From a virus (lineage: Duplodnaviria > Caudoviricetes): 36,542 nt of DNA. The stretch is taken from positions 1 to 36,542 of the IMG/VR virus record IMGVR_UViG_3300017553_000339. One strand, written 5' to 3'. The position numbers and the translations under genes were made by a program. Below the pieces are notes generated by a model that saw only the letters and a program-made list of their open reading frames with translations, was not told the origin of the DNA and did not search any database. Positions 1-36,542 of the stretch are shown piece after piece; positions within the stretch are counted from its first letter, which is position 1; each line of letters opens with the position of its first letter.

Positions 1-150
1 CCTGCGGACGATCATCCCCGAAATGCCCTGCCCAAGATCAGCGGAATATACAGGGAGGCCGACCGCCGTAGCGCAAGCCAATACGTCTACGGGCGCTTCC
101 TTCATGTAGGGGCGGAAAGCCGGCAGATATTCAGGCGGGATTGCGCTCAT
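1..150 (-). CDS. ImmA/IrrE-family metallopeptidase, N-terminal part (runs off window)
   Basis: Manual translation from ATG at 150 (RBS AAGGAG): MSAIPPEYLPAFRPYMKEAPVDVLACATAVGLPVYSADLGQGISGMIVRR. The PVDV...GL.V...DL...ISG.I pattern is typical of ImmA/IrrE N-termini. The HExxH motif is not in the window. Confidence 0.7.
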   Translation of the reverse strand, partial: MSAIPPEYLPAFRPYMKEAPVDVLACATAVGLPVYSADLGQGISGMIVRR

Positions 151-281
151 ATCCCAGCTCCTTCGTTAGGTTCTTTGGGGAAGGGGATTCACCCCTCTCC
201 CACATCAGAAACTAAGCCCAGCCTGCGCTCAATGCCACCCCAAGCGCGGCTATCCCCCGCTTCATAAGCCCCTCACCCCAA

Positions 282-605
282 TCAGCCGTTTGTGCCGTCT
301 TTTAAAATGATCTTTGCCATGTCGGTTATTTGTTGCTTTTGGCTTTCAGATGCGTGGGTCCACATTTCAATCATATCATCCGACAATTTTTCAGGGTGAT
401 GATCGAGCAGAAGGCCGGGCGTGATCTTGAGTGCAGGAGCGAGTTTCCGAAGCCACTTCGCTGACAGCCCTCTCTCTCCGCTTTCCAGATATCCGATAAC
501 GCTCGCAGATGTGCCGATGGCGCCCGCCAATTCCTCAAGCGTCATCCTGCGCCGTTCGCGCCATGCCTTGAGGTAATTCGGGCCGCCATTTTTTCTCGTT
601 TCCAT
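282..605 (-). CDS. Prophage repressor, XRE-family HTH (107 aa, no S24 peptidase domain)
   Basis: LKAWRERRRMTLEELAGAIGTSASVIGYLESGER HTH; divergent from a cro-like gene. Start reassigned to ATG at 605. Confidence 0.85.
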   Translation of the reverse strand: METRKNGGPNYLKAWRERRRMTLEELAGAIGTSASVIGYLESGERGLSAKWLRKLAPALKITPGLLLDHHPEKLSDDMIEMWTHASESQKQQITDMAKIILKDGTNG

Positions 606-693
606 TTTCACATTCTGAGGAATTGCGCTGATTCGCGCCCTATCCAGATTGTGGAAATTTCCACTTGCATCGAATTCCACAATCTGTGAAATT
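604..693. promoter_or_regulatory. Immunity switch: three related operator sites and divergent promoters
   Basis: CAGATTGTGGAA (645-656) is inverted as TTCCACAATCTG (675-686), with a related site TTTCACATTCTGAGGAATT at 606-624. TTGCAT -35 box at 665-670. Confidence 0.75.
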
Positions 694-699
694 ACGGCC

Positions 700-924
700 A
701 TGGAACATTTACCATCACGCCCTTCCGCGCTTGCCGAGTTTCTTGGCATCAGTGTCTCCTATGCGCACGCGCTTTTGAAAGGCGATCGGCCTTGGTCACA
801 GCCCCTCGCCCTATCCGTGTATCGAAAGACGGGCGAAAAGATCGGCCCTATCGCCAATGCAACGGACGATGAAATCGAGGTGCTGGAAAAATTCTCCTCC
901 CCCCACCGGGGGGCGGCGTCGTGA
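700..924 (+). CDS. Cro-like HTH regulator
   Basis: ALAEFLGISVSYAHALLKGDRP HTH; divergent from the repressor; ATG at 700. Confidence 0.8.
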   Translation: MEHLPSRPSALAEFLGISVSYAHALLKGDRPWSQPLALSVYRKTGEKIGPIANATDDEIEVLEKFSSPHRGAAS

Positions 925-1238
925 GTGTGTGGCGCGTGGGCATGGAGGCGGTGTGTATTCACGAGGGGCCGTGGGGCTACGCAGACACCGGCATGATAAC
1001 GCCTATTCAGATCGAAAAGGGCGACGTTTTTACGGTCGTTGGCGTCGTAAAGATGCCCCGCGATCAGACCACATTCTGGAAGCGGACATTCGGGAAACGT
1101 ACTGCCTTCCTGCGCTTCAAATGTTTCCCGCTCACTTGGTTTGAGGCTTCTGCCTTCCGCCCAGCCCAAAAGAACAGCAGCGAAATTGCAGCGTGCATCA
1201 AGGCTTGTCGTCCTGCGCGCCAGCCGGTGGAGGCCTGA
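921..1238 (+). CDS. Hypothetical phage early protein
   Basis: Start overlaps cro stop (GTGA); operon position. Confidence 0.6.
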   Translation: MSVWRVGMEAVCIHEGPWGYADTGMITPIQIEKGDVFTVVGVVKMPRDQTTFWKRTFGKRTAFLRFKCFPLTWFEASAFRPAQKNSSEIAACIKACRPARQPVEA

Positions 1239-1472
1239 ATGACCTGCCGCGCCTGCAACCGGCCCCTCACCTGCGATTGTTACGACCTCCACGCGGCGGA
1301 CATCATCCCCCGTTCGCCGCTGGCCGGGGCTGGCGTTACCCCTCCCGACGCCAGCCCCGAATCTCTCGCACATCTCCATGAGGCGGGCGATACGACGCGC
1401 GCTTTCATTTCACCAAATTCGTTAAGTATTTCCGTTAGTTATGAGTTGTGCCAGCGGGGGACGGTTGGATGA
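1239..1472 (+). CDS. Hypothetical protein (CxxC...CxC N-terminus)
   Basis: Abuts previous stop; its stop overlaps the next start. Confidence 0.4.
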   Translation: MTCRACNRPLTCDCYDLHAADIIPRSPLAGAGVTPPDASPESLAHLHEAGDTTRAFISPNSLSISVSYELCQRGTVG

Positions 1473-1642
1473 CGCCGCCGCTTTCCGACGCCGCCCGCTA
1501 TCTCGCCGCCGCCGAAAAGGTTATCGCGACCTATGACGCGATAGGCCGCCACCGCGCTCTGTCCGACACCGAAAGCGCCACGCTGGAACGAGCAATCAAG
1601 CGCGCCGATTACTGGCGCGGACTGGTGGGGGCGAAGGCATGA
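1469..1642 (+). CDS. Hypothetical phage protein
   Basis: ATGA overlaps at both ends. Confidence 0.55.
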   Translation: MTPPLSDAARYLAAAEKVIATYDAIGRHRALSDTESATLERAIKRADYWRGLVGAKA

Positions 1643-1809
1643 AGAGCATCCGCCAATGGCTCGCCCGGCGTCGTCTGGCGCGGATCAAGACCCGCACCGA
1701 GGCCGCGAACGCCTCGTGGAGCATCAATCGCAACCGTCAACTGTCGTCTGCCCGTCGCGCTCATATCGCGGCGCTGGTGGACGGTATCAGCAAGAGGAAA
1801 CAAGCATGA
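1639..1809 (+). CDS. Small basic hypothetical protein (56 aa, not in ORF track)
   Basis: MKSIRQWLARRRLARIKTRTEAANASWSINRNRQLSSARRAHIAALVDGISKRKQA; ATGA overlaps at both ends fill the operon gap. Confidence 0.6.
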   Translation: MKSIRQWLARRRLARIKTRTEAANASWSINRNRQLSSARRAHIAALVDGISKRKQA

Positions 1810-2042
1810 GCGAAGCCACCGACCCGCGGCTCCTCCAATATGTGGAAAGAGCCGAGCGCCTGATCGAAGAGCGCAAGGGCATCAACGACGATCTCCGCGA
1901 CGTGTTCGCAGAGGCGAAGGCCGTAGGCCATGACGCGCCCACGATGAAGTGGGCCATCAAGGAACGCGCCATCGACAAGCGGAAGCGCGAAGAGCGCGAT
2001 GCACTGCGCGAGACCTATGGCGCACAGCTCGGCTTGTTTTAA
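1806..2042 (+). CDS. gapR: GapR-family (DUF2312) DNA-binding protein
   Basis: RLLQYVERAERLIEERKGINDDLRDVFAEAKAVGHD...ERDALRETY matches the GapR pattern; RBS GAGG. Confidence 0.9.
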   Translation: MSEATDPRLLQYVERAERLIEERKGINDDLRDVFAEAKAVGHDAPTMKWAIKERAIDKRKREERDALRETYGAQLGLF

Positions 2043-2062
2043 CCACCACGAAAGGAAGAAAG

Positions 2063-2473
2063 ATGGAAAATCCTCTCGCAATCGCAGGCGGCGTGGCGCT
2101 GCTTCTCGTGGTTACTGTAGGCGGCGGCCTCGGATCGTGCGCGGCCTATAATAGCATTCGCGTCTGGAATGCTACGACCGCCGGTGAGGCAGAATTGGCG
2201 CAGGCGACGCAGAACCGGAAGATCAAGACGCTTGAGGCTCAAGCTAAGATGGAGAGCGCGAAATATGAGGCGCAGGCGGAAGTCGTCCGCGCCGATGGTG
2301 TCGCGAAAGCCAACAAGATTATCCAGCAAAGCTTGGGCGGGCCTGAGGGTTATCTCCGATATCTGCAAATCCAAGCGATAGACGCGAAGGACGCGCAGCT
2401 GATTTACGTGCCGACTGAAGCCGGATTGCCCATGCTCGAAGCATCCCGCCTGCATCCGGCCCCGGCCAACTGA
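2063..2473 (+). CDS. Membrane-anchored coiled-coil protein, SPFH/prohibitin C-terminal-like
   Basis: N-terminal TM helix; RADGVAKANKII.SL...YLRYLQIQ...LIYVPTEAGLP motif. Confidence 0.7.
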   Translation: MENPLAIAGGVALLLVVTVGGGLGSCAAYNSIRVWNATTAGEAELAQATQNRKIKTLEAQAKMESAKYEAQAEVVRADGVAKANKIIQQSLGGPEGYLRYLQIQAIDAKDAQLIYVPTEAGLPMLEASRLHPAPAN

Positions 2474-2523
2474 CCTGACCGGAGCGCGGCCCTCACCAGC
2501 CGCGCCGAGGATCAGATCAGATC

Positions 2524-2727
2524 ATGAGCGACGAACCGAAATGGATAGAATTTCCGAAACTTTACAGGACGAAAGCTTACCCGACCGACAAGGAACGGAT
2601 CATAATCGTGCGCTTTCGCAACGGTCATGTGACGCGACCGGAGCCGGTCAAGAACTGGCGGTGGTGGAGGTATCCGAGCCAGACGGAGCCGTGTCCGTTC
2701 GACATTGTGGCGTGGCGGGAAGCATAG
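2524..2727 (+). CDS. Hypothetical phage protein
   Basis: VRFRNG...WRW...FDIVAWR small phage-type protein; RBS GAGG. Confidence 0.65.
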   Translation: MSDEPKWIEFPKLYRTKAYPTDKERIIIVRFRNGHVTRPEPVKNWRWWRYPSQTEPCPFDIVAWREA

Positions 2728-3059
2728 AGTTGCCGTGGCCCCCCTCCGAACTTTCCGGCCACAATAATGGTGGCTGGCAGGGTAAGTCCCCTGTCGTAAA
2801 AAAACATCGGCAATGGGCCTGTATGGCGGCGAAAGCGGCAAATATCGCGCTGCCGGGCGATGGCGATATCCATCTGACGATCCGGTTCTATCCGCCCGAT
2901 AACCGCAGCGACCGCGTGAATTTCCCAAATCGGTTAAAACCATATTTCGACGGGCTGGCTGACGCTTGGGGCGTCAATGATCGGCGGTTTTTGCCTGAGT
3001 ATAAATTCTATGCGCCGCGCAAGGGTTATCCGGCTGTCGTGATTGAGGTGATGGGGTGA
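2712..3059 (+). CDS. RusA-like Holliday junction resolvase
   Basis: IELPWPPS.LS.N...ITFYPPD-like segment...DRVN...LKPYFDGLADAWGVNDRRF; lies before the replication gene. Confidence 0.75.
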   Translation: MAGSIELPWPPSELSGHNNGGWQGKSPVVKKHRQWACMAAKAANIALPGDGDIHLTIRFYPPDNRSDRVNFPNRLKPYFDGLADAWGVNDRRFLPEYKFYAPRKGYPAVVIEVMG

Positions 3060-3790
3060 GTATCCGCCTGCTTTCTGCCGCGTGGGATCTAGACATCCCC
3101 AGCACCGAAAAGATGGTGCTCATGTGTCTATGCGACCACGCCAATGATGATGGCGTATGCTGGCCGTCCGTGGAGACACTTTGCCGCAAGACCAGCAAAG
3201 GTGAGCGCACCGTGCAATCCGCCCTCAAGTGGTTGGCAGAAAACGAGTATTTCACCTTCCGGGATGGCGAACACAAGGCCCGGACCTATTATCTCGACCC
3301 CCGAAAAATCTGCGCCCCACCCCCGCAAAATCTGCACCCCGCAAAATCTGCACCCCGCAAATCTCGCACCCCGCAGATTTTGCAGGATACCCCCGCAGAT
3401 TCTGCGCCCCACCCCCGCAAATCTCGCACCCAAACCCCCATAGAACCACCAATGAACCTATCGGTAGCTAAAGCTACCTCTAAGCGCGCGCGAGAAAAAT
3501 CGGGTTTCATTTTGCCGGATTGGGTCCCGGCTGATGCTTGGGAGGCGTTCCTCGAAATGCGTCGGGGGATCCGAAAGCCTCTCACTGATCACGCCAAGCA
3601 ACTGGCTGTGAACAAACTCGGCCAACTGGCGCGGGACGGCCATCCACCCGGCGAAGTGCTCAACCAGAGCACGATGAACTGTTGGCAAGGACTTTTTGAG
3701 ATCAAGGAAAACAAGCATGGCAACCAATATTCAGGCCGCACATATCGGGACACCAGCGACGGCGGTAGGCCTAGCGGTTGGCTCGGTTGA
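3056..3790 (+). CDS. Phage replication initiator (N-terminal wHTH, lambda O-like layout)
   Basis: EKMVLMCLCDHANDDGVCWPSVETLCRKT..GERTVQSALKWL; internal iteron array; C-terminal LPDWVPADAWEAFLEMR domain. Confidence 0.9.
   Translation: MSIRLLSAAWDLDIPSTEKMVLMCLCDHANDDGVCWPSVETLCRKTSKGERTVQSALKWLAENEYFTFRDGEHKARTYYLDPRKICAPPPQNLHPAKSAPRKSRTPQILQDTPADSAPHPRKSRTQTPIEPPMNLSVAKATSKRAREKSGFILPDWVPADAWEAFLEMRRGIRKPLTDHAKQLAVNKLGQLARDGHPPGEVLNQSTMNCWQGLFEIKENKHGNQYSGRTYRDTSDGGRPSGWLG
3297..3433 (+). repeat. Iteron array, probable phage replication origin
   Basis: About 7 copies of a ~16-nt unit CCCCGCAAAATCTGCA inside the initiator gene. Exact 21-nt repeat TCTGCGCCCCACCCCCGCAAA at 3309 and 3401. Confidence 0.85.
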
Positions 3791-4316
3791 CGACTTCGAG
3801 GTCCGTCTCTTCACCAGCACAAGGCCGACAAAATGGGATGACCCGGAGGGCTTACAGGCTTGGAGAGCCGACATGATCGAGCGTGCTGGGGACCTATCCC
3901 GGCGTCGGTTCATCCTCGCCCGCCGCATGACCCCGCTCAAAGATGTGGAGCCGGACTGCAATGGCGAGCTTTCCAAGCAGGCCGGCGATATTCTTCGCCC
4001 CATCGGCGCGAAGATTGCACCCCAGCTTTCGTCTGAACAGGCTACCGCATGGCGGAAGGCCGTCGTTCTGGCGCTGTCCGACCTCCCGCCAGACGTGATG
4101 ATTCTCGCATTGCGTGATGCCATCCACACCCCGATGAAATTTCTCAATGAGGTGGAAGAGGCTGTCCGCGCCAAAGCGAGCATCGGCGTCAATCGGCTGA
4201 ATGTGGCGGCATCAAAGCTGAACGATCTGCTGCCGCGCGACATTGAGCCGGTTCGCCTTATCGCGCCGTCTGTCGGTGCCGATCTGGCCAGTCGAATTTT
4301 GGCAGGCGCTGCATGA
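3717..4316 (+). CDS. Hypothetical replication-associated protein (helicase-loader position)
   Basis: Directly follows the initiator; ATG at 3717 with RBS AAGGA. Confidence 0.6.
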   Translation: MATNIQAAHIGTPATAVGLAVGSVDDFEVRLFTSTRPTKWDDPEGLQAWRADMIERAGDLSRRRFILARRMTPLKDVEPDCNGELSKQAGDILRPIGAKIAPQLSSEQATAWRKAVVLALSDLPPDVMILALRDAIHTPMKFLNEVEEAVRAKASIGVNRLNVAASKLNDLLPRDIEPVRLIAPSVGADLASRILAGAA

Positions 4317-4350
4317 CCATGGTCCGCCAGATTTTGAAGGAGGAAGCCGC

Positions 4351-4602
4351 ATGACCCCGACCTACAACTACCTCGAATGCGGGGGAGCCTTTGAGGAAAA
4401 GCAGCTCGACCCGGATACTGTGCGGGCCTGTATCGATGCTTTGACCGCCCTGCTTCCGGCGCCCGATCTGGTGGCAGAAGAGCCGTCACTCGATGTTGTT
4501 CAGGGGGTGATGCAGTCGGCTATCGAGCAAGAGCGGTACCCCGTGTCGAGGTCTATGGCCGCCGCATTCATCGCAGCCATGAGGCTCTACAAGAATGGCT
4601 GA
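4351..4602 (+). CDS. Hypothetical protein
   Basis: Strong RBS AAGGAGG before ATG at 4351. Confidence 0.6.
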   Translation: MTPTYNYLECGGAFEEKQLDPDTVRACIDALTALLPAPDLVAEEPSLDVVQGVMQSAIEQERYPVSRSMAAAFIAAMRLYKNG

Positions 4603-4774
4603 CCGTGGCCGTCCCCCTGCTACCCGCGCCAGAGTGCTGAACTACTGGCGGAAACATGGGCCCTGTCCTGTGAGACAGGTTTGCCGCGCAACCGGCGCTG
4701 AACGCAGCTATGTGCGTCGGCTGTTCCGGCAAGAGAATATCGACACGGCTATTTTTGCCCCCGTCCCAAGCTGA
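4595..4774 (+). CDS. Small HTH protein (59 aa, below ORF-track cutoff)
   Basis: MADRGRPPATRARVLNYWRKHGPCPVRQVCRATGAERSYVRRLFRQENIDTAIFAPVPS; overlaps the upstream stop. Confidence 0.7.
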   Translation: MADRGRPPATRARVLNYWRKHGPCPVRQVCRATGAERSYVRRLFRQENIDTAIFAPVPS

Positions 4775-4800
4775 AATTTATGCTGTAAATGGTTGGCCCC

Positions 4801-5124
4801 ATGAGCACTGGGCAACCTCAGATTAAAAATCAGAAAAAATCGAGGGTTGGTGGTGCTCGGCCCGGCGCAGGCCGTCCAAAAGGCGCTCAGAATAAAGCCA
4901 CAGCCTCGATCCGCGAGATAGCGCGGCAATATACCGATGACGCGGTAAAAGCGCTCGTTGACGTCCTGAAGGATGATACAGCCCCGCGCGCTGCTGTTGT
5001 CGCGGCGGCGAACTCAATCCTCGATCGCGGCTATGGCAAGCCTGCTGTTGTGGTTCAGGGAGACGAGGACGGCGGGGCAATTCGGGCGGTGGCGCGGATC
5101 GAGATCGTCGGGGTCGCGCCATGA
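4801..5124 (+). CDS. terS: Terminase small subunit
   Basis: GGARPGAGRPKGAQNKAT...AANSILDRGYGKP; immediately upstream of terL. Confidence 0.8.
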   Translation: MSTGQPQIKNQKKSRVGGARPGAGRPKGAQNKATASIREIARQYTDDAVKALVDVLKDDTAPRAAVVAAANSILDRGYGKPAVVVQGDEDGGAIRAVARIEIVGVAP

Positions 5125-6419
5125 CGACTGCCCAGGTCCAGATGCCCGCGAAATTGGCGCCGGTTTTCAGCGGTGAGGCCGATGTGCGCGGCGCTTATGG
5201 CGGTCGAGGCTCTGGCAAGACGCGGACCTTCGCGAAGATGGCGGCGGTCCGTGCTTACAAGTTGGCGGCGGAAGGTCGAAGCGGCATCATCCTGTGCCTG
5301 CGGAAATTCATGAACAGCCTCGCTGATTCCTCACTTGAAGAACTGAAGGCGGCCATCCGAGAGGAAGATTGGCTCCTGCCGCATTTCGATATTGGCGAGA
5401 AATATATTCGCACTGCTTCGCATTTGGCAGGCCGGGTGGATTTCACCTTTGCGGGCCTCGATCGCAATGTGGACAGCATCAAATCCAAGTCCCGCATTTT
5501 GCTGGCATGGATCGATGAAGCCGAGCCTGTCCCGGAGCAATCATGGGTCAAACTGATACCGACCGTCCGCGAGGAAGGCTCTGAGGTTTGGGTTACGTGG
5601 AACCCGGAGACCGAGCGCAGCGCCACCCACAAACGCTTCCGCGAGCAAATTTCCGACCGCATGAAGATCGTGGAGATCAACTGGCGTGACAACCCTTGGT
5701 TCCCCGCCAAGCTGGACCGCGAGCGCCTCGACGATCTGGAGCTTCGCCCTGATAGCTACCAGCATATCTGGGAGGGTGATTTTGTCCGCGCTCATGAGGG
5801 CGCCTATTACGCCAAGCATCTGACGCAGGCGCGGGCTGACAATCGCGTGTGCCGGGTCGCGGCGGACCCGCTCATGACCTTGCGCGCGGTCTGGGACATC
5901 GGCGGTACCGGCGCGAAGGCGGACGCGACGGCGATCTGGATTGTCCAGTGGATCAGCAAGGAAATCCGCTTCCTCGATTATTACGAGGCGGTTGGCCAAC
6001 CGCTCGCGATGCATATCCAGTGGCTGCGCTCGAACGGCTATGAGGCCGCGCACTGCATCCTGCCGCACGATGGCGCGGCTCACGAGAAGGTCTATCAGAC
6101 GACCTATGAGGGATCGTTGCGGCAGGCTGGTTTCGCGGTCGAGGTCATCCCGAACCAAGGCGCAGGCGCAGCAATGCAGCGGATCGAGGCTGCGCGCAGG
6201 CTTTTCCCGCAAATGTGGTTCGACGCGGAGAAATGCGCGGGCGGGCTGGATGCCATCGGCTGGTATCACGAGAAACGCGACGAAGAGCGCGGTATTGGTC
6301 TTGGCCCAAAGCATGACTGGTCCAGCCATGGTGCGGACGCATTCGGCCTTGTTGCCGTCGCCTATCGCGAGCCGAAATCAGCCCGCCCAATCAATTACAG
6401 CAGCAGAGGTATCGTATGA
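5121..6419 (+). CDS. terL: Terminase large subunit (PBSX-type)
   Basis: YGGRGSGKT Walker A, WIDEA Walker B, TWNP, WDIG, LPHD and HDWSSHGADAF nuclease motifs. Confidence 0.95.
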   Translation: MTTAQVQMPAKLAPVFSGEADVRGAYGGRGSGKTRTFAKMAAVRAYKLAAEGRSGIILCLRKFMNSLADSSLEELKAAIREEDWLLPHFDIGEKYIRTASHLAGRVDFTFAGLDRNVDSIKSKSRILLAWIDEAEPVPEQSWVKLIPTVREEGSEVWVTWNPETERSATHKRFREQISDRMKIVEINWRDNPWFPAKLDRERLDDLELRPDSYQHIWEGDFVRAHEGAYYAKHLTQARADNRVCRVAADPLMTLRAVWDIGGTGAKADATAIWIVQWISKEIRFLDYYEAVGQPLAMHIQWLRSNGYEAAHCILPHDGAAHEKVYQTTYEGSLRQAGFAVEVIPNQGAGAAMQRIEAARRLFPQMWFDAEKCAGGLDAIGWYHEKRDEERGIGLGPKHDWSSHGADAFGLVAVAYREPKSARPINYSSRGIV

Positions 6420-8530
6420 CCGTCCCTGACGTCGAATTGATGACGGGCGCGACCGTCGATAGCGAGACGAGTGTAGATATGTCGGGCCTTGCGACATTTC
6501 TACGCGATGAGGAGGATAAGTCTTATGACAGCGACTTGTCAGCTGAGCGAGCGAATGCGCTGGACTTCTACAACGGCGAACCTTTCGGCGATGAGGAAGA
6601 GGGCCGGTCGCAGGTCGTAACCCGTGACGTTGCAGAGGTTATTGATTATGCGACCGTGTCAATCCTGCGCACGATGGTTTCAGGCGACACGGTGGTTGAG
6701 TTCTGCCTTCCGGACAAAAATCTGGCGAAGGTTGTAGAGGCAGCGCTCAACCATGAATTTTTCCAAGGGCAGGATGGCTATCGCGTTCTGCATGACTGGA
6801 TCAAGGCAGGGCTGCTGGAAAAGACCGGCATGGTCAAGGTCTGCGTCGAGGAGCGCCCGCCTGTGCGACGTGAGGCTGTTCTATCGGCTGATGAGCTTGC
6901 CGCTGCGAACGTCGAGTTCATCGCCTCCGCGCCGATGGACGAGGCAGGCGAGCAGTGGTCTGTCGCGTGGCTGGAACCGCAGCCGCCGATCTTCCGCGAC
7001 TATTTCACCCCGAACGAGGAGGTGCTGATAGCGCAGGACGCGCGCGACCTTGACGACGACTGCCTCTATGTCGCGTTTCGGATGCCGCGCACGATCAGTC
7101 AGATTGCGGAAATGGGCTATGGCACAGATGGCCTCGAAAGCGATTACCCATACGATCAGGACGGCCTTGCGACGGCGCGCAATGGCTCTGTGCAAAATGG
7201 CTGGAACGATGGCGACTATCGCACTGGTGCGAACCGGCGCGTCTGGCTCCTCGAAGAATATGCGCGCTATGACCTCGATGGCGACGGGGTGGCAGAGCTT
7301 CTCAAGGTCCACCGCGTTGGCGGCCGCATCCTTGATGTCGAAGTGATCGATGAGCAGCCGGGCGTCGTGTTCTGCCCATTCCCCATGCCGGGCAGGATCG
7401 TCGGCCAGTCGCTTGCCGACAAGGTGATGGACATCCAGCGCACGCGCTCGGTCCTCATGCGTCAGGGTCTTGATAATCTCTATCAGGCCAACAAGCCGCG
7501 TTGGGCTGTGGCAGAAGGCGCGTTGGGCGATACAACTATTGATGATCTATTGGCCTCGCCAATAGCAGGCGGGATTATCCGCCATGCCGGAGCGACCCCG
7601 CCGCAGCCGATTAAACTGCCTGATGTTTCTGGCTCCTCGTTCCAAATGATGGAGGTGTTGGCCGGAGAGCGCGAGAGCCGCACCGGCATCACGCGGATGA
7701 ATCAGGGCCTCGACGCCGACGCGCTCAACAAGACTGCGACTGGCACGGCTATGATGCAAGCGGCAGGCCAGCAGATCGAAGATTACATGGCGCGCAATTT
7801 CGCTGAGGCGTTCGCGCGGCTCATGCTCAAGAAATATCGCCTCATGCGCCAGTTCGGCGGCCCGATGGAAGTTATGGTTGATGGCGAGCTTGTGCGGACA
7901 GACCCTCGCCAGTGGCCGGATGGCGTCAATGTGCGCGTGCGCGTTGGTCTTGGCACCGGGCGGAAAGATCAGCGGCTTCAGGCGCGCCTCACCCTCCTGC
8001 AACTGACGCAGGCGGTGGAGAGCAGCGGCGCCGACATGCAGTTGTTCACGCCGGAGAATATCTACAATCAGCTCGTCGGCGTCATCGAGGACAGTTCTTT
8101 GGGTGAAGTGAGCCAATATATCACCGACCCGAAAAACATGCCGCCCGAACCGGAAAAGCCGAACCCCGAAATGCTGAAAATGCAGGCGGACGCTCAGATT
8201 GAGGCGGCGAGGGTCGAGAACGACGCGAAAAAGGCTCAGGGCGAGCAGATGCTCAAGGCGCAGCAGATGCAGATCGACGCGCAGATGAAGCAGCAGAGCC
8301 TTGAATATGACCTGCAAGCCAAGCGTGAAAAAGCCGCGCTCGATGAGCAGTTGCAGCGCGAGAGGGCGACATTTGAAGCGCAGTTGGCCCTGCGCACGCA
8401 GGAGTTTGAAGAGCAGATGGCCCTGCGCCGGATGGCTTTCGAACAGGAGGTTGCGGCCAAGAAAGCTGCAAGCGACGAGGGCGACGGCGATTTGCCGAAG
8501 AAGCGCCCTGGTGGGAGGTTAGATGTTTAA
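6416..8530 (+). CDS. Portal protein (P22-like, C-terminal barrel coiled coil)
   Basis: Follows terL; RESRTGITR.NQG...LNKTATG motif; long Q/E/A-rich C-terminal helix. Confidence 0.92.
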   Translation: MTVPDVELMTGATVDSETSVDMSGLATFLRDEEDKSYDSDLSAERANALDFYNGEPFGDEEEGRSQVVTRDVAEVIDYATVSILRTMVSGDTVVEFCLPDKNLAKVVEAALNHEFFQGQDGYRVLHDWIKAGLLEKTGMVKVCVEERPPVRREAVLSADELAAANVEFIASAPMDEAGEQWSVAWLEPQPPIFRDYFTPNEEVLIAQDARDLDDDCLYVAFRMPRTISQIAEMGYGTDGLESDYPYDQDGLATARNGSVQNGWNDGDYRTGANRRVWLLEEYARYDLDGDGVAELLKVHRVGGRILDVEVIDEQPGVVFCPFPMPGRIVGQSLADKVMDIQRTRSVLMRQGLDNLYQANKPRWAVAEGALGDTTIDDLLASPIAGGIIRHAGATPPQPIKLPDVSGSSFQMMEVLAGERESRTGITRMNQGLDADALNKTATGTAMMQAAGQQIEDYMARNFAEAFARLMLKKYRLMRQFGGPMEVMVDGELVRTDPRQWPDGVNVRVRVGLGTGRKDQRLQARLTLLQLTQAVESSGADMQLFTPENIYNQLVGVIEDSSLGEVSQYITDPKNMPPEPEKPNPEMLKMQADAQIEAARVENDAKKAQGEQMLKAQQMQIDAQMKQQSLEYDLQAKREKAALDEQLQRERATFEAQLALRTQEFEEQMALRRMAFEQEVAAKKAASDEGDGDLPKKRPGGRLDV

Positions 8531-9080
8531 AAAGAAACTGCCATCGCAAGATCATCTTTGCCAGCTTCTGGATTACGATCCAGCCTCCGGCATCCTGACT
8601 TGGCGGGGACGACCTTTGTCGATGTTTTCGGCTGTGAATGGCCGATCCGCTCAAAACTGCCAAAAAGTCTGGAACGCAAAATATGCGGGCACTCAGGCAG
8701 GCGCAAAGCGAACCTATATCGTCCTCAAGATCGAGGGCGAGAGTTATCTGGCTCATCGGCTAATTTGGAAAATGGTAACCGGCAACGACCCTGACGAAAT
8801 CGACCATCGCGACCGCAACAAGCACAACAACCGGTGGGGCAATCTCCGTGACACAAGTCATGCAGTCAATATGCGGAATAAGCCTATCAACCGCCTGAAT
8901 GCGAGTGGGTATAAACATATCCACTGGTCCGCAAAAACAGACCGGTGGGTGGTGCAGTTATCAATTCCGGGGAGAGGGCAAAGGCAGGTCGCTTGGACTC
9001 GCACGCTCGCAGAGGCGGTAGCCGCGCGGAACGCTGCTTATCAAAAATTCGGCTACGATATAAGGATGGAAGCGGCATGA
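8523..9080 (+). CDS. HNH homing endonuclease (AP2-like C-terminus)
   Basis: LDYDPASG.LTW...AHRLIWKM...EIDHRDRNKHNNRWGNLR...N.SGYK; more AT-rich than flanks. Confidence 0.9.
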   Translation: MFKKKLPSQDHLCQLLDYDPASGILTWRGRPLSMFSAVNGRSAQNCQKVWNAKYAGTQAGAKRTYIVLKIEGESYLAHRLIWKMVTGNDPDEIDHRDRNKHNNRWGNLRDTSHAVNMRNKPINRLNASGYKHIHWSAKTDRWVVQLSIPGRGQRQVAWTRTLAEAVAARNAAYQKFGYDIRMEAA

Positions 9081-9394
9081 CCAACCTTGAAGAGCGCCGC
9101 AGTCGCGGTTTCCGCGCCAAGTCCGCACTGGACGAGTTTTTGGCCCCTGCATTCGAGGCTGTCCGCGCCGAATATCTCAGCGCGCTGATGAAAACAGCAA
9201 CCAACGAGCCTTGGGAAACGACCAAAATACGCAACCTCTCGATCGCGCAGAGCGCCATCAACGAGGTGGAGCGCCAGATCAGAGCCATCGTCACGGATGG
9301 TGAAATGGCAGCCAGCCAGAAGTCTCGCGCCGAGAAGATTGCCGCTCTGCCGGAGCACAAGCGCAAATGGATCGACTTTATGAGGAGCTACTGA
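9077..9394 (+). CDS. Conserved helical protein between portal and scaffold
   Basis: ATGA overlap; position typical of this podophage group. Confidence 0.7.
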   Translation: MTNLEERRSRGFRAKSALDEFLAPAFEAVRAEYLSALMKTATNEPWETTKIRNLSIAQSAINEVERQIRAIVTDGEMAASQKSRAEKIAALPEHKRKWIDFMRSY

Positions 9395-9395
9395 C

Positions 9396-10397
9396 ATGTC
9401 CGATATCCGCGCAGCAGAAGAGGCTCTTGGGCCTGAGATCGACGATATCCTCGGCGAAGAAGCGCCGCAGGAAGAGCAGGACGCCAGCGAGGCCGAATCC
9501 CAGCAGGACGCGGAAGAAGCGCTTGCGGACGAGATAGAGGCGGACCTCGCCGCCGAAGAAGGCGACGCAGAGGAAGAGGCCCCCGAAGAGGGTGCCCCCG
9601 AAGAGCCGGAGACGCCGCTCCCCCTGTCCTGGTCGAAGGATGACGCGAAAACATGGGCTGAACTGACGCCGCAGGCGCGGGCGAAGGTGGCGCAGCGTGA
9701 AGCCGAGCGCGACAGCTATCTGCGCCGGGTCGGCAGCGAGGCCGCTCAGGTCAAGCAGGCCGCACAGACAGAGGCCAGAGAGGCGTTGGCGCAGATGCAG
9801 GAGCGCCACGCGGCGGCATTGCGTGAATATGCCCAGCAGTTCGTCTCCCAGCCACCCGATGAAAGGCTGCTTTACACGGGGAATCCCGACGATTATATTA
9901 CCTATCAACGGCAGATGGCCGCCCACCAGCGAAGCGTTGCACAGCAGCAGGAACTGCACCAGCGCATTGAGCAGGCACAGGCGACAGCAGACTCCGCCAG
10001 AGCGCAAAATGCACAAAGCGAGATCGCGGCCGGTCAGGCAATTCTCGCGGAGCGATTGCCCGAATGGAATGACCCGCAAAAGCGTCAGGAAATTCTGAAC
10101 GGATTTGTTCAGACCGCAACCGAGCTTGGGTATCCGCCAGAGGCAATCAAGAGCGCGAACGCATCCGATATTCTCGCAGTCAAGACCGCCATGGACTGGC
10201 GGGAAAAGGCCGCGAAATATGACGCTCTCCAAAAGAAGAAGATGGAAAGCGTCAGGGCTGCGAAGAGCCTGCCCCGCATGGTCAAGCCGGGAGTCAAGCC
10301 CTCGGCAAAACAGACCAGTGCACAGGCGAGCGAGCAAGCGTGGAAAGCCGCTAAATCGGGCGACATGAACGCCATGGCGGACTTCCTCGGTATCTGA
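9396..10397 (+). CDS. Capsid scaffolding protein
   Basis: Acidic N-terminus, P.SWSKD..KTW..L motif, coiled coil; precedes the capsid gene. Confidence 0.85.
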   Translation: MSDIRAAEEALGPEIDDILGEEAPQEEQDASEAESQQDAEEALADEIEADLAAEEGDAEEEAPEEGAPEEPETPLPLSWSKDDAKTWAELTPQARAKVAQREAERDSYLRRVGSEAAQVKQAAQTEAREALAQMQERHAAALREYAQQFVSQPPDERLLYTGNPDDYITYQRQMAAHQRSVAQQQELHQRIEQAQATADSARAQNAQSEIAAGQAILAERLPEWNDPQKRQEILNGFVQTATELGYPPEAIKSANASDILAVKTAMDWREKAAKYDALQKKKMESVRAAKSLPRMVKPGVKPSAKQTSAQASEQAWKAAKSGDMNAMADFLGI

Positions 10398-10445
10398 ACT
10401 TCATGCCCCGTCGCGAGACGGTGCTGCCCTTAGAAGGATTTTTTT

Positions 10446-11417
10446 ATGGCTGTGCCTTCCAATACGATTCAGGCGGCGGCCCGCGTGGGCGTCCGCGAAG
10501 ATTTGTCCGACCGTATCGGCGAACTGTTCCCCGACGATACTCCATTCATCAAGGCAATCGGCACCGGCCCGAAAGCCCAGCAGGTCTACACCGAATGGCA
10601 GACCGACAAGCTCGGCGCGGCCAATCATGACAACAAGACCATTCAGGGCGATGATCTGGCGAATGACAGCCGCCCGAACACGGTCCGCGTCGGCAACTAC
10701 ACGCAGATCATGAAGAAGGTCGTTTCCTCGTCCACCACCATGGAGGCGTCGAACACCGCAGGGCGCCGTTCCGAACTGGCGCGCGAGATCATGAAGTCGG
10801 GCCGGGAAATCCGAACCGACCTCGAAAAGCGCGCCTCCGGCAACTATGCGGCTGTTCCGCCCACCGCTTCGGTGGCGGGTGAAATGGCTGGCGCGCTTGG
10901 GTGGATCACGACCAACGCGGATCGTGGCTCGGGCGGTGCGGACGCGACGCTTTCGGGTGGCACCAGCGGTTACCCCAATGCCGCCGCGACCAACGGCACC
11001 CTTCGCACCTATGCAGAGAGCCAGCTCAAGCAGGTGCTTGCCGATTGCTGGACGGCTGGCGGCAATCCGTCGCTGGTTATCACCAGCGTGGGCCTCAAGC
11101 AGAAGGCGGCGACCTTCGCGGGACTCGCGGACCAGCGCCGCGAGACGGGCAACAAGCGCATCACGATCGTTGCCGGTGCGGACGTGTATGTGTCGGACGT
11201 GGGTGAGGTGCAGTTTGTGCCATCCCGCTTCTCCTCGACGCGGGACGCGCTGGTGGTTGACCCGCAATATTGGGAACTGGCCTACCTCAACCCGCTGAAG
11301 ATCGAGGACCTCGCCAAGACCGGCCTCGCGACCCGCAAGGCAATGCACATGGAGGTCACGCTCCGCTGCCTCAATGAAGCAGCTAGCGGCGTCGTGGCGG
11401 ACGTACAGGCAACCTGA
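10446..11417 (+). CDS. Major capsid protein (DUF5309-like)
   Basis: GVREDLSD.I...DTPF...EWQTD.L...GNYTQI..K...D.YVSD.G...LAKTG...E.TL...NEAA.G. Confidence 0.92.
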   Translation: MAVPSNTIQAAARVGVREDLSDRIGELFPDDTPFIKAIGTGPKAQQVYTEWQTDKLGAANHDNKTIQGDDLANDSRPNTVRVGNYTQIMKKVVSSSTTMEASNTAGRRSELAREIMKSGREIRTDLEKRASGNYAAVPPTASVAGEMAGALGWITTNADRGSGGADATLSGGTSGYPNAAATNGTLRTYAESQLKQVLADCWTAGGNPSLVITSVGLKQKAATFAGLADQRRETGNKRITIVAGADVYVSDVGEVQFVPSRFSSTRDALVVDPQYWELAYLNPLKIEDLAKTGLATRKAMHMEVTLRCLNEAASGVVADVQAT

Positions 11418-11452
11418 TGAAGTTGGGGAGGGTTAGCGCCCTCCCCTTCATC
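11416..11452 (+). terminator. Stem-loop after capsid gene
   Basis: GGGGAGGG-TTAGCG-CCCTCCCC stem, extended by GATGAA/TTCATC; weak U-tract. Confidence 0.55.
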
Positions 11453-11469
11453 CCAGCGGAGAGGTAAAC

Positions 11470-11676
11470 ATGGCCCGCCCTCGCAAAATCCAGACTCCTG
11501 CCGTTGAAACAGTTGTTCAAGGCCAGCCCGGCGATGGGCTGGTCGAAATTACGTCCATCAGTGACGCTCGCATTCACCTTGGCGACGGTCGCAAGCTCGG
11601 ATGGCGTGAAGCCGCCCGCGTAACGCCTGAACTCGCGGCGCTTCTTGAAGAGCGCGGGCAGGTGCGCCGTGTCTGA
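11470..11676 (+). CDS. Small virion-associated hypothetical protein
   Basis: RBS GAGG; MARPRK start; follows capsid gene. Confidence 0.7.
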   Translation: MARPRKIQTPAVETVVQGQPGDGLVEITSISDARIHLGDGRKLGWREAARVTPELAALLEERGQVRRV

Positions 11677-12007
11677 GGGTCGTTGGGAACTTATCGATTA
11701 TAACCCGGAGACCGGCCTGCAAAAGTGGATGGATTACGATCCTGACAAGGATGAAATCCTCATCAGCTACAAGCAGGACGACGCGGCTATTCAGGCCATC
11801 CTGGACCGCAACAAGGAGGCGCAGGCCGACCCTTTCGACCGGCGCTCCGACATGTGGCACGCGGCGCATATCCCGGCTGTCGTGATGTTCGAATGGCTCA
11901 CAAAGCATGGGGTCGATTTTTATAACCCGGACCACAAAGATGGCGTGAAGCGCCTGCTGAACGACCCAGAATATCGGTATCTCCGTTTCAATCATTTCGT
12001 CATGTGA
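11669..12007 (+). CDS. Conserved phage protein (post-capsid)
   Basis: QD...ILDRNKEA...WHAAHIP...WL...G...LNDPEYRYLR motif typical after DUF5309-type capsids. Confidence 0.75.
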   Translation: MSEGRWELIDYNPETGLQKWMDYDPDKDEILISYKQDDAAIQAILDRNKEAQADPFDRRSDMWHAAHIPAVVMFEWLTKHGVDFYNPDHKDGVKRLLNDPEYRYLRFNHFVM

Positions 12008-12016
12008 GGCGCGGCA

Positions 12017-12298
12017 ATGGCTCTTAAAATCACCTATTTCGATAGCTATGATGGCACGACGCGACAGGTATATGGGACCGTCATCGGCGGGGCTTCGGTC
12101 GATCTGACGGAAACAAGCGCTGATCTTGGCACGGTCCCCTCCGGGGCCTCTGTGGCGCGGATTGAGGCGCAGGAGGATTGCCTCATCTCCAACAACGGCG
12201 CGAATGCATCGGCGACGACCGCGCTCTTTCTTGGCGCTGGCAGCATCGTTGATATCGCGGTGCCGCGCTCGGGTCAGTTCAAAGGGATGATTGCATAA
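12017..12298 (+). CDS. Small beta-rich structural protein (possible decoration)
   Basis: G/A/S/T/V-rich; lies in the head-completion region. Confidence 0.6.
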   Translation: MALKITYFDSYDGTTRQVYGTVIGGASVDLTETSADLGTVPSGASVARIEAQEDCLISNNGANASATTALFLGAGSIVDIAVPRSGQFKGMIA

Positions 12299-12954
12299 TG
12301 GTCGCGCTGCCGGTCACTATCCCCGGACAGATTGGCAGCTATATCGACCTGCAAAATCTGGTCGCGGCCTATATGGACCGGGACGATTTGCAGGACCGCC
12401 TGCCAGTCTTTATCGCTCTTGCGGAGAGCCGGTTGAACCGGTTGTTGCGCACGGTCAATCAGGAGTTCCGGGCAATCTGGACCATCGACAGCGAAAGCTG
12501 GGAGATGCCGTCCGATTTTCGCCGCCTGCGCAAAATCCACATCGAGGGGATGCCTGACCGGCCTCTGGTCGAGATCAACCCGCAGTCCGTGGCCTTCAAT
12601 TTCTCCGGCGCGGCGGGTATTCCGACCGCGTATTTCATCGAGGGTCGCACGATAACCTTTGCGCCGCCGCCCGCTGATGAAACGGACTTTCGTGTCACCT
12701 ACTGGCGGCGCATTCCCCCTCTCACGGTAGCCGAGGATACTAACTGGCTGCTGGAAGAGCATGGCGACATCTATCTTTTCGCCGCGCTGCTGGAAGCCTC
12801 GATCTATATCCGCGACCCTGATGCTATCAGCTTGTGTTCGGATAGGCTGGATCAGGCGATTGCCGAACTACAGCAAGAGAGCCGCCTTGACCGTCACGGC
12901 GGCGGTCCGCTTGCGCCCACCGTCATCAGGCAGGTGCGCGGCGCTCGATGCTGA
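12298..12954 (+). CDS. Head-tail adaptor protein
   Basis: Y.DLQ..VA.Y.DRDDL...P.FIALAESRLNR.LR...TNWLL..H.D.YL.A.L.EA motif. Confidence 0.85.
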   Translation: MVALPVTIPGQIGSYIDLQNLVAAYMDRDDLQDRLPVFIALAESRLNRLLRTVNQEFRAIWTIDSESWEMPSDFRRLRKIHIEGMPDRPLVEINPQSVAFNFSGAAGIPTAYFIEGRTITFAPPPADETDFRVTYWRRIPPLTVAEDTNWLLEEHGDIYLFAALLEASIYIRDPDAISLCSDRLDQAIAELQQESRLDRHGGGPLAPTVIRQVRGARC

Positions 12955-14354
12955 AAACGCTCACCCTCCCCGCCTATACGCCTGACGTTCCGCTCACCAC
13001 TGCGGACGTGGCGAACATGATCCCCACATCCACCGGCTATAAGCCTGTAGGGCAGTTTTCCAGCGTCACGGCGGCGCTGACGGGCATATTGGGCGGCGGC
13101 GGCTTCACCGGCCTTGACGGAACCACCGCGCTGCTGGGTGGAACCGCTACCGACCTGTACAACTATGCTGGCGGTGCCTGGACCAGCGTCATGAGCGGTT
13201 TCAGCGCCTCAACGTGGCAATTCTCACAATTTAACAATTACATCATCGGTGTGAATGGCGGCGCTCCGGTTCAATATGAAATCGCGGCAGGCTCAGCCTC
13301 GGCTCTGGCAGGGTCGCCTCCGGTATCCGATCTTGTAGCGACTGTTCGTGACCAGCTTTTCCTTGCTGGTGACCCGGATGCCGTCAACCAGCTTTCCATC
13401 TCCGGCTACAACGACCCGACAGGTTGGACCGCAGGCGACAACCAGTGCCTCTATAACTATTTCCCTTCGGGTGGGAAAATCATGGGCCTGTGCGGTGGAG
13501 AGACCGGCGTCATCCTGCAACAGCGCTCGATCAAGCTCGCGACCTATAACGGCGATAGCGTGACATGGTGGCAGTTCGATGAGATCAGCCGCGATATAGG
13601 CTGCATGGCCAAGGGGTCCGTAGCGCAGGCGGGGAGCCTTGTTTTCTTCTTGTCCGATCAGGGCTTTTGCGTTTGTGACAGAACGAGCGTCACGCCCATC
13701 GGAACCGAGAAGGTCGATGCAACCTTCTTCAAGTCCTATCCGCGCGTGGATATCATCAACAATATCCGGTGCTCGGTAGATCCTCGCTCAACAACCGTGC
13801 ACTGGTCAATGCCGGGCACCCCGGGGCGCGTCTGGTCCTATAACTGGTCGCTCGGCAAGTGGTTCATCCTTGAGACGAACCTCAAGTTCGTTTTTCAGGG
13901 TTTTTCCAGCAATGTGAGCCTTGAGGAACTGGATGCCATGTTCCCGTCTGGCCTCGACCTGATGCCCTATTCGCTGGACGCGACGATTTTCGCTGGTGGC
14001 AATCCGATGCTGTTCATCGTGGATAGCGCCGGTCGTGTCGGCACGATGACCGGCGTTAATATGGCCTGCTATATCCGTATCCCCCCGCTTGAACTGGAAA
14101 AGGGATATCGCGTCCATCTTCGTCGCGTGCGATTGAACGGCGACATGGTGACAGGAACTGTCACCCTCGACGCTCGCGCTCGCGCAGGCGACGATCGGGG
14201 CTATGATGTATCCCGGCCGATCCGTGACTGCGGCGATATGCCGGTCCGCGCGAACGGCCGCCATATTGGCGTGCGGATCAGCCTCCCGGCGGGGGCCGAC
14301 TGGTCTTACCTTGACGGCATCGACCTTGAATATGAGACGGCGGGCAGGCGATGA
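12948..14354 (+). CDS. Tail nozzle / DNA-stabilization protein (P22 gp10 position)
   Basis: Beta-rich 468 aa; IGCMA.GSV...VFFLSDQGF motif; position after the adaptor. Confidence 0.8.
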   Translation: MLKTLTLPAYTPDVPLTTADVANMIPTSTGYKPVGQFSSVTAALTGILGGGGFTGLDGTTALLGGTATDLYNYAGGAWTSVMSGFSASTWQFSQFNNYIIGVNGGAPVQYEIAAGSASALAGSPPVSDLVATVRDQLFLAGDPDAVNQLSISGYNDPTGWTAGDNQCLYNYFPSGGKIMGLCGGETGVILQQRSIKLATYNGDSVTWWQFDEISRDIGCMAKGSVAQAGSLVFFLSDQGFCVCDRTSVTPIGTEKVDATFFKSYPRVDIINNIRCSVDPRSTTVHWSMPGTPGRVWSYNWSLGKWFILETNLKFVFQGFSSNVSLEELDAMFPSGLDLMPYSLDATIFAGGNPMLFIVDSAGRVGTMTGVNMACYIRIPPLELEKGYRVHLRRVRLNGDMVTGTVTLDARARAGDDRGYDVSRPIRDCGDMPVRANGRHIGVRISLPAGADWSYLDGIDLEYETAGRR

Positions 14355-14566
14355 GCGGTCTTTTTCTCCCCCCATCCTCCTCCGATGTGCCGGGATGGAT
14401 CAGGAAAGCCGCTACTGCGGTCAATCACCTGTTGCGCAATCGCTCCTTCCCGTTCGACCGGATGAGCGCCGCCCCCGACGCCCCGGAGGCCGGGCAGGCC
14501 TATTACGACACAACCACGAACAAGGCGCGGGTTTATGACGGTTCAGGATGGATCGACCTTTGGTGA
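14351..14566 (+). CDS. Short tail protein (needle/plug position)
   Basis: P...GQAYYDTTTNKARVYDGSGW fibre-type motif. Confidence 0.6.
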   Translation: MSGLFLPPSSSDVPGWIRKAATAVNHLLRNRSFPFDRMSAAPDAPEAGQAYYDTTTNKARVYDGSGWIDLW

Positions 14567-14924
14567 ATGGGCAGACTATCAGCGGTTTCGCGACCGCCTG
14601 ATCGGAGAGATTGACCCGGCCTATTATACGGCGGAATGGCTCGATCTTCAGATGTTCACCGGAAAATTTCGGCTTCTCTATAATGGCGATTCTGCTATAT
14701 TGATCTCGTTTCGCGAATATCCGACCGGCTTGAAAGAGCTTCACGGAGAGTTCGCGACCGGGGAACTGAGCGTTATCACAGGCTCACTCATCCCCGCAGC
14801 AGAGGCGCTTGGTCGCGCCAGTGGTTGCGGAATAGCGATTATCCAAAGTCGCGCAGGATGGGTGAAAATCATGAAAGCACAGGGTTACGCAAAGCATCAG
14901 ACCAGCATCAGGAAGGTGCTGTAA
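14535..14924 (+). CDS. GNAT-fold-like virion assembly protein
   Basis: Beta-strand run followed by LIPAAEALGRASGC.I..QSRAGW.K....GY; position of P22 gp14 / T7 gp13. Confidence 0.65.
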   Translation: MTVQDGSTFGEWADYQRFRDRLIGEIDPAYYTAEWLDLQMFTGKFRLLYNGDSAILISFREYPTGLKELHGEFATGELSVITGSLIPAAEALGRASGCGIAIIQSRAGWVKIMKAQGYAKHQTSIRKVL

Positions 14925-15781
14925 TGGGCCTCTCCTCATCGAAAACCACCACGACGAACGATGTCAGTGCATCGGCAAAGCCTTATCTGACGAGCGCGTC
15001 AAATGCTGTGCAGAGCGCCTACGACACGAACAGCGCCAACACGTCGAACATGACCGACACGCTTACCAGCCTGTTCAACAGCTATTCCAGCAACCTCGGA
15101 TCAAATCTGTCGAGCGCCTATGACTATGCGAACAGCATCCTGAACAGCGACAGCGCCAGCAACCCCTATTTGCAGAACATCATCGACAGCACGAACAGCA
15201 GCGTCAGCGATTCTGTGAACGCGCTGTTCTCGAAGGCGGGGCAAACCGGCTCGTCGCGCCAGATCGGTGAGCTTGCATCGCAGCTTGCCGAGAATGAGAG
15301 CAACCTGCGCTATACCGACTACAATAATCAGCAGACGCAGAAGCAGCAGGCCGTGCAGGATTTGCTCAGCCTCAACAGCGCGGACAACAGCAATATCTCC
15401 ACGCTCTCGTCGCTCGGGTCCTCGATATCCGATCTGTCATGGGCCGACGCCAGCAATCTCGCCTCCGCGCTCGGCGCGCTCTGGGGCGGAAGCACGACCA
15501 GCACCACCACGAATAGCAGCAGCCTTGCCAGCACTCTCGGTAGCTTGTTGAGCAGTGGAGCCAGTGTAGTTTCGGCCGCCTCCGATCCACGCCTTAAGAC
15601 GGATATCGTAAAGGAAGGAGAGTTTCCTGACGGCCTCGGCATCTATAGCTGGCGGTATATCTGGGATGAGGCCAAGCGGTATCGCGGCGTGATGGCCGAT
15701 GAGGTCGCGAAGTTGCGGCCTTGGGCGCTTGGTCCGAAGATCATGGGTGAATATCTCACCGTCAACTATGGTGCGCTCTGA
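14924..15781 (+). CDS. Ejection (pilot) protein 1 with C-terminal peptidase S74 autocleaving chaperone domain
   Basis: Starts MGLSSSK (TAATG overlap). C-terminal SDPRLKTDI...GVMADEV..L.P.A...VNY is the S74 signature. Confidence 0.8.
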   Translation: MGLSSSKTTTTNDVSASAKPYLTSASNAVQSAYDTNSANTSNMTDTLTSLFNSYSSNLGSNLSSAYDYANSILNSDSASNPYLQNIIDSTNSSVSDSVNALFSKAGQTGSSRQIGELASQLAENESNLRYTDYNNQQTQKQQAVQDLLSLNSADNSNISTLSSLGSSISDLSWADASNLASALGALWGGSTTSTTTNSSSLASTLGSLLSSGASVVSAASDPRLKTDIVKEGEFPDGLGIYSWRYIWDEAKRYRGVMADEVAKLRPWALGPKIMGEYLTVNYGAL

Positions 15782-16494
15782 TGGCGATGTTCGGATATTC
15801 TCCCGCCGCCGCCGCTTCGGCGGTCGCCAGCTTCGTTGACCCAACCAGGTACAGCCCGCCAGCGGACGACAGCGACACCAAGCAGAAGTTCGGATGGGTC
15901 GATGCCATCGGCGCGTTGGGTGACGCCCTCTCATCGGCCGGAGGCGGTCAGGCAACGTACCTCCCTGTCCTTATGCAGCAGCGCGAGCTTGCTGAGAAGC
16001 GGCGGCAGCGCCAGCAGGACTATGCTCAGCAGGTGGCGTTGCAGCGGGAGAAGGCACTAGCGGCGGCTGCGAATAAGGAGCCTTACCGCTGGCGAGACAA
16101 CGCCGGGAACCTGATGGAAATTGGACCTGACGGCCAAGTCCGCACTGCGTACAAGGACCCGACCGATAAACTGAACTGGATTCAGGCTCGCGACCCGGTG
16201 ACGGGCGCGCTGAGCATTATCCCCGTTGGCCCGAACGGCCCTATTGGTATGGAAGGAGGTGGTCCAGCATCTCCGCAGCCGGGGGCGGTCAATGCCCCGG
16301 CACAGTCTGATGGCGGCTTTCTGACGTTCGACCAGTATCGGTCAATGCAACAAGGCATGGGTGGGGGTGGATTTTCAGCATGGCAGGGAAAATTCGGCAC
16401 GCCGGTCGAGGTCACCAGCAAGGACCAGATGGACGCGCTACCCTCTGGAACGCGCTTTGTCGCGCCTGATGGCTCTGTAAGGACGAAACGATAA
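15781..16494 (+). CDS. Ejection protein 2
   Basis: G/A/Q-rich, amphipathic N-terminal helix, C-terminal ALPSGTRFVAPDG motif; operon position. Confidence 0.7.
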   Translation: MAMFGYSPAAAASAVASFVDPTRYSPPADDSDTKQKFGWVDAIGALGDALSSAGGGQATYLPVLMQQRELAEKRRQRQQDYAQQVALQREKALAAAANKEPYRWRDNAGNLMEIGPDGQVRTAYKDPTDKLNWIQARDPVTGALSIIPVGPNGPIGMEGGGPASPQPGAVNAPAQSDGGFLTFDQYRSMQQGMGGGGFSAWQGKFGTPVEVTSKDQMDALPSGTRFVAPDGSVRTKR

Positions 16495-18947
16495 TGGCAC
16501 AGAACTGGTGGGACGATCAGCCGGTCGCTTCTCAGGCTCCGACGCAGCAGCCCCCGCGCGCTGGCCCGCGACCGATCACGCTGACGCCGGGCGACCCGAA
16601 CGCGCAGCGGAAAAGTGATCTGGATATTCAGGGGAAGCAGATCGGCGTCCAGACTGATGCCGCCACCGCGCCTTATGCTGGGCCGCAGGCGGCGGCAGAC
16701 CTCGAAGCGCGCCGGATCGCCAATGAGAAGGCCAGACGCGAGTTGGAGGCGCAGCAGGAAGGATCATCGCCTGCGCAGCGCAAAGCGCAGCTTGATCTTG
16801 GTAATGACGAGATTATGGCCGCGATCCAGCGTGCGCGAAACGACCTCAAAAAAGGCGGGTCTGCGGGCTACTGGGCACGCCTGCCGGAAATGCTACAGCC
16901 GCAATCGGCTATCAACCTTGGCGGATCGCTGAACACTATCGCCTCGCGCCTGACCCTCGACAAGCTATCAGAATTGAAATCTCAATCAGCGGTTGGCGCC
17001 TCCGGCCTTGGTGCGCTGTCTGAGCGTGAGGGCGCATTGCTGCGCGATAGCGTCGCTGCGCTTGGGCAAACGCAAGACCCGCAGCGCCTGCTTGAAAACC
17101 TGAACGAGGTGGAAAATCACTATCGGAACATGATGATCCTCTCGAATGGCGAGGACTTCCGAAACCCTGAGGTCGCGAAGAAATACGGCATCGCCGCCAA
17201 TCCGCCTGATTGGGGTATGGCAGGATCCGCCCGCGAACAGGGCGGCGAACTGACTGCCGAGGGGAAATGGCAGGATGATCCGGCGCTGCGTGGAGTGAAC
17301 AGCCGCGTTGCGCAGATGATCCAGCAGGGCGCTTCGGCTGGCGATGTGCGCGCCTACCTTGATAGCGTGCAGCCGGGCCTTGGTGAACGCGCGGAGCAGG
17401 TGGACGAGGTTATCCGCTATCATCAGCAGCACCCGCAGGCGACCCCGCAAGTCAATCTTGAGCGGCAGTGGGTGCCTTCTGACCCGGCCACACAGTTTAT
17501 AGGTGGCGCTGGCATGTCCCCCGTGGGCCAATATTTCATTGGTGCGGGTGACGCGCTTTCAGCGGGAACGTTGGACAACTGGACATCCAGTCCTGCCGCC
17601 ACCCGCGCCGCGATGGCGGCGAATGCTGAGGCAAACCCTACCTCTGATCTTTTGGGGAACCTTACCGGCAACGTCCTCGGCACCGCAGGCGCTGGCAAGG
17701 TGCTTGGCATGTTCGGACGCGGTTCCGCTCTGGCGCGCAACCCTGCCCTTGCCGATCTGGTCTATGGGGCGGCCTATGGAGCAGGAAGCGCGGACGAAGG
17801 CAGTCGCACCATGGGCGCGCTTACCGGCGCGGCTGAAAACTATCTGGGGGCGAAGGCGGGGCAGAAGGTGGGGAGCGCCATCGGGTCATCCATGACAGGC
17901 GTTACCGACCCCGCTGTCCAGTACCTCGCCAAATTGGGCGTGCGTATGACGCCGGGACAAATGGCAGGCGGGCGGCTCAAGTCGATGGAGGACCGCTGGA
18001 CGGGCAATGCAGGCCTTGGCGACAAGATCAACACATTGCGCAGGCGATCTATTGAGGACTGGAACCGCGCGGCCTTCGATGAAGCTTATGCGCCTGTGGG
18101 ATATTCGCCATCCTCCATTGGGGAAAGTGGTGTTTCGCAGGGGCGGCGCGCAGTTTCCGACTTCTACAATCGTGCGCTCGATCCAGTTGCCGTGAACGCG
18201 GACCCGCAATTCATGGGGGCTATGTCGAACATCAAGCAGGCTGGCGCAGGCATCCCCGGCGAGCTTGCGGGCGAAATTGATAACACGCTGAAAAGCCGGG
18301 TTGGCCCTTATATCGACCCGAATACGGGCGAGATTACCGGGCGAAATTATCAGGCTATCCGTCAGGGTGTACAGTCTGATATGTCCGCCTTTTCAGGTAA
18401 GCCTCGCTATGATCTCTATCGCGATCAGGCTGGCAATATCCTTGGTGAACTGGACGACCTTTTCCGCCGCCAATCGCCCGGAACCGCAGAGGCTCTTGGG
18501 CAGGCCAATCAAGGGTGGCGCAACAACAGCATCCTTGAGGACGCCACCATTGCCGCCCGGAACAATGACGGCCTTTTCATGCCCTCCCAGCTTGGCAATG
18601 CCGCCGTATCGAATGCGAAAAAATATGGCGGCAAGGGTCTTGCGGCTTCGGAAGATCGTCCGTTCTTCGAGCTACAGCGAGCTGGGCAAAATGTGCTGCC
18701 CTCGAAGGTCCCTGACAGCGGAACCGCTGGCCGCGCACGCGAGGGGAGTATAACCGCGAAGGCGACGGGGGCGGCGCTCGATGCCCTGCGCTCCCCGCTC
18801 TATTCCGAGACGCTGGAACCGCTCTTCCGGGCTGGCCTGCTGGAACGCCCGCAGGCGCTTATCGACGCGGGCGAACTTTTGAAGCAGTATAGCAGGCTTC
18901 CGGGCATGTTTGGCGGCGCAGCAGCGCTTCAATATTTCGGGCAGTAG
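16494..18947 (+). CDS. Large ejection protein 3 (P22 gp16 position)
   Basis: 817 aa, G/A-rich hydrophobic centre, TPGQ motif; last gene of the ejection cluster. Confidence 0.75.
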   Translation: MAQNWWDDQPVASQAPTQQPPRAGPRPITLTPGDPNAQRKSDLDIQGKQIGVQTDAATAPYAGPQAAADLEARRIANEKARRELEAQQEGSSPAQRKAQLDLGNDEIMAAIQRARNDLKKGGSAGYWARLPEMLQPQSAINLGGSLNTIASRLTLDKLSELKSQSAVGASGLGALSEREGALLRDSVAALGQTQDPQRLLENLNEVENHYRNMMILSNGEDFRNPEVAKKYGIAANPPDWGMAGSAREQGGELTAEGKWQDDPALRGVNSRVAQMIQQGASAGDVRAYLDSVQPGLGERAEQVDEVIRYHQQHPQATPQVNLERQWVPSDPATQFIGGAGMSPVGQYFIGAGDALSAGTLDNWTSSPAATRAAMAANAEANPTSDLLGNLTGNVLGTAGAGKVLGMFGRGSALARNPALADLVYGAAYGAGSADEGSRTMGALTGAAENYLGAKAGQKVGSAIGSSMTGVTDPAVQYLAKLGVRMTPGQMAGGRLKSMEDRWTGNAGLGDKINTLRRRSIEDWNRAAFDEAYAPVGYSPSSIGESGVSQGRRAVSDFYNRALDPVAVNADPQFMGAMSNIKQAGAGIPGELAGEIDNTLKSRVGPYIDPNTGEITGRNYQAIRQGVQSDMSAFSGKPRYDLYRDQAGNILGELDDLFRRQSPGTAEALGQANQGWRNNSILEDATIAARNNDGLFMPSQLGNAAVSNAKKYGGKGLAASEDRPFFELQRAGQNVLPSKVPDSGTAGRAREGSITAKATGAALDALRSPLYSETLEPLFRAGLLERPQALIDAGELLKQYSRLPGMFGGAAALQYFGQ

Positions 18948-19207
18948 GGGTAGCACCATAAACCCAACGCGCCCCCGAAAACCCAAAGGACGCCAGCCAG
19001 CGTGACCGCCACGAACGCCCACCACGACCAGACAACAGCCCGTTCGCCCCACAGCAGGCGCGCGTCCGTGATGAACCCGGCGTTGCGCACATGGTGGGGC
19101 AGGCCCTCGCGCCTCGCCTTCCATTCAAGATATTTGGGCTTGAAGCCCCGCCAGGCACCCATGAGCAACGCAGCGCAGAACAGGGTGAGTATCTTGGAAG
19201 TGGTCAT
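18929..19207 (-). CDS. Small two-TM membrane protein (moron; possible superinfection exclusion)
   Basis: Two hydrophobic Trp-rich segments; opposite strand to the late operon. Confidence 0.6.
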   Translation of the reverse strand: MTTSKILTLFCAALLMGAWRGFKPKYLEWKARREGLPHHVRNAGFITDARLLWGERAVVWSWWAFVAVTLAGVLWVFGGALGLWCYPYCPKY

Positions 19208-19254
19208 CCCCCACCCTTACCCCATCCCTCAACGCGGGTGAAGTGCGTTTACCA

Positions 19255-19283
19255 TTGCCGGGATTCCTCGGATTCGCTATAAA
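19255..19283 (+). promoter_or_regulatory. Sigma70-type promoter driving an RNA antisense to the small peptide gene
   Basis: TTGCCG-N17-TATAAA with GC before the -10; no credible + strand gene downstream. Confidence 0.65.
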
Positions 19284-19289
19284 GCGCAT

Positions 19290-19480
19290 AGCCGGTCGTG
19301 GAATTCGGCAGACGCCCCTAAGACGCCTGCCGAACCCGTTAGCTGAGAGTGAAGGCGAGTATGGCAAGCGCTCTAATGATTGCTGCCACGTCGATCTCAA
19401 CGCTCAACTTTTTCGTGTTCCAAGAAAACATGGTTGCTTCCTCGGGCCACGACCGGTCGCAGCCTATGAGGGTTGCGATT
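19290..19480 (+). ncRNA. Putative antisense (antitoxin) RNA, ~190 nt
   Basis: Lies between the promoter at 19255-19283 and hairpin GTCGCAGCC-TATGAG-GGTTGCGAT (19456-19479). Fully covers the peptide ORF and its RBS. Confidence 0.45.
19339..19431 (-). CDS. 30-aa hydrophobic peptide, candidate type I toxin
   Basis: MFSWNTKKLSVEIDVAAIIRALAILAFTLS; RBS GAGGAAG just upstream of ATG; strong hairpin (19304-19334) after the stop. Confidence 0.6.
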   Translation of the reverse strand: MFSWNTKKLSVEIDVAAIIRALAILAFTLS

Positions 19481-19715
19481 ACGCGTTCCTTGCAACCAAT
19501 ATGGCCGGTTGCGGCAAACCGCCTCACCCTTCCTGCTCTAGAAACGATCCGGGCGATGCTCGCTTGACACCTTTGCCGTGATCCAATTCCTTTCGGATGA
19601 GTGGACCGACGCAGAGCGAGCGTGCGACCTCTCAAGGTGAGTTTGTCAAAAGCCCTCAATCGAATCTCCCGCCCATCATGCAGAACGGTCGGAGAGAGTC
19701 GAGTCAGACCCCCCT

Positions 19716-20003
19716 TCAAGCCGCCAGTAGCGGCTCTATATCCGCGATATCACCACTGTCGCTGGTCAACAGATCATAGTGCGCTTGCAGGTTCAGCCAG
19801 AACTCCGGTGTTGTCCCAAGCGCCCGCGACAGTCGCAGCGCGGTATCGGTGGTAACAGAGGTCCTCTCCTCGCACAGCCGCTCGATGCGGGTGCGGGGGA
19901 CATGGATATGCTTCGCCAGCTTCCCGGCGCTGATGCCCATTTCCTCAAGAAACTCCGCTTTCAGAATTTCGCCGGGGTGGACCGGCACTTGCAACATAGT
20001 CAT
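19716..20003 (-). CDS. higA: HigA antitoxin
   Basis: PVHPGEILKAEFLE...TALRLSRALGTTPEFWLNLQAHYDL. Confidence 0.95.
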   Translation of the reverse strand: MTMLQVPVHPGEILKAEFLEEMGISAGKLAKHIHVPRTRIERLCEERTSVTTDTALRLSRALGTTPEFWLNLQAHYDLLTSDSGDIADIEPLLAA

Positions 20004-20014
20004 GTCGGCTCCTT

Positions 20015-20296
20015 TCAATGATAGTCCACTATCTCAACATTTTCCGGGCCTTTCTCGGTCCAGACAAAACAGATGCGCCATTGCCCGTTGATCCGGATCG
20101 AATGCTGCCCTACCCGGTCACCGGAAAGCGCTTCAAGTCGGTTCGCTGGCGGCGACCGCAAGTCATCCAGCGTCACCGCCGCCTCCAACATGGCGACCTT
20201 GCGAACGGCGACCCGGAACAGATCGGACGGGAAGCCCTTGCCCGGCTTGCCGGATAGAACCTGTTCGATCAACTTCCCTTTGGCGCTCTGTATCAT
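20015..20296 (-). CDS. higB: HigB (RelE/ParE family) toxin
   Basis: MIQS...LDDLRSPPANRLEALSGDRVGQHSIRINGQWRICFVW...VEIVDYH. Confidence 0.95.
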   Translation of the reverse strand: MIQSAKGKLIEQVLSGKPGKGFPSDLFRVAVRKVAMLEAAVTLDDLRSPPANRLEALSGDRVGQHSIRINGQWRICFVWTEKGPENVEIVDYH

Positions 20297-20332
20297 GAAT
20301 TGATACGTATCATGATGTGATACATAACGCAA
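20290..20332 (-). promoter_or_regulatory. higBA promoter with tandem palindromic operators
   Basis: Two adjacent GTATCA-N5-TGATAC palindromes (20290-20306, 20307-20323) over the start codon and -10; TTGCGT -35 at 20327-20332. Confidence 0.75.
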
Positions 20333-20436
20333 GAGCTTTTATCCCCTTCCCCCCGCGAATCACCTATGCTAAAACACCTCCTGCGAACCGGCTAATGCGC
20401 CGCTCATCGTACATTCTGACTTTCACGGATGTGACG

Positions 20437-21090
20437 ATGGCGATTAGCGACTGGGATATCACCGCTTCCAACAACACGAATATCGATGGCGTGAACATCG
20501 CGGAGAATTGTCCTCCCGGTGGCATCAATAACGCCATCCGCTCCATTATGGCGGCTGTGCGCAGCGCTATCAGCGACTTCTGGCTGACTGTGTTGACAGC
20601 CTCGACGGCCTCGGCTGCGCGAGCGGCAATGGGAGTGCCAGAAGCGACCGCCGCCGCGACCGCTCTCGGCAGCGTAACCCCCGCCGCAAACACCCTCCCC
20701 TATTTCACGGGGGCGAATAGCGCGTCCGTGACGACGCTAAGTTCATTCATGCGCACCATGCTGGATGACGCAGACGCTGCGACGGCAAGGGCGACCATCG
20801 GCGCACTGGCGGCTGGTCGATCGGGTAGTGGAACATCCGGGCGCTACGTGTTCAGCGATGGCTTCGCGATCACATGGCGGACATTCACCTTCACTGGCGG
20901 CAGCGCCACTTTGACCTATGGCAATAGTCATGAGTTCAGCGTTTTCGCTCGCGCATGGGTGGAGGGCGATGACGTTGGCGGTCAGGATGTTTCGATCTGG
21001 GTAACCTCGTCAGGCCTTTCCAGCGCGACCGTCCGCAATGGCGGCGATAGCGGGACAATCACCTGCACGCTCTTCGCGCTGGGGGTCTGA
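20437..21090 (+). CDS. Tail fibre protein (short)
   Basis: W..TA..N..I...NIAE.C.P.GINNAIR.IMA anchor; AANTLPYFTG...TLSSFMRTMLDDADAATARATIG repeat; gp53-like C-terminus. Confidence 0.85.
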   Translation: MAISDWDITASNNTNIDGVNIAENCPPGGINNAIRSIMAAVRSAISDFWLTVLTASTASAARAAMGVPEATAAATALGSVTPAANTLPYFTGANSASVTTLSSFMRTMLDDADAATARATIGALAAGRSGSGTSGRYVFSDGFAITWRTFTFTGGSATLTYGNSHEFSVFARAWVEGDDVGGQDVSIWVTSSGLSSATVRNGGDSGTITCTLFALGV

Positions 21091-21092
21091 CG

Positions 21093-22976
21093 ATGGCCGC
21101 GAAATATCTCGACACTATCACCGACCGGGCGGGGAACGCTCTGGCAGGCGCGATCGTGCAGGCGATCGATAGTAATGGCGCTTTGCAGACGCTCTATGAT
21201 GATCCCGATCTGCTGACGCCAATCGGCCTCAGCGCGGCGACTAATGATAATGGTCTGGTGACCTTCTATATCCCGGACGGAACCTACACGATCCAGCAGA
21301 ATTACGCCGGGATATCCGCCTCAATCCAGAATGTCGAATTGTTCGACCTGGGAGACCTGAGGGCCGACGTGAACACCAGTACGGCAGATAAGGCCAACGC
21401 CTCTGCCCTCGGCATCACCGCATCCGATAGCACTATGGGCGCCTTCACCACCACCATCATCCCCGACAACTCGACCGCGAAGGGCGCGTTGGAGGCGGTG
21501 GCGAGCGAGGTCTCCTCTGTCAGCAAAAGCGTCATCACGCAGGAATCGGCCAACCGCCGAAAAGTGGTTGGGAAAATACCTTTCGTCAACACCGACACCG
21601 CCGCGCAGCTCGCCTTGTTTTCTGGCATTACGCACTTTTACCCTCAGGGGTTTACAGTCGATCTCTCCGCGCGAGAGCTTTTCCTCATTCGCGACGGCGC
21701 AGGAGTCGCGCAAGTTGTTGAGATATACGATTACGACACTCTTCAATATAAGTCGTGCTTCTTTCCATACGTAGACGCATCTACGCCAATGACTGTTGTG
21801 TCAGAGAGCCTTGTTGTTAAATGGGAGGGAGCAAGTCGTAAGTTATATTTAAGGTCATCTACATACAATCTTCATAAATATGATGTAACCACTCCAACAA
21901 ATCTAAACAAAGTCGTCTCGGAAGAATTGATAAATTGTTATACCGGCATCTTCTTCGATTATTGCGAAGGAATGTGGTATGTCGCGGATGACTATCCCCT
22001 TGTAGGGGTAATGAAGCGCAGAAACCAGATCATCAAATATGACGATGATTGGAACCGTCGCGGCCATTTTGATATAAAATTGGCAAATGTCGGGGCTGGT
22101 GCTACGTCTGCGTATTCCAATACTTACATCGCGAAGCGACAGGGCTTTAAGATCGCGGCTGGCGGTATTCTTCTAAGCTGCGGCGGTCGCCGTTCCGGTG
22201 CATCGGATTTTGGTGAGTATCGAAATCAGGGCATTCGGTTTGTGAATGCATCAGGCGATGTGTTTGTTGACGCTCTTTGTCGAAATAGCGTTTTCAGGGG
22301 CGTTCTATCGGACGCAGGGTTCGTTACTGATTTTGTCGAAAACGAAGGCGTTTTCTATGACGATCAGGCAGACGTTGTCCTTTCGCTATTCTGTGTGAAC
22401 GATGAAACGTCTGCGCTGGCCGCCACGGACGGGATGCTCTTGTTACAAGAGTTTTGCACTGATCCGGACGCGTTGAATTTTGCGGGGGTTTCTACCGTCC
22501 CTGTGCTGCCGTTGGTGGATTACAACGGATTGTACAACCGATCTGGCGATGGTCGCATGTATAACCCGGTGACTGGTGACGTGTTCCTGTCGTGGGGCGA
22601 CATCATCCGCTATATGCGCAATGTGGATATGACCGACTTCAGCTTCTACAGCTCGTCGGTGTCGTATCTCGTTGACTGCAACGGCAACACCCTACCATCC
22701 GGGCTGCGGGTTTTTATCTTCAACTGCAATAACGGGACCTTCTTTGTAAAAGCTTTTGGCAATGCGGCCGAAAGGTCGTGGCGCGTCGTTTACGATTCCG
22801 GCGCCGATACGTTCACCCAGAATGATGCGATGACTTATCTGGGCGGCACCGGCTCCCCCGAAGGTTCGGTCACCGCGCCCATAGGCACGCTCTATGTCAA
22901 CAAGTCCGGCGGCGCAGGGACAACGCTCTACGTCAAGGAGAGTGGAACCGGCACCACCGGGTGGGTCGCGAAATGA
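21093..22976 (+). CDS. Tailspike / receptor-binding protein
   Basis: N-terminal anchor (D..GNALAGA...NG.VTFY.PDG.Y); AT-rich central domain; C-terminal GTGSPEGSVTAPIGTLY...GGAGTTLYVKESGTG.TGW motif. Confidence 0.8.
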   Translation: MAAKYLDTITDRAGNALAGAIVQAIDSNGALQTLYDDPDLLTPIGLSAATNDNGLVTFYIPDGTYTIQQNYAGISASIQNVELFDLGDLRADVNTSTADKANASALGITASDSTMGAFTTTIIPDNSTAKGALEAVASEVSSVSKSVITQESANRRKVVGKIPFVNTDTAAQLALFSGITHFYPQGFTVDLSARELFLIRDGAGVAQVVEIYDYDTLQYKSCFFPYVDASTPMTVVSESLVVKWEGASRKLYLRSSTYNLHKYDVTTPTNLNKVVSEELINCYTGIFFDYCEGMWYVADDYPLVGVMKRRNQIIKYDDDWNRRGHFDIKLANVGAGATSAYSNTYIAKRQGFKIAAGGILLSCGGRRSGASDFGEYRNQGIRFVNASGDVFVDALCRNSVFRGVLSDAGFVTDFVENEGVFYDDQADVVLSLFCVNDETSALAATDGMLLLQEFCTDPDALNFAGVSTVPVLPLVDYNGLYNRSGDGRMYNPVTGDVFLSWGDIIRYMRNVDMTDFSFYSSSVSYLVDCNGNTLPSGLRVFIFNCNNGTFFVKAFGNAAERSWRVVYDSGADTFTQNDAMTYLGGTGSPEGSVTAPIGTLYVNKSGGAGTTLYVKESGTGTTGWVAK

Positions 22977-23167
22977 CGCGCTTCGAGGACATTTCAGAAA
23001 ACATCAAGGGGATAGGCGATGCGCTGTCAATCGGCATCGTTGTTGGGACGATTGCTGACATGCTGCCATCGATAGCCGCCATCCTCACCATAGTCTGGAC
23101 GGCGATCCGCATTTGGGAAACGCCGACGATCCAACGGATATTTCGGCGCAACGGGGATGGAACATGA
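22973..23167 (+). CDS. Putative holin/antiholin 1
   Basis: Small hydrophobic protein with basic C-terminus, upstream of the endolysin. Confidence 0.65.
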   Translation: MTRFEDISENIKGIGDALSIGIVVGTIADMLPSIAAILTIVWTAIRIWETPTIQRIFRRNGDGT

Positions 23168-23415
23168 CGATCTGGCAAAAGATTGAAACCCGGCTGGTAA
23201 TGGACTGGCGAGAAAGCTGGCGCTGGTGGTCGGTGCGCTTCGGCGCGGCGGGCGCGGTGCTGTTCGCGGCCTCGGACGTGCTGCGCGATGCGTGGCAATA
23301 TGTGCCGCCTGATCTGCGGTCCTACCTCCCATACGCGCAGTACATCTCCTACGCGCTGTTCGGCCTCGGCTTCGTCTCGCGCTTCATCAAGCAGCCGGAG
23401 AGGCACGGTGGCTGA
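23164..23415 (+). CDS. Putative holin 2
   Basis: LV.DWR..WRWWSVR...two TMs...RFIKQP motif. Confidence 0.7.
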   Translation: MTIWQKIETRLVMDWRESWRWWSVRFGAAGAVLFAASDVLRDAWQYVPPDLRSYLPYAQYISYALFGLGFVSRFIKQPERHGG

Positions 23416-24004
23416 TGGGAAGAAAATCGGCGCAGGCACCGCTGTCATCACGTCCATTCTCGCCGCGATCTTCGCGGTTGAAGGCGGTTATGTGAATGAT
23501 CCCCGCGACCCCGGCGGTGAGACCAATATGGGTATCACCAAGACGGTCGCCCGCGAACACGGCTACACCGGCCCCATGCGCGACCTGCCAAAGGCGACGG
23601 CGGCGGACATCTACACGCGGACCTATATCGACGCGCCGGGCTATCGTCCGATGGTCGAGATTGAGCCGGTGGTTGCTGAAGAACTGGTGGACACCGCCGT
23701 CAACATGGGTCAGTCGCGGCCGTCGCGCTGGTTCCAGCAGTCCATCAATGATCTGTGCGGCGATAAGCTGGCGGTGGATGGCAAGGTGGGGCCTGCGACC
23801 ATTGCGGCCTATATCGTGTGCCAAGGTAAGTTAGGCCGCGTCCCGCTTTGCAAGGGAATGCTGGCCCGCCTCGATGCAAAACAGAAGGCGGAATATGACC
23901 GCCTTGTCCGCGTCAACCCGGCTCTCAAGGTCTATTACAAGGGCTGGACGCGCAATCGCATTGGCAACGCCAGCCCGAAGAAATGCGGGAGCGACGTGCT
24001 GTGA
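23408..24004 (+). CDS. Endolysin, glycoside hydrolase family 108 with PG-binding domain
   Basis: EGGYVNDPRDPGGETNMGIT catalytic motif; D.AVNMG; VDGKVGPAT; GW.RNRI; SAR-like hydrophobic N-terminus. Confidence 0.93.
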   Translation: MADGKKIGAGTAVITSILAAIFAVEGGYVNDPRDPGGETNMGITKTVAREHGYTGPMRDLPKATAADIYTRTYIDAPGYRPMVEIEPVVAEELVDTAVNMGQSRPSRWFQQSINDLCGDKLAVDGKVGPATIAAYIVCQGKLGRVPLCKGMLARLDAKQKAEYDRLVRVNPALKVYYKGWTRNRIGNASPKKCGSDVL

Positions 24005-24489
24005 CCATCGCCGCCGCCCTCCTGCGCCGCTTCTGGTGGGCGCTCCCGCTCGCTCTGGCGCTCGCATGGGGCCTGCGTGTGAACAGCCTGCGCGCCAGCT
24101 ACAAAGCCAAATGGCAGGCGGTCAGCACTGAATATGCGTCGTTCAAAACCGCGATCGTGGACAAGACCGCCGAGGCCCTTGCCGCACAGAAGGCCGTCAA
24201 TGCGGCGAAAGAGGCCGAATATCAGGAGAAAGCCGATGAAGCCGACAAAAGCATTGATGATCTGCGCGCTCGTCTCGCTCTCAAGCTGCGGCAAGGAACA
24301 GGTGGAAGTGCGGGCGGCACAGCCGGTAGCCCCGCCGAAAGTGACGGTGCCGGACTTTCTGAAGAAGTGCCCGCCTCTTCCCCCGGAACTGGCGGATCAG
24401 TGCAAGTAGACGCCGACACGCTGGCCGGATTGTCCGCCTACGCGATTAAAGCCCACGAATGGGCTATCTCTCTGGAGAATGACAAATGA
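24001..24489 (+). CDS. Rz: Inner-membrane spanin
   Basis: N-terminal TM plus coiled coil, after the endolysin. Confidence 0.8.
   Translation: MTIAAALLRRFWWALPLALALAWGLRVNSLRASYKAKWQAVSTEYASFKTAIVDKTAEALAAQKAVNAAKEAEYQEKADEADKSIDDLRARLALKLRQGTGGSAGGTAGSPAESDGAGLSEEVPASSPGTGGSVQVDADTLAGLSAYAIKAHEWAISLENDK
24236..24409 (+). CDS. Rz1: Outer-membrane spanin lipoprotein embedded in Rz (+1 frame)
   Basis: MKPTKALMICALVSLSSC lipobox; Pro-rich; RBS CAGGAG. Confidence 0.8.
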   Translation: MKPTKALMICALVSLSSCGKEQVEVRAAQPVAPPKVTVPDFLKKCPPLPPELADQCK

Positions 24490-25631
24490 GCATCGGGCTT
24501 GGCGTTTATGGCGGCTTCTCTCGTGGCGCCGCCGACCGATGGGCACGCGCGACCGGTATCGCAACGCTGCAATATCCACTCGCCGCGCCCCGCAAGATCA
24601 TGATCGCGGGCACGAGCATCGATGCCGGTTACAACACGGCCTATCCGTCCGGCAACCAGCAGGGCTATAAATGCGGCCCGGTTCGTCGCCTTCGCGATGC
24701 CCTGCGCGCGCGGGGCTTCTATGCGCAGGACGAGTCCTTTGCCGGGACTATGGGATATACCACCGCTGCCTCCTTTCAGTCGTTCGATCCCCGTTTCCAA
24801 AACGGCAGCGGGTGGGAGTATTCTGGGGTTTCCGGCGCAACGTGGTCGATCTTGCAGAACTCGACCACCACCAACGCATTCACCTATACGCCGGATGACA
24901 CGACCCAGACCTTCACGGTCTGGGTCCGCTCGGTCACTGGCACCGGCTCGGTTACGGTCAGTTGCGGTGCTGCGACCAAGACGGTGAGCATCCAGCTTGC
25001 GACAACGGATTTTGTCGCCATCACGCTGGGCGAGAGCGAAGGTGTAACACTCGGCCAGAACACCTATTCGGTTGCCCGCGTGTCTGGCACCATTCAGGTG
25101 GCGTTCTGCTGGGCGCGCAATGCTCGCCTGCCGGCCTATCAGTTGCTCAACTGTTCGTCATCCGGCGCTCGCATGCAGCACATTGCCAACGCCAACGATC
25201 TGGCGCGGCCGCTCTATTTCCCTGAGCAGATTTTGACGGCTGGCGATGAATACTGGATCGCCATGGGACCGAACGATTGGCGCGATAATGCCGTCCCATC
25301 CCCGGTCGAAAACCTTCCGACCTATCGGGCGAACATGGAAGCGCTGCTCGATCGGCGCGCTGCGAACGATATCAAGAGCAGGGTCATCATTCCGGCTCGC
25401 ACATCCATTCTAGCCGCCTCCATCGCCAACCAGGACCTGTATAACGCAGCGATCCGCGAGGTCGCGGCGTCTCGGGGGGTGCCAGTGTTCGATTTCAAGG
25501 ATCGTTGGGGTGAGCATGCGGATGCTCTTGCGGCGGGGTTCATGAACGCAGATCCGGACTATTTCCACCCGATCTGGCGTGGTGCGGGGGATATCAGCCA
25601 GGTTTACGCAGCGCTGACGCTCGCAGCCTAG
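24486..25631 (+). CDS. SGNH/GDSL hydrolase with inserted beta-sandwich domain
   Basis: Blocks IAGTSI, NCSSSG, MGPNDW, DYFHP. Confidence 0.85.
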   Translation: MSIGLGVYGGFSRGAADRWARATGIATLQYPLAAPRKIMIAGTSIDAGYNTAYPSGNQQGYKCGPVRRLRDALRARGFYAQDESFAGTMGYTTAASFQSFDPRFQNGSGWEYSGVSGATWSILQNSTTTNAFTYTPDDTTQTFTVWVRSVTGTGSVTVSCGAATKTVSIQLATTDFVAITLGESEGVTLGQNTYSVARVSGTIQVAFCWARNARLPAYQLLNCSSSGARMQHIANANDLARPLYFPEQILTAGDEYWIAMGPNDWRDNAVPSPVENLPTYRANMEALLDRRAANDIKSRVIIPARTSILAASIANQDLYNAAIREVAASRGVPVFDFKDRWGEHADALAAGFMNADPDYFHPIWRGAGDISQVYAALTLAA

Positions 25632-25954
25632 CCGCGCAGGCGGCGCTTCATGCGTTCGAACTCTTCTTCGCTGGTAATGCCGATCGCGGGATGGGTCGGT
25701 ATTGCCGTGACCGGCGTAACCTCTGGCCAGTTGGTGTTGCACTGAGAGCAGCGAATATGCTGGCCGATAGCCCAGCGGCTGCGGTTCCAGCGCTTGAGGA
25801 ATGCGAGGCGGAGGAGCGGGGTCGGTTCGACAATGATAACCCGCCCGCATTTCTTGCAGGTGAGGCGGAGAGCAAAACCACGCGCGGCGATCTGGTCGAG
25901 GGTGTCGCACTCTATCCGCTGGCGCTCCTCATGATATTCGGGGCCGGACAACAT
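25628..25954 (-). CDS. Zn-ribbon hypothetical protein
   Basis: CKKC...CSQC pairs; directly downstream of the YozE-like gene. Confidence 0.7.
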   Translation of the reverse strand: MLSGPEYHEERQRIECDTLDQIAARGFALRLTCKKCGRVIIVEPTPLLRLAFLKRWNRSRWAIGQHIRCSQCNTNWPEVTPVTAIPTHPAIGITSEEEFERMKRRLRG

Positions 25955-25960
25955 AAGCCG

Positions 25961-26188
25961 TCAGTAGCTGAGCCAGTCCAGTTCGGCGTCGTCCACCGCC
26001 TGGAACATGTCGCCCTCGGCCTGCACCTCGCGGAGCCGCTTGCGGACGGCCTCCGGGTCGCCGCGCCGGGGGAACCCGCGATCGTCCTTCGCCGCCTTGA
26101 CGAGTTCGCCCACCCACCCCTCTCGGTCGCGCTGTTGCAGCAGCCATTCTCCGAACGGCGGGCGTTGCTCTCCATATCTGTCCAGCAT
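25961..26188 (-). CDS. YozE/SAM-like small protein
   Basis: FGEWLLQQ.DR...VGEL..AAK.D.GFP...D...VR..L...AVDDAE..W; RBS AAAGGAGG. Confidence 0.75.
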   Translation of the reverse strand: MLDRYGEQRPPFGEWLLQQRDREGWVGELVKAAKDDRGFPRRGDPEAVRKRLREVQAEGDMFQAVDDAELDWLSY

Positions 26189-26209
26189 GATAGCCTCCTT
26201 TGAAAAGGA

Positions 26210-26224
26210 GAACATTAAGAGAAC
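26210..26224 (-). promoter_or_regulatory. Alphaproteobacterial LexA (SOS) box
   Basis: GTTC-TCTTAAT-GTTC on the minus strand, 22 nt before the start codon; TTGACC at 26239-26244. Confidence 0.85.
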
Positions 26225-26240
26225 AAGCGGAGCGAGTCGG

Positions 26241-26534
26241 TCAAGCGGGTTGCGGTGGGTGGAGGTGGTCGCGCATCTCAGCTATGCGGGTGCGGATTGA
26301 TTGGGCGACCGTCTCCGAGCATTCGAACCAGCCAGTTTCGTCCTCTCCGTACTGTTCGCCGATGGAGAGCGCCACCCTCGCGCACTCCTCCCCGATCTCG
26401 TCCAGCGCGACGACAAGGGCGGCGGTGGCGGCTCTCCGGTCAACGTCGCTAAGTCTGGCAACCGGCCTTGTGCCGGGCAGCGCGCGGGCATCCCGGATCG
26501 TCCGCGCCATGCGTTCGATGAGGTCACTCATCAA
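26241..26534 (-). CDS. Hypothetical phage protein
   Basis: MSDLIERMARTI...IGEECARVA...IR phage-type pattern; coupled to the upstream gene. Confidence 0.65.
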   Translation of the reverse strand: MMSDLIERMARTIRDARALPGTRPVARLSDVDRRAATAALVVALDEIGEECARVALSIGEQYGEDETGWFECSETVAQSIRTRIAEMRDHLHPPQPA

Positions 26535-26719
26535 AACATCTCCATCTGAGTTGCGGCTGGACGGATAGCCATCGCCTCGCGTCTCGCTCTGGCGGCACCT
26601 GCGATCATCCAGTCTACATTCTGACCTCTGCGGCTCCGGGCCTCGCGCAGAAGCACGCGGGCGTAGTAGAGGAGGAATGCGCGCCGTTCTTCGGGCGGCT
26701 TCACGTCGCGGGGCGTCAT
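26531..26719 (-). CDS. Hypothetical protein (62 aa)
   Basis: ATG overlaps the methyltransferase stop; ends Q.EMF. Confidence 0.6.
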   Translation of the reverse strand: MTPRDVKPPEERRAFLLYYARVLLREARSRRGQNVDWMIAGAARARREAMAIRPAATQMEMF

Positions 26720-28080
26720 GGGGCTACTCTCATTCGAAGCATGCCAGTCGGGACATTGGTCCCACTCTCCGAAAAGCTGCCGACCGGTAGATCGCGCCAT
26801 TCGCCCTTCAGTTCGCAGTGATCGTAATGCGCGGTAGCCGGAAGGATGCTGACCAGCGTACCGCCCGGCTTAAGGAACTTGTAAGCATGCCTTACATGTT
26901 GGGCATAATGCCGCCCATAAAACGGCGGGTTCATCACAACCACGTCAAATTCTGGCGTCGGTGGATGCTCAAGAAAGTTTGCGGTCAGCACAGCGTGCCC
27001 CTTCGCTCGCGCAACGCTCGCCCGCGCCGGGTGATACTCGATCCCGAAACAATCCTGCCCACGCTCGTGCAGCACATCCAGAATCCTGCCATCGCCGCAT
27101 GACGGCTCCAGTACCTTCAGGATCGGCATTTTGTAGTTCGTGTAGTGCGCCGGGTTCGGGATACCAGCAAACTCCATCGCCGCATCGACCACCGCGCGCG
27201 GCGTCGGGTAGAATTGCAGATCCTTCGATACCGCTGTGCTTGCGCTTGGCTTCACACCTTCCGGCTCGGCGTCTGGCAGAACCTCGCCATAGAACTCGGC
27301 CAACGCCCGGTTGATGTCGAGCAGCGTATCGGGCGTGAAATAGACATGAGCGTTACCATTGCCGAACTTGCGAACCGTCAAGCCGCGATTGACAGTTTGG
27401 AACGTCTTAACCTTGCCGTATCGGTCGGTGCGACTGACAGGCTTCCCGTCGAGCACAGCATCCTCACCCCGGTCGTGCATGACGCTTATCGCGCTGAACT
27501 CAGCATGGGCGAAATGCTCGATCCCCTGATAGGCGGCCAGCGCGTTTACGATGTCGCGGAAACGATCCCGTGCCCAGCTCCCGCTATATTCACCCCATCC
27601 ATTCAGGATCACGCGCTTCGGCAATCCCTTGACGCCGATGCGGACCTTGCTGTGCGAGCGATATGCCGGGTCCAAGCTGGCGAACGCCTCTGCCAGCCCA
27701 CGCAAGATATGAAAGCGTGGGCGCATCAGATAATCGCCGAATGTGGCCTTAGCCGTCTCCATCGTGAGCGGTGGCGGGTTTGCCATCGTCTGGTCGAATA
27801 GCTTCTTGTCCTTGGCACTCGCAATCTTGGCAATATCGAGCCGGTTGTAGACCGCCTTCCAGCCAGACTTGAGCAGGTTCACCTTGAGGCTGTTGGCGTT
27901 CAGATATGACCGACTACCGATAGGCTCCACGAAGTTACCCATGACTGTACCCGCCATCTGGAGGTCATCAAAGGCGCTGTTGAATGCTTCGATAGCGTTC
28001 TCCACGTTCGCTATCTTCTCCTCATACTCAGCGATGAGGTCGGCAACAGTGCGTTGCGGTGCAAGGGTATTGCTGCCCAT
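26716..28080 (-). CDS. DUF4942-type SAM-dependent DNA adenine methyltransferase
   Basis: QFYPTP, VLEPSCGDG (motif I) and VVMNPPF (motif IV); N-terminal domain with F.NGNAH; RBS GGAGG. Confidence 0.88.
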   Translation of the reverse strand: MGSNTLAPQRTVADLIAEYEEKIANVENAIEAFNSAFDDLQMAGTVMGNFVEPIGSRSYLNANSLKVNLLKSGWKAVYNRLDIAKIASAKDKKLFDQTMANPPPLTMETAKATFGDYLMRPRFHILRGLAEAFASLDPAYRSHSKVRIGVKGLPKRVILNGWGEYSGSWARDRFRDIVNALAAYQGIEHFAHAEFSAISVMHDRGEDAVLDGKPVSRTDRYGKVKTFQTVNRGLTVRKFGNGNAHVYFTPDTLLDINRALAEFYGEVLPDAEPEGVKPSASTAVSKDLQFYPTPRAVVDAAMEFAGIPNPAHYTNYKMPILKVLEPSCGDGRILDVLHERGQDCFGIEYHPARASVARAKGHAVLTANFLEHPPTPEFDVVVMNPPFYGRHYAQHVRHAYKFLKPGGTLVSILPATAHYDHCELKGEWRDLPVGSFSESGTNVPTGMLRMRVAP

Positions 28081-28198
28081 CACCGCGCCTCCGGGATGGC
28101 AAAACCATTCCGACAAATTGCTGAAAGCCGCAGATATGCGTGAGGGAACAAAGGAAAAACCTGTCGGAATTTCCCTTGAAAACAAGGCCTTTCCAGAG

Positions 28199-28245
28199 GA
28201 CTTTTAATCAGTAGGTCGCTGGTTCGAACCCAGCAGGGCTCACCA
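28199..28245 (+). other. Attachment site: 3' half of tRNA-Lys(UUU) (prophage attR and left junction of second element)
   Basis: GA-CTTTTAA-TCAGTAGGTC-GCTGG-TTCGAAC-CCAGC-AGGGCTC-ACCA gives anticodon loop, T arm and CCA. No 5' half upstream. Confidence 0.9.
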
Positions 28246-28398
28246 TTTTCATAGCGCAAAAACAGATGCTTACCCCGAACGGGGGCGGCTTCAAAAGCTA
28301 CTTGCGATTTTACTTCTAGCGTATTTCTAGCCCCTCTAGCTGTTCATAGCAGCACCCCACGCCCGAAGGCGCAGGGTGCTGGCAGCGTGGCACAGGTG

Positions 28399-28710
28399 TT
28401 AGCGGGCGAACTGGTGAGTGTAGCCAATCACCTTGCCCTCAGAATCCACTGAGATGGCGTAATGGAACCCTCCGAGGACTCCGGTTTCCATCCATTGATA
28501 GAGTTGTCCCCCAGCCATTGCAGATATTGAGCAAGGAGGACCGACCCGCTTGATCACATTCTCAATCGGCCAACCGCCTATATTTCCCATCGCGACAAAT
28601 TTTTTCGGAGACGGGGTAGGCGTCGGTGTGGGGATGAGTTGATCGCCCGCTTTGACCCTCCACCAAATGAACGCGCACAACAGCGCGATAATTCCTAGAA
28701 CTTCCATCAT
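28399..28710 (-). CDS. Membrane-anchored small protein (SmpA/BamE-like periplasmic fold suspected)
   Basis: N-terminal TM, PTPTPTP linker, VIKRVGPP...LYQW...ISVDSEGKV. Confidence 0.6.
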   Translation of the reverse strand: MMEVLGIIALLCAFIWWRVKAGDQLIPTPTPTPSPKKFVAMGNIGGWPIENVIKRVGPPCSISAMAGGQLYQWMETGVLGGFHYAISVDSEGKVIGYTHQFAR

Positions 28711-28760
28711 CACCTCAACCCACGCCTGAAAAGACCGTTCATGTAGCAAGAGACGGTTAA

Positions 28761-28778
28761 TAGGGACTATATTCCCTA
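28761..28778. promoter_or_regulatory. Palindromic operator before XRE regulator
   Basis: TAGGGA-CTATAT-TCCCTA between divergent genes. Confidence 0.6.
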
Positions 28779-28811
28779 GAGAATATATGCCCGGTCGTCA
28801 TCCATCGTTGG

Positions 28812-29024
28812 ATGGACGATTGGCGCGCCATTGTTGGGAAGAATGTCAGGCGATTCCGCCAGCACGCCCAAATGACGCAGGAGCAATTGGCATTCGCGGC
28901 TGAAATTGACCTCACCTATGTCGGCGGCATAGAACGCGGAAAGCGCAATCCGTCCGTTCTGGTTCTGGTCAGGATCGCGAAGGCGCTCGGCACCGAACCC
29001 GCTAAACTACTGCTACCCAGCTAA
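28812..29024 (+). CDS. XRE-family HTH regulator (R-M controller protein-like)
   Basis: VGKNVRRFR....TQEQLAFAAEIDLTYVGGIERGKRNPS...IAKALG. Confidence 0.9.
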   Translation: MDDWRAIVGKNVRRFRQHAQMTQEQLAFAAEIDLTYVGGIERGKRNPSVLVLVRIAKALGTEPAKLLLPS

Positions 29025-29254
29025 TCAGCCCGCATAAGCCGCGTTCCATGTGCCGTCATGCTCCCAGCGGCGCAGGCAAGCGACAATCTCAATCATGTCG
29101 TCACGCGCCAGCGTCCCGCTTTCGATACCGGGCAGCACCTCGCGCTAACCCATGCGTCGAACGAGCCGAACATGACCGTGAACGGGGACGGTCGCGGCTT
29201 CTTGGCATCTTCCAGCTTCGCCGTGCGCTTCTGAAGTGCCCGGATGCCCGCCAT
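29025..29254 (-). pseudogene. Frameshifted small gene (apparent 1-nt deletion near 29146)
   Basis: MAGIRALQKRTAKLEDAKKPRPSPFTVMFGSFDAWV, then in a shifted frame REVLPGIESGTLARDDMIEIVACLRRWEHDGTWNAAYAG*. Span is 230 nt, i.e. 3n-1. Confidence 0.6.
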
Positions 29255-29259
29255 TGTGG

Positions 29260-29586
29260 TTATCGCAGTCCGAGGTGATAGCGAAGATCAAAGGGCAGGT
29301 CTGGCGCACCGGGACGACTCGCAACGGGCGGGGCCGCTGACTCTGGCGCGAGGGCGACCATAGGTGCAGGCACGGGGACCGTCACCTGCTCCCTGCGCCC
29401 CAATATCGCATAGATGGCGGGCGCGGCACGCTGGAACTGCTCAAACTCCAACCGGGCCAGCGCGGCGTCAATCGCCATCTGCTCCTGCATGGCAGCGAAG
29501 TGGCGGGGTGCCAGCATGGCGCGAATCTCCGCCTGCTGCTCGCATTCAATACGGCGGCGTTCCGCCAGCGAAATATCAGCCTTCAT
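29260..29586 (-). CDS. Hypothetical protein
   Basis: ATGA overlap with the upstream gene. Confidence 0.6.
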   Translation of the reverse strand: MKADISLAERRRIECEQQAEIRAMLAPRHFAAMQEQMAIDAALARLEFEQFQRAAPAIYAILGRREQVTVPVPAPMVALAPESAAPPVASRPGAPDLPFDLRYHLGLR

Positions 29587-29966
29587 CGCAGCACTCCCAA
29601 ATGACCGAGCATGTCCAGCGCGTCCGCCCGATCCCGCTCGCTGCTGCTCTCGCGCAGCACGTCCATGAAGTTCTTCACCGCCTGCTCGCGGAAAGCGGGG
29701 TCAAGGTTGGCAATGGGCTGTGGCGGTTCCGGTTCGATACCGAGGAAGTTCATCATCTCGCCGCCTGACATGGGCAGCACCTTGACGTTCACGCCCTCCT
29801 GCGCCGCAAGCCGCTCCGCTGCCTTGCGCCACCTGTCGTATTCGTCCGCCTGCTGGACGGCAGCACGCTTGCCATTGATGAGGATGACAAGGAACAGGTC
29901 ACGCGGACCCGGTTCCGGGCACATGGCACGATATGGCGCACGCCAGCTTCGATAATCAGTCATCAT
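29583..29966 (-). CDS. Hypothetical protein
   Basis: RBS GGAGGG before ATG at 29966. Confidence 0.65.
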   Translation of the reverse strand: MMTDYRSWRAPYRAMCPEPGPRDLFLVILINGKRAAVQQADEYDRWRKAAERLAAQEGVNVKVLPMSGGEMMNFLGIEPEPPQPIANLDPAFREQAVKNFMDVLRESSSERDRADALDMLGHLGVLR

Positions 29967-30049
29967 GCCCTCCGTGGGGGTCTGAGGGGATTTTCGGTGT
30001 GGCCGGTCGCATCGCCGACTTTTCCAACCGAAGTGCAAATAATTCCATT

Positions 30050-30547
30050 TTACGCTCGGGCATTGCTCGCCTCCTCAAGAGCGGCAATCCTCGCCTCAAG
30101 CTCCTCGGTAGCGCGCACGTCCGCGAGCGATTTGATGCTGTCGATGATGAGCCTGCCCACATCGGGAGCGACCGCGCCAGCGGCCACGGCGTCCAGCACT
30201 TGGGCGACCTGTTCGCTGATCGGTGCGGTCGCATCAAACTCGAAGTTCACCTTCTCAGCCTGCGCCTTGACGGACGGCAAGACCTTGGACAACACGATGG
30301 ACGCGGCGTTCGTATCGCCTTCCAGCGCCCGTCCGACCAGCATCGCGACGATGTTGCGCATCTCGTCCAACGCCGCCTGCGTGGCCAGCAGCCGTTTGTC
30401 GGGCACGCCTGCCGGTCGTCCCTTCGGGTTGGGCGACGGACCATTCTTCACCCATGCGGGGTTGCCCGGACCACGCGGCTCGGTGGGGATCGGCGGCGGG
30501 GTGGGCTTCCAGTCCGTGCCCCACGGTGGCGGAATGATGTTTGTCAT
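30050..30547 (-). CDS. DUF5681 / small-terminase-like protein
   Basis: WVKNGPSPNPKGRPAG...ALEGD..AA...L..VLP...ELEARIAALEE. Confidence 0.75.
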   Translation of the reverse strand: MTNIIPPPWGTDWKPTPPPIPTEPRGPGNPAWVKNGPSPNPKGRPAGVPDKRLLATQAALDEMRNIVAMLVGRALEGDTNAASIVLSKVLPSVKAQAEKVNFEFDATAPISEQVAQVLDAVAAGAVAPDVGRLIIDSIKSLADVRATEELEARIAALEEASNARA

Positions 30548-30576
30548 CGGATGCCTCGGATTGTTTAGAACAAGGA

Positions 30577-31287
30577 TCAGACGACGAACGACTGCTCAGC
30601 CGCCGCCTTGGCTGCACGAAGTTGTTGCACTTTTGCTTGTTTCGCCCCGACCGCCTTTTCCATCTCCTTGAAGATGAGGCCGCCTCGTTCACCGAGCAGT
30701 TCCAGCCCCGCCTTCGCCGCCCGCAGTTGCTTGGCGGCACGCGGGTTGGACTTTTCGTGATGCAGCCGGAGCAAGATGTTCTGCATCTCCGGGGTGATGC
30801 CGGACAGGTAGGAAACTCCGCCCAGCACAGCGCCCACGGTGCGTTCGTCGCCTGCCTCGATAGCCTTCTGGATGAACCCCATGCGCTGACCTTCCGGCAG
30901 CGAATGGACATAAGAGCGAATCTCGCCCGCCATCGCGCCCACGCCCCTGCTCTCGATGGGCTGGGACAGGTCGCGTTCCAGACCCTCAATCACCCGGTTC
31001 AGGCCCGCCGTGGCGCTGTCGAACCGCTTGAGCAATCCGGTAGCGACCTTGTCCGCGAAGTTCTGCGTTTCGATGAGGGCAGCGGCTTCGTTCCACGCCG
31101 GGTTGCGTTTCGACGCCGCGCTGGCATCGTGGACGCGCCCGACACCGATATACGCCTCGTTGAACGCGGCTTCGGTCCCAGCAAGAATGCTGGCGGTGTC
31201 GTCGTCGTATTCGTCAATCGCCCGCACAGTCTGCGGATGAAAAGATGGCGTAACGCGAATGTCGGTGTCTTGAATTTCATCGGACAT
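30577..31287 (-). CDS. All-helical hypothetical protein (236 aa)
   Basis: RBS GGAGG; first gene of the leftward operon. Confidence 0.75.
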   Translation of the reverse strand: MSDEIQDTDIRVTPSFHPQTVRAIDEYDDDTASILAGTEAAFNEAYIGVGRVHDASAASKRNPAWNEAAALIETQNFADKVATGLLKRFDSATAGLNRVIEGLERDLSQPIESRGVGAMAGEIRSYVHSLPEGQRMGFIQKAIEAGDERTVGAVLGGVSYLSGITPEMQNILLRLHHEKSNPRAAKQLRAAKAGLELLGERGGLIFKEMEKAVGAKQAKVQQLRAAKAAAEQSFVV

Positions 31288-31587
31288 TACTGGGCCTCCA
31301 ATGCCGGATACGGCTAGTATTAGGCTAGAGTGTAGGGAGGTAGCGCGAAGGTCAGCAAGTATTTTGTTTGTTAAAACAATGACTTAGTTCAGTTCTGTGC
31401 ACCGTGAACACCATATAACATATTTGTGGGTCGGCACTTTTGGGGTGATGACCACACCGGCGCGGGCGCTGTGGGGCACGCTGGGGCGCGGCGCCGTAGG
31501 GGCGAGCGCGGTGCTTTCGCGCGCCCAGACCCGGCGCTGCCCCCTATGCGCGGCGACCGCGCTGGCGGCGGTAATGACAAAGGGGGA

Positions 31588-31634
31588 TTGACACAGTTGT
31601 ATTATACAACTTACGACGGTTGCACGGCACAACC
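31588..31634 (+). promoter_or_regulatory. Promoter and two MarR-type operators
   Basis: TTGACA at 31588; AGTTGTATTATACAACT (31595-31611) and GGTTGCACGGCACAACC (31618-31634) share GTTG-N7-CAAC. Confidence 0.7.
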
Positions 31635-31655
31635 TTTCGATAGAAAGCCCCGAAT

Positions 31656-32585
31656 ATGAACCCCGATCCTAATTTGGTTACAGAAATACGCGACGTTTCG
31701 CGTGCGATGGCACGTGAGTGGGGCTTCATGGGTGGCGGTTTCGCGGGCACCGAGCTTTCGCCATCCGCGGTCCATGCCCTGATCGAGATTGAGAAAGGCG
31801 GCTTAACCGCCCGCGATCTTGGAAGCCGCCTTCGTCTCGAAAAGTCGAGCGTCAGCCGGATGCTGCGCAAGCTCATCGAGTCCGGCGACGTAAACGAGAC
31901 AGCCGATGGTCGCCTCAAACGACTCTCACTTACGCCACAGGGACAGGCGCGCGTGGCCGCGATCCATGCCTTTGCGAGCGATCAGGTCGTCGCGGCCCTT
32001 CGCCATCTGAAGCAGGGCCAGGAACGTGCCGTCTTGGACGGGCTTCGCCTCTATGCCGATGCACTCGGCGCGACCAGCGAACCGCAAGCGCCTCCCGCCA
32101 TCAACATTGTCCGCGGCTATCAGACCGGCATCATCGCGCGGGTCACGGAAATGCACGCGCTCTACTATGCGAGGGAGACAGGTTTCGGGCAACGCTTCGA
32201 GAGCGTCATCGCAGGGGGTCTTGCAGATCTCTGCAACCGGCTCGAAAGTCCCCGGAACGAAATCTGGGCGGCAATGCAGGGTGACGAAATCGTCGGTTCG
32301 GTTTCGGTCGATGGCGAGGATATGGGAGAGGGTATAGCGCACCTTCGCTGCTTCATCGTCAGCGACCGGGTGCGTGGCGGAGGTGCAGGGCGTAAGCTGC
32401 TTTCGGCTGCCATTGCCTTCGCAGATGAGAGCGGCTTTGCCGAAACCCATCTCTGGACTTTCAAGGGGCTTTCAGCGGCACGTCACCTCTACGAGAGTTT
32501 TGGGTTTGTCTGTGTTGAAGAAAGGCTCGGCCAACAATGGGGCAAGGAAGTGATGGAGCAACGGTTCGTCAGGTTGCGCCCATGA
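31656..32585 (+). CDS. MarR wHTH-GNAT acetyltransferase fusion (cargo)
   Basis: N-terminal L..RLRLEKSSVSRMLRKL wHTH; C-terminal VRGGGAGRKLL and LWT..GL.AARHLYE.FGF GNAT motifs. Confidence 0.9.
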   Translation: MNPDPNLVTEIRDVSRAMAREWGFMGGGFAGTELSPSAVHALIEIEKGGLTARDLGSRLRLEKSSVSRMLRKLIESGDVNETADGRLKRLSLTPQGQARVAAIHAFASDQVVAALRHLKQGQERAVLDGLRLYADALGATSEPQAPPAINIVRGYQTGIIARVTEMHALYYARETGFGQRFESVIAGGLADLCNRLESPRNEIWAAMQGDEIVGSVSVDGEDMGEGIAHLRCFIVSDRVRGGGAGRKLLSAAIAFADESGFAETHLWTFKGLSAARHLYESFGFVCVEERLGQQWGKEVMEQRFVRLRP

Positions 32586-32637
32586 CCACAATTTGGCGCG
32601 AGCGGGCGCAAGCAAGCTGAACCCGCGAGGTCAGACC

Positions 32638-32779
32638 TGTTACATGGGCCGGTATTGGCAAAATGTGTAACAACGGCAACATCGGTAACAACGAGTGCTT
32701 AAAAAGGGTCTAATTATCAAACAACTGTTACCGTTGTTACCGTTGTTACATGCTGTGGTCATAGGGGGCGAATGTAACA
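32638..32779. repeat. Inverted iteron arrays flanking an AT-rich spacer; probable origin of the element
   Basis: GTAACAACG-type unit x3 (32667-32693), AT-rich spacer, CGTTGTTAC-type unit x3 (32723-32749); outer TGTTACA (32638) and TGTAACA (32773). Confidence 0.8.
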
Positions 32780-32782
32780 GCT

Positions 32783-34138
32783 CTACCCGTCGCGCTTCCG
32801 GTAAAGCACTTTGTTCTGCGGGCCAGCCTCAATGAGCACACCGTAATTGAACGCCGCCATCCTTAGCTGGTCGTCCACCTTACCCCATTCGCGCCGACTG
32901 ATCTCGCGCCCCATCAGTTCGTGGACCTGCTCACGGGTGACAGGCTGGCCGGTCGTGTAAACTGCCTGCACCAACTCGTTCACCGCGTCACCCACGACGC
33001 TCCGCTTCTTGCTCCCGCCACCTTCGCCGTCCCCGTCCTCTTTCGGTTTGCGGGTGGCGTCCTCGAACACCTCCATTGACTCGTCCTCCCCCCAAACCGT
33101 CAGCCCAATGTTGACGCGGACCAGCACGGAGTTGGCACCCTCCGCGCGACGGTGCAGCGTATGGACCGGCTCGGTGTTGTAGAGCGTCGTGAAGCGCGTG
33201 GTCAGGTTCGTCTTAGCCACCCGCATCACGTTGGCGTGCTCCTCCCGAATGTCGCGGGCATGGACGAACGACAGGCGCGGCGAATTGGTCCACGCGGAAG
33301 CACCCGCCACGGTGTCGGCAAAGTATTCGTGCTTCCCCTTGTTCGAGTGACCGATAATGGCGATGGTGACGTCATACCGCTCCGCCAGCACTTGCAGATA
33401 GGCGAGCAGTTTCTTCACCGAGGCATCGTCGTTCGGGCTTTCCCCCTTGCGCCAGCCCGTCAGCCCAACCGCCGTGTCCAGCACGACCAGCTTGAGCGGG
33501 CGCGGCGGGATATACATGGTGTCGGCACCGCGCTTCGCCTTCTGGATTGCCGTTTCCAGATGTTCGTAAACATCAAAGTTGGACCCGGTAACGCGCCCAT
33601 GGGTATCGGACTTGTTCGCAACGGCAGTGACGACAAACAACGTGCCCTCATCGCCGCCGATCTTCATATGCCGCACCCTGATCCAATCGTTCGGTTCCTC
33701 CACGCTGATCCAGAGGGTCGATGCCTCCCCGCTGATCTGTGCGCCCAGCGTGGCTACCAACGACGACTTGGCAGTGCTGCCACGTCCGAAGAAGCCAACG
33801 ACGCACCCGCTCGGCAAGAAGGGGTCAACGAGGTATTGCAGGGAAACGGTGGTGGTATCGCTGCTCATTGCGACCTCCATTGTGATTGCGTCCATCGGTG
33901 CCATCGGAGGCGGGATCGCAACGCCAGCCTTCAACTGCGCCGCTGCCAGCTTCGCTTCCTCTGCCCGCCGACTATCCTCCATGATCTTCGCAAGGCGCTC
34001 TGTGTCCTCGCGCTTCTGCTCGGGGGTGCGAAAGTCCATATCGGGGGTGCGAGGCGGCAGCGCACCGGGCATCGCGTGCCAGTCGATACCGCCATCGGCA
34101 TCCTTGGGCGCTTCCCACGACGGCGTCTGCTCAACCAT
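32783..34138 (-). CDS. AAA-family ATPase / RepA-like (SF4) helicase
   Basis: YLVDPFLP.G....FFGRGSTAKS Walker A; WISVEE; LVVLDT Walker B; IIGHSNK; GASAW..SPR. Confidence 0.85.
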   Translation of the reverse strand: MVEQTPSWEAPKDADGGIDWHAMPGALPPRTPDMDFRTPEQKREDTERLAKIMEDSRRAEEAKLAAAQLKAGVAIPPPMAPMDAITMEVAMSSDTTTVSLQYLVDPFLPSGCVVGFFGRGSTAKSSLVATLGAQISGEASTLWISVEEPNDWIRVRHMKIGGDEGTLFVVTAVANKSDTHGRVTGSNFDVYEHLETAIQKAKRGADTMYIPPRPLKLVVLDTAVGLTGWRKGESPNDDASVKKLLAYLQVLAERYDVTIAIIGHSNKGKHEYFADTVAGASAWTNSPRLSFVHARDIREEHANVMRVAKTNLTTRFTTLYNTEPVHTLHRRAEGANSVLVRVNIGLTVWGEDESMEVFEDATRKPKEDGDGEGGGSKKRSVVGDAVNELVQAVYTTGQPVTREQVHELMGREISRREWGKVDDQLRMAAFNYGVLIEAGPQNKVLYRKRDG

Positions 34139-34342
34139 GATGACCCTCCCCGCCGGGGGTCGGGATAGTAAAGGATTTTGCCCAATTCCCCTCTACTCTC
34201 GGCAAATTTTTACGCGAAGCAAAGTATTTTGCAAAAACATTCGGGGATTGCGGACCCACGGCGAGGCCCTGTAAATTGCTGCTGTTCACGTCGATACTCC
34301 GGGCGGCAGGGGTGGCTACCTGCCGCCTACTCATGAGGGGAA

Positions 34343-34591
34343 TCAGGCTGCTTCGCTCGTGCTGTGACGAGCGCCGGAGGCGAGCCAGCGCAGAACATCG
34401 AGTTCCGCATACCAACAGCGGCGCGTTCCGGGCGGGCTGAAATAGCGCGGCCCCTCGCCACGGAAGCGATACTGGTTCATGGTGTTGGGATGGACGCCGA
34501 GAATTTCGGCAACCTCGTCACCGCTAAGCGGACGACGCTTTGGGGTATAGGCGAACAGCTCGCAGAGCTGGTCAAAGGACATTTCACTCAT
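34343..34591 (-). CDS. AlpA/excisionase-like HTH protein
   Basis: LS..EVAEILGVHPNTM.QYR.RGEGPRY.....R.WY...DV..WL. Confidence 0.85.
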   Translation of the reverse strand: MSEMSFDQLCELFAYTPKRRPLSGDEVAEILGVHPNTMNQYRFRGEGPRYFSPPGTRRCWYAELDVLRWLASGARHSTSEAA

Positions 34592-34780
34592 CGGTCAAGC
34601 CTCTGTCGGCCCGACGATTAGGTCGAACAATGACAGCCGCGACCGCGTGAGCGGTGGATTCGGTTTCAGCGCAGATGCGCCGGAAGCGACCGATGGCCCG
34701 CTCTACCAGAGATAAAGCGGGCCGGTAACGTAGCTATACACTAAACAACCACGCCTGTATTTGATAAAACGCTGTCTAAA

Positions 34781-34975
34781 CTACCCCCCACTCAGCACAA
34801 GCTTCAAATGTTCTTCGACGCTTTCCCGAATGCATTTGAGAACAACATTGTATGATACTTCTTCACAATATGTCTCTTCCATCACGAATGAGACATATTG
34901 CTTGGCTGTATCGAAGATCACCCAAATATCATTTTCGTCGAAGAGCGGCGTGTCGTTGAAAGTTTCAAGCGCCAT
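34781..34975 (-). CDS. Small acidic AT-rich hypothetical protein
   Basis: RBS TAAGGAG; more AT-rich than flanks. Confidence 0.45.
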   Translation of the reverse strand: MALETFNDTPLFDENDIWVIFDTAKQYVSFVMEETYCEEVSYNVVLKCIRESVEEHLKLVLSGG

Positions 34976-35267
34976 AACGGCGGCACTCCTTAAAAGTGCC
35001 CTGTTCGCCAGACAATAAAATAGCGGCGGATCAGGGCGTTTTTGGCACCATGATCGCCGCTTCCGCTATGCGCATATCGCAGCCAGCGACATGCACGGTA
35101 GTCCTCTAGGGGACTGGCTCGCTTTCTTGATAGCTGATTCGGGAACGGTTGAAAAGAGACCTTCGCTACAAGGCCCGCACAAGCGCGATCGCTGTGCTGC
35201 CGCCCCTACTGCCGCGCCGCACGCTGGCCGGTGCTGCTACCCCGGCGCACGGCGCCCAGCGCGAGCA

Positions 35268-36542
35268 TCACGCTCGCTGCGGCAGCGCCACCACGTTCCC
35301 GCCGGTAGCCTTCGCCCGCGCAATCGCTCCCTGTTGCTCAATCCAGTCACCAATCGTCTGCACCTTCGGTTGCAGGTATTGGAGGCGCTGGGTGCGGAGG
35401 TAGTGTTTCGCGGTGACGCCCTTCGGAACATGGTTCGTCAGAAGCTCAATCTCGTGCAGGGCGATCCCGCATGTGGCCACACCGACGGAAACGAACGTGC
35501 GCCGCAGGTCGTGGGCGCTCAGGTGCAGGCCGGCAACCTTGCTGACCCGTTCCAACGGAGCGCGGGTATCTTGCACATGGCCCGCTTTGCTGCGTGATGG
35601 GAATACGAACTTGCTGGCGTTTTTATCGTCATCAGCAGGCTTGCGCGCTTTGAGCAGTTCGACAGCAACGGACGATAGAGGAATCCAAACCGGGTTGGCG
35701 TTCTTCGGGTCCGGCAGGTGGAACCATCCCTCGTCCAAATTGACGCGATCCCATGTGAGCATGGCACCCTCGTTGCGGCGGGCACCTGTCAGCAGAAGGA
35801 AGCGGACCAGATCGACGCCAGCCCGGGCATCGTCATCCCGTGCGGTAATGCGCATTTCTGCAAGCGCGTGCCACACCTCGCCGACCCTTTTCTCGTCAAT
35901 GTCACGGGTGCGGGGCTTTAGCTCAAGCCAGTCGTCCTTGAGCGCAAGGACCGGGTTGTGCGCAATGAGCGGCGACCCGTCAGCGCGGCGGTATTGGCGG
36001 CTGGCGAAATTGATGAGGGTGCGCAGTGTGGTCATGCTGAGGTTGGCGCTGCCGATAGCGGGCTTCCCGCGCATCCCCTTGGTCGTCATCTCGCGATAGC
36101 GCTTGCGCACGTCGTCCTCGGTGATGGACGCTATGGGCTTGTTTTCCCACGCTGCCAGAACCGTCTTTATCTGGCGGTCCATCTCGTTGCGGGTCGCCTC
36201 TTTCAGTTTGCCAGGTCTTGCGAAATAGGCATCCGCGACCGTGCGAAGCGTCACCTTCGCTGCCTCGTCTTGCTTCTTGGCCTCGCGCGGGTCGATTCCC
36301 TCGCGCATGTCCTGCAACACCTTCTGCGCCCGCTCCCGCGCTTTGGCTTCCGTCAGCGTGCCATAGGGACCAAGGGTGAACTGGATAGATTTGCCCAGCA
36401 CCCGCCCCATTACCACGAACACGCGCTTGCCCTGCGGTGATACTCGAAGGGCATATCCTTTGACTGAGTCATCCCAGTGCATCGCATAGCCGGACGTAGG
36501 TGCCTGCACCTTATCCACGAAAGCCTTTGTCAGCTTCACCAT
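35268..36542 (-). CDS. int: Tyrosine recombinase / integrase (P4-like, arm-binding N-terminus)
   Basis: KLTKAFVD...WD...GYALRVSPQGKRVF; LLTGARRNE; HDLRRT; NH...VTAKHY catalytic residues. Confidence 0.95.
   Translation of the reverse strand: MVKLTKAFVDKVQAPTSGYAMHWDDSVKGYALRVSPQGKRVFVVMGRVLGKSIQFTLGPYGTLTEAKARERAQKVLQDMREGIDPREAKKQDEAAKVTLRTVADAYFARPGKLKEATRNEMDRQIKTVLAAWENKPIASITEDDVRKRYREMTTKGMRGKPAIGSANLSMTTLRTLINFASRQYRRADGSPLIAHNPVLALKDDWLELKPRTRDIDEKRVGEVWHALAEMRITARDDDARAGVDLVRFLLLTGARRNEGAMLTWDRVNLDEGWFHLPDPKNANPVWIPLSSVAVELLKARKPADDDKNASKFVFPSRSKAGHVQDTRAPLERVSKVAGLHLSAHDLRRTFVSVGVATCGIALHEIELLTNHVPKGVTAKHYLRTQRLQYLQPKVQTIGDWIEQQGAIARAKATGGNVVALPQRA

What the first reader, a model, noticed from the sequence alone, without database searches (positions are those of the whole stretch)
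19255..19520. Candidate new type I toxin-antitoxin locus (30-aa peptide plus fully overlapping antisense RNA)
Seen: (i) a minus-strand ORF MFSWNTKKLSVEIDVAAIIRALAILAFTLS with RBS GAGGAAG; (ii) a perfect 10-bp inverted repeat CCGGTCGTGG (19292-19301) / CCACGACCGG (19447-19456) that pairs the mRNA 5' UTR with its 3' end, plus CCCG/CGGG closing next to the RBS and stop; (iii) a long hairpin at 19304-19334 after the stop; (iv) a near-consensus promoter TTGCCG-N17-TATAAA on the opposite strand, with a hairpin at 19456-19479 that pairs fully (with G-U) only on that strand; (v) three GCAACC copies and one GGTTGC upstream of the ATG, allowing alternative pairing at the start codon. Known: 5'-3' long-range pairing occurs in hok and aapA mRNAs, and a fully overlapping antisense RNA defines ibs/sib. 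I do not recognise this peptide family, and type I systems are poorly described in Alphaproteobacteria.
Basis: partly seen in the sequence, partly recalled or inferred. Interest (0 to 1): 0.8.

Follow-up and report, generated by a model that had tools for sequence, protein, structure and literature searches.

The report
New locked-mRNA peptide family in Alphaproteobacteria
A prophage carries an unannotated gene for a 30-residue hydrophobic peptide that belongs to a family matching no protein or RNA library entry, spread over alphaproteobacterial phages and plasmids; its messenger is predicted to hide its own ribosome-binding site, so it is likely a self-poisoning toxin of the type I kind, but no antidote RNA shared by the family was found.

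Summary
The sequence features are all present. The locus is one member of a conserved, unannotated family: 17 DNA loci (16 intact, 1 frameshifted) plus 2 database peptides, from Sphingomonadaceae-type, rhizobial, Azospirillum and metagenomic phages, plasmids and islands. Members share a 25-32-residue peptide (alternating N-terminal strand, [IV][DN][VIA]A, hydrophobic helix), a promoter-like site 245-310 nt upstream (13 of 17), covarying leader hairpins, two alternative hairpins predicted to hide the Shine-Dalgarno site, and a strong hairpin right after the stop. There is no Pfam, NCBIfam, PHROG or Rfam match. This is the anatomy of a type I toxin mRNA. Toxicity is untested. The 10-bp 5'-3' stem has a comparable helix in only one other of 15 loci tested, and no antisense promoter position is shared (at most 4 of 17 loci per bin). 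No RNA data cover the locus. The leader model also hits 21 of 151 Rhizobiaceae-group genomes as a roughly 350-450-nt, single-hit element that has lost the peptide but keeps promoter, core hairpin and terminator, which suggests a domesticated non-coding RNA. Verdict: probable new type I toxin-like family, antitoxin unidentified.

The parts
19339..19431 (-). 30-aa peptide ORF (polar/alternating N-terminal half, IDVA motif, hydrophobic C-terminal helix)
   Evidence: family alignment; codon-position pattern; model with helix 15-29
19675..19702 (-). Predicted mRNA promoter P1: -35 TCGACT (19702-19697), 16 nt, -10 CATGAT (19680-19675); start site inferred near 19669
   Evidence: equivalent site at -310..-246 in 13 of 17 loci, (scan rule tuned after seeing the data)
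19524..19556 (-). Leader hairpin A
   Evidence: compensatory changes across 15 loci
19485..19519 (-). Leader hairpin B with A/U-rich loop (holds one GCAACC and the GGTTGC)
19458..19477 (-). Leader hairpin C (A-C mismatch on the mRNA strand, G-U on the opposite strand); excludes hairpin D
19440..19471 (-). Hairpin D: anti-SD CCUC pairs with SD GAGG before the start codon is transcribed (predicted early lock)
19420..19445 (-). SD/AUG hairpin: 11 pairs, three G-U, SD paired with codons 1-4 (predicted late lock)
19301..19337 (-). Hairpin directly after the stop codon (terminator-like in the family; no U-run in this copy)
19292..19301 (.). 3' arm of the 10-bp inverted repeat (partner 19447-19456); not a family feature
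19255..19283 (+). Convergent promoter-like site TTGCCG-17-TATAAA; candidate antisense promoter of this copy only
19716..20296 (-). higB-higA type II TA pair directly upstream; unrelated neighbour in the same cassette
18929..19207 (-). 92-aa putative membrane protein directly downstream; no family

Best explanation
The locus is a conserved small gene whose mRNA is predicted to lock its own ribosome-binding site and which likely encodes a membrane-inserting, type I-like toxin, with the antidote RNA still unidentified. Shown: the ORF, its family, the hydrophobic helix pattern, compensatory changes in the leader stems, and the hairpin after the stop. Inferred steps: (1) P1 makes an mRNA of about 370 nt with a leader of about 240 nt. 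(2) While it is being made, hairpin D pairs an upstream CCU(C/U) with the SD. (3) Once the first codons emerge, the RNA refolds to hairpin C plus the SD/AUG hairpin, so the SD passes from one lock to the next. (4) A rare event, such as processing or a further refolding, opens the SD. (5) The peptide inserts into the inner membrane and stops growth or kills. (6) An unstable antisense RNA, most likely overlapping hairpin C and the SD, normally removes the open form. In this copy it could come from the convergent promoter at 19255-19283. The module would stabilise the prophage or plasmid that carries it, or abort infection.
For: Family of 17 DNA loci and 2 peptides, 23-50% identical to the window peptide among the 15 aligned. 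Pairwise differences by codon position are 0.50/0.35/0.62, and the best 15-residue hydropathy is 1.7-2.9 in 15 of 15. A hairpin of -23.7 to -33.1 kcal/mol follows the stop in 15 of 15 loci tested. Leader structure: 16 of 27 pairs change on both sides against 7.8 +/- 1.7 in shuffles (0 of 500), with 89.8% of cells paired against 36-46% when slid. Hairpin D folds over the SD in 17 of 17 and is more stable on the mRNA strand in 16 of 17. The SD is 33% or less unpaired in the full transcript in 13 of 17. Two members came from a model of the leader plus the first four codons and carry the full peptide (L359, L362); L362 is AT-rich and keeps both conformers with different letters. Contexts are mobile: prophage here, phage genes around L169, L180, L183 and L184 (my reading of the translations), an integrase beside L085, tRNA neighbours at L106 and L337. 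Two successive SD-hiding hairpins are the mechanism described for aapA3 (PMC6733600, abstract and section titles), and the sizes fit the T1TAdb definition (PMC8594479, passages).
Against: No toxicity, translation or transcript data: the one RNA run found does not cover the locus. No shared antisense promoter and no separately encoded complementary partner in the flanks. In the window itself the early lock is weak: the SD is 0.64 unpaired before the AUG with the full leader and 0.99 with a 75-nt leader. Only 7 of 17 loci beat the shuffled-leader control at 2 of 30 or better. The C-terminal helix is about 15 residues, short for a bilayer. The structure tested was derived from the same alignment, and most rows were found with a pattern that fixed hairpin C letters. 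The 21 peptide-less Rhizobiaceae hits show that the RNA core can be kept without the peptide.
Confidence: 0.58

Rival explanations
1. One reading: an ibs/sib-like system in which a ~190-nt RNA from 19290 spans the whole ORF and ends at hairpin C, and the mRNA is closed by a 5'-3' stem. It may hold for this copy alone.
For: Best promoter-like site at the locus. Its start would fall at the repeat arm, and the RNA folds (z -4.0). Hairpin C is more stable on the antisense strand in 12 of 17 loci, including L337, L359 and L362, which were found without the pattern.
Against: Promoter position and stem are not conserved. There is no U-run after hairpin C here. G-U pairs in the other stems favour the mRNA strand (about 29 G-U against 7 A-C, counted by hand). 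The A-C mismatch can be explained by the second pairing of the 3' arm in hairpin D.
Confidence: 0.22
2. The structured RNA is the functional unit (a base-pairing or protein-binding RNA) and the peptide is a regulated accessory product, making this a dual-function RNA rather than an addiction module.
For: 21 of 151 Rhizobiaceae-group genomes hold the core without an intact family ORF. In 17 parsed copies, promoter, central hairpin and terminator letters are strongly conserved. No antitoxin found.
Against: Mobile members keep the peptide's frame, length and hydropathy and two SD locks. Peptide-less copies look derived: ORF relics in L338, L339 and L349-L351 (read by eye).
Confidence: 0.12
3. A non-toxic prophage membrane peptide, for example a superinfection-exclusion or host-modulating factor, under translational control.
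For: It sits on the opposite strand between a DNA-injection-like gene and a tail-fibre gene, beside a small membrane protein. An earlier AI note (e1-466091) describes an unrelated peptide in such a place.
Against: Relatives occur in many other contexts, including plasmids and tRNA islands. The related prophage L064 shows no such peptide at this junction. Exclusion proteins need steady expression, not a double lock (established knowledge).
Confidence: 0.08

Closest known systems
aapA/IsoA of Helicobacter pylori (AapA1, AapA3)
   Same: 30-aa peptide; SD hidden first by a 5' UTR hairpin and then by a hairpin inside the ORF (PMC6733600 abstract and section titles; PMC5416894 search listing only).
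   Different: No sequence match reported by Rfam, Pfam or NCBIfam. Leader is about 240-300 nt. No conserved antisense promoter found, and 5'-3' pairing is not conserved here.
hok/Sok and ldr/Rdl
   Same: Structured leader on mobile elements; an antisense RNA lying 5' of the ORF inside the mRNA (PMC8594479 passage) would fit hairpin C's antisense bias.
   Different: No family match; no conserved 5'-3' fold-back; antisense RNA not located.
ibs/Sib
   Same: The window copy has a convergent promoter that would give an RNA spanning the whole ORF, as PMC8594479 describes for Sib.
   Different: That arrangement is not shared by the relatives, and the peptide is longer with a different pattern (Ibs length recalled).
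timP/TimR, tisB/IstR-1, dinQ/AgrB, shoB/OhsC, zor/Orz
   Same: Long, structured leader with alternative conformations controlling the SD (timP: PMC13000454 abstract).
   Different: Their antitoxins are encoded 5' of the mRNA without overlap (PMC8594479 passage). No such complementary partner was found within 1.2 kb upstream or 1 kb downstream, and in the window higA abuts the promoter.

Membership tests
Type I toxin-antitoxin system (class) | mRNA of 150-400 nt coding for a 20-60-aa protein | tested here: met
   ORFs of 25-32 aa; window mRNA inferred at about 370 nt from the predicted promoter to the 3' hairpin; ends are predicted, not measured
Type I toxin-antitoxin system (class) | Hydrophobic, membrane-type peptide | tested here: met
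   Best 15-residue hydropathy 1.7-2.9 in 15 of 15; helix 15-29, pLDDT 82-92 in the last 20 residues
Type I toxin-antitoxin system (class) | SD sequestered by mRNA structure | tested here: met
   Predicted only; 13 of 17 at 33% or less unpaired in the full transcript
Type I toxin-antitoxin system (class) | Cognate antisense RNA that pairs with the mRNA | tested here: inconclusive
   No shared antisense promoter, no flanking partner, no RNA cover; hairpin C favours the antisense strand in 12 of 17
Type I toxin-antitoxin system (class) | Peptide is toxic and the RNA neutralises it | not testable with these tools
   needs expression experiments
Ibs/Sib | Antisense RNA spans the entire ORF in the family | tested here: not met
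   Downstream antisense promoter not conserved; possible in the window copy only
Any described type I family (Hok, Ldr, Ibs, TisB, ShoB, Zor, DinQ, AapA, Fst and others) | Sequence match of toxin or antitoxin to library models | tested here: not met
   Pfam: 0 credible of 15 peptides (one at E 0.18). NCBIfam 0 of 15. PHROGs 0 of 6 peptides. Rfam: none in the window, only tRNAs in 14 member loci, none in 20 further loci. Not every known family has a model, and T1TAdb itself could not be searched.
hok- and aapA-type mRNAs | Conserved 5'-3' long-range pairing | tested here: not met
   Helix of 8 bp or more in 2 of 15 loci; only leader -40..-12 against the 3' flank was tested

The most novel reading that the evidence does not exclude
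A type I toxin family native to Alphaproteobacteria whose toxin is held down mainly in cis by a relay of RNA locks, without a fixed antisense gene, and whose messenger has been domesticated in a Rhizobiaceae lineage: it lost the peptide, gained a canonical promoter with a DnaA-box-like site, and became a ~400-nt chromosomal non-coding RNA with a conserved core, giving a visible path from selfish toxin mRNA to host regulatory RNA.
Probability: 0.25. Interest if true: 0.85.

Novelty: new variant of a known kind. Interest (0 to 1): 0.66.

Why it matters
Fozo et al. 2010 (PMC2887945, passage) noted that type I pairs had been characterised only in Firmicutes and Gammaproteobacteria, and Coray et al. 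2017 (PMC5367252, passages) asked whether their narrow range reflects search bias. A family crossing several alphaproteobacterial orders on phages and plasmids, missed by annotation, speaks to that question and has testable members in Sinorhizobium meliloti Ak57 and Azospirillum sp. TSH58. The peptide-less chromosomal relatives add a large RNA with no Rfam match and a possible case of a toxin mRNA turning into a non-coding RNA.

Tried and rejected
Direct similarity searches found no relatives: blastn of the locus in plasmids and phages, tblastn in plasmids, exact peptide patterns in viral contigs (one search gave 9 hits, all rejected), protein search (self only), phmmer on 1.84 billion representatives (self plus three repeat artefacts), and the ESM Atlas (best 0.81, uninformative). 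Genome searches gave only weak matches: DNA in 301 Sphingomonadaceae-group genomes (all short; not inspected one by one), the peptide in 301 genomes of the order of G004 (6 hits rejected), in 301 Sphingomonadaceae-group genomes (9 hits in longer frames) and in 5 single genomes. A loose pattern matched 45 of 301 Alphaproteobacteria genomes; 30 loci were fetched and none passed the ORF filter. Same-junction search in related prophages gave nothing. Plasmid higBA relatives lack the peptide locus, so the two modules are not linked. Sequencing runs: RNA run X8 does not cover the locus; DNA run X10 holds one identical 151-nt piece; neither is evidence on expression. Near-invariance of hairpin C letters and its YUNR-like loop were not used as evidence, because the search patterns fixed those letters and UUCG fits YUNR anyway. 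CGCAA read as an antisense -35, and segment S read as an antisense promoter, were rejected by eye on alignment A6: no -10 at 16-18 nt. A retron reading of the inverted repeat was rejected: no reverse transcriptase among 45 window proteins scanned. Model hits L301, L360, L361 and L363 were dropped as chance. No complex prediction was run.

Full report
Context. The window is a virus record with terminase, SU10-type portal, capsid and adaptor genes, GapR and an integrase. The host is probably a sphingomonad: the best terminase relative is in Sphingomonas (73%) and the adjacent higBA is 79% identical to Sphingobium and Novosphingobium plasmid copies. The locus lies in a minus-strand cassette, higB-higA-peptide-92-aa membrane ORF, between a DNA-injection-like gene and a tail-fibre gene. 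The plasmid higBA copies diverge right after the higA stop, so the peptide locus is a separate module.

Observation. All five features are present. The minus strand folds with z -6.3 and the plus strand with z -4.0. The SD/AUG hairpin and the hairpin after the stop contain three and five G-U pairs on the minus strand, which points to that strand as the folded one. The 10-bp inverted repeat alone is not rare: 16 such repeats lie in the window.

Finding relatives. Ordinary searches failed (see Tried and rejected). A pattern combining SD, start and a loose peptide motif gave 24 viral loci, of which 1 (L085) was a clear relative sharing leader letters that were not in the pattern. Blastn from it gave Azospirillum sp. 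TSH58 (L106). A leader-plus-peptide pattern gave 76 viral loci, 5 passing the small-ORF filter (L085 again, L169, L180, L183, L184), and 121 metagenome loci, 6 accepted (L216, L252, L257, L287, L292, L322). That scan stopped after 20 of 64 parts, so the count is a lower bound. Blastn from L180 added Rhizobium leguminosarum WSM1325 (L336, frameshifted just after the start) and Sinorhizobium meliloti Ak57 (L337). A profile search added two peptides without DNA. A covariance model of the leader plus four codons found one intact member among 151 Sphingomonadaceae-group genomes (L359) and one among 151 Alphaproteobacteria (L362). Total: 17 DNA loci with the window, and 2 peptides. No protein-coding annotation covers the ORF in the three named records; in Ak57 it carries only a spurious resistance label.

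The peptide. Members are 25-32 aa with alternating hydrophobic and polar residues, then [IV][DN][VIA]A, then a hydrophobic stretch. Among 15 loci, pairwise differences are 0.50, 0.35 and 0.62 at codon positions 1-3, as in a coding sequence, and the best 15-residue hydropathy is 1.7-2.9. The DVA-type motif was part of the search patterns, so its conservation is partly built in. AlphaFold gives a helix at 15-29 and a low-confidence N-terminus. There is no credible match in Pfam, NCBIfam or PHROGs, and none in Rfam apart from neighbouring tRNAs.

The mRNA. A promoter-like site lies 246-310 nt upstream of the start in 13 of 17 loci, against 0-5 in other 65-nt bins. The rule was tuned after I had seen the sites, so this is a strong hint and not a test. 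In the window it is TCGACT-16-CATGAT at 19702-19675. Leader hairpins A and B carry many compensatory changes. For A, B and the anti-SD hairpin D together, 16 of 27 pairs change on both sides against 7.8 in shuffles, and slid controls pair at 36-46% against 89.8%; the structure came from the same alignment and the rows are related, so this overstates significance. Hairpin D closes over the SD in 17 of 17 loci and favours the mRNA strand in 16. It excludes hairpin C. In several members the predicted fold switches from D to C plus an SD/AUG hairpin once 30 nt of ORF are added (clear in L085, L106, L292, L336, L337, L362). Against this, only 7 of 17 loci beat the shuffled-leader control at 2 of 30 or better, and in the window the SD is 0.64 unpaired before the AUG appears. 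A strong hairpin follows the stop in 15 of 15 loci tested, mostly with a U-rich tail, which the window lacks.

The antitoxin. The window has a good convergent promoter-like site, but only L184 has one at the same place and no bin holds antisense sites in more than 4 of 17 loci. The 5'-3' stem reaches 8 bp or more in 2 of 15 loci. No separately encoded complementary RNA shows in the flanks (several contigs were too short). The one family-level hint is that hairpin C is more stable on the antisense strand in 12 of 17 loci, including three found without the pattern; the double role of its 3' arm could explain this too. No RNA run covers the locus. The antitoxin is therefore unidentified.

Peptide-less relatives. 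The same model hit 21 of 151 genomes of the family of G004 (a Rhizobiaceae-group genome), once each. None has an intact family ORF; L338, L339 and L349-L351 show relics, read by eye. Most lie among ordinary chromosomal-type genes in varied order (my reading of the translations); L357 and L358 are more divergent. In 17 of 18 copies given to the parser the element is 344-452 nt with a conserved 5' stem, central hairpin and terminator, and 15 of the 17 have TCCACAGG about 55-60 nt upstream, which resembles a DnaA box (consensus recalled). Rfam has no match in 19 of them.

Mechanism. The best reading is a type I-like toxin mRNA kept silent by two successive SD locks (0.58). Gene, family and covariation are shown. 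Transcription, the switch, toxicity and an antisense RNA are inferred.

Literature seen. PMC6733600 and PMC13000454: abstract and section titles. PMC8594479, PMC2887945 and PMC5367252: passages. PMC5416894: search listing only. Nine full-text searches listed no paper that, by title or abstract start, describes this family or the peptide-less RNA; the library lacks most subscription papers. I did not open the supplements of Fozo 2010, which list more than 2000 candidate ORFs, or T1TAdb itself, so some members may already be listed there as candidates.

Verdict. Real, conserved and unannotated. It works like a type I toxin mRNA but belongs to no family I could test. New variant of a known kind; interest 0.66.

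Noticed in passing
L338-L358 (match at about 1501-1650 of each locus): Peptide-less, roughly 350-450-nt relatives of the mRNA in 21 of 151 Rhizobiaceae-group genomes, with their own promoter, a DnaA-box-like upstream site, a highly conserved central hairpin and terminator, and no Rfam match; candidate large non-coding RNA deserving its own study.
   Followed up: partly
L169, L292, L322 (about -300..-260 against -107..-90 from the start codon); partly L359: The promoter's spacer end and -10 region is a perfect 14-17-nt inverted copy of the 3' arm of leader hairpin A, with letters changing together between loci. The window lacks it (rank 8 of 16). Unexplained: feedback of the RNA on its promoter, a longer antisense RNA closing on itself, or a second start site.
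   Followed up: partly
L337:2222-2314 (CP090106.1 1178592-1178500): The S. meliloti Ak57 peptide ORF is labelled 'PDC beta-lactamase, 100% identity' by PLSDB's resistance prediction, a spurious label on a 30-codon ORF.
   Followed up: no
window 18929-19207 (-): 92-aa tryptophan-rich putative membrane protein with only two relatives found, convergent with the injection-like gene; position suggests superinfection exclusion, untested.
   Followed up: partly
window 8523-9080 (+): HNH endonuclease directly after the portal gene.
   Followed up: no
window 32581-32760 (-), 3241-3510, 24841-25020: The strongest folding windows of the record; the first is an intergenic stretch with TAACAACGG repeats and their complements beside a second integrase-AAA element, possibly an origin.
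   Followed up: no
window 34280-34590 (-) and 32783-36542: A second small mobile element (integrase, excisionase-like small ORF, AAA_25 protein) is fused to the right end of the prophage record.
   Followed up: no
L292 and L359, upstream of the promoter: Both copies lie next to an ORF that reads like an IS1595-family transposase (recognised from the translation or sequence; family name recalled).
   Followed up: no
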